This document shows, in pieces, positions 1 to 64,000 of a stretch of DNA of 64,000 bases. Within the stretch, counting starts at the first letter, position 1. The number at the start of each line of letters is the position of its first letter. The DNA comes from Azolla caroliniana (taxonomy: Eukaryota; Plantae; Polypodiophyta): positions 14,942,001 through 15,006,000 of the forward strand of contig JBHGNT010000005.1 in assembly GCA_043228905.1 (NCBI GenBank). Direction: 5' to 3'. The translations under genes were made by a program, and so were the position numbers. The notes beneath the pieces are model-generated. The model was given only the letters and a program-made list of their open reading frames with translations. It was not told the origin of the DNA and did not search any database.

Positions 1-3000
1 CTTCCGGTCAAGACTACCGATGAGATGGAATGCACCACTGGAGCTAGTGCATATCGATGTGTGTCAAGTAGACACGAAGTCACATGCTGGATCGTAGTAC
101 TTCATGACGTTCATAGATGATCATATCTAGAAGTTGTGGGTCTCACCATTGAAGACGAAGGATCAAGTGATATCCGTCTTCAAGGAGCTCCACGCGAGAG
201 TGGAAAGAGAAACTGGTCGGAAGCTGAAATAGGTTCGAGCATATAACGGAGGAGAATACCGGGGGCAGTTTGAGGAGTACTACCGGTTGAAGGGAATCTG
301 GCTCGAATTCACCGGGCCGAAGACGCCGGAACTAAATGGATTGGCCGAAAGGATGAACCGAACCATAATGGAGAGAGTTCAGAGCATGCTCACACATGCC
401 AAGTTACCCAGGACGTTTTGGGCTGATGCACTGACGACGACGACCTATGTGATAAACAGATCACCCTCAGTACCCTTGGACAGAGACTCACCGCAGAAAA
501 TATGGACCGGTAAGGATGTGTCTTACCGGCATTTGAAGGTGTTCGGGTGTCTCGCATACGTGCGTGTGGCGAAAGACAAGAGAGAAAACCTGGATCCAAA
601 GTCCCGACCATGCATATTCCTTGGATACGGCGATGATGAGTTCAGTTACCGGGTGTGGGATCTGGTCGACAGAAAGGTGTTCGGGAGTCGAGACATAGTC
701 TTCATGGAAGACAGGACCATTGCTGACTGGGAGTCGGAGAAGAAGGTAACGAACTCGGGATCATCCATTGAAAACCGGCTTGAGGACAAAAGGATATACC
801 TGGTTGAAAACCAGATGTTAGCCGGTAACCAGATGACACTCGACGAACCAACCGGATACGGACAGGAAATCGAACCGACCGAAGAAGAAGAAGAAGAAGA
901 AGAAACTGGAACCGGTCAAGATCCCAAATCGGATTCGGATTCGGAACAAATGGAGGAATCGGCAGTCAGAAACCAAGGACGGAGATATCCTCTCCGGGAG
1001 AGAAGAGCCCCCCGGAGATTTCCGGATGCAGAGCATGTGTTGCTAACTGACGAGGGGGAGCCAGAAAGCTTTGAAGAAACAAGGGGAGACGCCCACAGCC
1101 GCAAGTGGTTGAGTGCCATGTAGGATGAGATGGATTCCCTACAGTACCCTTGGGAGGAGACTCACCTCAGAAGGTATGGACCGGCAAAGATGTATCTTAC
1201 CGGCATCTGAAGGTGTTCGGGTGTCTTGATTACGTGCATGTGGCGAAGGACAAGAGAGAAAAGCTGGATCCGAAGTCCCGACCATGCATATTCCTTGGAT
1301 ACGGCGACGATGAGTTCGGTTACCAGGTGTGGGATCTGGTCGACAAGAAGGTGTTCCGAAGTCGGGACATAGTCTTCATGGAAGACAAGACCATTTCCGA
1401 CTAGGAGTTAGAGAAGAAGATGACCAACTCTGGATCATCCAATGAAAACCGGTCTGAGGACATAATGACCTACTCGGTTGAAAGCCGGATGTTAGCCGGT
1501 AACCGGATGACACTCGACAAACCGGCCGGATTCAGACAAGAAACCGAACCGACCGAAGAAGAAGACACTGGAACCGGACAAGATCCCGAATCGGATGAGG
1601 ATGAGGAACAAACGGAGGAACTGGTAGTCAGAAGCCAAGGACGGAGATATCCTCTCCGAGAGAGAAGAGCCCCCTGGAGATTTCCCGATGCAGGGCACAT
1701 GTTGCCAACCGATGAGGGGGAGCCGAAAAGCTTCGAAGAAGCAAAGAGAGACACCCTCAGTCGCAAGTGGTTGAGTGCTATGCAGGACGAGATGGATTCC
1801 CTGCATGAGAACCACACATATGAATTGGTGGAGTTGCCAAAGGGAAAGAGGGCACTCAGGAACAAGTGGGTGTACAAGCTGAAACCGGGAGACACCAGAA
1901 ATCCACCAAGGTATAAGGCCCGAATCGTGGTGAAGGGCTTCTAGCAGAACAAAGGAGTGGACTTCGATGAGATCTTTGCCCCGGTAGTAAAGATTACATC
2001 GCATAGCGGTCGAGGTAGAACAACTGGACGTCAAGCCGGCATTCCTACACAGAGACCTCGAAGAAGAGATCTACATGCACCAACCGGAAGGATTTGAGAA
2101 GAAAGGGAAGGAGCACCTAGTGTGACGGCTGAAGAAGAGCTTATACGGACTGAATCAAGCTCCTCGGCAATGGTACCGAATGTTTGACTCCTTCATGACT
2201 GATCAAGGGTACCACAAGACCCAGGCCGATTGCTCCTGTATTGCTCCTGATGGAGGAGATTTCCTGATATTGCTCCTGTACGTGGACGACATGTTGATTG
2301 TCGAACGAGACCAAGTCAAGATACGGATGCTGAAGAACACCCTTAACCAGACCTTCTCAATGAAAGACTTGGGTCCGGCAAGGCAGATATTGGGAATGCA
2401 CATCATCCAGGATTGGTCGAAGAAGCTATTGTGATTGTCACAGGAGAAGTATGTGACAAAGGTGCTTCAACGGTTCAACATGTCGGAGGCGAAACCGGTC
2501 AGATCGACACTTCCGGCAAACTGCAAGCTATTCGGAAAACAAAGCCCGAGGACAAAGGCGGAGAAGGCGGATATGATGAAGATACCATATGCCTCTACTG
2601 TCGGGAGCTTGATGTACGCAATGGTATGTACCTGGCTGGATATCGGATATGCAGTCAGAGTGGTGAGCCAGTTCATGAGCTATCCCGGCAAAGAGCATTG
2701 GAACGCGGTCAAGTGGATACTCCGGTATCTGAAAGGCACTTCGAGTATGTGCCTCCGATTTGGCTCCGATAATCCCCAACTTTATGGATTCACGGATTCG
2801 GATATGTCGGCTGATGCGGATACCAGTCGGTCTACATCTAGATATGTAATGACTTATGCAAGGGGAGTTGTATCATGGCAGTCGAGGCTGCAGAAGACGA
2901 TTGCATTGTCAACCACGGAGGCGGAGTACATGGCAGCTATAGAACCCAACAAGGAGATAATCTGGATGAAGGACTTCATCGGAGAGCTAGGGATCCAACA

Positions 3001-3255
3001 AGAGGAATATCGGCTCTACTGCGACAGTCAAAGTGCCTCCACCTTGCAAAGAACGCGGCCTACCATTCCCAGACGAAACATATCTGGTGCAGGTACCACT
3101 AGATCCGGGAGCGAGTTGAAGATCAAGAGTTCGTGCTGATGAAGATCCACACGGAGGAGAATGGGTCGGATATGCTGACCAAGGTGCTGGCACCCGACAA
3201 GTTGGACTCATGCTGGAAGCAGATCGGACTTACAAGACATCCCATACCAGAGTGA
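1..3255 (+). pseudogene. copia pol (INT-RT-RNaseH) with stops, frameshifts and an internal duplication
   Basis: ORF pieces 287-1123, 1150-1404, 1420-1944, 2180-2434 and 2435-3139 are collinear copia pol fragments. Confidence 0.93.
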
Positions 3256-3265
3256 AGGGGGAGAT

Positions 3266-3537
3266 TGTTGGGAAATCGGTCTCTCCGGATGGGATCCAGT
3301 GATGAATGAAGAGGACCCGGTGAGAACCAGAAGAGAGTCGGTGAGAACCGGAAGAGATCCGGAAACCAGATCAGTGGACCCGATGAGAACCGAAAGAGAA
3401 GATAGATTTGTAAATATGTCTTGAATAAGCCCATTGAGGATATATTTGTAAATAGCCCTAAGTTCATATAACTATAAATATGACTTAGGGCAATCACTTT
3501 AGTGTGGTTGTGTTGTTGTCATATTGTTGTAACTGTT

Positions 3538-3590
<53 letters not shown>

Positions 3591-4013
3591 TACTCTGTTG
3601 TAGTCGCCACTGTGCGAAGAAACAGAGCTCGAGGTCGTTGCCTCCGAGTCTCTGATTGTACCCCTTCTCTTCATAATGATAGTTCGGAGTCTGTGGGCTC
3701 CCGTGGTTTTTCCCTATTAGGGTTTTCCATGTAAACATCCTGTGTCATTTTCTCGTGTACTCTCCACTTCCCATTTCTGTGTTTGATTCTTATAGAAGTG
3801 ATTTACTACTCAGTTGTGGCCGAGCGATATTTCGTGCATTTCTCTTTAGCTCCCATACCGGGAAGTCCTTGTGTGCCGAATCCGGCGCTGCTTGCTCTGG
3901 TCGAGCTTTTCCGTAGAAAGTGAGCTCTCCATGCTTTTGTCGATATCTTTCTTCTCTCTTCTGTTCTTTACCGATGATTAGGGTTTTTCCGTTTCGAGCA
4001 ATCGTCGGCAACA
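3266..4013 (+). repeat. 3' LTR of the copia element (TGTTG...CAACA); contains (GA)n at 3540-3587
   Basis: Begins right after the PPT with TGTTG and ends CAACA at 4009-4013. Confidence 0.85.
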
Positions 4014-4029
4014 AAGGTTCTTAACCCTC

Positions 4030-4400
4030 GCACTTTGATACCATGTCACAGTTAATATGCGGAAGCTTTGACAACCCGGTTCACCCGGACAACAATAAAA
4101 AGAGTGTTGGTTTCATGGAAGCTTCACAAAACACAAAAAGAGAGTGGGAGAGACAAAGAGAGCAGAATACCATAAACTCAATTCAAAATAATAACCCTCT
4201 GTACATACAATGTGCTCAGTGAGCACTTTTATACAAGTCCATAAATGACTGACAGAAGTACTGACATGTACTTCAATGCTCATATGAGCGACTGACACTA
4301 ACTCCAAGGAATATGCCTATGTACTAGGCTAAGATTGTAGGCCTCTAATGGCGAAATGAACCAAGCAGCAAGGCGACTTTCCAACGACCAGAAGTTTTGT
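4030..4400 (-). mobile_element. tRNA-iMet PBS and adjacent LTR remnant of an older minus-strand LTR element
   Basis: GCACTTTGATACCA at 4030-4043 is the reverse complement of TGGTATCAAAGTGC and directly abuts TGTCACA (LTR end, ...TGTGACA on minus). The far boundary is uncertain. Confidence 0.6.
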
Positions 4401-4401
4401 T

Positions 4402-4745
4402 TGAAGGGGCGTGTTGAGAGTCAAACCCAACTTCCCAATGGAATGGCTTTCACACTAGCAATGGATAGTCTAGGTTCAGACTAGTTTTGTAAATAGTAGA
4501 AAGGGCAATTGCCCTAAGTTAGTTGGTATTTAAACCAACTCTTTTGTAACCAATTAGTTGTTGGATATATATTTCCTACTTTCTAATATAGTTTCTTGTT
4601 CTCTGTCCTTCTAACTCTCTCTCTGTTTGTCTTACACATAGACACAGTTTTTTTGTCACTACATGTGAGGCCATATGGCTCAAACGGCAGTTGCAAGACC
4701 TACACATAAAGGTTGTTGATCCAATTCCAATCTAGTGTGACAACA
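4402..4745 (+). mobile_element. PPT plus short LTR remnant
   Basis: TGAAGGGGCG followed by TGTTG at 4412; ends CAACA at 4741-4745. Confidence 0.55.
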
Positions 4746-5681
4746 TCCGTAGTATGTAGCTAGCGAAGAACCTTGTGTTCCATGCTCGCACCAAGTACAT
4801 AGAAGTGCATTATCATTTCATGTGCGAGTGGGTCCTAAGCGGTGAAGTCGAATTGAGGTACGTTCGAACTGATCGGTAGGTTGCCGATATTTTCACCAAA
4901 GCACTCGGTCTGGACAAGTTGCAACACTTCTTGGAGATTCTTGGGTTACAACATCTCGACATGCCACACTTGAGGGGGAGAACCAATGGGGGATCGAATG
5001 GGAACAACAATAGTGGTGATGAGGTGCAAGAGCCAGCCGAACAAAAAAAGGACGACAAATCAAAGACAACGGATTTGGATAAGAGAGATGATTCGGATGA
5101 GCCAAATCATGTTGAGGGTGAACGGATGAGAAGCCAACCAAAGATAAGGCTGAAGTGGGAGTACCAAACGGGTTCAGGAGTGCGAGACCCGACGGATCAT
5201 GGAGTGCAGGCCAAGAGGAAACCTGGCAGAAAGAGTCGAGGCTAAGAACCGGCAGAGCAGAAGGAGGAACCTCACGTTGAGCCTGAGGGGGAGTGTTGAG
5301 AGACAAGGTCAACATAAAGATGGACCGCCTAAAGAAGCCAATAGCCGGATCGATTAGAAGCCATAAGGGCTGAAAGGCCGTAGAGTCGTTAGGACCTAGT
5401 TTTCTTAGCATAGACTTAGGAATAATTTAGGATATAGTCAAATATTAGGGCTCATGAATGAGTATTTAAGTATTGTGTCAGTACTATTTGTATATATGGT
5501 GCTTTGTGAGCACATTTTATGTATAAGCTCTTTTTGAGATAGTTATCTTTGTTGGTTTGTGTATATTGTCTCTCTCTCTCTCGCTCTCTCCATCTTTGTG
5601 GTAACCTAACTATCTGTCAATTGTGTTGTCCGGCTTAGCCGGCTGTGCCTATCTTTGAGCATCCACATCTTTTTCTTTACA
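4746..5681 (+). mobile_element. copia RNase H C-terminal fragment, 3' UTR, PPT and 3' LTR
   Basis: Translates LAKNLVFHARTKYIEVHYHF...VADIFTKALG. PPT TGAGGGGGAG then TGTTG at 5294; LTR ends about TTACA 5681. Confidence 0.75.
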
Positions 5682-6930
5682 TTCACCAATTGTCAATCCA
5701 TATTGATACATGTGTGACAAATTTGGGTTTCATGTTATGAGTCTTAGATCCATTCATGTAATACTCAGTTATCCATGGTTTTTAAAGAGAAATTCATCTT
5801 TATCCATTGATTGGGTGAACCATTCAATATCATTTTCATTAAATTATTCTCAACACTTTATTCAATGTGTCAAACCTTTGTTTGCCCCAACTCTTTCAAA
5901 TACACCTTTTTTCGATAATGTATTGTTGTGACCTTGACCACGATCTTCGAATATATATTATATATCAAGTGACGGGGATAAATTAACATATTATGAACAA
6001 GAAGTGCTTGACACACTCTTAAAAGAGTTTCAAGACGTCTTCCCTAAGGAACTACCAAAAGGATTACCTCCAAAATATAACATTGACCATCATATCGATC
6101 TCATACGTGGTACTACACTTGTAGCATTCCTCCATATTGACTTAGTTGAATTGAAGTAGATGAGATTGATTCACAAGTTAGGACTAGTTAAGGATGGGTC
6201 ATATACATCATAGTAAATCGCCTTGGGGTGGACCAATCTTTCTGGTCAAGAAAAAAGATGGATCTTGGCGACTATGTACTAACTATCATTGTTTGAATAA
6301 TGTCACAATCAGAAATAGTTATATGTTGCCTTGAGTAGATGATTTGCTAGATCCTTTTCACATAGCTAAATACTTTTCAAAGATTGATTTGAAAACTAGT
6401 TATCACCATATTAGAATTGCTGAAAATGATATTCCAAAAATAACATTTCATGTGCATTATGGCCATTATGAGTTTCTAGATATGCCTTTGGGTTTGACTA
6501 ATGCACTGGCTACATTCCAACAAGAAATGAACTATATGTTTCGAGATCAAGTCGAATAGTTCATCATTGTATTTTTTGACAATATTCTTATTTATAGTCG
6601 TACATTAGATGAACATGGTAAACATGTCTTTTTGTCCTTCAAACATTACGTGACAAACATTTTTTCAAGGAGACAATCACTTATTTTGGGCATTTGATCA
6701 TTGGATGAGGTGTCCAAATTGATCCTTCTCGAATAGAGAAAGTCAAACTATGGCCTACTCCTAGAACCGTCCATGAACTACATTCATTTTTAAGTTTTGT
6801 GGGGTTCTTACGAAAATCTATTTATAAATACTCCCAATTGACGAAACTATTTACGAACCATTTAAAAGTTCAAATGGGTAAGTTCACAAAATTAATCCCT
6901 TGGAATGATAATCTAGATGAGATTTAGAAC
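5682..6930 (+). pseudogene. degenerate Ty3/gypsy (chromovirus-type) PR-RT fragment
   Basis: [69 protein letters not shown], with many stops and frameshifts. Confidence 0.85.
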
Positions 6931-9319
6931 ATGTGGTGGGTTGCTCTTGCTTGCTCAAGGGTTCAAAGTGTTTTGGATGTAGTTTTCATGTGAATGTAGA
7001 GTGAATGAGGGAGGAAAACGTGGGATCATGAGCATTTATGTATACGGATGTCAATCAAGTCATGTCCCAAGAACGAGACATGCCGTGTACTAGTTGTCGG
7101 CCCATCGTAATGTAATAGAATGTTGCAAAGATGACCTATTTGACGTTGGGTGTGCAAGGTATGTTGCATCAATGAGCATGAGAAATGAAGCATATTGATC
7201 ACAAGTCCAAGGCTAGTCCGTTAGAACTTGATTCTTTTAGATTCTTTATGATACCAAAGGAGGTCCATAATATGGCTAATACGTAAAAAATAGGAAGTGC
7301 ATTGTCGAAAACCGATTGGTCTTTGATGATGCAAGATGCCTCTGCACTCGAAGATCTAGGCGAGGTGGCACATGTCTGTCTAGCCATATTTGCTTGGTCC
7401 AAATGGATCTCCATCTCGACAACCATTTATCTTGATACTTCATGATAAATGGATGTTGGAAATGGGTGAGTGATTGTCGCAAAAGAACTCTTGGACCTAG
7501 GTTTTGGTGAGTTTTTATATCTGAAACTCAGAAATTTTGTTTTCTATGCTTTTGAGATTTTTGGGGAATCATAGATTTTTTAAAAAGAATGGAAATAGTC
7601 TCGTCAAAATTTTCAATCCGGTTAGGTACAGGTAACCGGGTTGTTAATTCGGTCCTGTGTGAAAGAAAAAGCGTGTTGGTTTAGACGTGACAGAGGCTAG
7701 TCAAAGCCGGATTAGACGTGACCGAGGCTCGTTAGAGCCGGGTTGGTTTTTGGGGGCGCACACGTTTTTTGGATAATGATTCAATGGTGCAGATTGCACA
7801 CGCTAGTTGAAATGTGCCCTAGATTTCCTCACCATGCCCCATTATGATTTGGTTGCAAATAGAAACAAGCATAGAGTGCACATTGTGTGTATGAACTCAA
7901 GTTTGTTTATATCTCACGTCAATGTGACCGACCGACGGAACGGACCACATGCATGTATCATGTATGTATGTCCATATGATTGTTGAGTCTTGAGTCTTGA
8001 CTCATAACAACAGATCACAATCACATACATACATACATACATACATACTTGATACATACTGATACAATACAGTATCATGTATGTATGTGTATGTATCCAG
8101 TGTGGGTGCGTGGGAATGTCCACGACGGGTGGAGCTGTGTCGTCGTTGACAGAGACGAGATATGAGGATGAATGCCACTTAGCTAGCTCTTACAGGAGCC
8201 GCAGCAGATCAAATGCAATCCCATCTCGATGACGATTGCAGTATCGAACTGTGTGAGGGCAATATTAGAATCTCAGGAGAGGATTTCAAGCTTACTATTT
8301 TGTCCTCTAACGATGAGATGCTGTAAAATATTAGGGAGATACTGCTACACTGTTTTTGCTTCAGCAAACATATGTTTTGCAGATGTGACTTTATCTCAGC
8401 TTGCTTTCTTTCTTTCTGAAAAGAAACTTCTCTTGATATGCATTTGTTTCGGGGTTAACTGAAGACTTCTTTAAGCTAATCAATTCCAGTTTAGAAGAAA
8501 GATAGCACATCTTCTCCTAAACGATTCTTTTGACCTCATACGGATGAGCATTTGCTAAGTTATCATGTTTTATATCTTGAATCTCATTACTCATGTAATG
8601 AATGGTAGCACTTTAGCTTGTCATTGATATAGTTATGTCATGGTTTATGATCGACTCGATTTCCTCTAGGGTAAACAAGTGAATAGTGGAAATTTGCCTC
8701 GTCTTTGACAGTTTGATGTGGTATGTTCATGTGTTAATGATTCATATGCCTCTCGGATAAGAGTAAGTAAGTAGTGGCACTTTGGGTTTCCGTTGAGGTG
8801 CTTATGTCATGGTTTATATTACTCTTGGGTAAGAATGAATGGTGGAAATTTTATTTGACGTCACTAGTTAGATGTGCTATGTTACTGGTTAATGGCCTGA
8901 CTGCCATGAGTATTGAATGAATCATGAGATCATATGTATTTGAGAAACATATTTGAGAACTTTCCTGAGAAACCTATCTTTCTTGTTTGTAATATGTACA
9001 AAAGTTCCTTCTCATTTAAACCTTCATAGAAAAGTGTTGCATTCATGACCTTTTCGCACAATAAATTTTGATAGAAGTTTACATAAAATCTCTATAAATA
9101 TAGCAGCATAGACCTACCTTATGAAGTAAAACAATAGTGTTTTACTTCTGTGTGGAATCCTCTTGTTTATCTCAACATTAAAATATTTTTACAATGCTAT
9201 TACGGCGAGCATTATTCGATGTCACAAAATGCCTACCATCATAAAGGGAATGTTTGTTTCTATGTGAAGAAATCTATATTTGAGCTTAAACTTTTTGTGA
9301 GCTTAATTTTGTGGTCTCA

Positions 9320-12300
9320 TTAAGAACCCATATGCAGCTTCACTAAACTAGCATATTCTCCTTCCTTTGAATGAAGTAATTCATCATGTCGCCCTTGCTC
9401 TATGACAGCGCCATCTTTCACAACAGCTATTAGATTTGCATTCTTGATGGTGGAGAGTCGGTGTGCAATGACAATGACTGACCTGTTGATCATAACCCTT
9501 TCTAATGCTTCTTGCACAATGTGTTCGGATTCAGCATCTAATGCACTAGTAGCCTCATCCAAAAGCAAGATTTTCGGATCTCGAATAATCGCCCTGGCGA
9601 TGGCTACTCGTTGTTTCTGTCCACCCGAAAGTTGTATTCCTCGTTCCCCGACAGAAGTGTTATAACCTTCGGGCAATTCCATTATGAATTTATGAGCATT
9701 GGCAGCTTGGGCTGCTGCTATGATTTCCTCTTCTGAAGCAATACCGCCATTCAACCCATAGATTATATTTTCGCGAATGGTAGTGTTGAACAAAATTGGC
9801 TCTTGTCCAACCAACCCTATTTGTTGCCTCAGCCACCTTACCTGTAATTTCTTGATGTCAATTCCATCCAAGAGTATCTGCCCAGTTTCAGGATCATAGA
9901 ATCTTTCTAGAAGAGAAATGACAGTAGATTTCCCGCATCCACTCTCCCCGACTAGAGCCACCGTCTGCACACAAGTAAATTGATATTAATCCACATGAAT
10001 CAGGTGCAGCTTACATAAAACAACAATCACAGTTACATAAAAATGATCACCTACTTTTCCGGCCCTTACAGACAAGCAAAAATCTTTGAGTATTTGTAGG
10101 TTTGGTCGGGTTGGATATCTGAAGTTGACATGATGAAATTCAATTTTCCCGATAATGGAAGTCGGAGTAATCCCAGAGTTATCAAATGGATTGATCTTTG
10201 ATTGACGATCAAGTAATGCAAATACTGAATTTACTGCCGCTTTTGCATTTGTCACATCACCAAGCATGATGGTAGATTGGGAGATACTCATAGCTCCCAT
10301 TGTGATTGCAAAAAATACCTGTCCAAAGATTGATTAAATTTTCTATTTTGCTACTAATGTAAACCTTGTATTATGTTATGATCACTAGATGATGCTGGCG
10401 ATAAAAATAATAACAACAATAATAATTTTTTAAATAATAATAAGAAGAAGAAGAATAAATCATGTTTTTACTTTGAACACTTGCTCGAAGTCAGCTTTTC
10501 CCTGTTGAATCAGTTTAGCTCCAAACCAGAAGCAGAGGGCATATGCAGCATACATGACAAAGTTTGAAAACCCGAAGGCAGTCCCACTGAGAAATCCTTG
10601 ATGAATGCCTTTTCGCAAGGGGAATTTACACTTATCATGGTAAAGGTCTAGAACTTTGCCCTCAGCACAAAAAGAAGCAACAGTTCGAATGCTACCAACT
10701 GCATCTGAAGCTACTTGGCTTGCCTCTTCGTACATTACCTGGTACAGCAACACGCACATTATAGAATGGCAGAGCAAATTCGAGAGTAGTATCAATGAAT
10801 GTTTTACTCAACAAAGAATAAAAGGATATGGTTTATTTACCTTAGCATCAGCACTGAAACCTTTCATAAATTTAACGCGTACAAAGCCTTCAAGCCCTAA
10901 GAGTGGAACTACTGCAAGAATCACTAAAGCCAATATCCAATTGGCAGAAAATGCGATCACAAGGGAAGCAACAATTGTGGCTATGTTTCTCACTATAAGT
11001 GCTAAAGTATCTCCAACAATGGTTTTCACATGTGTTGCATCTGCTGAAAGACGGGCGCTCACTGCACCACTGCATAGAATACAAAAAGCATCAAATGTAT
11101 TCCAATGTTCAATATGTAACGAAGTAAAAAGTTCAACTTTCAATTTAGTTTTGATGAATTAATTTGAATTTCACTCAAATAATTAAAAAAACAAGATGAA
11201 CTTTCAATTTCAATTTCAAGTGGTCAAAAAACCTTGAGTTTTGTCTTTCGTCAAACCATGCTGTCTCTTGCTGCAGAACTTTCTCAAACGTGAGGCACCT
11301 CACACGTTCAACTAGCCTGCCACCCGCAATAGCAAAACATAACATCTGTACTGTCAAGACAACAAAAGCACCGCACCCAAACACTAGAAATATGCTTGCC
11401 CAGAAATTGGCATCTTTTCTTAGCTTATCTGCTGATTCGAAGAATATCTTAATGATAGTGGATAGCAGCAGACCATATATTGGAAATATAACACCATTCC
11501 CTATGGCAGCTATAGAGCCCAGGAAAAGGATGTGTGCTTCAGATTTATTCAATGATGCAAGACGAAAGATAGATACATTCGGATTAACATTCTTCAGTCC
11601 ATCAGCACTTTCTGGGTCTTGTTCTTCAGGCTTACCATCACACCATCCAAACAGTCCCTTCCTTCTTTGGCGTGAGTCCTTTGCAGTTCCTGGTTCAGCA
11701 TGCTCTTTATTGCTTTCAGAATGCTGACTTCTATTTGAGTCAGAAATCTTGCTGAAGGATCTTCGGATGAAGCGGAAACTTCCACTCTGCTCAGGTTTCC
11801 TAAGGCTTTGTAGAGAGGAGCTTCTTTTTGGTTCATCAGGTGCATCTTCTTGGTGATCCTCCTCTTGGTGCATCTGTTGCAACTTTATTAGTTGAGAATA
11901 AGCTCCAGTACTATTTTGTAGGAGCTCGTCGTGCTTTCCTGAAATTCCAATAGCAAGAAGGAACAAAATTAGCTGTACGAAACTTAATCTAATTGTACAT
12001 TAACTCTGACAGTGAGAAAGAACACAAACTCTGGCCATAATGAGTGTTGCAAATATGTTAATCTTAAGTTCGGGAAAATGTCTAAAAACCTCATGGTTAA
12101 TAACATTATAAAGGATTCTGAAGGGTACCTGTCTCTACTACTGTTCCATGCTGCACAACAGCAATCATATCAACATTTCTTATAGTGGTAAGTCGATGAG
12201 CAATGATCATAGTAGTGCGGCCCATCATCACCCGATCCAATGCATCTTGCACGAGGCGTTCTGACTCAGCATCCAATGCACTCGTGGCCTCATCGAGGAG

Positions 12301-15300
12301 TAAAATGTGAGGATTTTTCAGAATCGCTCGTGCAATTGCAATCCTCTGCTTTTGACCACCAGATAATTGAGTACCATGCTCTCCCACTAAAGTATCAAAA
12401 CCCTAAAAAGGCAGCATAAAATCACCATGTTACAATGTTTAGGTTCATAACAAATGACTAAATGCGTACCACTTATTCTATAACCATTATTACACTACAG
12501 TATTATGATTATTTAATAGCCGAGGGAAAAGAACATATGGAGGCTGATTTAAATATACCTCTGGCAATTGGGAGATGAAGGTAGATGCATTTGCTAAAAC
12601 TGCAGCTTGTTGAATCTCCTCAAGTGTTGCATTATCCTTCCCATATGCTATATTATCCCTAATGGATGTTCCAAAAAGAACCGGCTCTTGACCAACAAGG
12701 CCTATTTGGTTTCTAAACCATTTCAGCTGCAAAACCTTGATATCGATTCCATCCAACAAAATCATTCCACCTTGGGGATCATAAAACCTCTCAATCAAAC
12801 TTATTACAGTTGACTTGCCACTGCCACTCTCGCCAACAAGGGCAACAGTCGTCCCATGGGCGATGTGAATGGAGAACTTTGAAAATATCTTAACTTCGGG
12901 GCGTGTGGGATACGAGAAATCCACATTGACAAACTCAATGTCTCCGCGTACATCCTCCAGCACATCCCCTTTCATGTCATAAATGTCAATTTCTGGTATC
13001 CTATGAATGACTTGAAACATCTTGTAAGCTGCTGCTTTTCCAGAAGCAAAGGCACTAACCGAAGGTGAAGCTTGACCTAAAGACCTAGAAAAATCGATAT
13101 ATACAGACCGAAAGAATGGATGAGTACGACAGAAAGAGGTTAAAAGTGGCCCTATGAGACCCCACAAATTGTTACAATCATGATATCATACGGTATACCA
13201 TTCAAAGCCATGCAAGCTGAAGTATGTATGAACTACAATGTAGACAAGTACGAAAATGCATATAAAATACAAAATAAACTAGTAAGAAAATGCAAAAGCT
13301 ACCTGGGGATCAAACAATTAGGCCATCAACACAAAATGCATTTGAATTATAAGAGAAAAGGATACATTGCTTTCTTTGTAAGGGCACTTACATGCTTCCA
13401 ATGAGTATTGCTAACAACACAGTTATGATATTGCCACCTGTGTACCCCTCGTTTACAATCAGCTTTGATCCATAGAAGATGGCCAAAGCATATGTAGAAA
13501 AAAATGTCAACATGAAGGCCCCTAATCCAAGGCCTGAACTAAAACCTTGCAACACAAATGCCTTGTACGTTGCTTTCAACCTTCTTTTATAAGATTCTAA
13601 GGCTTTTCTCTCTCCGGTAAAAGCAGCAACCTGTTGCAAATAGGCAATCAATAGTTTGAATTCCCATGAGACAAAGAAGGTAAAAACATAATATAATAAA
13701 TATCCGCACAAAATGGATATATTTTCAAGATGTTCTGAGAACTTCTGGTTGGTTTTAAAAGAGACGAATCGTTACAAACAATTTGTACAAAATTTATGGA
13801 AATTTGAATAGTTTTCTCTAGGGCACAACTAGAACCCTGAAAAAGGTTGTTAGAAATTGATCTTGTTCAATATTCGTGACCACGTTTATGAGATATGTCG
13901 AGAAGTGTGAGATCTTTTCAGATTTCATTCAATAAAAGTCATCCAGTCACTTGCATACTTAAGGTTGTTTGGTTCCTAAATTTTGGTTTGTTCTTATATA
14001 TGCTTAGAGGAAATGTTGCTTGAGCAAAAAATGTATAAGAAGCTGTACATACTGTCCTTATTGCACCGATCGCTTGTTCTACGACATCTCCAGCTTGAGC
14101 ATATGCTTCTTGGCCTTTACTTGTGGCTTTAGTAATCAACACACTCAAGGCTGCACCTACTAAGATCATGAATGGGATTGCAACAAGCAACACCAATGTT
14201 AATTTCCACCCTTTAATAAATGCCACAAGGAACCCTCCCACAAATGTTGCGAGGTATTGAATGAATTGCCCCACCTATCATAAAAGTACAATATAAATTG
14301 AATAATGAAACATTCACAGTAGAGTTGACCAAGTTAATTCATTGTGTATAATTTTAATCTTGACTCTAAATGGGCATTAGCTAAAGATTTACTTTTTCTC
14401 CTATTGCCTCATGGATGAGGATGGTGTCACCAGATATTCTCCCAATGACTTCTCCTGTCGATGTCTCTGTGTCAAAGAAAGTTACATCTTGTCTTAACAT
14501 TGCTTGAAGGTAAAGTCCCCGGATCCGACTTGCTTGTCTCTCACCGCTCACCATCCAGCAAGTGACCTCTACGAACCAAAGAAAAATTTTAAGCATGCTT
14601 GCACACACAACGTAATCTTGGTTTGATTTTGTTTGTGAGTCAAATCATGTTTTTTGTTTGTGTAGAATCAAATCACAATTATACTTGATTATGCCTTCAT
14701 ACTCAGAAATCATGGATACCAATAAAGCACATAGTTAGAGGAATTTAAAGCCAAACTTTTATGCAATAATTCATTTTTGTATGCCTGAATAGTACTTGTA
14801 AGTTCTTAATAGATGTTTTGTCAAATATTGCATGATTTCAAATGTTGGACGTCATGAGGAGGAACGAAACTTACCAACGAAGGATGTGACTAATGCGCTC
14901 ATGCCAAGATACACGAAGAGGAGGGAAACCTACACATGAGAATCATTCACGAGATTTAGTTAGTAGTCCCAATCAAACTTCATTTGCTCAAAGCAAAGTT
15001 CCTTTTCCATATGATTGATTACCAGCTTTCCAATCATCATTGGTGGACATCAGCAATTCTAAGAAGGATTTCATATTTATTTATTTATTTTTGCACAATA
15101 TGAGAACACCAAAAACCCTAACCCTAGTATATTTCTTTAGGACCTAAGGGTATTCAGGTAAAATTTCAAAAGTTTAGGGGAATCATTCGTTGTATTGGTT
15201 GGACCAACAAACGCCTAACCCTAATGTACTGCTTAAGATATGACTCCCAAACCCTCGCCCTAATTAAGACTGGAAATATACATGCTCCCCGAAAAGGCAT

Positions 15301-15678
15301 TAACAATATGTACATATATGTAGTAGGTTAAAAATTGACCTTTCCAACGTCCCTTTGGACTCTGTCGCTGAAGGCAGCATTCTGTCCAAAAGCATCGATA
15401 ACTTGGCCAAACAGAATGGTCATGAATGGGAACGTGACCCCAGCCCCGATGGCTCCCAATGTACCCAAAAGCATGAGAATGCGATCAAATGTATCAGCAA
15501 ACGTGAACAGTTTGAAGTAAGGAACAGTGAGAGTGGGGCTAGCGGTTGGATTTAGATTGGGAGTAGAAGTAGCTGATTCCGGAGGGCCCTCATTTTGTGG
15601 TGGTGTATTGATTTGAACACCATCCTGAGATGTAGAAGACATAATAACGCTACCACGATTCTGCTGATCTATGCCCAT
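9320..15678 (-). CDS. ABCB: full-size ABC transporter B family (P-glycoprotein/MDR, ABCB4/11/21-like), 12 exons, 1313 aa
   Basis: Exons, all GT-AG and phase-consistent: 15678-15340, 14929-14875, 14568-14393, 14274-14053, 13630-13392, 13084-12559, 12402-12129, 11938-11233, 11069-10841, 10738-10472, 10318-10055, 9964-9320; total 3942 nt. TMD-NBD-TMD-NBD layout with Walker A ([16 protein letters not shown]), signature LSGGQKQR twice and Walker [13 protein letters not shown] twice. The first in-frame ATG is 15678; the ORF track start at 15705 is GTG. Confidence 0.95.
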
Positions 15679-16742
15679 TGATGTTGTATGATTACTCTCA
15701 TCCACGTGTAGTGGATTTTTCAGTGATATATTTGGATCATCAATCCAAATCGGGCATTATATGGATTAGAGATATCAAGAGGACGAGATTTTTGGTTTTT
15801 TTCCCCTGTTGTTTTTCTTGGATGTTTCTGTTTTTTTGTTCTATAAAATGTAAACTCGCAATGATAGATATGGTGATGAGAATTGATTCATTGGTATGAA
15901 TTAAACCTTGTTGAAGCAAGAAAGAAGAGATTAATGTCTGACACTAAGTTGATCCAATATATGTAAGTAGTAAGGCTATTTCTGAATCAATTTTCAAGTC
16001 TATTTTCGACAGTTTCTGTAGGGAAAGTCAATGCCTCTCTTTCTCTCTCTCTCTCTCTTTGTTTGTTTTGTGTGGGTGCGCACTACGTATCTGTTCCTTG
16101 CTGCCCACGTTCCGTTTTCGATGGTTGTAACTTGCACACTACTATCTGTCCACGTGTCTCTCTCTCTCTCTCTCTCTCTGTGTCTCTCCTGGATTCCTGT
16201 TTTAAGGAAGTTCAACCCTCCCAAACCCATCATCATGTCATGCAAAGAAAGTCGGCTTGATGTAGCATACGTGCACATGTATGTTTGTATGTATGTACAT
16301 ATGTAAATATGTATGTAAGTACATATGAGTATCTATGTACATATGTAAGTATGAGTATTTATGTATGCTTCTAAAGTCAGCGCATGTAGTATCATAGTAT
16401 GGCTTGATGACCACAACCTCAATATATTTGTAGAATAGACTCACTTGTAGCCTCGAACGATAAGACTTCTTCTTACTGGTCGTCATGAAAAATATGTCGA
16501 TGGGGAATGTTTTTGACAAACATTGTGTTTTCGTAATCTCCTGCTATATTTCATCACTACTTGATGGGGAAGTAGCAATTTGATTGGACCACCACACACT
16601 TGCAAAATAGGACACAACTTGACTACTCTTTTAAAAAGGGTTCCCCTAGAAATATATGTTTCCACTTGAAGGGCATGATGTCCCAAAATACACATATCCC
16701 CCCCCCCCCCCCATGGGCCATGCCCCCAATACGATTCTAATG

Positions 16743-17040
16743 GCCTTTTTGTTGTTTGTGTAGGTGAGGAACAAATATTGAAGAAAAGAGTTAACCTGCG
16801 TCCCACGGTCCACCTCTAGAATACACATTTCATTTTTCCAACCTTGTCCATATTGATATTGTCGATCATTTCAAATATAAGATTCAACTTGTCATAATGC
16901 ACATACCCCAGATACAATTCTCGTAGCCTTTTTGTTGTTTGTGCATGTGAAGAATAAACGAAGAAGATTGTTAACCTCTATACCACATCTAGAACACATT
17001 TTGTTTTTCCAACCTTGTTCATAAATGTTGACCATTCTTA
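16743..17040. repeat. degenerate tandem duplication (about 185 bp spacing) upstream of ABCB
   Basis: GCCTTTTTGTTGTTTGTG...GTTAACCT...TCTAGAA...TTTTTCCAACCTTGT occurs twice. Confidence 0.6.
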
Positions 17041-17689
17041 ATACTCACCGTGTCATTTTTATTGGAAGAGCATCCAAAAATATCATAATAAAAATTTCCA
17101 TCCAACTTTTAAATAAAAATGTTATAACTAAATAATGATGGAAAAAATATTGTTGTTTTCTTATTAAAAACATGTTTGGTATGGGTTTCTTACCATTTGC
17201 TAAAGACACACATAGAGAGGGAGATCATTGAAAGGGATGCTTATATGGAAACGTGGTCTCCCTTAGAACATGAAGAGGCACTAAGGTTCTGCTAAGCAAA
17301 CAGTCATTGAGACCCACCACTCATGGACAAAGTCACATAGTGACACAATTAATTCAGATTGAATGGTTCAACTTGAAAGAGTGAATGATACGCATAAGGC
17401 TAGTCCATTGAAGCACATTCTGATGGTGTTTTTGCTACAATAGTATTGTGACAATTGTCCAATCTTCAATACTTAAACTCTACATTCTACTCTTGACAAA
17501 ATCAATACTTTTTCTAATAGACCTTTCTCATGCAAATGTTGGCATTTACCAATCCTGCATCGAAAAAGACTTGCTTAAAACATGCTTCATGAAATTTATT
17601 TGAGCATTATTCACATGCTACAATTCAATATATTCACATTTATTATTTTTGGACGATTACGTCTCTTGAATACTTGAAAGTATGCTCGA

Positions 17690-17732
<43 letters not shown>

Positions 17733-17935
17733 ATCATTCATTGTTAGATTTTGTAGAATGGTCTATTGACTATGTGTCTATGCATACACGAGCGTGTGTG
17801 AGTTAAGATTGATCTACAAATGAACCAACCTTATTCGGAAAATTGTGGTCATCGATATATTGTATTATTATTATTTATAAAGAAAATATGACATATTAAA
17901 AATAATAAAATATTAAGTAATAAATAAATCAATGT

Positions 17936-19150
17936 TGTTACGACTACATAAAATAAAGATGAAAGAAGAGGAACCGTTCGACTCATGAAATGATTCCTAT
18001 TCCGCATCCCTATGTAGGGTATTTAATAAAGCACATCTTCTTAGAAACGGGGGCTTCCATTTGGGGAGTGGGAGTGTACTTTGTCGTTCAGTAATTATTA
18101 GCTTATCATTCAATAACTACCAGCTTGTCATTTCGTCATTTAATCTAGCTTATCTACTTAAGTTTCTGTGTCCAGATGTAACACTTGGTATCAGAGAACA
18201 ACTTAAGATCTGTAGGGCCTAAAGTGCACAATGGAAGAAGCAAAGGTGGCTGAAATTACAAGAGTGGTTGTAGCACAACGCCATGCAAAGGGACCAAGCT
18301 AACAATGAAGAGAAATATTTTTTTCTTTTTCATTTTCCTGATATTTCATAGCTCATTGTAGAAAAGAGAAGGTGATTTCAACTCAAGCGAGATGGGGGGA
18401 AGACGAGATAGGGATCCCATTGAGCAATACATTACAAGACAGAGTAGAGTAGGAAATCAAAGAAGCAAATCACTGAAGGAATTGTGTGGATCAAGTAAGG
18501 GAGAGATGGTTGAGAGAAGAGGAGGGATCAAGAGTAAACACAGTGAAAACGCAAGGAAGAAGGCACGTGGAAGGTTGACAAGGAATATTGGAACAATTGA
18601 TCCAAAGAGTGGAACTAGGCAATGATGGAGATAGCCACATCAACCTGGGTACTTTCGAACCGATCAGCCCGTAACACTTACAAGATGGATAAGGGAACAT
18701 AGATGTTCCTGGTTCAAATTCATGTAAAGCCAAAACTATGGGTGATGGTGTTAGCAAGTTTTATAGATGGGCCAACATAGGTATATGTTCGAAGAAAACA
18801 CTCTTGAATTTGTATCGTGGCCAAAGTTCAAAAGAGAGTTGTGGCATTATTTTATCCCTCAGTACGAGCGATCATTTACACCTTATGGGTGACTGGAAGG
18901 TGTTGAAGCAAAGAGAGGGTCAACTTACCGCCTATACTGAGAAATATTGTCAATTAGTATTACAGTTTCCTCATCTACATCCAATCACCAAGCTTCATTA
19001 GTTTGTATCAGGCTTAAGGCCACATATTTGGACAAAGGTGGAGGAATTGTTCAAAGAAGCTATGCGATAAGTAGAATGAATCAGTGACATTGAAGCCAAC
19101 TCAACCTACTACTTCAACAATAGGAGTTGGACGACAACAACGAAGTCGAT
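17936..19150 (+). mobile_element. LTR (17936-18183), tRNA-iMet PBS (18186-18196) and decayed gypsy-type gag
   Basis: TGTTAC...GTAACA termini; TGGTATCAGAG; gag-like WKVLKQREGQLTAYTEKYCQL..KLH*FVSGLRPHI. Confidence 0.7.
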
Positions 19151-19182
19151 GGGGAGAGGTGTAGGAGAAGCTTCTAGAAATT

Positions 19183-19380
19183 AATGGATGGGCAATATGG
19201 GGCGACGCATACCATTGCTTAGAAAGAGGTTTTTAAGAAGATACGGGAAAGGATGAACGTCTTCTGCATGGTTAATGGTTGTATACGTTGGAGGTATCAA
19301 CCACCTCTCTGGGTATTTCCTCCACTGACACGAGGCATGTGGCCATGTACAATTGTTCTTGGTAATGCTTTGGGAGATAT
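19183..19380 (+). pseudogene. 3' tip of an older L1 LINE related to the adjacent LINE
   Basis: RWRYQPPLWVFPP resembles the ORF2 C-terminus KWCLAPPVWLFPP of the LINE at 20297. Confidence 0.6.
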
Positions 19381-20040
19381 TGTAGGGAATATGGAATTGA
19401 CCACAACCAGTCAGCAAGCAAATCGAGAAGGACAACAGACAAAAAACAAAAACAGAAGAACACAAACACTAAGACACTAGATTTTAATGTAGAAACCCTG
19501 AATGGGAAAAAACTACGGGAGCCCATAGACTCCAAATAATATTACTATGTATATGAGTATACGAGAGACTCACTAGCAACGACCTCGAGCTCGTCTTAGT
19601 CTTACCAACTGATACACACACACACTCTCACTTAGCACACAGTGATTACAACTCACACTCTAATAATGTCCTCATACACAACATAATGATTGACCTAGGT
19701 GTATTTATAATTATACACAAGTATGGGCTATTTACAAATGTAGCCTCTAATAAGCTACGACCCAATCAACTTTCGGCTCTTAACCGGCATTCATATGATC
19801 TAGTTGGTTGGTGCTTAGTCAGTCTGCATCAAGTTCCCATATCCAGCTCTTGTTTGGACTGATCGGCTTTTGGCTGACCCTTAGCCGATAGACTACTGGT
19901 CGATCCGGCTGATATCCTGTATCTGGCTTCTTGTCTGGACAGGTCGGTCTCTAGTCGACTACTTGTCCAGATCCGACCGGATGTCTTCTAGACGATCCGG
20001 CTCCTCGTCCGGATCTAGCTTTCTTGTCCCGAGGGCTTCA
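19381..20040 (-). mobile_element. copia-type LTR remnant related to LTR 3266-4013
   Basis: Reverse complement contains GGAGTCTATGGGCTCCCGTAGTTTTTTCCC and GAGCTCGAGGTCGTTG, near-identical to motifs in 3625-3730. No matching TSD found. Confidence 0.6.
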
Positions 20041-20296
20041 CTGTGAAAACTTGTATGATAGCACGTGAGTTCATCAAAAGGGTTTAAATTAACCATTGAG
20101 ATACAGAATGTATATATATAAGGGTATTAACAAATGCATAATATATATATATATATTTATTTTTTTTTCCGGAAAAATATCCTTTCATTAGTTATGAACA
20201 ACATTACAAAAAATTGACCTACCATCAAGCTACCATTGATCTGGTGCATTCTTCCTTAGGTCCCATCCCTCAACACTCCACCACTCCTTAACCAAG

Positions 20297-23200
20297 TTAT
20301 GTGATTGGTGGTGGGAACAACCATACTGGTGGCGCTAAGCACCATTTAGGTCTTGAATTTTGTATTGTGAGAAAAGGGGTCTTCTTCCAATAGACAATAA
20401 ATTCGAGACGTTGCAACACTGCAACATCTGTCTCACCTTTAATATCCTCATACTGTCCTTTCAAGGTATGTACCATCTCCATCCAGACATTCCGTGTACT
20501 TTCCACTGGATGAATAGTAGTATTACCAAACACCTTAGAACACCTAGCAGTCCAAATAAACCACATTGTGGTGGTGCATAGTAGCTCCCATACCTCTTGC
20601 ATTGTCTTTAACATGTAAGGAGCCTCCATTTGACTTTGTTGCACCGCCATTATCCTTCCTCTTTGAATTCTAATAATCGTGTCATTTGGGCATGCATCAT
20701 ATGGCCACACCACTTGTGCCACTGTGGCCCATACTACCATACCCCACGAAAAACTGCAATCCCTAAACATAAAGGCAAGAACTCGGAACACTCGCCTCCA
20801 AACTTGCTGTGCAGCATGACATTCCCACAAGCAATGTTTCAATGTCTCCATCTGACAACAACAATAGATGCATGCGGTCGGTGCAGCTGATTGTTGCAAC
20901 CATTGGCCAATTGGCAATGCTCTATGTATTACTAACCATTGGAAGACATTTATTTTCATATCTTGCTTCCTTTTCCATAATGTTCCCCAAAACTTTGTTA
21001 GGAATTCCGATGTGATCCCTTGGTGGTTCCAACATTGACTAGCTCGTGGTGTAGTCCTACGTTGAGCTGCCAAAATGTGTCGTCCCATCTTAACTGAATA
21101 CTGAAAAAAACCATACCTTTTTCCCCTACGATCAAACGGATCTTTCCACCAAAATTCTCCCGGATCCCATTGCAACCTTATCAAAGGTTTCTTTTCAAAA
21201 ACTCTCAGTTTCCAATGCTCCTTGACCGCCTCAACTTGTGGGTCGATGAGCCACTTAGATCCGTCATAAGCAAGGACTCTTATTTTAGAAAATGTAGCAT
21301 ATTGCAAGATCTCTGTTTGTATCGTTGCACTACTTATACTGCCATCTTCCTCCACCTCATAGTCTTGACATCGTCCGCAAGACAAATGTCCCCTTACCCC
21401 CACTAGCACTTGAAGCCTCGTAAATGCTCCTTCCCACTTGGGAGGGTTAAAGGACCATATCGTAACGTCAGAGTGCCCCAAAACTGACTGCACTTGGTCC
21501 CACATAATCAGCCCCCCTCTCAAGGAAGACAAGAATTCTGATCTGTCATATATATTCAGAGTATGAAATGATTTCCATGCATCAACGGACGCTCCTGGCC
21601 CTACATCGAGCTTGGCCCAATCCAATCGCGTTCGGGACCCCAACATGTGCCCTGATGGCAAACGCATATTCGGATTCCACACTAAGTTTTGTCTCAAGTA
21701 TTCCTCCTCACATGTTGGTACACCATGTTCCAACCCTTTATGTACATGCTCCCATGCTCGTAGAAGACCATTAAAAAATTTGTCTTCCCAATTCCTAGAC
21801 ATAACATGTTTCTTGTCTGGTATAAAAATCCACCTTATGCTATCAGCCCATAATCCACCCATCGACGGAGCACAACTATACAATCTTTGCATAAGTAATT
21901 GCTTCCAAGGAGCATGTCCTGGTAAAAGGCCACGAATTATTAGTTTTGCTAACAAGGCCATGCATTGGTCTAATGGATCTAAAATCCCCAAACCACCGTA
22001 TTGTTTTGGGGTTATCAATGTACTCCAAGCCACCTTCGCTCTTACATGACTCTTATCTTCCCCAGCCCATATAAAATTCCTAACCAGCCTTCGAATTTGT
22101 CCAATGCACGATTTTGAAAAGATCCAAGATGAGGCTATATACCACACCGTAGATAGTAGCACATGGTTGGCAACTATCACTCTACCGGCCAAAGATAGTT
22201 TAGCATGACTCCACAAGAATAATTTTTTCCTCAAAGTTAATAGTAATGGTGCAGCATGTAATTCTGGAACCAAATCAATCCCAACCTGCACTCCAAGATA
22301 TCGAACCGCAACTCCTCTTTGAGTCCATTGGAAAGTATGATGCGGTGCCCAACAAGGCGGCGGCTCCTTGCTTACCCAAAATGCAACAGTTTTCTCCCAA
22401 TTTAACTTAGCTCCAGACGCTATACAAAACTGTGACAAAGCCCCTTGTACTTGTTGCAAATTCGTTAGAGTCCCATCCACATATAATGCAGTGTCATCTG
22501 CAAATTCCGAGTCCAATATATCCTGTCCATGCATTGGCATTGCCAAACCACGCAAGCCTATAGATTGTGATGATATAAATGCATGCATTGCTTCCGCAAA
22601 CAGAAGGAACAAAAATGGTGCAAGTGGACATCCTTGGCGAACTGATCGAGTAATGTTAAAACGAGGTCCTACTCCACCTGCCAACAACACCTGATTGTGT
22701 GCATTTCTATAAAGACAAGAAACACCTTTAATCCATGCCGTGTTGAAGCCCAAGTGATGCATAGTACCTTCCAAAAAATTCCAGTCAACCCTATCATACG
22801 CTTTCTCAAAATCTAAAAGCAACACGGCTAGATTTTGTTTGTTTTTTACCGCTACTGCAGTAGCCTCCCAAAATGTAAAAACATTATCCATAATACTCCT
22901 TTCCCTCATAAAACCAGTTTGCGATACATGAATTATCTTTGGTAATACCTCTTGTAACCGAGAACTAAGCAACTTTGCAAATAGCTTATAACTAGTATTC
23001 AAGAGGGTGATTAGCCTCCACTTACGAATATCTTCTGAAACTCCTTCTGTTTTAGGTATAAGATAAATAAGCCCCTCAGATAACGACATGGGCATCTCTC
23101 CACTTTCAAACATATGTTGGTAAGCATCTTTTAAGTCTTTCTTCAGTATCCCCCAATATTTCTTGTAGAATTTAGGTGTAAGTCCATCCACTCCAGGACA

Positions 23201-24643
23201 ACTATTGTCCGATAAAGAGTGTAGCGCTTGTTCCAACTCCAATTCTGTAATAGGTGACAACAATGAATCTTGCATTGCTTGAGTAACCTTGGGTTGAATT
23301 TCCGCCCAGACCTTCATTCTATTTTGGCTTATCTCCTCAGAGATAGGCTCTTCTGACAAAAGGGTAGCGTAGAATTTCGTGGCAATTACCCGCACAACAT
23401 TTGGATCCATTTCAAGTTCGCCATTTTCATTCCGCAAACAACAGGTTACATTAGAGACTCTTTTGGGGCCTTTAATATTAAAAAATTGTTTTGTACATCT
23501 ATCCCCAATTTGCGTCCATCTTGAAGCAGAGTTGTGATACCTAAATTGACTACGACATTCTTCCATATGTTGAACTTGTTTTCGGGCTTCTTCAAGATGT
23601 GAAGCTATCCACGCACACTCTGGTCGACCCTGTTGCAATCTTTGCAAAGATATCAATCTTGCCCTCATCCTTCTTTCCTTCTCCAGATATTCCATATATT
23701 CAGATCTTGATTTTAACGCAAAATATTGTGATATCTCCGTCAAAGCACAAGCCACTTTGATTGTAATGGGAGCATCCATATTATCTTTGTTCTGCCAAAT
23801 ATCTGTCACTTGATTATACCATCTATCATGTAACATTACTTTTTCGGGTATCCTAAATCGTATGGACTCCCTTTTCGATTGCCCAAAGGTTCTCAATATA
23901 ACAGGAGCATGATCAGAGAAAGTTGTGCCTGGCATAATAGTGATATTTCCCCCATTTAAGACAAAGGCCTCCCCCACATAAAATCTATCCAATCTTGAAA
24001 GATTGGTTCCAGCTATTCTCCTATCCGAACGTGAGAAACTCAAGGAATTCTGAGATCTATAAACATTAGGCATATGCCATGCATCCAAAATACTCAATTT
24101 CAAACACATCCGTTCCCATACTGCTAATTCCTCCCCATGAATTGTTGAAACACTCCCACCTTTCCTATCCTCTGGGTCCTCAAGCATATTAAAATCCCCT
24201 GCAACACACCAATGAGACACATTTGGTAATGCATTTGTAATTTCACACCAAAAGTGTTTCCTAGCCGATGCATGATTTGGCGCGTAGATATTCAAGTAAC
24301 CCCAAGTTGTATGTAAATCTTGTAATACAATATATTGTGCTCTTCCTGGCACAATGATCTCTTTGCATATAATACTTGATTTCCAATGATGTGCAATTGC
24401 CATACACACCCCGCCTTGTGTACCACTAGTGCCAATAGGCGGGGACCAAAACATCTCCCAACTACCAGGTAATATAGTGCCATAGTTCCTTATTCTTTGC
24501 TCATTCAAATGATGTTCTTGAAACATCATAATGTCCAACGATCCATTCGTGAGACACTTTTGTAATTCCTGCCTTAACCTACCTCTATATCTTCGGTATA
24601 AGGGACCTCCCAAGCCCTGAACATTCCATGTGAGGAGCCTCAT
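20297..24643 (-). CDS. LINE ORF2: APE endonuclease, reverse transcriptase, zf-RVT; 1448 aa, uninterrupted
   Basis: MRLLTWNVQGL, FQEHH, NIYAPN, GDFN, SRLDRFY, SDHAPV (endonuclease); PGVDG, LDFEKAYDRV, RQGCPLAPFLF, FADD, YLGV (RT); CIYC..ETLKHCLWEC. The real ATG is at 24643; the track start is TTG. Confidence 0.95.
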   Translation of the reverse strand: MRLLTWNVQGLGGPLYRRYRGRLRQELQKCLTNGSLDIMMFQEHHLNEQRIRNYGTILPGSWEMFWSPPIGTSGTQGGVCMAIAHHWKSSIICKEIIVPGRAQYIVLQDLHTTWGYLNIYAPNHASARKHFWCEITNALPNVSHWCVAGDFNMLEDPEDRKGGSVSTIHGEELAVWERMCLKLSILDAWHMPNVYRSQNSLSFSRSDRRIAGTNLSRLDRFYVGEAFVLNGGNITIMPGTTFSDHAPVILRTFGQSKRESIRFRIPEKVMLHDRWYNQVTDIWQNKDNMDAPITIKVACALTEISQYFALKSRSEYMEYLEKERRMRARLISLQRLQQGRPECAWIASHLEEARKQVQHMEECRSQFRYHNSASRWTQIGDRCTKQFFNIKGPKRVSNVTCCLRNENGELEMDPNVVRVIATKFYATLLSEEPISEEISQNRMKVWAEIQPKVTQAMQDSLLSPITELELEQALHSLSDNSCPGVDGLTPKFYKKYWGILKKDLKDAYQHMFESGEMPMSLSEGLIYLIPKTEGVSEDIRKWRLITLLNTSYKLFAKLLSSRLQEVLPKIIHVSQTGFMRERSIMDNVFTFWEATAVAVKNKQNLAVLLLDFEKAYDRVDWNFLEGTMHHLGFNTAWIKGVSCLYRNAHNQVLLAGGVGPRFNITRSVRQGCPLAPFLFLLFAEAMHAFISSQSIGLRGLAMPMHGQDILDSEFADDTALYVDGTLTNLQQVQGALSQFCIASGAKLNWEKTVAFWVSKEPPPCWAPHHTFQWTQRGVAVRYLGVQVGIDLVPELHAAPLLLTLRKKLFLWSHAKLSLAGRVIVANHVLLSTVWYIASSWIFSKSCIGQIRRLVRNFIWAGEDKSHVRAKVAWSTLITPKQYGGLGILDPLDQCMALLAKLIIRGLLPGHAPWKQLLMQRLYSCAPSMGGLWADSIRWIFIPDKKHVMSRNWEDKFFNGLLRAWEHVHKGLEHGVPTCEEEYLRQNLVWNPNMRLPSGHMLGSRTRLDWAKLDVGPGASVDAWKSFHTLNIYDRSEFLSSLRGGLIMWDQVQSVLGHSDVTIWSFNPPKWEGAFTRLQVLVGVRGHLSCGRCQDYEVEEDGSISSATIQTEILQYATFSKIRVLAYDGSKWLIDPQVEAVKEHWKLRVFEKKPLIRLQWDPGEFWWKDPFDRRGKRYGFFQYSVKMGRHILAAQRRTTPRASQCWNHQGITSEFLTKFWGTLWKRKQDMKINVFQWLVIHRALPIGQWLQQSAAPTACIYCCCQMETLKHCLWECHAAQQVWRRVFRVLAFMFRDCSFSWGMVVWATVAQVVWPYDACPNDTIIRIQRGRIMAVQQSQMEAPYMLKTMQEVWELLCTTTMWFIWTARCSKVFGNTTIHPVESTRNVWMEMVHTLKGQYEDIKGETDVAVLQRLEFIVYWKKTPFLTIQNSRPKWCLAPPVWLFPPPIT

Positions 24644-25769
24644 CAACAATTGTTAGAGGCCGAACCGGACCCGATCCTACGAGTCTTAGAGGATGGTTCC
24701 ACGGAGCTTACGCCACCCCCATCTCCCATAATCACCATTTGGCTTTTGAGTATGTCACAACCTTCTTTAATGAATCTCCAATGATGATGGGCCCGAGCCT
24801 TGGCTTGGCTTTCCGGCACATCATCTTCATGAATATAAACATATCCAAAATCAAACAATATATCGGAAGGTACATCCAATACAACATGCTTGCGGTTCAT
24901 TGCATCCAAATACGGAACCACTAAACAACTTGCATTCTCTAACCCCCTCAATATTGTTTCCCCCAATTGAGGATTTTGCACGTATTTGGCAAAATACAAA
25001 ACTTGTCCTCTCATGGCCAACATAACATTCGGTTGATTCCATATGTCATTTCTCTCATAACCACATAATGGAAAGGAATAACCGACCAATGAGTTTTCCA
25101 CTTGTTTTTGTCTAAATAAAACATGGACCCTTATTGCATTGGGTTCATGAACATCTTTAACACCCAAATGTTTTGTGAACTCATGCCCAAAGGGGGCTGC
25201 ATAATCAAGTATGGAAAAGCCACCATTTCCGGTATCCTCCTTCAACATCCCACATGTTCTTATTGTGATCGCATTATCCAATTTTTGTGATTGTATTGTT
25301 CTTTTTGAACGAAATGTTTTTGCCTTGACACATCCATCATTTGGTTGGGTGGTACTAACAATTTTCCCCCTTATCTCAGTAGTGGATGTTGGTTGTTCTT
25401 GTGTATCAATTTCTATGTCCAATGCATTATACGCATTAGGGGTGAGACACGTCTCTTGCATAGGCACCGTACGTGTCTTCCATCCATGCTTAACCTTTAC
25501 ATTTATCCATTGAGTGTCTCTTGTTTCCCCTTGTGCCCGTACACCCATACAATCTGAGGCTAGTTTCTCTTGACATTTATCTGCCTCATGCCCTTCTTGT
25601 TTATAATATTCGCAACAACGTTTTTTTCCCCCAATTTAATATTTCTCCTTGGGCAATTCTTGGCTAAATGTCCCATTTGCCGACAATAGAAGCATTGTCC
25701 AGGGAGCCCGGCAAACTCCACCTTTTGTTCTATAAAATCCCTTCTTCATTTGGTAGCCTTACCTTTGTC
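24643..25769 (-). pseudogene. LINE ORF1, C-terminal part (zinc knuckles and C-terminal domain), two frameshifts in homopolymer runs
   Basis: TKVRLPNEEG / DFIEQKVEFAGLPGQCFYCRQMGHLAKNC (CCHC at 25653-25694) / CCEYYKQEGHEADKC, continuing in frame into ORF 24643-25548. Confidence 0.85.
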
Positions 25770-25802
25770 GATCTTGCCTCGATAACAGAGACTGGAAACG
25801 AG

Positions 25803-26406
25803 ATGGAGGAACAGGGAAGAGAGAGAACGCAGCAGAGAGCCACCTCAACGACACAACAGGGGAACTCTAAAGAAGCAGCCCCGCCAACAGAATCTGAGGA
25901 GCGGCCTCTACCGATCGTATTCTCGACAGAAGAAGAGGCTGAATTCAAATCAGAGATTCAGCGCCTAACTCAACTCTCGGTGATCTGCAGAGTGGTGGGA
26001 GCTCGGCCGAATAGAGGTGAGTGTAAAGATTTATTACAAGCATCTATGCATGGATTAATTGGTAGAATAATAGATGTCCAATTCATGGGACGAGGATTTT
26101 ATCATGTGGAATTGGATACAATCGAATCAGTGGGAATAATGTTGGAGCATAGTCCTCTTGATGTAAGAGGTGCCCGTGCATTTGTGATGCCTTGGAAACA
26201 AGGTTTTAATCCGGTGGAGGCAATACGGAAAGGAGATCGGATATTTCCGTTAACGATTGTCTTCCCGGGATTACGTAAGGAGTATTTACCGATGCTTGAA
26301 GCAATAGCTTCAAGGATCGGAACTGTAGTGAGGGTCCAAGAAAGTATGGCTATGCGATTAAGTAAAATGTCAGGATTTCCGTCAGCCCGAATCTTGGTAG
26401 AATCAC
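25803..26406 (+). pseudogene. LINE ORF1, N-terminal part (DUF4283/RRM-like), inverted relative to the rest of the element
   Basis: MEEQGRER...SVICRVVGARP..IDVQFMGRGFYHVEL..MPWKQGFNP..IVFPGLRKEY..IASRIGTVV..ARILVES is the usual plant L1 ORF1 pattern that precedes the zinc knuckle. Confidence 0.85.
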
Positions 26407-26429
26407 ACATAAAAAATATATTTACATAA

Positions 26430-26911
26430 GGGTAATTATCAATTATGTTATAGAAAAAAATTACATAAGCCCATGAAATATTAGATATTTCAATGAGATA
26501 ATAAAGAATATATTGTGCAAACAATAGTCAAATTTGGAGTGGCATACATACATACATACATATACATGCATACAAGCATATATGTACCTACATTTAAACA
26601 TTACATCCATAAATATGTATATACATACATTACACCCATTTATACATGCATACTGACTAAACATGAATATGTATAGAAATATATATTACCATATGTAGAT
26701 ATGTACATACACATACATAAATACAAATATGTAAATGCATACATGCTACATACATATTATAATAAGCCATATGTATTGACAAATGTTAATACATGCATAA
26801 AAATTTCATATTACATATCATATGATCCATTCATATTACACAATATACAAATTTACATACACATACATACACTGCATTACATATATACATATACATACAT
26901 ACATACATACA

Positions 26912-26947
<36 letters not shown>

Positions 26948-27477
26948 TATTACATATGTACATACATATTCCACATATCGCCATATATATATATATATAT
27001 ATATATAGGTTATATGGAACCATACAACCTACAATACTTACATATATACATACATACACACACACACACATCGGATATATGACTGCATATTACGTACATA
27101 TTGAAAACATAAATTCATATACGATCCATACACATACTAGACATGAAAATATCCCAAAAATAATACATTACATATATACACATACGTACATTCATACATG
27201 TACATGCATATATTCATTCATAGATGGCTACACATATATACGTACATATGCCTACAATGTTACATATACAAATTTTACAAACATACATCCATACACATAC
27301 ATACATACATTACATATGTACATACATATCACCACATACACGAACATAGACACACACATGGTCATACACACTATAATAGTACATATATGCATACACATAC
27401 ATACATTAGATATATACATACATATTATGCACATATTATAAACACACATCCAGACACATTAAATCATGTGCATTGAC
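26430..27477. repeat. CA/TA-rich low-complexity tract (ACAT, AT microsatellites); continues at 34422-35580 beyond the gypsy insertion
   Basis: Directly visible. Confidence 0.9.
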
Positions 27478-27481
27478 ACGT

Positions 27482-28095
27482 TGTCGTGAAGAAAACCGTC
27501 CACAAGCGGAATCGGTGCACAGGAGCGTAGGAACCGGCTCTTCTCGAATGTTGTCCATAGAAGATCCTAGGCAGGTAGATTTAGTGGGTAGGAAGTAAAG
27601 GGGAAACGGCTCCTTCCTTGCCTATAAAAGGAGGGAGACGCGAAGGGGGAGGGCATCGCGGAGAGTCGAGGACGAAGTGCTGTCGGTTTAGGTGCGAAGA
27701 CTTTTCTCTCTCTCTCTCTGGTTCACAAGCTCCATAGCTTCCTTCTGTGCAGGTTTCGGGAGGCTCGCGCTGCTCTGAGGAATGCCCGAGTGCTTCCGGC
27801 AGCACCTCCAACCTACTCCTTCCTTCCTGTGTGTTTACGAACAGGTATCGGCATCTGTTCGCCGGCCTGTTCGGTTGTAATCGACTTCGCGTTTTGTCGT
27901 TTGTCTTTGTTAGTACATACATACCTTCGTGTCTCTCTGTGTCGCTATCCCACTCGCGTCTTTGTGTCGAAGGGCCGTGTCCCTGTGAATCTACTCTCGC
28001 ACGTAGTGGGTCTCTTCTCTTTTCTCTCTTGCTCTTCGGTACAGGACCCCCGAGGTCCCGCCTCATTCCACGCATCCGCGAGGAATACCTCGACA
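27482..28095 (+). repeat. 5' LTR
   Basis: Direct repeat of 33804-34417; TATA-like CCTATAAAAG at about 27621. Confidence 0.97.
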
Positions 28096-28099
28096 TCTT

Positions 28100-28117
28100 T
28101 GGTGAACCCGACATGAA
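28100..28117 (+). promoter_or_regulatory. primer binding site complementary to the tRNA-Trp(CCA) 3' end
   Basis: TGGTGAACCCGACATGAA matches 17/18 of the complement of the plant tRNA-Trp end TTCACGTCGGGTTCACCA (recalled); the second copy (49093-49110) matches 18/18. Confidence 0.85.
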
Positions 28118-28139
28118 GGAGGCGGCAGAAGAGCAGAAG

Positions 28140-30266
28140 ATGAAAGGGTCGGATCTTGCGGAGGCCATGGCTTCGGCCGTGGATCGGATATTGAGTACAC
28201 GCGAGGGCGCCGGCGCCCTCGACAGAGCCATTGAGGCGGTCGTCGGTACGATCGGCCGGTTCAGCGGAAGGGATGCCACGAAGTATTTGGCATCCTACGG
28301 GGCAGAAATGCTGATGCGGGACATTCCGGAAGAGAGGCGTCTTGCCGGGTTTCCTTGAGTGGCGATGCCGAGCATCCATGCGGAGGTGCTCGAGGTGCGG
28401 GCGGAGAGCCGTACCTGGGAGGAGTTCGAAGGTCGACTCCTGGAAAAATACGGGCTGGACGACGCGCTCCGGCTTTCGAAACGAGACTTCATGGAATGGG
28501 TGGAGTCCCCCGGCAAGGGAAGAAACGCGTTGGCACTCCTCCGGGAGTTCGAAGAACGCTTTGCGCGCCTTTCGGCGCTTGACCGAACCGTTCTGGATAC
28601 GAGCCGGGTCCTACTGTTCGTCAAGTCGGTGGACGAGCGAGACAGGGATCAAGTCGGCTCCTTGCTGGAAACTGAAGACGGGCTGACAACCGACTGGGCT
28701 GCGGTTAAGAGAGTCTGTGGCCATTTTGACAAATGGCGAGAATGGGCTGACAACGGGGCGGCTGGTGCGGGCTCTGTCACAGCAAGGAGACTTGAACTGG
28801 CACCGCAAGTGCAAAGGGAAGAAACCCGGGAATGGCTCGAAACCGGTCCGGCTTCGACCGGCATGGTCAATGGCTCGTCCGGAGGAGCAGCGCTGGAGGA
28901 GTTGACGCGGGCGATAAAGGATCTCCAGATCGCCCAGGCTCGAAGGGAAGGCGGTGAACCAGCTCGGGACCGACGGTCGGCAGCGGGGAACAGGTGCATG
29001 TGGTGCGACGAGGTCGGCCACATTCCGAAGGACTGCGGCGATTTCGCAGAGGCGTTGAGAAACAGGGTGGTGTACCTGTGGGAAGGCCGGGTGCACGCTG
29101 GCGACACTAGGAGGGCCCTGAACCGAAACGACGGGCGAGGAGGTATGAAGAGACTGATGGAAGAGGCAGTGGCCCGACACGTGGAGGCCATCCACTACTC
29201 GGCGTCGGCCGGTATTCGGGTCGGGGGCAGCGAAGCCCGAAAGGAGAGCAAAGACGGTTTCTGGTCGGCAATGCTGGAAGGCCTCGCCGACGCACGGCTG
29301 AGGAAAGATGAAACGGACCGCGCTGAGAGACGGGTCCGGGAAATAATCGGGTGGAGCGATCCGGTCGAGGAGAAGACGGGCTTCGTAGAGGCCTCCTGCC
29401 GGAACTACGAGGCTCTGGTAGAAGAAAAACGAGTGGGGAAAGCCGGAGCGGCCGGGCCCTCACAACGGTACGAGACCCGATCCGGGCAACGACGGAACGA
29501 TGCCGGTGGGTCCGGCTCACGAGATAACCCCAGGAAGGGCGGGTACCGACTGGGGACGGAAATAGAAAGGACTACGGACCTACGAAAGGTCCTAGAAGAA
29601 CGGATCCTCGACAGCAAAGTGGAGCTGTCATTACGGGAGGTGCTAGGGATCGCCAAGAAGGAGTTCCACGACTCCATTGTAGACTTGGTGAAACGGAAGA
29701 GACTGTTGATGGAGACGGAACCGGAAAGACCGGTGGAGGTGCGGACGACGCACATCGACAACTCGGCGCTGGAAGATGAGTGGGCGGAGAGCCACTATTC
29801 GAGGCCACACTGGGCCCGAGCGACCACGGAGACCCCGGTAAAGATCAGAGATGTTCAGGAACCGGTGGTGGCGTTGGTGGACCACGGTTCGGAAATAAAC
29901 CTAATGTCCATGGACTTCTATAAGAAGGGAAAATGGCCGATCAACACCAGGCACGGGTGGAAGATACGGGCGGTGACGCGCGCCACCGAGGAACTGCACG
30001 GGGCCTGCCCGAATGTGCGAGTAAAGATCGGCGACGTCGAGATTGACCAACACTTCTTCGTACAGGAGACGTCCTCGCATCCGGTCATATTAGGGGAACC
30101 ATACATCACGGCGGCGAGAATGGAGACCAAGGTGCTGGACAACGGTTCGGCCTACGCTAGGGTCAAAAGCCAGGACGGGCGCCATTCGGTGCAATTTCTG
30201 ACGGTGCAGCCGAACCACGAGAGAAACCGCGAATCCCTCGGTGGCGAGAGCCGGGAGGATTTTTAG
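28140..30266 (+). pseudogene. gag: gag-protease with one premature TGA at 28356-28358
   Basis: CCHC knuckle CMWCDEVGHIPKDC; protease-like ALVDHGSEINLM...VILGEPYI. The stop aligns with Arg (CGA) in the sister element. Confidence 0.9.
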
Positions 30267-30323
30267 AGAGGGCTGCCAAGGCGTGGGGCCGAGACAGCCC
30301 AGACACTCGGAAAAGACCCCACG
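30257..30323 (+). promoter_or_regulatory. candidate programmed -1 ribosomal frameshift signal (slippery heptamer plus pseudoknot)
   Basis: G GAT TTT TAG ends gag-PR; the -1 frame is open from 30257 into pol. Stems: GGGCTG/CAGCCC and CGTGGGG-CCGAG / CTCGG..CCCCACG. Confidence 0.75.
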
Positions 30324-33300
30324 ACTGTACGATAGGTAGGAAATTTTGCTTCTCCAACAAAGGGGGGTGTATGATAGTCGGCATCGTCGGCCGAGAAAAG
30401 ACAAGGGCGGAAGTGCGACTTCGAGCGTGCGGAGTTCTCGGCCCGGACGAGGAAATCAGTGGAGCCGTGGAGGCGGTCTCCTTCGATGACACCTTGGGAA
30501 TGCTGAGGAAGGTAGTCGGAGAAGACCTTAACGAAGACCGGACGATACCGGTATGTTCCGAAGAGATGTACGAAGTCATCGCGAGCTTCAGTCAGGGGCT
30601 CGGGTCGGATCGGACGGCCCGAGTTAGCACGAAGTACAAGAATGTGGACCGGAAGGTAAGGCCAGTCGCGGCACCCTTACCGGAGGGCAGCGAGTCCCGA
30701 ATCAGAGGGGTTGCGTCGGACCCCAGTTTACGAGATCCGGCTTGCATAGGACACACCTTCACCGACAGGACGCTCCGGGAGCTCAAGATCGGTGGGGGCG
30801 GGTTCCTACTGCCAGCGGAGGAAGACCGGTTTCGGAGAATGCTCGGAAGGCACGGGAAAGCCTTCGCATTCTCACCGGAAGAGATCGGGTGCGTAGACCC
30901 GACGATCGTGGAGCCGATGGTGATATTCACGGTACTGCATGTGCCGTGGAATCTCAAGCCGATTCCGGTACTGAGAGCTCACATCCCGAAGTTGATGGAG
31001 CTATTGAGGCAGAAAGTAGATATGGGCATTCTCGAACCGTCGAGTGCCCCATACTCGAACCGATGGTTTACAGTACCAAAGAAAAACGGAACGATGCGCT
31101 TCATTCAAGACTTGCAGTCGGTCAACAGAGTGACCATTCGGAACGCAGGAATCGGACCGACCATAGACGAGTTCGCGGAGGCCTTCGCCGGGAGGTCGAT
31201 TTACTCGGTCGGTGATCTGTACTCGGGGTACGACCAGTTCCAGCTAGCCGTGGAGAGCAGAGACATTACTACGATGCGAACTCCCCTCGGCCTAGTGCGA
31301 ATGTGTACCCTGCCACAAGGAGGGACCAACTCGGTGGCTCACATGGTGAATGCAATGAACAAGGTACTAAGGGATTGCATCCCGGACATCACCATGCCAT
31401 TTCTAGACGACATCCCGATCAAGGGGTGCCCGGTGGAAGAGAAGGACGAGACAGTCGGGCCGGACGGGTGCCGGCGATTCGTGGCAGCACACATCGACGA
31501 CTGCGAGAAGGCGCTACAAAGGCTAGAGGATGCGAGGCTCACCTTCTCCGGGGAGAAATCGGCCTTCGGGCAATCAGAAATCCAGGTGGTCGGACACCTA
31601 TGTGGACCATATGGCCGGAAGCCGTCTCCGGCAAAAGTAGAAGCCATCTCTGCGATGAAGACCGACTGTAGCTCGGTTACAGAAGTTCGGAGGTTCCTGG
31701 GGGCATGCGCATTCTACCACATATGGATCTTGCACTACGCCCACGTTGCGGAGCCGCTATACGGGTTGCTGAAGAAGGGGCGGAAATTCGAGTGGCGAGA
31801 CGAGCACACGGAGTCGGTCCGGAAGCTGAAGGAAGCTCTTGCGGCAGCACCGGCGCTCCGGAAGGCTGTCTACGAGAAGGGTACCCCGGTATACATAACG
31901 GTGGACATGAGTCCGACCGGGATCGGATGGGTCGTCAACCAAGAAGACAAGGACGACATTCGGTTCCCGATCCGATTCGGCGCGAAGGTCCTCAGTGAGC
32001 GACAACGAGGGTACGCCCAGGTTAAACGCGAACTCTGGGGTATCGTTTCGGCAGTAAAGGCCGACAAAGACTACCTGATCAGGACAGAAGTGATTATCGA
32101 GACGGATTGCCTGCCAATTCTCGGCATGGTTTCCGGATGTGCGACACCGGACCTGGCAATGCTCAGGTGGATAGCGTACATCAAGTCCCTGGATCCGGAA
32201 ATACGACACATTTCCGGAAAGGACAACGCCATGGCCGACATGCTTTCGAGGGCGAGGTTTGATGACGAGGAAGGCATGGTTTCGGAGGATGAAGAAGTCG
32301 GCATGGACTTCTTCGAGGCGGCGTACGTGACGACCGATGGGACGAGCACTCCGGCACTTAACGACTTCGACGAGAGCAAGTACGACGGCGAGTGGCTCCA
32401 GATCGGTGGATTCTTGAGGACAATGACGCCGGATGCGTCATGGACGAAGGACGAGGCCAAGCGGATCCGGAAGAAAGCTTACCGATTCTTTCTCCGGGAT
32501 GGATACTTATGGAAGCACCCGAAGAAGAGGGACGACGTTCCGCTCCGGGTGGTGGCGATGAAGGAAGAACAGGAGGAGCTGCTGACGGCCTACCATGACA
32601 GCCCTTGGGCCGGACACCGTGGAACCTGGGCCACGTTCGAGAAGATAAAGGGGAAGTACTGGTGGCCGGGACTGTACCGGGACGTGCATCGATTCGTGAC
32701 AACTTGCGAGAGCTGTCAGATGCACTCCGTAGTCCGACACCGGGACGAACTTCACCCTACGTACCCTCCGACCATCCACTTCAAATGGATGGTAGACCTG
32801 GTAACGATGCCGATAGGAGTAGGAAAGATGCGGTATCTGGTCCTAGCTCGGGAAGATCTGACGAACCAGGTTGAAGGTCGGGCCCTTCAGAACAAAACGA
32901 CTGCAGCCGTATGTCGGTTCCTGCTCGAGGACGTAATATGCCGGTACGGGTGCGTCGGGAAGATCGTGGCTGATCGCGGGGAGTTGGACGCCGAAGAGGC
33001 CGAGGAGCTGTTCGACCGGTTAGGGGTCAAGCTCTCGCTTACCACTGCGTACAATCTGGAGGCAAATGGGAAGGTGGAGCGCGGACACGGACCGATCGTC
33101 AAGGCGTTAGTTCGGGCATGCGGAGGGCAAGTCGGGAACTGGCCACGGCTGCTGCCTTACGCGTTGTGGGCTGACCGAACTACGCACAGTTCGGTAACCG
33201 GATTCATGCCGGCAGAGCTCATGTTTGGGCAGAAGCCGGTCATGCCGATGGAACGTACGATCTCCTCATGGGCAACCGTGGACTGGAGAGACGAGATGAG

Positions 33301-33811
33301 CCGGGAGGAACTGTTGGCGGCGCGCATACGACAGCTCGAGCGAAGACCGGAGGACGTGGAGCAGGCTGCGGAAAAGCTTCGGGAAGCAAGGATGAGGAAC
33401 AAAGCCCGGTTCGACCGAACGCACCGGCTCCGACCGAAGAAGATCGAGGAAGGCGACTGGGTGCTAGTCTATGATAGCAACCTTGACAACCAGCACCGAG
33501 CGACACGGAAGTTCGCAAGAAGGTGGTTCGGGCCTTACGTGGTACAAAGCGCCAACGACAACGGGACGTACCATCTGGCGGAACTCGACGGTACGAGAAT
33601 GGCGATACCGGTAGCGGGGAAGCGGATCAAAGCGTTCAAGAAGCGTCACGACGACGAGCCGGATCCGGTTGACCTGAACCGCGACGACGAACGATCCGAA
33701 ACCGAGGAAGAACCGGCGAGCGGGGAAGGAAGGCTGGACCGGTTTTCTCCATCCCAACTCAATTTGGCGCATGCCGGTGGATGCGCGGTTAGGTGGGGGC
33801 GGATGTCGTGA
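30257..33811 (+). CDS. pol: pol (RT-RNaseH-integrase) in the -1 frame relative to gag; first ATG at 30371
   Basis: DLYSGYDQ, LPQGGTNS, FLDD (RT); YAQVKRELWG, ETDC, NAMADMLSR (RNase H); H..H..CESC, MVDL, ADRGE, GKVERGH (integrase). No chromodomain. Confidence 0.95.
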   Translation, partial: GFLERAAKAWGRDSPDTRKRPHDCTIGRKFCFSNKGGCMIVGIVGREKTRAEVRLRACGVLGPDEEISGAVEAVSFDDTLGMLRKVVGEDLNEDRTIPVCSEEMYEVIASFSQGLGSDRTARVSTKYKNVDRKVRPVAAPLPEGSESRIRGVASDPSLRDPACIGHTFTDRTLRELKIGGGGFLLPAEEDRFRRMLGRHGKAFAFSPEEIGCVDPTIVEPMVIFTVLHVPWNLKPIPVLRAHIPKLMELLRQKVDMGILEPSSAPYSNRWFTVPKKNGTMRFIQDLQSVNRVTIRNAGIGPTIDEFAEAFAGRSIYSVGDLYSGYDQFQLAVESRDITTMRTPLGLVRMCTLPQGGTNSVAHMVNAMNKVLRDCIPDITMPFLDDIPIKGCPVEEKDETVGPDGCRRFVAAHIDDCEKALQRLEDARLTFSGEKSAFGQSEIQVVGHLCGPYGRKPSPAKVEAISAMKTDCSSVTEVRRFLGACAFYHIWILHYAHVAEPLYGLLKKGRKFEWRDEHTESVRKLKEALAAAPALRKAVYEKGTPVYITVDMSPTGIGWVVNQEDKDDIRFPIRFGAKVLSERQRGYAQVKRELWGIVSAVKADKDYLIRTEVIIETDCLPILGMVSGCATPDLAMLRWIAYIKSLDPEIRHISGKDNAMADMLSRARFDDEEGMVSEDEEVGMDFFEAAYVTTDGTSTPALNDFDESKYDGEWLQIGGFLRTMTPDASWTKDEAKRIRKKAYRFFLRDGYLWKHPKKRDDVPLRVVAMKEEQEELLTAYHDSPWAGHRGTWATFEKIKGKYWWPGLYRDVHRFVTTCESCQMHSVVRHRDELHPTYPPTIHFKWMVDLVTMPIGVGKMRYLVLAREDLTNQVEGRALQNKTTAAVCRFLLEDVICRYGCVGKIVADRGELDAEEAEELFDRLGVKLSLTTAYNLEANGKVERGHGPIVKALVRACGGQVGNWPRLLPYALWADRTTHSSVTGFMPAELMFGQKPVMPMERTISSWATVDWRDEMSREELLAARIRQLERRPEDVEQAAEKLREARMRNKARFDRTHRLRPKKIEEGDWVLVYDSNLDNQHRATRKFARRWFGPYVVQSANDNGTYHLAELDGTRMAIPVAGKRIKAFKKRHDDEPDPVDLNRDDERSETEEEPASGEGRLDRFSPSQLNLAHAGGCAVRWGRMS

Positions 33812-34417
33812 AGAAAACCGTCCACAAGCGGAATCGGTGCACAGGAGCGTAGGAACCGGCTCTTCTCGAATGTTGTCCATAGAAGATCCTAGGCAGGTAG
33901 ATTTAGTGGGTAGGAAGTAAAGGGGAAATGGCTCCTTCCTTGCCTATAAAAGGAGGGAGACGCAAAGGGGGAGGGCATCGCGGAGAGTCGAGGACGAAGT
34001 GCTGTCGGTTTAGGTGCGAAGGCTTTTCTCTCTCTCTCTCTGGTTCGCAAGCTCCATAGCTTCCTTCTGTGCAGGTTTCAGGAGGCTCGCGCTGCTCTGA
34101 GGAATGCCCGAGTGCTTCCGGCAGCACCTCCAACCTACTCCTTCCTTCCTGTGTGTTTACGAACAAGTATCGGCATTTGTTCGCTGGCCTGTTCGGTTGT
34201 AATCGACTTCGCGTTTTGTCGTTTGTCTTTGTTAGTACATACATACCTTCGTGTCTCTCTGTGTCGCTGTCCCACTCGCGTCTTTGTGTCGAAGGGCCGT
34301 GTCCCTGTGAATCTACTCTCGCATGTAGTGGGTCTCTTCTCTTTTCTCTCTTGCTCTTCGGTACAGGACCCCTGAGGTCCCGCCTCATTCCACGCATCCG
34401 CGAGGAATACCTCGACA
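33804..34417 (+). repeat. 3' LTR
   Basis: Follows the PPT AGGTGGGGGCGGA. Confidence 0.97.
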
Positions 34418-34421
34418 ACGT

Positions 34422-35579
34422 GCATATATGCATACAGGTACATACATACATATTCCACATATCACTATATATATAGGTCATACAGGGTCATACAAGTTAC
34501 AATACTTTCATACACACACACATTAGATATACGTATGCTTACACATACATTGGATAATATATGCATGGGTATTATGTGATATTGCAAGCATACATCCATA
34601 TATGAGCCATACACATACTAAACACGATAAATACACTGAAAATATACATACATGTATACACATATATGCATTCGTACATGGACATACATATATTCATTCA
34701 TACACTGCTAGACGTATATAGGTACACATGCCTACAATGCTACTTGTATAAATGTTACCAACTTACATCCATACATGTACATACATACATGCATGCATAC
34801 ATACATACAATACAATATGTACATACATACACACATACATACGTGCATACGTGCATATATGTTTGTGGTATGTGTTGTATGTGTGTGTGTATATATTGTA
34901 TTGTATGCATGAATAGACACAGATAACACATATACACATACACGCATGACATACATACAATACATACATATGGACATGTAAAGAATATATACACACACAC
35001 ATGCCATACATACTATACATTCAACACATGCAATACAACACAATATGTACATACACACACATACATATATTATACACATGCAATACAATACATACATATG
35101 TACATCAATAGAAAATACACACACACACACATAACACATACATATATACACATGCAATACAATACATACATATGTACATCAATAGAAAATACACACACAC
35201 ACACACACATGATATACAATACATACATATGTACATCAATAGAAAATACACACACGCACACACATAACACATACATACATAGACACGTGATATATATACA
35301 ATGTACATAATACATACATACATACGTAGAAATATAGAATACACACACACATATAACACATATGTGCATGGACACATGCCATACATACAATACATACATA
35401 TGCACCTATATAGAACATAAACACACTTAGCACATACATACATTATACATAGTCACATGCCATACATACAACACATTCAACACAATACAATATGTACATA
35501 CATACACATGCACACATGCCATACATACAATGCACATATACAATAATGCAATTAATACAAAATGATACAATACAATAAA

Positions 35580-35624
<45 letters not shown>
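34422..35624. repeat. CA/TA-rich low-complexity tract with short internal tandem units, ending in (GA)n
   Basis: ATACAATACATACATATGTACATCAATAGAAAATACACAC repeated three times at about 35080-35255; (GA)n at 35584-35624. Confidence 0.9.
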
Positions 35625-35626
<2 letters not shown>

Positions 35627-35701
35627 CATCTTTGTTAACTTCTTCTCTTCCTTTTTCTCACAAAGGAACAAGATAGAGAGAGACAAGGTTTACTTGTATC
35701 T

Positions 35702-35833
35702 ATGGTCGTCTTCACCTTCATCGGTAGAAGCGGCGGCGGCTCTTGGAGTGCTAAGCAACACCTTGCTTCTAAGGATGGAGGTTGCCTTGAGGGATCCACT
35801 AATTCTTCCTTCAATCTTTAACACTTGCTATTG

Positions 35834-35869
<36 letters not shown>

Positions 35870-36062
35870 CTTACGCTTTTGGATTGGTCTTCCAGGTAAT
35901 CATTGGCGGTGGAGGAGGGGCAGCTTTGTGTCTAGTGGAGCAATAACATCGGTTGGGGGTGGGGGAGGGGGTAGTGGTGGTGCTCCTATTGTAGAAGAGA
36001 AGGAAGAAGTAAAAGAGAAACAAGAAGAAAGAGATGATGATATGGTATTCTCATTGTTTGAT
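35702..36062 (+). pseudogene. RPP3: 60S acidic ribosomal protein P3 pseudogene, intronless
   Basis: MVVFTFIGRSGGGSWSAKQH...LEGSTNSSFNL*...VFQVIIGGGGG...EEKEEVKEKQEERDDDMVFSLFD matches the plant P3 pattern (MGVFTFVC..W.AKQ..; VFQVIIGGG; acidic tail). Stop at 35819, a (CT)n expansion and frameshifts. Confidence 0.85.
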
Positions 36063-36661
36063 TACAAATAATTAATTCAACTATTAGAGTAGAAATAATG
36101 TCTTTTTGTTTGCATTTTGTATTCGACCTTTTTCCACTTTATTGAGTCTAGTTGCTTAGAAAAAGTGGCTATTGGGAATTTATTTATAAGGGTTTTTTTT
36201 TCATGACATGGATGTATGTATGTTTACATTTTGGAGTTATCAATAGTAAATGAGTTGCTTTGGTTTGAGAGAGAGAGAGAGAGAGGAAAAGAAAGCAAAG
36301 AGAGCAAGAGAGAAGGAGCCCTGAGCGTGATCGACCTCTTAGAAGTGGCCCTCCTTTAGCAAGCAAGGATGTGTAGGATGAGCTATAAGAAGGCGAGAAT
36401 TTATAACCATTAGGATCCAAACCACTTTTTGAGGGTTATTGGTTTAGTACCATATCAATTTTTTACCATATTCATATGTGTGCATGTGTATTTGCATATG
36501 CATGGTTGTGTTTGTATGTGTCTATTTGTATGCATGTATGAATGCATGCACACATGCATTGGTAGCATTCCATCTCATGTTCTTTTTTTCCATGTTAATT
36601 TGTGTATTTGCTATTGTCATTTCATAGGCAAGAAGAGTTCTTTTGGTCTTTAGAAGCCTCA

Positions 36662-36800
36662 TGGGGAGCTCATGATGGCGGTGCTTTCTCTAGGAAGGAC
36701 CATACCAAGTTCGATTTGAGTAATGCTACATTGTGAGGCACGTTGTGAAGAGTATTGTTGCAACAACAATACTTGCTCGTCATTGCATTGTCCCGGTATG
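36662..36800 (+). pseudogene. SAMS: S-adenosylmethionine synthetase fragment 1
   Basis: WGAHDGGAFSRKDHTKFDLSNA / YIVRHVVKSIVA..LARHCIV versus the conserved [43 protein letters not shown]. Confidence 0.85.
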
Positions 36801-36951
36801 TATTCTTCTTGTGACCTTGGTGGATGTTGAGCCTTGTTCTTCACTCATTGTGGCATCTTTTGTCCTTTTTCATGCAAATAAAGTCATGAGAAAAGATTGA
36901 ACACTATTCTTCTTAGGAGCTTAGTAGAAACCAAGTTTGGTTGTGCATATT

Positions 36952-37331
36952 TGTTACCCATAGGAGTTGTACGGGGCGGTATAAGGGAAACACGTTAAAG
37001 GGGTTGTTCGGTATGTGTAATGTATATGAGTGTGAGGATGAGTATGTGTGAGCACATGCACAATTATGTGCATGTGACAAGAATGTAACGGTCTCTTTTT
37101 GTAACGGACATATTATTTACCGTTACATTATGTATTATATAAACCCCTTATGGGGCATGTAATGAGATATAGTTTTTTCCCCTCTCATTTGGTGTCATTC
37201 TTATTTTCACTCTCTCCTCTCTCCCAATTGTAATCCCCTTGGGAGGGGGGTGGAGCCATTCTAGGCTTCACCCCCCCACCCCGACAACACTTTTGGCACG
37301 AGAATGGCTCCACCCCCCCACCCCAACAACA
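36952..37331 (+). mobile_element. collapsed small-LTR element (LTR 36952-37289, PBS stub, 3' LTR tip), TSD ATATT
   Basis: TGTTACCC...CAACA; ATATT at 36947-36951 and 37332-37336; same LTR family as 41601-41902 and 42497-42840. Confidence 0.8.
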
Positions 37332-37333
37332 AT

Positions 37334-37713
37334 ATTGGTCGAGGAATGTATAATAGTTTAGGAAAATGTATTCACTGTGTTTCCTTTTTATTCTTGAAAT
37401 TGAAATGAAATGATGAGAAATTGTTTTACTTCAGGAAACCCTAATCCCCAATGATTGTGCACATTGGTCAAGGAATGTATAATAGTTTAGGAAAATGTAT
37501 TCATTGTGTTTCCTTTTTATTCTTGAAATTGAAATGAAATGATGAGAAATTGTTTTATTTCAGGAAACCCTAATCCCCAATGATTGTGCATATTGGTCAA
37601 GGAATGTATAATAGTTTAGGAAAATGTATTCATTGTGTTTCCTTTTTATTCTTGAAATTGAAATGAAATGATGAGAAATTGTTTTACTTCAGGAAACCCT
37701 AATCCCAATGATT
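37334..37713. repeat. 129-bp tandem repeat, about 3 near-identical copies
   Basis: ATTGGTC(G/A)AGGAATGTATAATAG starts at 37334, 37463 and 37592. Confidence 0.95.
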
Positions 37714-37862
37714 TTCGACCTTAGATTATGGCTATCCACCTCAACCTTCGTAGAGGTTGAAACAAACAATACCAGAAGACCCCTACATATGGTCACTTTG
37801 ATTGTGATGACCCCGACTTCACATGGGAAATCGTTAAGCCATTGAAGTTGGAGAAAGCTTAG
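37710..37862 (+). pseudogene. SAMS: S-adenosylmethionine synthetase fragment 2 (C-terminus)
   Basis: [48 protein letters not shown] versus [46 protein letters not shown]. Confidence 0.88.
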
Positions 37863-39169
37863 CTCTGCTAAACTTTTGATTAGCTATTGTAAAATTGAAA
37901 CAAAAAACCGACAAAATTTACTATTAATACTAGGGTTTTTGCTTATGATCTATGTCTTTCTTTCTATTAGAGAAGTATGCAAAAATAAGAAAGAAATGGT
38001 TGGAAAGGAAAGTATAGAGGGAGATGATATTTTGCTTATTCCAAATTTTTTCTCTTAAAACTCTTTTTTAACTAATATGGGAGTTTTGTCCCATTTGTTT
38101 GAAGTTTTTTCTTCAAATATTTGTTTTCTTTTCATTATTTCAAATGGAAGAAAAATAATGGGCTATTTATAAGAGAGCACAACAACAAATATTCATGTAC
38201 TATGTGTGGTGATGGAGATGTTGAGTTAATTGGATATTTTCATCAAAGGTTCGTTGTGCTTAATTGCTTTTCTATATGATATCTTGGTATTTAAGGATAT
38301 GGAGCTTTCAATACTTGAGACTAGGCTTCACATCTAACTAGTTTTTATTTTGGTGTACAGTTATGCTAAGAATGCACCATCAAGGCTCTCATACCATGAG
38401 TTTGTTTTGAGGCTAACTATCAAGGGAGGTCGAAGCATGCATTTCTTCCTATGATTGCCTTTTTTTCTATAAGTATGGATGGTCTTCATTCCTTTCATGA
38501 CTTTTTGGATTTGGCGGTTGACATTTATTAGGAACATTTCTGAAGCCAAGTGCGTGTTTATTCATCAAATCCCACCCACTTTAATCTTCACTAACTGTGT
38601 CTGTGGATTTTTATTATCACCTAACATTGTATTCATCTTTCTTGGTGCTACATCATTAGGAGAATGTAAGGTCCTCATTTCTACTTGTTGTAAAGGAAGG
38701 AGATTGATAAATAAATCATTGCATGTGTTGTAATATATTACTTTCCTCTTGTCTAATGAATTATTGTTTGTTTGAAGCATTATTTGAACCGTAGGTATGT
38801 CATTATTATAGCAAGTTGGTTTTGCATGTGTTTATTTGTTGCAAACTATATAATCTAAGGAAAAGGTGTATTAGAAAGAGGTGTTGTATTGCCAATAGTG
38901 TGATTGATATGTATGGTAAATGTGGCTTGACCCATGTAGCACAGATATGCTTGATAAGCTTCACATATTGAATCAGTCATAAATTTATCTCTTCCTCGTT
39001 AAATAATGTTGTGATGTGAGAAGTTATTGAGCATTTGAAGGAACTTGTAGTGATGGGGTATTCATGATGATTGTTGATGAAATTTCATGAAGTTTAAATA
39101 TAGAATAAATATCAAACCAAATAATGAACTCTCGAGTCTTTATTAGTAAAAGAATATCTATGATTTAGG

Positions 39170-39385
39170 TGCAAATAGACACGAGCCCCTACACACATAC
39201 ACACATAACACATAGATACATACACACATGTTATACAACTAAGATGTACCACACATACAATATAAATAAATATGGAATACAATACATACATATGAACACA
39301 CACATAACACATACATACATAAAATATATACAACATATGCAATACAATATAATACATATATACACATATGTATAAAACATACATG
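39170..39385. repeat. CA/TA-rich tract similar to 34900-35500
   Basis: Directly visible. Confidence 0.8.
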
Positions 39386-40278
39386 TGTCTTCTATGTAAG
39401 GGCACTTAAAATGAGTTGTCAAAATATATATTGGCACTAAGGGGTATTTTTATTAACCGTATTTTTATAGAAGGGTATCTAAAATAGTAAAAAACATATG
39501 TATAAGGGGTTTATAAAAGGTGTCGCGAACGCACGTGATATAACCTCTTTATATATAGTGGAGCCCCCAGGGTAATGGGGTCACCTAAGGACTAAAGAAC
39601 AAACGTGTTGTCGTAGTGTATTTCGTACACTACGTGAAAATAATATAAAATAACCGATTGAATAAATATGAAGAAAAAGAAGAAGAAGAAAATATCAAAA
39701 TAAGCATTACATGCACAAGGCAAGATTCAAACCTTGCACCTCCATGTTAATAATGTAATGTCTTACCATTACACTAACATTTTATTAGTGTTCAAAAGTA
39801 AATGTTCCACATAGAAAAGTTAGTTCACCTAGGATAAACTTTAGTTAAAAGAAAAATGCATGCTAAAAGAAAAAGCTACGCATGCACATCTAGCGTGCAT
39901 GAACGCTATAGTTGATAATAATAATAATAAAAAACACAGAAGTTAGAAAAAGCATGATCACTTTAGATAAAGCATATAGTCTATCTATAGGAAAAGCATG
40001 GAGTCTATAGTTAGAGAACAAAGCATGGATTCCTAAGACTCCCTCATCACTACATAAGGATGGGGAGCACAATGTAATAGGTGTGTGAAATATTTGGGAA
40101 ATTGGATATATTTCCTAAAACACCAATTAATAAACTATACTCGTGGGATTCACGAGATTTCTATATCTTTCTCTATCAATCTAAATACATATTCTTACAT
40201 AAATATTAATCAATAAAATACATTATACTTGTGGGATTCACAAGTTTCTAATAATCTACTCATAATTATAATCGTCTC

Positions 40279-41600
40279 AAATTCTTCCTCCTCCTAGTCC
40301 AAAACCCCGGTGGTTCCCACCCGACTCACGCAACGATCCGGAGCCAAAAGGCACGACAACGTATTCGGAGGACGACATCGACACACGAGAAGAGCCTACG
40401 GAAGGTAAGCCTGGAACGAAGAGAGACGGCACGCCGAGGTGCTCGGGACTAGGAGATGGTCGAACCAAAGGAGGCGCACACACAACACGCGAGTCGCGGA
40501 ATCCGGCGTACAACCAGAGTGACCGACGTCCTAATCGAAGGGCATACACGACAGACAAAGGAGGAGTGACCAGATCGGCAACGGTGTTCGGGAGGACCGA
40601 TCGGGGAAGAAGGTGTGAGCGTCGGATATGGCGGATCGGGGTCGGTAGGAGTCGGGAAGGCGGTCGGGAAGGCGGTCGGGTGGCGAGACGGCGGAGAACC
40701 CGGTTGATCACTGTCGCCGAAATATCTCACCTTTTCCTTTCATGGCACATACCGGTGGATGTGCGGTTTGGTGGGGGTTGATGTCGTCAAGATTTCCGGC
40801 TTTGGTGTGAAGCCAGAATGGAATGGGCAAGCCGGCAATGTGCAACATGTGCACATGTATAGTACGAAAATGGTGTATAGAATAAGGGGGAGAATTTATC
40901 CCACATTGTAACGTCCCTCCCTCGTTGGGCTATAAAAGGAAGGGAGGGTCTCTTGTGAAGGGGTTGCCCATTTTGAGTTAGGACGGTATACCACCTAGGT
41001 CTAAAGTATGATAGCTTTTCTCTTCTTTCTTCCTTACTTACATTCTTTAGAGTTTCATCTAGGTCTTCTTCTTCGTCATCATGTGGGTTGAGTCTTTGTG
41101 TATGTTTAGGGTTTAATCCGGTTAAGAGCTTGTATGTCCTAAGGGGTTTTCACTTTTGCTTTGTGTCCTGTGCAAGACTCCGCTCGGCATGACGAGCCCG
41201 AGAGCTCCCCGATCGGTGGCTTTGCAATAGATTGTTGTTGTAACCTAACGTCCCTTAGTCCGGCTCGAAGCTGGAGTTGTATCTTACTCTTGTACATATA
41301 TAATGAAGTTTTGTGCATCTGTGTCTGTGTCTGCGTCTTTAGAGTTTCTTCTTTCCTTTTTTGGACATAAGTAACGTGCGTTGAGTCGGTGTTGCACGTA
41401 TTCTCTCTATTCTCTCTCTCTCCCTCTCTCCGTCTCTCGTGTTCGATAGCCTCCGGTATGCGTCCATAATCGTTCTGGTTTGTGCCACAATCGGTGCAGT
41501 CGGGACCAGAGAGGGTCAGTCTCCCGGCATCCATCTCTTCCTCGTTCGAGACCCCCGTGGTCCCGCTCCTTTCGACACATACTCACGGACTACCGCGACA
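40279..41600 (+). mobile_element. 3' part of a third relative of the Trp-primed gypsy family: internal remnant, PPT and LTR 40782-41600
   Basis: GCACATACCGGTGGATGTGCGGTTTGGTGGGGGTTGA|TGTCGT mirrors the pre-LTR motif of the other two copies; LTR ends CGACA and is followed by ACGT. Confidence 0.8.
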
Positions 41601-42840
41601 ACGTTAAAGGGGTTGTTCAGTATGCATAATGTATATAAGTGTGAGGAAGATTGTGTGTGAGCACATGCACAATTATGTGCATGTGACAAGAATGTAATGG
41701 TCTCTTTTTGTAACAGACATATTATTTACCGTTACATTATGTATTATATAAACCCCTTATGGGGCATGTAGTGAGAGATAGTTTTTTCCCCTCTCATTTG
41801 GTGTCATTTCCTATTTGTCTTTCTCTCTTGCTCTCTCTCTAAGTTAACCCCCTTGGGAGGGGGGTGAAGCCATTCTAGGTTTCACCCCCCATCCCAATAA
41901 CACTTTTGGTACGCCCGGTGGGACAGAGATAGAAACGAGGAAGTAGAGAAAAGGATGAATAAGAACTAGACACAAAAGAAAACGAAGAAAGAGGAGGGTA
42001 TAAGGGAAAATTTCAATCACTCGAGGGCATGCAATGAAAATTTCAAAAGCTCAAGGGCATGAGATGAAATTTCAAAAGCTCAAGGACATGACTTTAGATT
42101 TCAAAAATTGGAGGGTAGAATGCAAAATTTTGAAAACACAAGGGCCGAAAACAAAATTTCAAAAAATATGAGGGTAAAAATTTTAGAGACCAAGGGTACA
42201 AAATACAAAGCTCAATTCACATGATGAAACCGAAAAATACACATACATGTAACAGAATCATGAAAGGCCCATGCTACAATAGAGGAGCCAATTGGTGTGT
42301 GATCCAATTGAGCGACATGCTGACCGAACAAGAAGGTTCGAGTCAAGCAATGCTCCGATCGAAGTTATTGATCGTAGAGCTATGATCCGGTCGATGGATT
42401 TCCGACCGTTGAGACGACCGATGGAGTTCCGGTCGTTAGTAGTTGCCATGGCGAGTGGGTTCACCGTGCAATGCACTGTCCCACAGGTGTGCCATGTGTT
42501 ACCCGTAGGAGTTGTACGGGGCGGTATAAGGGTAAAACACGTTAAAGGGGTTGTTCGGTATGTGTAATGTATATGAGTGTGAGGAAGAGTATGTGTGAGC
42601 ACATGCACAATTATGTGCATGTGACAAGAATGTAATGGTCTCTTTTTGTAACGGACACATATTATTTACCATTACATTATGTATTATATAAACCCCTTAT
42701 GGGGCATGTAATGAGAGACAATTTTCCCCCTCTCATTTTTGTGTGCTTTTGTATTCTCACTCTTCTTCGCTCTTTCTAACGTAAATCCCCTTGGGAGGGG
42801 GGTGAAGCCAAGAAAGGCTTCACCCCCCACCCCAACAACA
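41601..42840 (+). mobile_element. small-LTR non-autonomous (TRIM-like) arrangement: partial LTR 41601-41902, tRNA-Arg-type PBS, about 600 bp non-coding interior, LTR 42497-42840
   Basis: LTR copies are directly comparable; TGGTACGCCCGGTGGGAC at about 41907 resembles the tRNA-Arg(TCT) PBS TGGCACGCCCAGTGGGAC. No clear PPT before the second LTR. Confidence 0.65.
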
Positions 42841-43678
42841 CCAAACAACATCTATCTCTTGCTCGATTTGAAATACTCTCATGTTGTTTCCCGTCCCACC
42901 ATACGTCTTTTGCAATTTCTCCCATATGTCCTTCACACTTAAAATTCCATCAACTATTGTGGCGATTGATGGAATCATGGAGTTGAGAAGCCACGTGTAC
43001 AAAGACATGTGGGTAGCTCTCCATGCTTTCCATTCATTGCTCATTATGACAAGAGGTTCTTTCTCCTCTTCCGTTAGGGAGCCGTCAAGGCTTCTCCCTG
43101 CCAATGCACCTATAATCCGACGTGACCAGCTCAAGCATGTCGCTGGTCCATCAACTTTGAACACAATTGGGAGGAGTTCAAGTCGGGGTGGTGGTTGTGT
43201 TCCTGTCACAGCTCCAGATGCTACAATCTCAGCCTACTTCATGTATTTCACCAATGTTTTCACCTCATCCTCGTTCAATTTTGAGGACACCTCATCCATC
43301 TTCTCAACTTGGCCTATCCCTGCTCTCCTCTTCTGACTTCTTTTCTCAAGTCACCTCTCAATCACATAGTAATGTTATACCAAATGGAAAAAAAATCCCC
43401 CTTTCCTCTCTTGGATGCTAGGACAGTGTTGTTCCAATCATTGTCATACTAGTAGAAGGGTGGATCTAGGGTTTTGCAAAGGGGCGGATCTATGCTCTAA
43501 TACCATAAAGCAAAATGAGAAGGCACATATGTTTAGTAATATACATTGGTATGTCACAACTGGAGGGAGAAAATACAAAGATTGCTTATTTTTACATGAG
43601 GAGAAAGTTCGTCTTTATAAAGGCCAAGATATGGTCGTTGGGCTAACTAGCCATTATAACTTTTAAACATTCTCAACA
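42841..43678 (-). mobile_element. copia 5' end: LTR 43506-43678, iMet PBS 43494-43505, truncated gag
   Basis: GCTCTAATACCA is the reverse complement of TGGTATTAGAGC; gag LSWSRR..WLLNSMIPSI..KDIWEKLQKTY. Confidence 0.8.
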
Positions 43679-44864
43679 GCCTTCCACACTCCACTTTTGA
43701 CTACTGTGTCGGCCTTGGCCGGTCCCAAACTGTCAGCTTTCGGTTCCCTCCTTTTTGACTTGCGCTCGCCTCTCCCTAAGCTCGTTCTGACCTCTAGGTA
43801 GGTCGTTTGCCGAGACCCCTTTCGTACGCATGCTTGCACCTTTGGCCCTTCAATCGATTGTATGCACGCCCTTCATTCCACCCTTTTCCTTCTCCCGGCA
43901 GCTCGTTTCCTTGGTTGGCCTAGATTCACCGCTCCGAGCTCATCCGGCCTCTCCACCCGGTTAGCCGGTCCCGGTTTCCGGATTCACCCCTTCTCTAGTC
44001 GGGGTAGACATCTCGAATGCTGGTCACGACCCGTCCTTCGTTCTGTGTGGCGCGGATTTCGTTCCTCTTGACCGATTGTCGGAGGTTGCACCTTGCCCGG
44101 GCCCGTTGTCGTGTTGTTACGCGCGTGCGTGGAGAACAAGGCGGGACCACTGGGGTCTTGGACCGAGGAATAGGTGAGGAAAAGAGAGAGAGAGATGCTC
44201 ACTCACGTATAGACAAAGAAGCGCACGGGGACGCGTCACAACAACACAGGAGACGCGAGTTGAGAACACTAGGGTGTGTATGTAAAAATATAAGCATGTA
44301 TTTGTATGTATGCAGACAACTCGAACGGTTACAGCCGACCAAGTCGGCGAGGTGGGTGCCGACGCCTGATCACCCACGCACACAAGAGAGCAAGATGGAG
44401 ATTCTGCCGGAAGCACACGGGCGTTCCACGGAGCAAAATCAGCCTCCTGAGAGCCTGCGCAAAAGAAAGCTATGGAGAACAACAGAGAAGAAGAGCTCGA
44501 TCCCAGTCCGACAACACTTCGTTCCCTCTAGCGCGCGATGTCCCCTCTCTCCCGTCTCCCTCTCTTTTATAGCTCAAGGAGGGAGGCCGTTTCACTCGTT
44601 TACATCACATTAATTCTCTGTCCTTTCGGACAGAGATACTCCTCGATTTACCTTATAGAATATTGCTACCTAGGATTTAACCCTTGTGCCTAACTATCTA
44701 CTATACGACAAGGGACATGCCCATGTGTAAGGGCCGGTTCACACACACTATACATGGTTTGCGCCTGGGGACGGTTTTCTTCACGACATCCGCCCCCACC
44801 TAACCACGCATCCACCGGTATGCGCCAAAATTGGGTTCCTATGGGAGAAAACCGATCCTTGCTT

Positions 44865-47690
44865 TTATTCCTCGTTTACCGGTTCATCCTCCGCCTCGGG
44901 CTGCTCGTCGTCGCTGTCCATGCCCCCTAGCTCCGGCTCCCCATCGTGCCATTTCTTGAACGCTTTGATCCTCTTCCCCGCTACCGGTATCGCCATCCCA
45001 TTGCCGTTGGCGCCTGTTACTACGTAAGGCCCGAACCACCTCCTCGCAAACTTCCGCGTGGCCCTGTGTTGATTGTCGAGGCTGCTGTCGTAGACTAGCA
45101 CCCAGTCGCCTTCCTCGATCTTCCTTGGCCTGGACCGGTGTGTTCGGTCGAACCGGGCTTTGTTCCTTATCCTCGCTACTCGAAGTTTCTCTGCGGCTCG
45201 CTCTACGTCCTCCAGCCTCCGCTCGAGCTGTCGAATCCGCGCCGCCAACAATTCCTCCCGGCTCATCTCATCCCTCCAGTCCACCGTGGCCCACGAGGAG
45301 ATCGTTCGCTCTATTGGCATGATCGGCTTCTGTCCGAACATCAGCTCGGTCGGCATGAACCCGGTTACCGAACTGTGCGTAGTCCGGTCCGCCCACAAGG
45401 CATAAGGTAGCAGCCGTGGCCAGTCCCCGACTCAGCCTCCGCACGCTCGTACTAGCGCATTGACAATTGGCCCGTGTCCGCGCTCCACCTTCCCGTTCGC
45501 CTCCGGATTGTACGCTGTGGTGAGCGAAATTTTGACTCCTAGCCAGCCGAACAGCTCTTCAGCCTCTTCTACGTCCAGCTCACCACGGTCAGCCACACTC
45601 TTCCCTACGCACCCGTATCGGCATACTACGTCCTCAATCAAAAACCGGCACACGGCTGCCGTCGTCTTGTTCTGCAGGGCTCGACCTTCAACCTGGTTCG
45701 TTAGATCTTCCCGAGCCAGCACCAGATACCGCATCTGTCCTACCCCCATTGGCATCGTCACCAAATCCACCATCCACTTGAAGTGGACGGGCGGAGGGTA
45801 GGTCGGGTGAAGCTCGTCCCGATGTCGGATCATGGAGTGCACCTGACAGCTTTCGCAAGTCTTCACGAACCGATGCACGTCCCAGTATAGTCCCGGCCAC
45901 CAGTACTTCCCCTTTAGCTTTTCGAACGTGGCCCACGTTCCACGGTGTCCAGCCCACGGGCTATCGTGGTACGCCGCCAGCAAATCCTCTTGTTCCTCCT
46001 TCTTTGCCACCACTCGGAGCGGGATGCCGTTCCTCTTCTTCGGGTGCTTCCATATGTATCTGTCTCGGAGAAAGAATCGGTAGGATTTCTTCCGAATCCG
46101 GTTGGCCTCATCCGTTGTCCATGCCGCGTCCGACGTCATTGTTTTCAGGAACCCGCCGATCTGCAGCCACTCCCCGTCGTACTTGCTCTCGTCGAAATCG
46201 TTAAGCGTTGGAGAGCATACCCTGCCGGTTGTCATGTTAGCCGCCTCGAAGAAGTCCACGCCGACTTCCTTGTCTTCGGAAACCATGCCGCCGTCATTTT
46301 CGAACCTCGCCCTTGAAAGCATGTCGGCCATGGAGTTGTCTTTCCCGGAAATGTGTCGTATTTCTGGATTCAGGGACTTGATGTACGCTATCCACCTGAG
46401 CATTGCCAGGTCCGGCGTCACGCATCCGGAAACCATGCCAAGGATCGGTAGGCAGTCCGTTTCGATAATTACCTCTGCCCCGATCAGGTAGTCTTTATCG
46501 GCCTTTACCGCCGAAACGATACCCCAGAGCTCGCGTTTAACCTGGGCGTATCCTCGCTGTCGCTCGCTGAGGACCTTCGCGCCGAACCGGATCGGGGAAC
46601 GCATGCCGTTTTCGTCCTCTTGGTTGACGACCCATCCGATCCCGATCGGACTCGTGTCTACCGTTATGTAAATTGGAGTGCTCTTTCCGTAGACAGCCTT
46701 CCGGAGCACCGGAGCCGCGGCAAGTGCTTCCGTCATCTTCCGGACAGACTCCGTATGCTCACCTCTCCACTCAAATTTTCGCCCCTTTTTCAGCAACCCG
46801 TACAATGGCTCCGCGATGTGAGCGTAATGCGGGATCCATATGTGGTAGAACTCGCACGCTCCCAAGAACCTCTGAACCTCCGTGACCAAGCTACTGTCGT
46901 TCTTCATTGCAGAGATGGCTTCTACCTTAGCTGGAGACGGTTTCCGGCCATACGACCCGCATAGGTGTCCGACGACCATGATCTGTGATTGCCCGAAGGC
47001 CGACTTTCCCCCGGAGAAGGTGAGCCTCGTGCTCTCCAACCTCTGCAGCACCTTCTCGCAGTCATCGATGTGCGTCGCCACGAATTTCCGGCATCCGTCA
47101 GGTCCGATCGTCTCGTCCTTTTCCTCCACCGCGCATCCCTTGATCGGGACGTCGTCCAAAAACGGCATGGTGATGTCCGGGATACAATCCCTTAGCACTT
47201 TGTTCATTGCGTTCACCATGTGAGCCACCGAGTTCGTCCCTCCTTGCGGCAGGGTACACATCCGTACTAGGCCGAGAGGAGTTCGCATTGTCGTGATGTC
47301 TCTGCTCTCTAAGGCAAGCTGGAACTGATCGTACCCCGAGTAGAGATCACCGACCAAGTAAATCGACCTTCTGGCGAAGGCCTCCGTGAACTCATCTATT
47401 GTCGGTCCAATTCCCGCGTTTCGAATGGTCACCTTGTTGACCGGCTGCAGGTCTTGAATAAAGCACAGCGTGCCGTCCTTCTTCGGCACGGTAAACCACC
47501 GATTCGAGTATGGAGCACTCGACAGTTCGAGGATTCCCATCTCGACCTTTTTCTTTAACAGCTCCATTAGCTTCGGGATGTGAGCTTTGGGTACTGGAAT
47601 TGGTTTGAGACTCCACGGCACATGCGGTACCGTGAATATCACCATCGGTTCCACGACTGTCGAGTCTACGCACCCGATCTCCTCCGGTGA
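44865..47690 (-). pseudogene. pol: pol (RT-RNaseH-INT), N-terminally deleted, stop at 45432
   Basis: ORFs 45432-47654 and 44865-45398 are collinear with pol 30371-33811. Confidence 0.93.
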
Positions 47691-49071
47691 GGTTGCTGGT
47701 TACAACGGCCTCATTCCGTCTTTGCCCGAATCGAGTCTCATATCGCTGCGAGGGCCCGACCCCTCCGATTTTCCCTACTCGCTTGTCCTCCACCAGAGCC
47801 TCGTAGTTTTGACAAGCGGCTTCGACGAAGCCCGTCTTTTCTTCCACCGGGTCACTCCACCCGGTTACCTCCCGGACCCGTTTTTCTGCGCGGTCCACCT
47901 CTTCTTTCCTTAGCCGTGCGCCGGCGAGGCCTTCCAGCATCGTCGGCCAGAACCCAGCTTTGTTCGTCTTCGGGGCCTCGCCACCTCCGACCCGAATACC
48001 AGCTGACGCCAAGTAGTGGACGGTCTCCGCGTGACGAGCCGCCGCCTCCTCCATCAGCCTTTTCATACCCCCTCGCCCGACGTTCAGGTTCAGGGCCCTT
48101 CGGGTCTCGTTGGCGTGCAACCGACCGTTCCACAGGTACACCATGTTGCTTCTCAACGCCTCGGCGAAGTCCCCGCAGTCCTTTCGGATGTGCCCAACTG
48201 CGTCACACCACATGCACCTGTTTTTAGCCAGAAGTCGTCGGTCACAGGCCTGTTCGCCACCATCCCTCCGTGCCTGGGCGATCTGGAGATCCTTTACCAT
48301 CCGCGTAAGCTCCTCCAGAGCTTCTCCCCCGGACGAGCCCTTGACCATGCCGGTTGAAGCCGATCCGGTCTCGAGCCAATGTCGGGTCTCTTCCCTTCGC
48401 GTTGGTGGTGTTGGCTCAAGCTTCCTTGCTGCGATAGAGCCCACCCCTGTCGATCCTTTGTCAACCCATTCCCGCCGTTTGTCGAAACGGCCACAGACCC
48501 TTTTCACCATGGCCCAGTCAGCCGTCAGCCTGTCATCAATCTCCAATAGGAGGCCTACCTGCTCCCGATCCCGCTCGTCAACCGACTTAACAAACAATAG
48601 GACACGGCTTGTGTCCAGAACGACCCGATCAAGCACCGAGAGGCGCGCGAAGCGTTCCTCAAACTCCCGAAGGAGCACTGACGCGTTCCTTCCTTTGTCG
48701 GGGGTCTCCACCCACTCCATGAAGTCCCGCTTTGAAAGTCGAAGCGCATCTTCAAGCTCGTATCTTTCGAGGAGCCGACCTTCGAACTCCTCCCAGGTCT
48801 GGCTCTCAGCCCGTACCTCGAGCACCTCCGTATGGATGCCCGACATCGCCACTCGAGGGAATCCGGCCAGACGCCTCTCTTCCGGAATGTCCCTCATTAC
48901 CATCTCAGCCCGGTAGGACGCCAAGTAGCTCGTGGCATCCTTCCCACTAAACCGGCCGATCGTACCGACAACCGCGTCGATAGCCCTATCAAGGGCACCG
49001 GAGCCTTCGCGAGCACTCACTATACGGTCCACAGCCGAAGCCATGGCTTTTGCAAGGTCCGACCCCCTCAT
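47691..49071 (-). pseudogene. gag: gag, truncated before the protease
   Basis: MRGSDLAKAMASAVDRI...CMWCDAVGHIRKDC; homology to element 1 ends after RRNEA. Confidence 0.92.
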
Positions 49072-49825
49072 CTTCTACTCCTCTGCCGCCTGTTCACGTC
49101 GGGTTCACCAAATATGTCGCGTTGTTACGCGCGTGCGTGGAGAACAAGGCGGGACCACTGGGGTCTTGGACCGAGGAATAGGTGAGGAAAAGAGAGAGAG
49201 AGACGCTCACTCACGTATAGACAAAGAAGTGCACGGGGACGCGTCACAACAACACAGGAGACGCGAGTTGAGAACACTAGAGTGTGTATGTAAATATAAG
49301 CATGTATTTGTATGTATGCAGACGACAAGAACGGTTACAGCTGACCAAGTCGGCGAGGTGGGTGCCGACGCCTGATCACCCACGCACACAAGAGAGCAAG
49401 ATGGAGATTCTGCCGGAAGCACACAAGCGTTCCACAGAGCAGAATCAGCCTCCTGAGAGCCTGCGCAAAAGAAAGCTATGGAGAACGACAGAGAAGAAGA
49501 GCTTGGTCCCAGTCTGACAGCACTTCGTTCCCTCTAGCGTGCGATGTCCCCTCTCCCCCGTCTCCCTCTCTTTTATAGCTCAAGGAGGGAGGCCGTTTCA
49601 CTCGTTTACATCACATTAATTCTCTGTCCTTTCGGACAGAGATACTCCTCGATTTACCTTATAGAATATTGCTACCTAGGATTTAACCCTTGTGCCTACC
49701 TATCTACTATACGACAAGGGACATGCCCACGTGTAAGGGCCGGTTCACACACACTATACACGATTTGTGCCTGGGGACGGTTTTCTTCATGACACCGTTT
49801 CAATCCGCCTTTCCGCATGCCAAAG

Positions 49826-51060
49826 TTAGCTTATTAGCTACCTCCGAATATGACCATACCATAATAACTAATTACCTACCTTAGAATATGACCATAGCTA
49901 ACTAGCTACCATAATAGCTAATTAGCTACCGAGGAATATGACCATAGCTAACTAGCTACCCGTAATAGCTAATTAGTTACCAAAATAGCTAATTAGCTAC
50001 CTCAGAATATGATGACCATAGCTAACTAGCTACTAGTAATAACTTAATAGTGATTGCCAAAAGCTAATTTAGTTATTATCAGCTAATTCGCTACCAGAAT
50101 AGTTAATTCGCTACCTAAGAAATTTCGAACATAGCTATTTAGCTACCATAATAGCTAATTAGTTACAAATCATAGCTATTTAGCTACCACAATAGGTAAT
50201 TAGCTGCCTATGACAATAGCTAATTAGTTGCTTATGACTATAGCTGATTAGCTACCAAAATAGCTAATCCCCTACCAGAATAACTAATTAGCTACCTAAG
50301 AATATGAGCATAGCTATTTAGCTACCAGAATAGCTAATTAGCTACTTAAGAATATGAGCATAACTATTTAGCTACCAGAACAGCTAATTAATTGTGTATG
50401 ACTATAGCTAATTAGCTACCAAAATAGCTAACTAGTTATTCCTAATAGCTAATTTAGTTATTACCAGCTAATTAGTTACTAGGATAGCTAATTAGTTGCC
50501 TCTGACTATAGTTATTTAGCTAGCAGAATAGCTAATTAGCTACCTAAGAATATGAGCATAGCTATTTAGCTACTAGAATAACTAATTAGCTGTGTATGTC
50601 TAGGTAATTAGCTACCAGAATAACTAACGAGCTAATTAGCTGCATATGACTATAGCTAATTAGCTACCTGGATAGTTAACTAACTATTCCCAATAGCTAA
50701 TTTAGCTATTACCAACTAGTTAGTTGCTAGGACAGCTAATTAGCTACCAATCATAGTTATTTAGCTACAAGAATAGCTAATTAGTTTCCTATGATTATAG
50801 CTAATTAGCTACTAGAATAGCTAACTAACTATTCCCAATCGCTAATTAGTTATTACCAACTAATTTAGCTACTACCAGATGTTTAGCTGCCAAGATAACT
50901 AATTAGCAACTAGAATAGCTAATTAGCTACCAAAATAGCTAATTAGCTGCCTATGACTATAGTTAATTAGCTACCAAAATAGCTAATTAGCTGCCTATGA
51001 CTATAGCTAATTAGCTACCAATCATAGCTATTTAGCTACTAGAATAGCTTATTAGTTGTT
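49826..51060. repeat. array of palindromic TAGCTAATTAGCTA units with short variable spacers
   Basis: Directly visible, dozens of copies. Confidence 0.95.
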
Positions 51061-51134
51061 ATAACAGGTTTGGAGCATATCTAATCAGCTAATCAATATG
51101 TCCATTTTATTACACTGGTCAATTTATTTATTAG

Positions 51135-52944
51135 GTTCAGGCGAATGCATCCAAATATCAAAGTTCAACTACAAGCATTCAAGTCTCTTAAGCCACGCTT
51201 TGTGAGACACTTGAAGGATTGATACATATGTTGTTGCATTTACCATGTACAAATGGGTTTTCTCAAGGACTCTATTAATTTACTACGTCACCATAGCGCC
51301 TCCCTAACTAATGTAGTTTGTAGTTGTGAGTGCCCAATTTGTCGATCAAGCATGCAAGAGCACTGTAAATCATCTGAGCATGTTATCTCTTCCATGAGTT
51401 GCTTTTTAGATTCAGTATTGTGTCCAAGAGAAATTGAGGCTATCTTCCACAGTCATAAATGTGTCATGGGTTTATGTCAAGATTGTGGCCCTAGTAGATT
51501 TAGGTGGTGTCCAAATGAATTGAGTAGTGAAATATTAATCTCTGTCATGTTATTTGAATCAGTTGACACCGATTTCGAAGAAAAGGTGTGTAAAAGAAAG
51601 GAGCTAGTTAGGAAGTTGCTTAAACCAAGGGATTTGGCGTCTCTAGGAAAGTTCATTAAACACAACTTCATTTATTCATGGCAAGCCCATCAATTTAAGA
51701 CTTGCAGATCTGATTTTCCAAATGATGTAGTAGCCTCAGTAGTAGATTTCGTAGAGAATTATACTTTCAAGCAGCAGAATGAAATTCAATCTATGCATTG
51801 GTGTTCAGCGCAAGTAATCATTTTTTTGCACATAACATATTTTCGAGTTTTAGGTGATGTTAAAAAAGTAATTCATTTTTTTATTTCAGATGATAAGAAG
51901 CATGATACCTTGTTCGTCCAACATTGTTTTAACTTACATTGGCAATGGTTATTAGCTAAACGTTTGGAGCTTACTCAACATTGGGCTTGGTTTGATGGAG
52001 CTGCGTCACAATTCAAGGCTAGACATCCATTTTATTTTGTGGGGAGGTATCCTGCTATAACAGGTTTGGAGATGAGATGGAATTTTTTTGGGTCTGGCCA
52101 TGGTAAAGGTGAACATGATGGCGCAAGTGCTGTTATAAAGCGGGCACTTACCCATGAACAACTAAAGCCAGATGGTTTGCAGATGAATTGTGCAGCACAT
52201 GTAGTTGAATTTTTAAGAGCTAATACGTCAACGAGTGCAACTAGTGTTTATTCCTCGCAGGTATGAGATATCAAACTTGAATTTTGGGAAGTGAAGATAG
52301 ATGAAGTTAATAGGGAGAAGTCTTGGGAGTGTCAAGGAATTCCCGAATTGCGATCTCTCCATGTTGTTCGCGGTTATTCTAAGTTGGATGGTCATTGTAT
52401 TGCTGTTAGAGAATTAACTTGTTGTTGCTTCCATTGTGTGTAGGGAAATTGGAGGTATTGTTTAAACAAAGCATATATTCAGAATTGGGAGTATCATACA
52501 TTGAACGATAAGGAAGTAGTTGATGGAGAAACAGAAAAGAATGATGACTTCACATATCAAGGACGTGGAGATACTTTGAGTGATGTCTTAAATGTTGGGG
52601 ATAATTTCGCTGTTAATGCAGAAGAAGGCAATTTAGAGGGTGTTGATTTCTATATATTGAAGTCCACGGTTAGTAAACAGTGTGCAACGCAGAATATTGT
52701 AGATGCTTGGGGAAATGTTGTATCTATCGGGACATTCCACATCGAAAGTATTTTTTATGCAATACTAGATGATTACGATTATGTGTATAGGCTATTAGAA
52801 GACAAACCAGTGGCGTACATGTACTCTCATTTGGTCAGGTGCATCAACGTCCCAATGTCGCAATACAATAGCTGCTCAGGTTAATACACAGTTAATGCTA
52901 ATGTGTATGAATGTATTTACAACAGTATGCCATGGAATTTGTAG
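51135..52944 (+). pseudogene. Sola2-like DDD transposase, last exon, four in-frame stops and no frameshift
   Basis: After acceptor TTAG at 51134: FKSLKPRFV..CCCIYH, Cys-rich region, VVDFVENY..QNEIQSMHW, ISDDKKHD, WFDGAASQFK, WNFFGSGHGKGEHDGASAVIKR, RELTCCCFHC. Stops at 51220, 52264, 52441 and 52882. The superfamily assignment rests on recalled motifs. Confidence 0.75.
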
Positions 52945-53340
52945 CTACAAGTAGCAATTACCAGTTTTCTTATAAAACAAACAAAGCACATGTACTGCAA
53001 ATAAACAATTAAATAAATTCGTTTGGGAGTTTTTTTTTATATACAGTCTACTTTTTGTGCTTCTTTCTCAATAAAATCATGTGCCTTTTTTATATACAGT
53101 CTTCTTTTTGTTCTTCTTTCTTAAAAACCAGTTTAATAATATCGTTTAGGGTTCTTCTTTCTAATATACAGATTTACTCAAGTGAACCATGTACAAGTTA
53201 AAATAGTTTGCATAATTTAAGAAAAAACACTATCATGAAATTAGCAGTTCTGAACATACTCTTAAAATTACACAGTAGATAAGTTACTCAAAACAAGCAA
53301 TTTAATTCTTCATTGATTAATCTGTGATCAAATTACATAT

Positions 53341-54069
53341 TCATAACATCCCATTGGCAATGTCTACAAATCGCCTATAAACAGCTAAGGTCTTGCTGGT
53401 CAGTAGAACTTCTCTACATATATAATCTGCATACCAAGCTTGGTATGGAGTCCACAACCATGTAGTTAGTTGGCAGCTCAATGTTTTCACCAAGTAGTGT
53501 TCAACCATTTCCTCGGGTAGAATGAGACAACATCTGCGTATGTTGAAGTAATGCCAGAAATGTTCTGTATTCAGAATCAATGTATTCTCGGCATTATAAT
53601 CTGGCCACGTAGCCCAAAAATCAGAAAGTCTTTTGAATCTTGCAACATCCTTCTACTCACAATTCTCTCGTGTCCACTGACCCTTGAAATGTTGTCGCCA
53701 ATTTAGGAAGAATCTTTCTACACACTTCCTCACATCTGTACGTAGTTTTTCACTCCAAATAAACAAATCAAAGTATTGCACAACCCACTCTAGAAATTGA
53801 TTTGTGTCCCTCCTTGGTGTCATATATCGCACACTCATCAGGACTTTATCAAGCTCCAAGATCAAGGCTCTTCTTTCGACTTCTAATGGTTTAGGTTTCC
53901 ATTCCTATAAATGAGCCTCTGTTACACCAATTACTGGTAGCACACGATCAATTTCAATCAACTCAGGTTTTGTCGGCACAATTGGTGTCCTTTTCCTCTT
54001 CAAACCCCTGGTCGACTGTGTTGGGCGTGACTTCACATTCTGGTGCTCTTGTGTTGTCGACTTAGTCAT
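53341..54069 (-). pseudogene. accessory ORF B of unknown function (242 codons, two in-frame stops)
   Basis: MTKSTTQ..GLKRKRTP (NLS-like) continues in one frame through track ORFs 53653-53865 and 53341-53580; Trp/aromatic-rich and globular-looking. Confidence 0.6.
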
Positions 54070-54257
54070 TGGCTCGGTGCATGAACAACATGAACATAAT
54101 TATCTTGGAGAAACATCATAGAGTTCCATTACATAATGTGGATCAAGCAACAACCAATTTGAGGTTTTACTTGTCCAAATAGATCATAGTAAAACTTCAT
54201 AAAACCCTAGGAAAATCTCTAACAATCATATCCCACTAATAAGTATTTCGCTCCAAT

Positions 54258-56889
54258 TCAAGAGCCCCTTGACCGAGTAACTGGTCTTGTCCCCAATCGT
54301 TGCACTTTCTTCAGCCTTTTTCTAACTTGTTGCCCATTTAGCCTTGCTTCTTTGACCCATTGCGCAAGTGTGTCCAGTACAGTGGGATATGTTTGGAGAT
54401 TATCAGTAGTTGGGCTCAGTGGGGTGGAATCAAGGTTTTGGGATTCGAAGAAATGTTGCATCAAGTGTTCAAAAACAATATTGTTGTGAACCTTAGATTT
54501 ACATGTTGTTTCCAATATTTCATGGCTTTCCACATCGTTGCCTAATTCAGTACCATCTTCCAAAAGAATAAGGTGGAGCTGATATGAAGGAGATGTGATA
54601 GCAGGACTCTTACTTTCAACCACGTTGGCAACTATCTCCTCATCGGTTGCAACATCATCAACACCAGATACCCCATGAGCCCTCCTTAATCCAGAAGATT
54701 CTACGACAACATGGTCGCTAATTAGCTACATCTTAGCTAACTCGCTATTCTTCTACACTAATTAGCTACTTCGCTTAGGTATGGTACTAGCTAATTAGCT
54801 ACCACTTAGCTAATTAGCTACTCTTTGTCAATATGGTGGCAACTAATTACCTACTCTACTAAAGTATGGTAGTAGCTAATTAGCTACCAATTAGCTAATT
54901 AGCTACTCAACTAAAGTATAGTACTAGCTAATTTGCCACTATAACTAAAGTATGGTAGTAGCTAATTAGCTACTCAGCTAAAGTATGGTAGTAGCTAATT
55001 AGCTAAGTGGTAGATAATTAGCTATTGTACTAAACTATGGTAGTGGCTAATTAGACCACTGAACTAATTAGCTAATGTACTAAAGTATGATAGTAGCTAA
55101 TTAGCCACTATAACTAAAGTATGGTAGTAACTAATTAGCTACAACTTAGCTAATTAGCTACTGTACTAAACTATGGTAGTAGCTAAATAACTACCACTTA
55201 CCTAATTAGTTACTTAGTTAAAGTATGGTAGTAGCTAATTAGCTATTGTACTAAACTATGGTAGTAGCTAATTAGCTAACACTTAGCTAATTAGTTACTC
55301 AATTAAAGTATGGTAGTAGCTAATTAGCTACTCAGCTAACGTATGGTAGTAGCTAATTAGCTACTCAGCTAACGTATGGTAGTAGCTAATTTGTAGTCGA
55401 ATTTTCCGTTGGGGATCCAACGACCCCTCAATTTCAAGCTCATGTTGAGCAACCTGTTCCAGATAATGCCTCAGTAGCACATTTTCATGTACAAGTTGTT
55501 TATAACATATTACATACTAGCAAAACAATAGGTACCTAAATCTTATTTCTGATTGTTGTAACTGCCAAAGTGACTTTGCTCTCCATTGCAGAAGCCAATG
55601 TTGCTTTCTCTAAATCAGTCTTAAAAAACTCCAATGTCTCACAGGCTTCATGCACATTTTTTAGCATATAGCTAATCAATGTCTCACTTGTATCATCGAC
55701 ATTGGCTTTCATTGTGTGTCGGTGTGGCGTATACTTGTGGGTTTGTTGGGAGTCGGTAGTTGCATCATCAACTGCCATGCTCCAAAATCTTGCCATTTTT
55801 TGTTGCAAGCTCCCCATCTTCCGACATCTTTCTACCGATGCCTCACCATAAATTGCCCAAGCTACCTTGTACATTTCAGGGTCACGAGATTCCTTCGTTG
55901 TTTTGCAATATTCGTATGCAAAAGCTCTGGCAAATGAAACGGACAACTCATTGTTGACCGGGATCTCTTGATGTACTTCCTGGTGCAGTCTCATGCAGTC
56001 GTCGTACAGGTATAGTCGTACATGCTTGAGCTTGACCTTGCCTTTCACTCTAGGCATTTTATATACTGACATCCAGTCTACATCACTAATCAATCTATCT
56101 GTTAGAACAATAGGGTCAATACCCTCGAGCGACAGACCATATATGTTGTGGAAGTCCTTATTTGTCTTGCAAATTTTTGCGAAGTTCAACACTCTAGGAT
56201 AGGGAGGAACGAGCACTTGAAATAGAAAATCAGTAATTAGAATTGGTGCAAAAACAGAATTTTTAATGTCAATTTGGTGCAAAATTACAACACTTTGAGA
56301 TAGTAATCTGAAATTTGTAATCTGTCCTTTTCAACATGTATAAGAAATCAACCACTTGAAAAATCAAAAACCCTAATCCGAATTTGTCATGAGAATTGGT
56401 GCAAATTTACAACACATTGCGACAGTAATTTGAAATTTGTAATCGGAAATTTGTAATTAGAAATTTGTAACCAGAAACTTGTAATCTCAAATTTGTAATT
56501 AGAAATCGTAAACCACTTAAGGAAAACACAAAGAAACACACCTGCTACTACACCCCGATCTTCGAGACATCCTTGTTTGGGACTCCAACGACTTCGCCCT
56601 ATTCGATTTCTGGGAAAGATGAACAGGCACCAAAGTTACAGACAGTTATCTGAAAGGAAAAATAAATAAAAATAAATATGTAACTAATACATACCTGGAC
56701 GAGCATCGAATTGATCGTGTGTTGTAGCTCTAAAGATGCAATGTTGATCTCAAAGTTTGTGCTGCTACAGGAGCTTCGTCTCCGTTCGTGCTCAAAGTAC
56801 TCCATCTGTTTGGAGTTCGAACTCAAACTCAAGATTATCAGGAATTTGATGACATTCAAGTCGACCTTGATGATGGCATTATTCCCCAA
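54258..56889 (-). pseudogene. accessory multi-exon gene A of unknown function
   Basis: Exon-like blocks at about 56889-56695, 56640-56542, 56217-55536, 55453-55393 and 54700-54258 with GT/AG borders; main exon VLVPPYPRV..LHQEVHQEIP..SFARAFAYEY..VAWAIYGE. Confidence 0.5.
54717..55392. repeat. second TAGCTAATTAGCTA array (unit context GTATGGTAGTAGCTAATTAGCTAC)
   Basis: Directly visible. Confidence 0.95.
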
Positions 56890-58129
56890 GTTCCACTACA
56901 TCAAAAACCAAAGTTCAAATATTTGCGTATTCTCATAAATTAAATGACATGTATCTAACTAATAAAACATTAAATTTCGTAAACCATACTTATGATTTGC
57001 CCACAAAAAACAAGCTAAACAAATAGCTAATTAGTTGTGCCCATTTTAGTAGCTAATTAGTTATAATAGTGTTTCCACTCGCATGCTTTTACCCTTCCGA
57101 ATATTTACTTTTACATGTTACAATGGCAAAATGGTATATATTGTTGTCTCTCATTATAATAAATTTTCTTCTAGACCATGTGCATTACCAATGTTTTGTT
57201 GTTCGAATATAGATACAAATTTACGCATTTTGAATGTTTTGATAACATTGGATAGTTGTCAATTACACATTGTAATGCAGTACACTAATGTTGCTTAAGG
57301 TCATGAATTCATGTTTAATGCGCAAGATGGTTCTTCTTACCACCATTATATATTGCTTTCGTATTTAGATTTTGATCATCAAAGAGATTTAGATTGTTAG
57401 AATGTTAGACTATTAGACTATTGGACTCTACAAAGTTTACCCAAAAAAATTTAGCCTAGGGTAAATCACACACAAACCAGAAGGTAAAGTTGAGCTTGGA
57501 ATGTTTAAGAACCACAAGTATTATTTGGGGATGAACTTAAACTTTATCATATAACCACCATGGATTAGATCTTCCAATTCAATATGAATTACTATAGATA
57601 TCAAGTTACATGGCCGCACCAAAAACTCATCAGAGTTTGTGTCTGGATATCAAATGTGTATACCAAGTTGAACCATATGTTAAGATATAACCACATTTTA
57701 TATTTAGGTATTATTGAGAACTACCCTTATTCAAAAATGTATACCAAATTAATAGACAATGGCAGAAATTTAAGATTTCTCAAATGTAGAAACCTTTGCC
57801 AGGTGGAACTATTAATTGCATTTGTTTATCCATATTTTCCACTAAAAAAATGTTCTTACAACATGTAAATCTCAACCAACTTCTCCAAATACACTCTTAT
57901 TTGAGTTAATGTTCGATTTAAGTTCGTTTTGTTTTGAGTAACTCCAAGTTTATAAATATGCATTCTATAGCTAGCAAACATCTCTCTTAGTGGTTAGTGC
58001 AAGTTAATATAAAAAACTTTAACTAGATTGAAAAACATGTGATACTAGTGTATCTGGTTTTTGTACACCGTCTAAATTTACATCAGTGTAGAAGGAGTCT
58101 AAACATGGAATGTGCTATCCTTCCACTTG

Positions 58130-58920
58130 TGAACACGAACATGTTAGTTGTTTTGTCAGCTTGGTCCGGCATGATTGATCCCCCTTCTTCCAGACGTTCC
58201 GCCTCACGCGTTTGAAACGTCTTGCCAATAGTAGAAGTTGTGTTCTCAGGGTTGTTCTTGGTTGTGTCGGCCTTGGCCGAATTAGCCTCGTCTTCCACGA
58301 CCTTGCCCCTTTCCTCCATCCGAATTTGAATAGAGCATGTGTCCTTCTTGCACATTACTCCTCGTTTGGACGTGATTTTCTTCGACCAATAGCATCAATT
58401 GGAGATCAAAGAATGAGGGAGGATTCTCCCTTGTGAGGACGAACGACCTTATTGCATTGAACCAAGGTGCTAGGCCACCGAGGCATATCTGCACCATTTT
58501 ATCGTCATCAATGTTGACATTGATCAACCCGAGGGAGTCACATAGCTCATTGATCTTGAATGTGTAGCTACCGATTGACATATCCCTTTGTTGTATGTCG
58601 TTTCCACTCTTGGCGGAGTTGAAGCTTTCGTGCAGTAGTGTTGGCCACGAAGATCTTTTTGAGGTTTCCCCATGCCTCTTTTGGCATTTTGGCCTCTCAG
58701 ATATAGTCGAGCATATGATCATGAACACATGATGCAAGGCAATACAGCACACGACTTGCCGCTTGCTCCCAAGCTGGGTGGTCGGCATGTGCCAAGTTTG
58801 GTTGATTTTGTTATGCTCCTTTGATGTAACTCCAATAGCCTTGGCTGACAAGGTATTGCCATAACACAAGAAATTATACTCTATAAGCTTCCTCGTCCAA
58901 GATCTGTAGCAGTAACCGAT
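58130..58920 (-). pseudogene. copia gag remnant
   Basis: KINELCDSLGLINVNIDDDKMVQICLGGLAP..PSFFDLQLMLLVEE..GRGRRG. Confidence 0.75.
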
Positions 58921-61110
58921 GGACTTTCTATTGCATTAGGAGATATTACTAAAGAATCAGAGCCTATTCATGTAGTTCTTGGTAATTTAGCTTGTGTAAT
59001 ATCTTTCAATATCATAAGTAGTCCTGAACATCCAATTGTTCTTGGGTTGCCTTGGTTCGAAATTCATAATCCAAAGATTTATTGGAAGAAGCGTGAAATC
59101 ATAGATTCACGAGACAACAACAATTCAAAGCTCCTCACCACATCAACCTCAAAGCTAAAACCAAGAGATATGTCAACTATCTCTCTCGAAAGATTACGTA
59201 AAGAAGCTACAATAGAAGACATGTTTGTGTTTGCAGTTGTCATAACCCCATTTTCAAACCCACAAGAGTCAGAGGTCCATTTACCATCAAAGTATCAAGA
59301 ATTTTCCTATGTGTTTCATAAGGTAAAGGCCACGACACTTCCTGATCATCGACCATATGATTGTCCCATTGATTTGCATGTTGAGAAGGAACCACCATGG
59401 GGACCAATTTATAACCTTTCGCCATCAGAATTGAAAGTTCTTCAAGAATATATTGATGAAAATCTTGAAAATGGCTTTCTTCGACATTCTCAATCTCCTA
59501 TTGGGGCTCCTATTTTTTTTGTTAAGAAGAAAGATGGCTCTTTACGTTTGGTCGTAGATTATCGAGGCTTGAACAAGGTTATGATTCGAAATAGATATGC
59601 TCTACCATTGATTCCAAATCTCTTGGAACGTGTCAGTGGGGCCAAATACTTCACAAGGCTAGACTTACAAGGAGATTACAACCTTGTTCATATTCGCTTG
59701 GTGATGAATGGAAAACTGCTTTTCGCACGCGATATGGTCACTTCGAGTACACAATAATGTCATTCGGTCTTACAAATGCTCCATCAGTTTTCCAACATAT
59801 GGCAAATGATATCTTTCGAGATTTCCTTAATATCTTCACAATAATTTACTTGGATGACATACTAATCTACTCAAAGACACAAGAGGAGCACGATCACCAT
59901 TTCCGACAAGTTCTGCAATGATTATGGGAATTTGGTCTTTATGCCAAACTAGAGAAATGTTGGTTTGACCGCAATCAAGTGGAATTTCTAGGGTATCTGG
60001 TCTCTCCGACAGGTATTTCTATGGATCCAGAGAAAGTACAAACGGTTCTAGATTGGAAGACACCAGGCTCAGTTCGCGACCTACAATGTTTCTTGGGATT
60101 TGGAAATTTCTACCGCAAGTTCATTAGGAGTTACTCAAAAGTTATTTTGCCCCTCACAGAATTAACACAGAAGAACTGACCATTTGTATGGACGTCAAGC
60201 GCAACCGATGCATTTGATAGCTTGAAGCAAGCATTTACATCTGCTCCCATTTTGGTCCACGTTGACCTTCAAAAACTGTTTATCATAGAAGCAAATGCAT
60301 CTGATTTTGCAGTAGGTAGTGTTCTATCGCAAATAGTGCATTATGAGAAATTGCATCCAATTGAACCTGCAGAAATCAATTATGAAATCCATGACAAAAA
60401 AATGTTGGCAATTGTTGATTCTTTCAAACAATGGCGTCACTTCTTGGAAGGTTCTCCCTACCAAATTGTTGTTTACAACGATCATAAAAACCTCACATAC
60501 TTTATAAATGCTCGAGTCCTAAATCGATGACAAGCTCGGTGACCACAATTTCTGACACAGTTCAACTTTGTGATAACATATCGACCAGGAATACAACAAG
60601 GTAAAGTTGATGCCTTATCAAGATGCTCTTATTTTGCACCAAAACCAGGGGACCCAACTTATGACCATCAAGAACAAGTCCTTTTGAGCCCTAGACATCC
60701 ACAATTAATGGTGACAAATGTTGCTGAGACAACTTTGGATTCAAAATTTCTTGACTCTATTCGCTTGAGCATTGGTTCAGATGATTTTGCACAAGATATT
60801 TTAGACCACATTGTTCCAGATCGTGCTTCTTGTTCACGCTCCAAGTTTTCTCGCAAGTTGGCATGATAGGTTGGTTTTTTGAAACAACTGTACTTATATT
60901 CCCAATGAACCTTCCCGACTTGAACTCTTGGATTTTTGCAACAAATGCAGATTCCAGCCAAGCTGTGGGAAGTCATCAACATGGATTTCATCGTTGATCA
61001 TCTTCCCTCCAAGGGACACAACATATTGATGGTGGTTCTAGATTTCTTCTCCAAGCAAGCCCATTTCATACCTGCAAAACCATTGCTTATAGCCAATCAT
61101 GTTGCATTAC
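58921..61110 (+). pseudogene. Ty3/gypsy chromovirus (Tcn1-like) PR-RT-RNaseH remnant plus an integrase fragment
   Basis: [98 protein letters not shown]. Confidence 0.88.
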
Positions 61111-61720
61111 ACCCGATTCTAGATGTATAGAGTAAAATCCGATGCAATGCATTGGATTTTCAACTGAAATTTGATGCATTGCATCGGATTCTAGATGTAT
61201 AGAGTAAAATTCAATGTAGTTCATCGGATTTCAATTGAAAATACAAGATTTTATTTTTATTTTATTTTTAAAATTCATGGGAAAAAATAAAAACAATTTT
61301 CCAAAAACCAAAAAAATAAATAAACAAACAAATCTTGGATTTTCATTTTACTCTAGATACATCTAGAATCCGATGCAGGGCATTAGATTTAAGTTGAAAT
61401 ACAATATTTCAGTGCATTGGATTCTAGATGCATAGAGTCAAATCCGATGCACTACATCGGATTTCAGTTCAAGATCCAATGTGGTACATCAAATTTTAGT
61501 TGAAAATCCAAGTTATTTTATTTTATTTTATTTTAAAATTTTTTAATTGTTTTCCATAAACAAAAAGGAAAAAAATTAAAAAAATCTTCAAATTTCAACT
61601 AAAACCCGATGCATTGCATCAGATTTTACTCTATACGTCTAGAATCCGATGCACTGCATCGGATTCTCGTTGTAAGTCTTGGATTTTCAACAAAAATCCG
61701 ATGTACTACATCAGATTCTT
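61110..61720. repeat. degenerate array of the near-palindrome AATCCGATGCA-N-TGCATCGGATT with T- and A-rich spacers
   Basis: For example AATCCGATGCACTGCATCGGATT at about 61642-61664; CTAGATGTATAGAGTAAAAT is repeated in both orientations. Confidence 0.8.
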
Positions 61721-64000
61721 GTTAAAAATATACTAAATTTCCACTAGTTTTCTATGTAGTTAGACCTCCATTTTGTGTAATTTCCACCACGTTTTTTGCT
61801 AAGAAATACGATTTTAGTGAGTCTCGTGAGAAATTAGTGACCTTTCAGCCGAAGATCCCCACTTTGATGAACAGAAGTGAAGTGACATTTCTTAAAGAGA
61901 AGTTGCATCGATCCTTGTTTGAATAAGTTGGTGATGGAACCAGTTATGGTCCTTGAATTCGTTGGAACATAAACACAAAAATTATAGTAAGTTAGAATGG
62001 AGTCTACTTTATGTGGAGGAGGATGGCGTATTCCTCCTGATATTCGCAACGATAGAGGGTAGAGGGAAGTTACAGTGAGGTAAAAGTTTCAACTATGGTA
62101 AATTGAGAAACATAGAGTATGAAGATAGTGATTCCCCCATATCTTCCTTGACCTTGAGAACTCAGTGGGTACATATTGTCCATTCTAGTTTGGGGTTTCT
62201 GCTTAGAGTAAATTTTTATTTTTTCTATCCATGGGTAAGATGTCATGTGTCACTAGTTACAAGGTTGTTCACAATTTCAGCATTCTAGCTTTCTAAAGTT
62301 AAGGTGGTTTACATTGTTATTTAAATTTTTTGTCTCGAAATATTACTAATTCAAGAATGTGACAATTATTCTAGTTACTCCTATAACGCTAGACAAACAT
62401 TAAAGAATTTTACAGTTAACCCATTCCACATGTATCTATTAAGAGCCTTTAAAGAATATATAGGAATTATTCAATATTTCCTTGTAACCTATTCCACATG
62501 TAACTATTAAGAACCTTTAAAGAATATGGGAACATTTCAATCTTCCATGTAACTGCAAACTCCATATAATTAAAAAATGCAAATAAAAAACCAAATATGT
62601 GAACTATCAATAGTCCCCTCTTCCATGGTAATGCATCCTTGTCCGAATCAAAGTTACAACAAGCTTATTCGGAAATTAAGTTCTAAACATGACAACAAGT
62701 TGAGAACCACGGTCTACATTTTGAGACAAATCAATAACATAGTGGATTGCATTTAATACTAAGAGACACATTCTATATATATAGACATATCAAGTAATGT
62801 ACCATGTATCAAAATCCTCATTTGCTAACCAAGCTCTATCTTCAACCAACTTATGGTATACATCATTAGTGTGCACCACAAATATTGATTTTCCAATACC
62901 AAATGATCAAGATTTTCTTGGTTCCTCCACCACCAACTCTGGAATCATGAAAACTAAGTTAGGGAATGTTGATATCCCTCTATTCACTCTTGTATTTCAC
63001 TTTTGTATCTATTCTATCCTCGCTTGCTCCCTCTAAATCACCATTGTAACTGATATGTAATTTAATTCATAGATTAAGGCCCATGTTACAAGCTAAGGGT
63101 TTGGAGGATCACATTATCTTTTGTATTGTGCTAGTAGGCAAAAAGATAAAGTTAGAGTTACCATGCAATGTTTCAATTCTTATGTACATGGAATATTACC
63201 CTCTGAATGTCCCTTCTCTCTTTATCCCACAATGCCCCCTTATGTTGGAAAGACGTATTTATAAATTCAATTTGATCAAGTAATGCATACGATAAGACGT
63301 TCTCTTTAACCATTCAAGTGTGAAGGGTATTTGCTTGAGAAGGCAATTAAAGTAATCAAAGTATATGTGTGAAAATATGGTTTATTTGCCCCTTCTCTTG
63401 AGCTAGAGAAGGCAGTTGACAAATTTGACATGTGGCAATTTACTTGTAACATTTTTGCTAGCTCCCATACTGAATTGAGTATTATGTTTTAAGAAACCAA
63501 ATAAGATGTTTACGTATGTAACTTTGGCTAAAATCAGAACAAAATTGTCGCCATCATGTGAACTTTTTGGAGAGAAATTTGGGAACTTTTTACAACTCAA
63601 AGGATTGCATGCATGTGATCACTCTCCAATAGAGTTTTTAATACAATATAAGAGGCATTTGAAAATAAATCAAAGAGAACTTTTTAAATGAATAAAAGAT
63701 GGTGGATAATATAGAACCATATTCACGAATTACATGTCGTGCAAAATGAGCCTAAACAAATACAGATTGTGCACACAGAAGTTGTCGTCGTAGCATTTTG
63801 GTTAGAAAGTGTTTTAAAATGTTTAGAACATTTATTCTACATTTTAGAATTGCCATTTTAAAATGTTTAATGTATTCTATGTATGTATTTAATAAGTATG
63901 TAACATTTACAACAAAAAAACTTAAACCTTTAAATTTTAAGGAGTCATCAATGTACATATTCTAAATGTACTTTTAAGTGTTTTATCTACAAAATATGTA

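Follow-up and report, generated by a model that had tools for sequence, protein, structure and literature searches.

Some 630 bases at the 5' end of an L1-type LINE of the fern Azolla caroliniana are flipped relative to the rest of the element, probably through twin priming

In a LINE of Azolla caroliniana, about 630 bases at the 5' end are flipped relative to the rest of the element. The copy lies within the 64-kb stretch of DNA analysed here (the window), and we regard it, with moderate confidence, as the product of one retrotransposition event of a young L1-type LINE that was resolved by twin priming, a reading that includes the variants in which a non-inverted copy (L012) came later to the same site. 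On this reading, a single RNA would have given rise to both arms in a single event. Directly observed are the arms themselves, the positions of their breaks, the deletion and the filler between them, the target-site duplication (TSD) and the 5'-completeness of the inverted arm, listed here in window coordinates with the strand of each feature where it has one; L-numbers stand for the other copies compared.

20137-20159, no strand: left copy of the TSD (CATAATATATATATATATATTTA), which ends exactly at the start of the T-run
20160-20168, minus strand: poly(A) tail, read as T9 on plus; at this position L004-L007 have tails of A7-A15
20169-20296, minus strand: 3' UTR of the LINE, which aligns with the 3' UTRs of L004, L005, L006 and L007
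20297-24649, minus strand: ORF2, uninterrupted, 1450 aa from a TTG, with endonuclease, reverse transcriptase and zf-RVT domains
24646-25770, minus strand: 3' part of ORF1, from family position 1201 onward, with two CCHC knuckles and a frame broken by 1-nt deletions
25771-25778, no strand: eight filler bases (ATCTTGCC) at the internal junction, matching no family copy
25779-25802, plus strand: inverted 5' UTR, a 24-nt leader (TCGATAACAGAGACTGGAAACGAG) that reaches the family 5' end
25803-26406, plus strand: inverted ORF1 codons 1-201, with the ATG at 25803 and the end ...ARILVES at 26405/6
26407-26424, no strand: a single additional A (26407), followed by the right TSD copy (CATAAAAAATATATTTA, 26408-26424)
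26413-26514, no strand: flank common to L012 and L013, where the non-inverted copy adjoins

Read along the plus strand, the left side runs from the flank through CATAATATATATATATATATTTA (20137-20159) and T9 into the element, and on the right side the element ends in ...ATCAC, to be followed by the A at 26407, by CATAAAAAATATATTTA (26408-26424) and by CATAAGGG. Counted from the ATG at 24643, ORF2 encodes 1448 aa, which is its length in the family copies. The minus part of ORF1 carries two 1-nt deletions, one at the C-run 25739-25741 and the other at the T-run 25621-25627, which were not spelled out in an earlier note on this DNA, and the peptide TKVRLPNEEG is encoded on the minus strand at the break (25770) in a different frame. 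That note had assigned the poly(A), ORF2 and the zinc-knuckle half of ORF1 to the minus strand, and the leader, the ATG at 25803 and the ARILVES end to the plus strand, and its positions agree with ours to within 1-2 bases.

ORF2 contains the domains Exo_endo_phos (PF03372, E 1.8e-8), RVT_1 (PF00078, E 5.7e-32) and zf-RVT (PF13966, E 1.3e-9), and the element, judged by its sequence, is one full-length L1-type LINE. The order of endonuclease, reverse transcriptase and zf-RVT in ORF2, as well as the CCHC knuckle in ORF1, are those of the plant L1-clade LINEs, in which ORF1 has DUF4283 and zf-CCHC. A zf-CCHC match is found in the minus ORF1 piece at 25563-25721 (E 2e-6, 28 bits), the corresponding value in the L012 copy being 22.9 bits. 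Where this family differs from these plant LINEs is in its DUF4283 (PF14111) match, which at E 0.0014-0.01 and 16-19 bits stays under the Pfam cut-off of 27.2. The likeness to DUF4283, for which the earlier note had used the term DUF4283-like, is real but weak and below threshold; a relative that is 58% identical (P0053) carries both PF14111 and PF00098. With the nearest named plant proteins, ORF2 shares 24-26% identity only.

Family copies were collected by an ORF2 word search of ENA metagenome assemblies (99% identity), to which four contigs were added via a DNA pattern. Counting same-locus pairs once, this resulted in nine other independent loci of the family (L001/L008, L004-L007, L009-L011, L012/L013 and L014), none of which has the inversion (0/9): in their full-length copies, ORF1 (581 aa) is followed by ORF2 (1448 aa). 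This order is also unchanged in L002 and L003, which are less closely related (identity of about 80% and about 70%, respectively). Of 15 listed members of the ORF1 cluster, which has 45 in all, nine differ in length from the full 581 aa, and none of these nine has an N-terminus of the inverted-junction type.

The alignment to L001 defines both arms. Window positions 25770-20281 (minus) correspond to L001 1201-6693 at 98.9% identity, window positions 25795-26406 (plus) correspond to L001 577-1188 at 99.7%, and the arrangement of the arms against L004 is the same as against L001. Since the arms match neighbouring stretches of a single family at about 99% identity, their meeting by chance is excluded. 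The proposal that flipping the plus segment restores the normal order with a few codons lost was confirmed and made exact: between the arms precisely 12 nt are absent, TCGAAAACTTAC, which is L001 1189-1200 and amounts to four codons' worth of ORF1. An origin of the plus arm in another LINE family, which the earlier note had named as an observation that would undo its reading, was ruled out, given the 99.7-99.8% identity to the same family (99.7% in the alignment to L001).

In the full-length copies, homology starts within a few nucleotides of AAACGAGATGG and a short poly(A) stands at the end. The inverted arm therefore extends to the 5' terminus of the family, which is set by nine other independent loci. 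The 5' tip of the element had been placed at the internal junction, with the internal break point abutting the flank, and this is what the alignment gives: 25779-25802 is the family 5' end, and position 26406 is followed by one nucleotide and then by the TSD. The flank outside the inverted arm was not inverted along with it, so an inversion extending into flanking DNA, the second observation held to speak against the twin-priming reading, did not materialize. The eight filler bases (25771-25778), on our own reading of the sequences, resemble GAATCTTGG (26389-26397), which adjoins the other break point.

The pattern CATAA[AT]{0,14}ATATATTTA has two matches only in the 64-kb window on both strands, at 20137-20159 and 26408-26424. 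Since these are the two ends of the element, the TSD bounds the whole two-arm structure. The right copy adjoins the inverted arm with one extra nucleotide between them, and the two copies differ in the middle, where one has (TA)n and the other an A-run. The nick inferred on the plus strand, 5'-ATATTTA/CATAAG-3', is T-rich and not the canonical TTTT/A. Microhomology, which the earlier note had thought an alignment might define at the junctions, was not convincing at the flank junction: the best case, the TSD end against the family sequence after position 1188 (ACATAA vs TCGAAA), matches at 3/6 bases, which is about chance in AT-rich DNA. The empty allele proposed in the same place was sought among metagenome contigs with a gapped pattern of both flanks and gave 0 matches.

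The mechanism that would account for this structure starts with the endonuclease of the element, which would nick the window plus strand at ...ATATTTA/CATAAGG. The T-rich end so created would prime reverse transcription on the poly(A), and the first cDNA would run from the tail to family position 1201. The second strand would be nicked at a distance of 17 nt, and the 3' end on that side would prime the same RNA just 3' of position 1188; this second cDNA would extend to the 5' end of the RNA, giving the inverted arm. End joining would then unite the two cDNA ends, at the cost of 12 nt and with the gain of 8 filler nucleotides.

Twin-primed, or 5'-inverted, mammalian L1 copies (Ostertag and Kazazian 2001) are described in PMC2837659 and PMC3219598. 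The fern copy shares with them the opposite arms, the inverted 5' part, the small internal deletion, the poly(A) on the sense arm and the TSD around the whole, and its internal junction is without clear microhomology, as PMC2837659 also reports for some loci. It differs from mammalian L1 in its host, a fern, and in being an L1-type LINE of the plant kind: its ORF1 has zinc knuckles and a DUF4283-like part, and its 5' UTR measures a mere 24 nt or so. The inverted arm of the fern LINE is 5'-complete, whereas most human L1 insertions are truncated at the 5' end (PMC2837659). A further difference is that related samples have a non-inverted copy at this very site. Twin priming makes up 18.7% of polymorphic human L1 insertions (PMC11484939). 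The earlier note's impression that the process is little documented in plants agrees with the part of the literature naming twin priming that was searched, where no description for a plant element was found; the original article appears in one paper on a plant SINE, but only as a citation.

An assembly artefact, or two unrelated nested insertions that abut by chance, we hold to be barely credible explanations. Exact look-ups of the 253-aa ORF across the internal junction, the 34-aa ORF across the 3' junction and the 301-aa window-specific ORF1 fragment returned no record and brought up no second assembly of the junctions, a point against the twin-priming reading; a word search with the 45-aa ORF of the left flank gave no candidate. 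In favour of an artefact, 20 public DNA runs from 10 studies contain 0.05-0.67 of the sampled words, roughly what family copies by themselves would supply; as the top value equals the share expected from the element alone, these runs are uninformative on this locus. An artefact, however, would not yield a 12-nt deletion, an 8-nt filler and a bounding TSD together, and an ORF2 free of frameshifts over 4.3 kb indicates that the consensus quality is good. As for nested insertions, the plus arm has neither a 3' end nor a poly(A) of its own and so would not be an insertion by itself, and its break point lies 12 nt from the start of the sense arm in a 6.2-kb element.

A complication for the twin-priming reading comes from L012 and L013, metagenome contigs from two samples (ERZ1034429 and ERZ1034427). 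Their 5' flank equals window 26514-26413 at 87% identity over 102 nt, L012 2-55 matching window 26514-26461 at 98% (E 8e-24), and both run from this shared flank directly into a normal 5' UTR and an intact ORF1 and ORF2, with no inversion. The non-inverted copy and the window copy agree in their position on the flank within about 5 nt; the L012 contig ends before the 3' end of the element. L012 is not an assembly chimera, since the join has only some 10 nt of low complexity and the two samples share an identical junction, and a 5' transduction of the shared flank was also ruled out, as the flank would then sit at the internal junction and not outside. The earlier note had considered the structure to be the geometry predicted by twin priming; the two-arm architecture, the 12-nt deletion and the TSD stand behind it, and the non-inverted copy at the same flank raises two further possibilities, a later inversion or a second hit on the site.

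An inversion in situ predicts just such a non-inverted neighbour of the shared flank, displaced by no more than about 5 nt, and this counts against twin priming, as does the a priori improbability of two hits on one site by a low-copy family. In such a history, a normal full-length copy would have had its 5' end, up to position 1188 (630 bp), flipped at the DNA level in the window lineage. Two breaks repaired through end joining, or else template switching during replication, would have removed 12 nt and introduced the filler. The intact copy at the same flank is present in two independent contigs, and the 12 nt absent from the window are present in L012 and L013, so that the inverted state cannot have given rise to L012 by re-inversion. 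Taken alone, its position and these 12 nt favour an ordinary insertion whose 5' end became inverted afterwards in the window lineage. The resemblance of the filler to sequence adjoining the other break point would also be in keeping with it. We nevertheless consider this history unlikely. It needs one break point within about 1 nt of the boundary between TSD and 5' UTR, and the window has a TSD with CAT and a family-typical UTR, neither of which is found in L012, so that L012 as the direct precursor would need several extra changes. If the flipped copy came instead from another normal insertion, two hits on the site would still be required, plus the coincidence of the break point.

The TSDs and UTRs carry much of the weight here. 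The TSD copy of L012 has 12 nt, AATATATATTTA, preceded by TTG, and lacks the CAT found in both window copies; since the TSD starts differ (CATAA in the window, not in L012), the second-strand nick would have differed between them. From locus to locus, the stretch of some 24 nt that precedes the ATG is hypervariable. In the window UTR (TCGATAACAGAGACTGGAAAC), TCGATA is common to L007 and L012, and GATAACAGA is common to L001. The 24-nt UTRs of window and L012 are separated by 2 substitutions and 2 indels, as against 18 substitutions (0.3%) in the 6.1-kb bodies, a divergence that has P ~1e-6 if the UTR was inherited in place, as the later inversion would have it. At two of the differing positions the window agrees with L001, which assigns the changed state to L012, a copy without a rearrangement to explain the change. 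UTRs are identical within the same-locus pairs L001/L008 and L012/L013 and unalignable between L004 and L005, whose bodies are 99.9% alike, and UTR differences therefore mark separate insertions.

The private substitutions indicate that the two copies differ in age. With L002 and L003 as outgroups for the private changes, most window-private bases are derived. The derived private substitutions number about 10 plus 2 frameshifts in the window, 0 in L013 and 3 in L012 (P 2e-4 to 0.02), and the asymmetry between window and L013, 12:0 (P 2e-4), again speaks against a later inversion. Two sub-lineage markers, 367T in the inverted arm and 3873T in the sense arm, otherwise occur together only in L012 and L013. 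However, the informative sites conflict: 367T and 3873T group the window with L012, whereas 3003, 5408 and 5501 group L012 with the rest, and because of this conflict the tree cannot decide orthology. On the sequence comparisons as a whole, we infer that the L012 copy is a second, independent and later hit of the same endonuclease site, and not the precursor of an inversion in situ.

Clusters of mutations adjoin both junctions, a pattern that counts among the points in favour of a later inversion. On the sense arm, 5/15 window-private changes fall within 300 nt of the internal junction (P 5e-4), or 3/13 substitutions if the two homopolymer deletions are left aside (P 0.02). The flank differences between window and L012 also cluster beside the junction (P 9e-4), and one of them, A9TT vs AAT7, is an apparent 11-nt micro-inversion. 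These clusters fit an error-prone rearrangement at the DNA level equally well, and the end joining that closes twin priming could leave the same marks at the junctions. The flank near the junction is low-complexity DNA, which mutates readily.

A more complex replacement at this locus would have the twin-primed copy as the ancestral state. The L012 state would then have come about either when another element inserted into the 5' copy of the TSD, which had been preserved, and the old element was lost or recombined with its tandem neighbour, or through repair templated by cDNA. The 12-nt TSD of L012 is a subset of the right TSD copy of the window, and the UTR of L012 is fresh and its body close to the consensus, points in keeping with this history, but the junction ORF of the old copy has no record, and we consider the replacement quite improbable. 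It is counted here inside the twin-priming reading, under which the window copy stays twin-primed. The probability that is left beyond twin priming, later inversion and artefact belongs to unknown complex histories.

Twin priming of the window copy would go together with a broader claim, to which we give about an even chance: that a fern LINE was twin-primed as far as the 5' end of its RNA, and that a single family, young and low in copy number, made independent use of the same endonuclease site in this AT-rich locus on two occasions, the window copy being twin-primed and that of L012/L013 ordinary. The re-use of an identical L1-endonuclease site with TSDs of differing lengths has been described for human NF1, APC, F9 and BTK (PMC3219598). 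As in the human NF1 case, the window and L012 copies share their position (within about 5 nt) and differ in TSD length, which is the criterion of Wimmer et al. for independent events (PMC3219598). Unlike human site re-use, this would be a case in a plant, involving one low-copy LINE family, with one event twin-primed and one ordinary, and the L012 contig stops before the 3' junction. If true, the double use of the site would represent a nucleotide-level hot spot of retrotransposition in a plant.

The main value of the locus lies in a cleanly resolved plant example and in a two-state locus that can be put to the test, being a natural test both of twin priming against later inversion and of the re-use of integration sites in plants. 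A base-resolved case from a fern would suggest that twin priming belongs to target-primed reverse transcription of the L1 type in general and is not peculiar to mammals. Twin priming is a main route to L1 copies that are born dead, and its occurrence in plants would mean that the annotation of plant transposable elements should merge such pairs into one element and not count them as two. Finally, alternating purine/pyrimidine microsatellites stand beside family copies in 6/20 flanks, against a window background of 5.9% (P 8e-4), a preference that narrows the target space of this LINE family.

The LINE family of the window copy (an L1-type element at 20160-26406 whose 5' arm is inverted) has a 5' UTR of about 20-25 nt, as seen before the ORF1 ATG in its non-inverted copies on metagenome contigs (L001, L004-L014) and at 25779-25802 in the window. 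This UTR is hypervariable from locus to locus, and the bodies of the same copies are 98.4-99.9% identical. Since the UTRs differ among loci, yet contigs that carry the same locus in different samples have identical ones, the variation seems to be generated at each retrotransposition event. Its source would seem to be either 5'-end erosion and accretion, or upstream initiation in the flank of the master copy.

A non-inverted copy of the family, present in two contigs (L012:134-6225 and L013:74-4788, the latter ending within ORF2), shares its flank with the window copy. In L012, both ORFs are intact, encoding 581 aa (ORF1) and 1448 aa (ORF2), the sequence is near the consensus, and coverage is about 20x, all of which make this LINE a candidate active copy. 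In the window copy, the 300 nt next to the internal junction, where the two arms meet, carry three private substitutions and two private 1-nt homopolymer deletions at 25621-25741 (A8 to A7 and G4 to G3); its ORF2 (4.3 kb) has no frameshift.

The shared flank differs between the two at window 26447-26464, which reads AGAAAAAAATT, the counterpart in L012:50-70 (reverse complement) being GGAATTTTTTTTT. An 11-nt micro-inversion, which would be located about 45 nt away from the LINE junction, appears to explain this difference better than 7-10 substitutions. The insertion is also flanked on both sides by a 35-nt direct repeat with 74% identity, at 20101-20135 and 26409-26443 (..ATAAGGGTA.TTA.CAA.T..). 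Judged from these two units, the LINE target itself would be a diverged local tandem duplication, with the target-site duplication as the stretch between them. Further out in the left flank, at 19893-20021, there is a 37-nt direct repeat of 70% identity (CTACTGGTCGATCCGGCTG... / CTTCTAGACGATCCGGCTC...), GC-richer than the surrounding DNA, which possibly represents the terminus of some other repeat.

Microsatellite blocks of the (ACAT/TGTA)n or (TA)n type often adjoin copies of the present LINE family and of related elements.

Microsatellite-adjacent flanks
L001, L005 and L006: contigs with non-inverted family copies
L002 and L003: contigs with more distant relatives
Window 26540-27450: flank of the inverted copy

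Of the 20 LINE flanks, 6 have such a block, whereas the background rate per window is 5.9% (P about 8e-4); this association may reflect a target preference. Just past the microsatellite block of the window, a GC-rich stretch (27581-28379) contains long overlapping ORFs on both strands, of 232 aa on the minus and 203 aa on the plus strand.

Follow-up and report, generated by a model that had tools for sequence, protein, structure and literature searches.

A conserved candidate -1 frameshift cassette between protease and RT in a Phygy-like retrotransposon lineage of seed-free plants

We identified a conserved RNA cassette, consisting of a slippery heptamer, a stop codon and a downstream structured region, at the boundary between the protease and RT reading frames of an LTR retrotransposon. 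The element is located in a 64,000-nucleotide stretch of Azolla caroliniana DNA (the window). A sequence-only reading of the window had proposed a virus-like -1 frameshift cassette at this place, and the proposal is supported by the reading frames, by conservation and by covariation in stem 1 of the structure. Alignments of family copies and relatives reveal the frame arrangement, its conservation, the stem 1 covariation and an open linker that is under selection. Programmed -1 ribosomal frameshifting from gag-protease into RT-RNase H-integrase is, to judge from these sequences, the probable mechanism (roughly 0.85). The mechanism is of a known kind; what is new is its place after the protease in a plant retrotransposon lineage, together with a probable -2 branch.

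The host element

The cassette lies within a 6,936-bp LTR retrotransposon (27482–34417) of Phygy-like Ty3/gypsy type. The features of Ty3/gypsy elements are all present, namely paired LTRs, a TSD, a PBS and the domain order GAG-PR-RT-RH-INT. The parts of the element, and a second element in the window, are as follows.

27478–27481, + strand: 5' TSD ACGT (NCGN type), with the same 4-mer at 34418–34421
27482–28095, + strand: 5' LTR, 614 bp, TG...CA, differing from the 3' LTR at 11 of 614 positions
28100–28117, + strand: PBS, complementary to a host tRNA-Trp(CCA) gene at 17 of 18 bases
28113–30266, + strand: ORF1, gag-like region and aspartic protease, ending in ...EDF-stop
28995–29036, + strand: CCHC knuckle in the gag part of ORF1, which also contains DUF4100
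29874–29894, + strand: protease motif LVDHGSE
30257–30263, + strand: slippery heptamer G_GAU_UUU
30264–30269, + strand: 6-nt spacer, beginning with the ORF1 stop UAG
30270–30277, + strand: predicted pseudoknot, stem 1, 5' strand
30282–30288, + strand: predicted pseudoknot, stem 2, 5' strand (GGGG core 30285–30288)
30293–30300, + strand: predicted pseudoknot, stem 1, 3' strand
30317–30323, + strand: predicted pseudoknot, stem 2, 3' strand
30257–30628, + strand: trans-frame linker, 124 codons in the pol frame, from the heptamer to the conserved TKYK at the start of the RT region
30629–33811, + strand: pol, with RT (31073–31597), RNase H (31793–32182) and integrase zinc domain (32561–32725)
33804–34417, + strand: 3' LTR, with a short G-rich tract just before it
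44107–49800 (upper bound approximate), - strand: second element, of a sister subfamily

The protease in ORF1 gives a weak Pfam match (E 0.012), and relatives carry PF13650/PF13975. The active site of retropepsins is usually D-T/S-G; here it is D-H-G, as in most relatives, and D-T-G is found in some Riccia relatives. ORF1 presumably starts at one of the ATGs at 28113, 28140 and 28167. The first of these in-frame codons overlaps the end of the PBS, and at the other end of the element pol finishes inside the 3' LTR. In the window copy ORF1 is broken by a premature stop (28356–28358), so this copy is unable to make the full product. Pfam scans and the list of ORFs revealed no chromodomain, second RNase H or extra ORF in the element.

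Phygy was defined from P. patens only, with a length of 7.7–10.0 kb and an ORF organisation entered as 'ND' (Neumann et al. 2019, PMC6317226). As in the Phygy entries consulted in that paper, our element has a 4-bp NCGN TSD (ACGT, one element checked), a tRNA-Trp PBS, neither chromodomain nor extra RNase H, and a coding region that fills the interior. It differs in its length of 6,936 bp, compared with a published range that comes from one species (PMC6317226). Because the features fit Phygy apart from length, we have filed the element as Phygy-like.

The second element has lost its protease and cassette to an internal deletion, which leaves gag fused to RT in a different frame. It was rejected as a comparison for the junction, which is deleted, and served only to find its subfamily. 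A LINE-like element (20297–25635, - strand) contains an open endonuclease-RT ORF of 1,451 codons, beside whose start an upstream ORF ends. In the host genome, matches to the tRNA-Trp 3' end form clusters at C8:17796786-17823370 (spacing about 1.2 kb) and C16:4989496-5105657, suggesting tandem tRNA arrays.

Frame arrangement and slippery site

Five host-genome searches and one metagenome scan yielded 220 loci, of which 213 cover the end of the protease and 192 also the RT. The sequence-only reading had named a continuous gag-pol frame in most copies, or copies without the heptamer and stems, as results that would tell against it. None of the 192 loci is continuous, and heptamer and stems are both conserved, with covariation. 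Among the first 200 loci, 172 have both protease end and RT, and in 155 of these RT is in the -1 frame (24/28, 19/24, 55/60, 28/30 and 29/30 in the individual sets). Two of the 17 exceptions belong to a +1/-2 subfamily described below; the remainder we read as indel-damaged copies, several of which show single-base length changes.

In the window, GGATTTT (30257–30263) is followed by TAG (30264–30266), which ends gag-protease. Pol occupies the -1 frame in an ORF (30161–33811), with no stop between the heptamer and ATG 30371 or between that codon and RT. Both features are as originally described, and the 6-nt gap reported between heptamer and stem 1 (30264–30269) is within the canonical 5–9 nt. 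The heptamer sits in the ORF1 frame as X_XXY_YYZ if GGA is counted as XXX, an exception that is tolerated in -1 heptamers according to the sections consulted of PMC5009743. It is present in all 30 of the closest copies (the best 30 of 40 listed). Among 27 representatives, its columns are 93–100% conserved compared with 30–74% for the 24 bases upstream, and a stop (TAG, TAA or TGA) is found directly 3' of it in 24. The U run ends in C in some families (G_GAU_UUC). In loci L122 and L139 and in proteins P0025 and P0027–P0033, the ORF1 stop falls within stem 1, four codons downstream of the heptamer, which indicates that a directly following stop is not required. ORF1 homologues with intact ends (35–89% identity) terminate in xDF-stop, or carry xDF four residues before the stop.

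A degenerate pattern consisting of heptamer, stop, start of stem 1 and GGGG has 3,454 exact matches in the host genome and none for a reversed control; since the pattern was written from copies, this is a count of copies rather than an independent test. Families whose protease identity is as low as 66% also show the pattern.

The named relatives are sequences of Riccia, Physcomitrium and Adiantum, which places the lineage in seed-free plants. Database matches also indicate relatives in basidiomycetes, whose gag-protease is a protein by itself. Physcomitrium proteins are about 70% identical to locus L138, and a P. patens gene model, which carries no Phygy label, nests with this locus at 100/98 in an unrooted RT tree (L081, L093, L103, L122 and P0047 were left out of the tree). 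The protease motif is present in four of 102 newly listed matches of a pol search, these being three Riccia gene models and P0169. The latter is a distant relative, represented by one sequence on one contig, in which gag, protease, linker and RT occupy a single frame. This arrangement counts against the frameshift reading; P0169 may be a mutated copy, or may represent a lineage with one ORF.

The predicted pseudoknot

The structured region was analysed in 28 rows aligned by MAFFT with no structure input. These comprise 20 of 23 cluster representatives, with the window standing for its cluster, and eight hand-picked members; L058, L082 and L152, which are recombined or broken by indels, were left out. 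Stem 1 had been described as six base pairs, GGGCTG with CAGCCC. The complementarity is as described, but the stem really consists of eight base pairs (30270–30277 with 30293–30300), with one C-A mismatch in the window copy. Over the 28 rows, 95.5% of stem 1 cells are paired compared with 23–45% in slid controls, although conservation in this region is inflated because it is also protein-coding. Six of the eight pairs show two-sided changes, with 22 such cells. A covariation analysis over family copies, which had been put forward as a check, bears stem 1 out: none of 500 shuffles reaches its score, which is inflated by kinship among the rows, and the pair-type measures, which are least affected, are reached by 0–1 of 500. 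Two stem 1 positions that pair with each other (L061 1955 and 1975) show paired changes in polyA reads from a related organism. Stem 1 is demonstrated by these data.

Stem 2 had been drawn as a 12-bp bulged helix formed by CGTGGGG-CCGAG. This sequence is indeed complementary to its partner, but across families only the GUGGGG/CCCCAC core is conserved. The CCGAG/CTCGG extension (30289–30293 with 30306–30310) overlaps stem 1 and pairs in only 30.7% of cells, and the 12-bp form was rejected for that reason. In nearly every row stem 2 is a GGGG/CCCC helix of 4–7 bp, once its register has been fitted, which also underlies the pair counts, and loop 3 is 11–16 nt in 27 of the 28 rows. Compared with shuffled downstream sequence, p < 0.05 is reached in 13 of 28 rows taken alone (median p 0.056). 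An Rfam scan of the cassette gave no match near threshold, with two chance matches (E 3–5.5).

An H-type pseudoknot, in which stem 2 is added to stem 1, is the likely structure, with moderate support for stem 2. Frameshifting might instead be stimulated by the stem 1 hairpin alone or by a fold switch, or the structure might serve RNA dimerisation or packaging as well. Such a reading suits the observations that stem 2 has only 4–5 bp in about half of the rows, that its statistics are moderate, and that ViennaRNA gives competing folds for the window copy, the MFE structure being stem 1 alone or a long alternative helix. However, the loop GGGG and a partner 11–16 nt beyond stem 1 are found in nearly all families, and in the most divergent rows (L138, with GCGAGA/UCUCGC, L139, L122 and L107) the sequence of stem 2 has been replaced and its pairing kept. 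We regard such a reading as unlikely.

Proposed mechanism, linker and alternative explanations

Under programmed -1 frameshifting, most ribosomes would stop at the UAG and release Gag-PR. The pseudoknot would hold up a minority of them, GAU then occupying the P site and UUU the A site. On a slip of one base back, the A-site tRNA-Phe would re-pair perfectly and the P-site tRNA-Asp partly. The slipped ribosomes would make Gag-PR-linker-RT-RH-INT, resulting in a high ratio of Gag-PR to Pol.

The linker that these ribosomes would translate was compared in 27 representatives of loci that reach RT (L087, L095 and L140, with no RT or with a linker indel, were left out). It is 120–155 codons long and contains no stops in the pol frame, compared with 236 and 342 in the other two frames. 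Among the first 200 loci, unselected, it is open in 139 of the 146 with a recognisable heptamer. The pol frame opens exactly at the heptamer, and stops on its upstream side come to within 13 nt of the ORF1 stop. Values of dN/dS in ten unsaturated pairs are 0.18–0.61, indicating purifying selection, and the first Met may be anywhere from codon 7 to codon 112. The open linker, the purifying selection and the scattered first Met together speak against both an intron and a fixed internal start. The linker has no Pfam match, yet motifs such as EE-x-SF-x-DT persist across families; it is possibly an unnamed small domain ahead of RT.

Splicing of the kind found in Ogre, where an intron would remove the ORF1 stop from some transcripts and join protease to RT in frame, has precedent in that Ogre splices at the same position (sections consulted of PMC6317226). 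In addition, public gene models from Riccia and Physcomitrium fuse PR to RT with the junction missing. These models are cut at differing points, as predicted introns placed over a frameshift would be, and we read their skipping of the junction, from the protein models alone, as predicted introns bridging a frameshift. An intron needs neither an open linker nor purifying selection in the pol frame. Moreover, polyA reads from a related organism (three runs of one study, mostly 80–95% alike, about 12% of each run) contain no splice joints over the site at a depth of about 8–21. Splicing here, which the sequence-only reading had offered as grounds for its rejection, was thus not seen, although the reads are weak evidence because both strands are covered and DNA is possibly included; the many single-contig joints of a further run, X4, which is probably DNA, were excluded. 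We consider splicing improbable.

We give slightly less credence still to a separately produced pol, whether from an mRNA of its own or through ribosomes that reinitiate or initiate internally at a downstream AUG, with the structure acting as an initiation or termination signal. A separate start is presumed for TART(-B1) in the sections consulted of PMC5009743, and ATG 30371 is retained by all 30 closest copies. This codon is ACG in 14 of 18 copies of the sister subfamily, however, and was rejected as the pol start because it is not conserved. The first Met positions and the exact opening of the pol frame also speak against a separate start, and the polyA reads show no pile-up of read starts at the same depth of about 8–21. 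Slippage of the polymerase on the U run, which would add or remove a base in some transcripts, seems the most remote of the explanations considered. In its favour, the invariant core of the site is a run of 4–6 U, but this is a short run, has C as its last base in some families and keeps a fixed ribosomal spacing from the structure; no indel at the run was detected in the RNA reads at a 5% threshold and low depth.

A branch with pol in the +1/-2 frame

A variant subfamily is represented by metagenome loci L107 (2496–2560) and L114 and by 20 host-genome loci (L201–L220). Its cassette has AG_GUU_UUU, a 5-nt rather than a 6-nt spacer, and an ORF1 stop two codons on, and both stems are kept. In 21 of 22 copies no stop interrupts the -2 (equivalent to +1) frame over 60 codons, whereas the -1 frame contains 3–5 stops. 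RT is in the +1/-2 frame in 14 of the 20 host-genome copies; the other six we attribute to later indels. When the host genome was searched with a variant pattern, 95 of the 100 matches were of the AG_GUU_UUU/5-nt type. The three members included in the unrooted RT tree form one clade (100/100) among the -1 families, and dN/dS between variant members is 0.03 for protease, 0.18 for the linker and 0.07 for RT, consistent with purifying selection. Given this monophyly and selection, the arrangement is old and functional rather than a chance indel.

The distance from the post-shift A-site codon to stem 1 is 7 nt both for a -2 slip in the variant and for a -1 slip elsewhere, and on this ground we prefer a -2 to a +1 slip. 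A -2 shift is the likeliest reading for the branch and somewhat favoured by the sequences; a +1 slip is conceivable but doubtful. Lin et al. 2012 found -2 shifting to be optimal at spacers 1–2 nt shorter than for -1 (PMC3458567, sections consulted), and the variant spacer is 1 nt shorter than that of its -1 relatives. The engineered, structure-driven -2 shifts in the same sections used U6A, and a change to the first base removed most of the shifting. G_GUU_UUU is the -2/-1 site of PRRSV, and as at the PRRSV nsp2TF site most variant copies have a stop right after a -1 slip. The PRRSV stimulator, however, is a protein complex of nsp1-beta and PCBP at a C-rich motif with a 10-nt spacer, and no pseudoknot is involved according to the sections consulted of PMC6675879, whereas the variant has an inherited pseudoknot as its candidate stimulator. 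The need for U6 (PMC3458567) and the protein stimulator of PRRSV (PMC6675879) would both weigh against -2 shifting in the variant branch. The chances seem evenly balanced that one inherited pseudoknot directs -1 shifting in most families and -2 shifting in one branch, by way of a 1-nt shorter spacer and G_GUU_UUU.

Relation to known systems

The gag-pro/pol shift of alpharetroviruses, likewise a -1 shift into RT that follows the protease, has the protease within gag. The present element has the organisation GAG-PROT overlapping RT-RH-INT, a type absent for plant lineages from the table in supplement 3 of PMC6317226. In that supplement, Tcn1, Selgy and some SIRE elements are entered with frames that overlap at the gag/protease boundary, and Ogre and Retand with a GAG-PROT separated from RT-RH-INT by a spacer/intron or stop codon. 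A break after the protease, which had been called unusual, is therefore shared with Ogre (an intron) and Retand (mostly a single stop codon); overlapping frames are given for neither, and it is the overlapping-frame split that is unlisted for plants (PMC6317226). Unlike the junction in Ogre, the PROT-RT linker of our element is open and selected, and no splice joints were seen.

G_GAU_UUU drives -1 frameshifting of PEMV in plant extracts (PMC4737148, sections consulted). In umbraviruses and dianthoviruses such as PEMV and RCNMV, the shift is stimulated by a large bulged hairpin that pairs with the 3' end over a kilobase range (sections of PMC4737148 and PMC5009743), whereas the candidate stimulator of the element is a compact, local, predicted pseudoknot in a retroelement. 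The -1 shift after the protease into RT resembles that at pro/pol in MMTV and HTLV; those viruses use two shifts, while the element has its protease in frame with gag and would use one (PMC5009743, sections consulted).

Atkins et al. 2016 report that a 2003 survey (Gao et al.) turned up separate frames in just two kinds of plant element, +1 in each case (PMC5009743), and plant elements are mostly single-ORF according to Oberlin et al. 2017 (PMC5580714). Plant retroelements appear without -1 recoding in the sections consulted of both papers. The sections consulted of PMC7466625 and PMC2864245 contain no statement on frameshifting, nor does PMC7466625 use ORF terms, and we found no earlier report of the cassette in the Phygy-like lineage in the open literature, a scope outside which lie the 2003 survey itself and Repbase-type annotations.

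Implications

The conserved cassette, present in thousands of copies, fills a gap on the organisation of Phygy-type elements, which was left undetermined in a plant-wide survey. It would also explain the introns that gene predictors seem to have placed at the PR-RT junction. The families supply about twenty natural sequence variants of one pseudoknot. Because sister families have 6-nt and 5-nt spacers, the determinant of -1 versus -2 shifting is testable with natural sequences and plant ribosomes. If a single inherited pseudoknot does direct both, the variant branch would be a case of -2 shifting driven by structure in nature, and evolution would have put the mRNA-tension model to the test.

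Follow-up and report, generated by a model that had tools for sequence, protein, structure and literature searches.

A defective two-gene Sola2 DNA transposon copy in Azolla caroliniana and a possible anti-silencing role for its constrained second gene

What kind of mobile element sets a Cys-rich transposase opposite a stretch of minus-strand coding sequence, and of what use is that facing sequence to the element? These questions are raised by a locus of Azolla caroliniana (contig JBHGNT010000005.1) lying in a 64,000-nucleotide stretch of DNA, hereafter the window, whose position numbers are used throughout. At the locus lies an old Sola2 DNA transposon, defective and represented by its right-hand 7.3 kb. 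Our overall reading, which we regard as about evenly balanced, is that of a dead, left-truncated, two-gene cut-and-paste copy, in which the protein of the constrained second gene likely binds arrays in the element's introns and would keep the element transcribed against host silencing.

The window copy and its young relatives

The preliminary description of the locus reported a Cys-rich transposase with several named motifs, and all of them (DFVENY..QNEIQSMHW, SDDKKHD, DGAASQFK and WNFFGSGHGKGEHDG) are present in the plus-strand frame at 51118–52944. This frame is the second exon of the transposase, with Cys clusters, the RNase H DDD core and a predicted C-terminal BAH-like domain; it is 90.7% identical to the young copy L041 and contains four in-frame stops and a short in-frame deletion. 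An array of the palindrome TAGCTAATTAGCTA at 49827–51057 (27 matches, mostly at 20-bp spacing) is a remnant of a transposase intron, and it is here that the element is truncated on the left. As had been supposed, the left end and the first transposase exon are absent, both from window positions 1–49800 and from the 40 kb upstream. A neighbouring Gypsy element was considered as the cause of the truncation and rejected, because it shows a 4-bp duplication of its own and is separated from the array by other sequence.

The right end had been placed at 57080, reading 5'-GAG on the minus strand. This placement was wrong: because all 10 fetched young copies continue for 14 bp past 57080, the true end is at 57094, where the 25-bp right terminal inverted repeat (TIR; 57070–57094, minus strand) begins 5'-GGG. 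Sola2 termini begin 5'-GRG, with which the corrected terminus is still compatible. A subterminal copy of the palindrome is found at 57050–57063, and young copies bear such copies just inside both ends.

Young copies in the genome are about 11–12 kb long, and their 25-bp TIRs match at 24 of 25 positions and begin GGG. TIRs and 4-bp target site duplications (TSDs), which the preliminary description had named as features to look for in intact copies, were both found in all 38 young pairs checked (10/10 and 28/28); one old copy (L200) also has a TSD. None of the 38 duplications was TTAA, which is the target of Sola3. The element has been amplified recently into many copies; nine other young copies are 99.4–99.6% identical to L041 over transposase exon 2, and the TIR pattern has 552 exact matches in the genome (control, 0). 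Among 10 young copies picked for an intact transposase exon 2, nine have an open 863-aa transposase and six an open accessory model of 794–833 aa with GT-AG at all six introns. These lengths and introns bear out the earlier proposal of a large, intron-containing plant lineage. A search of the genome with P0009 returned only the family of the window element.

The 863-aa transposase contains the seven published Sola2 blocks in order, with D465, D548 and D589, and for each of the three catalytic blocks none of 1,000 shuffles matched. A loose late-His pattern had no match in the transposase. The order CxCxxH, CxxxxCxxC, DF(A/S)ENY, IQSxHW, SDDxxH, SDGAASQFK, WxFFxxxHGKxxxDG is common to the Azolla element and the published Sola2 alignment (PMC3627910, Additional file 10), whereas the residue preceding the third Asp is His in the Azolla element and Cys, Val, Pro, Asp or Glu in the published rows. 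TIRs and a 4-bp TSD are likewise shared with the Sola2 group, which PMC3627910 and PMC10741241 define with a 4-bp TSD. The Azolla element differs from published Sola2 in its length of 11–12 kb, its intron arrays, its conserved facing gene and the predicted BAH-like domain.

In Pfam, no family covered the transposase core, and no match to a MULE transposase was obtained, the element having Sola2 motifs and a 4-bp TSD instead. The transposase is predicted to adopt an RNase H/integrase fold, since its model (pLDDT 84.8) aligned with integrases and Mos1 at Z 9.8–10.1 (rmsd 3.0–3.5, 144–169 residues aligned). The C-terminus is predicted to form a BAH-like domain, for which the best structural match was the BAH domain of AIPP3 (Z 6.9, rmsd 3.0, 88 aligned), with other BAH domains within 1 Z. 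Motif blocks, fold, TIRs and TSDs together uphold the Sola2 identity first suggested. A homologue tree built by a quick method contained unnamed and animal homologues only, and 24 pattern matches in viral contigs included no relative.

Structure and conservation of the accessory gene

The sequence facing the transposase had been described as two convergent minus-strand genes. Minus-strand coding remnants do face the transposase, but they are more likely to derive from one spliced gene. By mapping, we placed exon 1 with a predicted start codon at 56695–56805, exon 2 at 56542–56598, a remnant of exon 4 (coiled-coil region) at 55389–55453, exon 6 (acidic linker and basic tail, in frame with exon 5 in young copies) at 54236–54700 and the last exon, exon 7 (NIF/FCP1-like domain), at 53341–54069, all on the minus strand. 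Exon 3, encoding the N-terminal domain (N-domain), occupies 55536–56214 on the same strand and is 87% identical to L041. A second palindrome array (54715–55388, 16 matches) lies in the intron predicted to separate the RING exon from exon 6. The window copy lacks the RING exon (exon 5), which is present in all 10 fetched old-subfamily copies, and its exon 7 has lost the 5' part and carries two stops.

The minus-strand frames are probably exons of a single gene, with the join between exons 6 and 7 predicted, and one long transcript is predicted to unite a new N-domain, a coiled coil, a RING-H2-like finger, an acidic linker and an NIF-like domain without DxDxT, in this order. Introns 1–3 are spliced out in related contigs from runs X1 and X2 (intron 3 in contigs of both runs, and both introns flanking exon 2 in an X1 contig); this evidence spans the first three introns, the joints 4-5, 5-6 and 6-7 occurring in no contig. 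Exon 6 ends in a stop when its internal donor is unused, and exons 1–6 then give a reading frame of 618 aa, which would suit a separate protein with N-domain, coil and RING finger beside an independent NIF-like protein. The presence of ATGs upstream in the NIF frame and the failure to see the NIF domain at moss-type loci point in the same direction. However, the phase-1 donor within exon 6 is kept in all nine old copies holding that stretch, the matching phase-1 acceptor is kept in three of the four old copies reaching it while an alternative acceptor has been lost in old copies, and Adiantum gene predictions, together with P0166, unite RING and NIF in one chain. We therefore consider two genes unlikely and treat the accessory gene as one.

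Comparison of the old subfamily with a young copy yielded dN/dS values of 0.18 for transposase exon 2, 0.23 for the N-domain (p 4e-9), 0.10 for the coil (p 2e-5), 0.37 for the RING finger (p 0.01) and 0.29 for the NIF-like domain (p 3e-7). Four accessory exons are thus under purifying selection. Exon 6 (dN/dS 0.64, not significant) and the start of exon 7 are without significant constraint.

The N-domain in exon 3 matched Adiantum P0147 (34% identity over 145 aa, E 4e-22), and its model reached a pLDDT of 78. No Pfam match was found at E 0.1, and hence none to DUF1985 or DUF287 as in VANC; a remote likeness of fold may exist. Foldseek searches of PDB and BFVD gave no match at E 0.001, and the best VIA Z was 3.2, which is not proof of a new fold. 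In the Atlas, the Azolla N-domain had no usable match, and the moss-type N-domain matched an unnamed cluster at 0.92, with Transposase_32 and ATHILA as leads below 0.9. The translation of exon 5 shows a C3H2C3 ligand pattern with x3 between the last two Cys; its Pfam E value is 0.098 and those of moss-type relatives are 2e-4 to 1e-3, all Pfam RING scores being below the cut-offs. The NIF-like domain scores 31.1 bits in Pfam against a cut-off of 21.8, and its nearest solved relative is UBLCP1 (E 8e-17). It is an NIF/FCP1-type HAD domain like those of UBLCP1, the SCP/CTDSP and CTDNEP1 phosphatases and TIM50, but differs from them in lacking the catalytic DxDx(T/V), which is replaced by ELDKV in the Azolla element. 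The corresponding motif was readable in 37 of 71 homologues and was mostly DLN (17 DLN, 6 ELD, 1 DLD). These substitutions predict a dead phosphatase.

The linkage of the facing sequence to the transposase, as earlier proposed, recurs in relatives, where the same domains lie opposite the transposase. In Adiantum nelumboides, 77 predicted proteins were matched; 30 of them combine at least two of the domains, invariably ordered N, RING, NIF within the chain, and six combine all three. Among the 21 metagenome loci with at least 5 kb downstream, accessory domains were detected on the minus strand downstream in 11 and upstream in none (reversed controls, E 0.18 or worse), some RING and N-domain matches being themselves profile seeds; no accessory domain was found at the other 10. 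The NIF domain was seen only in two fern-clade-like loci (L045 and L047). Relatives of the fern type and the moss type, with transposases of only 31–49% identity, agree in side, strand and order. A moss-seeded N-domain profile failed to recover the N-domain of the Azolla element, and the link between the two rests on a profile-profile match (probability 73.5%, E 3e-5). The moss-type loci, where accessory gene and transposase form a candidate single element, had no credible pair of TIRs around them; scanning 48 of the 80 metagenome loci for TIRs gave three matches, none with a GRG end, which we treat as chance.

Motif arrays and the proposed function

The palindrome had been reported to mark the region from 49826 to 57062. 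It does occur there, with 44 matches in the window at no more than one mismatch (0.02 expected), but instead of being evenly spread it forms two arrays and one terminal copy (27 matches at 49827–51038, 16 at 54715–55363 and one at 57050). In young copies, array 1 sits between transposase exons 1 and 2. In the reference copy (11,335 bp), 87 of 90 motif copies are more than 2 kb from either end and nearly all fall within two introns; copies just inside the TIRs are at 45, 11265 and 11291. Related families carry arrays of different motifs at matching places (27 copies in L043, 14 in L045 and 12 in L048), including within or just past the accessory gene, and the motif of the Azolla family was absent from the related families examined. 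Guessed palindromes for L047 and L114 had no match. With a private motif in each of many related families, it is possible to test directly whether binder and motif co-evolve.

Our best guess is that the accessory protein counteracts silencing as VANC does, targeting its own element. Dimers of the new N-terminal domain would recognise the motif of their own family, silencing factors may be ubiquitinated or evicted by the RING finger, and the NIF-like domain could bind, without catalysis, phosphorylated partners, for instance the Pol II tail or the proteasome. An HTH-like region in transposase exon 1 (E 6.5e-5, under the Pfam cut-off) could instead be the motif binder.

The accessory protein might alternatively be a transposition cofactor, with the motifs as docking sites for transpososome assembly. 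CACTA TnpA, the Harbinger Myb protein and MuDR MURB are such cofactors, and convergent two-gene layouts occur in plant DNA transposons. The Harbinger genes, for example, are reported as tail-to-tail in PMC12477816. The motif copies just inside both TIRs and the fit of a palindrome to a dimeric binder favour this role. Most motif copies, however, are far from both ends, RING-like and phosphatase-like domains would suit host-protein targets better than synapsis, and the second gene of the Dictyostelium and Polysphondylium Sola2 families is unrelated. We consider a cofactor possible but unlikely. It is less probable that the transposase or a host factor binds the arrays while the accessory protein does something else, such as setting the turnover of the transposase through ubiquitination. 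The HTH-like matches in exon 1 and the closeness of the NIF-like domain to UBLCP1, a proteasome-associated phosphatase, would agree with such a division, but the position of family-specific arrays within or just past the accessory gene argues against it.

Passive Pack-type cargo taken from host genes and of no use to the element would account for the host-type RING and NIF-like domains (the best Atlas match of the latter is a Streptophyta cluster at 0.93), for the lack of significant constraint on exon 6 and the start of exon 7, and for the long loci, about half of them, that gave no accessory match. The purifying selection seen in four exons nevertheless largely refutes cargo, and the constant side, strand and order in such divergent relatives also oppose it, so that we regard it as very improbable. 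The anti-silencing reading can be extended, in a version that we think doubtful, to an ancient two-gene Sola2 lineage of land plants that would have gained anti-silencing independently of VANC. In this version, an N-domain of no known fold would co-evolve with the arrays and recruit a RING ligase, and a dead CTD-phosphatase-like domain, added in ferns, would together with the BAH-like domain of the transposase mimic and block the host BAH-PHD-CPL2 complex.

Relation to known systems

The element had been put forward as an undescribed system. Plant Sola elements are known, having been reported in Physcomitrella, Azolla and Ceratopteris and, as Sola2, in Cupressus. We found no published description of the accessory gene, and this gene and the family-specific motif arrays appear to be undescribed. 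The accompanying view that Sola2 normally has only a transposase has known exceptions, Sola2 with a second gene, Fanzor1, being recorded in PMC3627910. Like the Azolla element, these Sola2-Fanzor1 elements of Dictyostelium and Polysphondylium pair their Sola2 transposase with another protein-coding gene and have 4-bp TSDs that are AT-rich. That gene, however, encodes a TnpB-like Fanzor and differs from family to family, whereas the second gene of the Azolla element is unrelated to it and kept across plant lineages. The giant Sola1-1_Ec32 of Ectocarpus (PMC12477816) likewise bears, on the opposite strand, an accessory gene for which an action on the element's own DNA has been proposed, but it is a Sola1 element and the gene is of ParB-like/amino-methyltransferase type.

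The VANDAL MULEs with VANC (PMC5735166) similarly encode an extra protein and carry short motifs, specific to each family, that are tandemly multiplied within introns and non-coding parts, and the reported layout of VANC targets is that of the mostly intronic arrays of the Azolla element. Unlike them, the Azolla element has a transposase of another superfamily, no DUF1985/DUF287 match, and RING-like and NIF-like domains. The Arabidopsis BAH-PHD-CPL2 silencing complex also brings together a BAH domain, a cross-brace zinc finger and a CTD-phosphatase-like domain, but it is described as a three-protein host complex (10.1101/2020.10.15.341198, PMC12663933), whereas the Azolla element has a RING-like finger, has lost the phosphatase motif and shows a domain-level likeness to AIPP3/CPL2.

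Sequence-specific anti-silencing by plant transposons has been documented mainly for Arabidopsis VANDAL; the Azolla family adds a second candidate, unrelated to it and from non-flowering plants, for which the motif is defined and intact young copies exist. The analysis also supplies curated termini for a superfamily to which plant repeat pipelines assign labels but no description, and suggests that 'hypothetical proteins' in fern annotations, such as the 77 of Adiantum nelumboides, are likely transposon genes.

Ends, spread and transposase of the family

The Sola2 family is real and has been recently active. A search of the A. caroliniana genome (523 Mb), in which 150 of 1317 candidates were scored, yielded an open 619-codon frame in many of those scored, and ten young copies were fetched using this open frame as the selection criterion. 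They are 9.0–12.3 kb long, both of their termini carry a 25-bp terminal inverted repeat (TIR) starting with GGG, and each is flanked by a 4-bp duplication that differs in sequence every time. Sola2 termini follow the GRG rule, and the target of Sola3 is TTAA. A genome-wide search for the TIR pattern gave 552 exact matches, against 0 for the control. Among 100 matches listed, 31 inverted pairs no more than 30 kb apart were matched up by eye, three of which were already among the fetched copies; all 28 further pairs among these matches carry a 4-bp duplication. The TIRs and 4-bp duplications that the preliminary description proposed to seek in intact copies are thus present, the latter at 38 of 38 pairs overall, AT-rich and variable in sequence. 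Because transposase exon 2 of the other nine young copies is 99.4–99.6% identical to that of the young reference copy L041, the spread of the family is recent.

In the left 1.4 kb of the young copies, the stretch from the left end to the start of the transposase holds a second kind of tandem repeat, with a unit of ~81–83 bp and a variable copy number (L023:6131-7550 in one young copy). Six short copies (L122–L127; 3.7–8.9 kb) have lost the middle at different places and retain both ends, the 4-bp duplication and accessory exons 1–4. Two old copies (L184 and L192) have an extra degenerate right TIR 34–49 bp outside the first.

The transposase model consists of two exons encoding 863 aa, and one contig of sequencing run X1 leaves out roughly the intron between them, with 12 letters between the sides. 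The proposed assignment to Sola2 was upheld by these TIRs and duplications and by the motif blocks, which match those of the published alignment in the same order (PMC3627910 Additional file 10). Weak HTH matches were obtained for exon 1. The predicted structure of exon 2 (pLDDT 84.8) matches integrases and Mos1 with Z ~10. As is established for transposons with such features, the element moves by cut and paste, its DDD transposase working on the 25-bp ends. At the C-terminus (residues 485–609 of the L041 exon 2 model; window ~52570–52930), at least eight BAH-containing chains, including AIPP3, Rsc2, DNMT1, ORC1 and EBS, match with Z 6.2–6.9; since these values are below 8, the BAH-like domain counts as a prediction. 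Such a domain might direct where the element inserts or recognise the chromatin of the element itself. Named homologues of the transposase come from Ceratodon, Calypogeia, Cryptomeria, Taxus and Adiantum first and from animals after. In a quick tree of 56 rows (SH-aLRT support, without bootstrap), 42 rows form one clade (SH-aLRT 96), in which conifers, liverworts and mosses have subclades of their own and a clade of 17 rows includes the Azolla element. This placement and the Adiantum homologues of the accessory gene would suit a fern element.

The copy in the window and its palindromes

The window copy, 90.7% identical to L041 in transposase exon 2, is a member of an older subfamily. The transposase motifs noticed at the outset are indeed encoded at 51118–52944 (+), in a frame interrupted by four stops, and minus-strand remnants of the facing coding sequence lie between 53341 and 56805. 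The RING exon is absent from this copy and present in all ten fetched old copies. As the preliminary description had stated, the left part is missing; it was found neither in the window nor in the 40 kb upstream. The right end had been placed at 57080, which needs correction: young copies place the terminus at 57094, 14 bp farther out.

The palindrome TAGCTAATTAGCTA, with at most one mismatch allowed, occurs 44 times in the window (0.02 expected). The motif itself was correctly recognized, but instead of spreading across 49826–57062 it forms two arrays, array 1 at 49827–51038 (n=27) in the transposase intron and array 2 at 54715–55363 (n=16), predicted to lie in the intron following the RING exon, plus a single copy at 57050. 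The CG observed/expected ratio is strongly depleted in the arrays of the young-copy sequence L023_L024 (0.14 and 0.08 versus 0.45–0.61 in exons), an effect that the composition of the motif itself may explain.

The accessory gene, its relatives and possible roles

In L041, six minus-strand exons join in frame to encode 618 aa, and a phase-1 donor within exon 6, if used, would give an 807-aa product ending in the NIF-like exon; this long model is open in six of the ten young copies. Splicing evidence comes from contigs of X1 and X2, two runs of one study, presumably of RNA and, being mostly 85–99% alike, from relatives. It covers introns 1–3 only, which have GT-AG ends and are absent from the contigs (intron 3 from those of X1 and X2 alike, the first two introns from those of X1). 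In Adiantum nelumboides, where homologues are known from gene models alone, 30 of 77 related predicted proteins combine at least two accessory domains in the same order, and six contain all three. The coding sequence described as facing the transposase is confirmed, and its division into two separate genes is not favoured: it probably represents one gene, two genes being the distinctly less likely arrangement.

When the old subfamily is compared with L041, dN/dS is significant for the N-domain (0.23), coil (0.10), RING (0.37) and NIF-like domain (0.29), and not significant for two linker parts (0.64 and 0.55). The NIF-like domain scores above the Pfam cut-off, has UBLCP1 as its nearest relative and does not contain DxDxT. 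The N-domain (model pLDDT 78) matched no recognised family. Exon 7 contains an in-frame repeat of 39 bp (L041 4930–5010) that shifts protein length in 13-aa steps, and a 14-bp repeat fills intron 2 (L041 8950–9400; window 56289–56509).

Of 378 stretches confirmed in a metagenome scan, the best 80 were retained, and 48 of these 80, including every locus with 5-kb flanks, were scanned frame by frame. Accessory domains lie on the minus strand 4–9 kb downstream of the transposase in 11 of the 21 loci having at least 5 kb downstream (~9 of 18 after apparent duplicates were merged by eye), and upstream in none of the 21. The linkage envisaged earlier was observed, on the same side and strand, in 11 loci, and no accessory domains were detected in the remaining 10. 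Three shorter loci also carry them (NIF in L045 and L047, RING in L054), and the N-domain lies beyond RING wherever both were detected, as in the Azolla element. Five seeds of the RING profile were taken from the scanned loci themselves, having first been recovered with a profile of the Azolla element and the homologous proteins P0193 and P0166 (E 2.5e-7 to 0.12); L059, L061, L066 and L103 are unseeded matches. The moss-type N-domain matches that of the Azolla element in profile-profile comparison only (73.5%, E 3e-5), and a moss-seeded profile search did not recover the latter. No element ends were found for the decayed metagenome loci. The linkers of exon 6, L043, L045 and P0193 share a short acidic stretch of the form D/E-D-x-P/T-L, with a basic patch behind it, and are otherwise unalignable.

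We give about an even chance to a self-targeted anti-silencing or activating role of the second gene. This role is favoured because the gene is constrained, because the motif is family-specific, almost wholly intronic and far from the ends, and because the arrays have the layout that has been reported for VANC targets (PMC5735166). The motif occurs in none of 13 related families; related families carry repeated motifs of their own, inside the transposase intron or beyond the transposase stop. Passive cargo is very improbable for a gene under such constraint. A transposition cofactor, for which TnpA, MURB and the Myb protein are the comparisons, is a weaker candidate than the anti-silencing or activating role, and a regulatory task of its own for the accessory protein, in which case the transposase would bind the motif, appears unlikely.

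Published studies list Physcomitrella with Sola and term Sola uncommon in flowering plants (PMC10741241), report more SOLA content in Azolla than in Salvinia (PMC6786969), include a Sola row in a Ceratopteris table (PMC6890710), describe angiosperms as without Sola (PMC9804982) and rank Sola2 first in abundance among the DNA superfamilies of Cupressus (10.64898/2026.07.23.736688). Sola elements that bear extra genes are already known (PMC3627910, PMC12477816). A literature search at listing level turned up neither a RING/NIF-like accessory gene nor comparable arrays described for Sola2, although Repbase entries, the 2009 defining paper or bioRxiv supplements may hold one. What sets the present family apart from known Sola2 is a conserved second gene, the palindrome arrays and a predicted BAH-like tip, all with putative functions.

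Neighbouring sequence in the window

A full-length Gypsy LTR retrotransposon (44107–49794, minus strand; LTRs at 44107–44788 and 49115–49794, identical at 655 of 680 positions) with a 4-bp CCGT duplication stops ~30 bp short of the Sola2 remnant. LTR retroelement fragments, judged by eye, occupy 58083–60179, with a gag-like frame on the minus strand and reverse-transcriptase-like frames on the plus strand. Inverted and direct repeats of ATCCGATGCA-like units make up an unrelated array (61100–61717), which may be where another DNA transposon ends, and three near-identical tandem units of ~125 bp each are located at 37340–37715.
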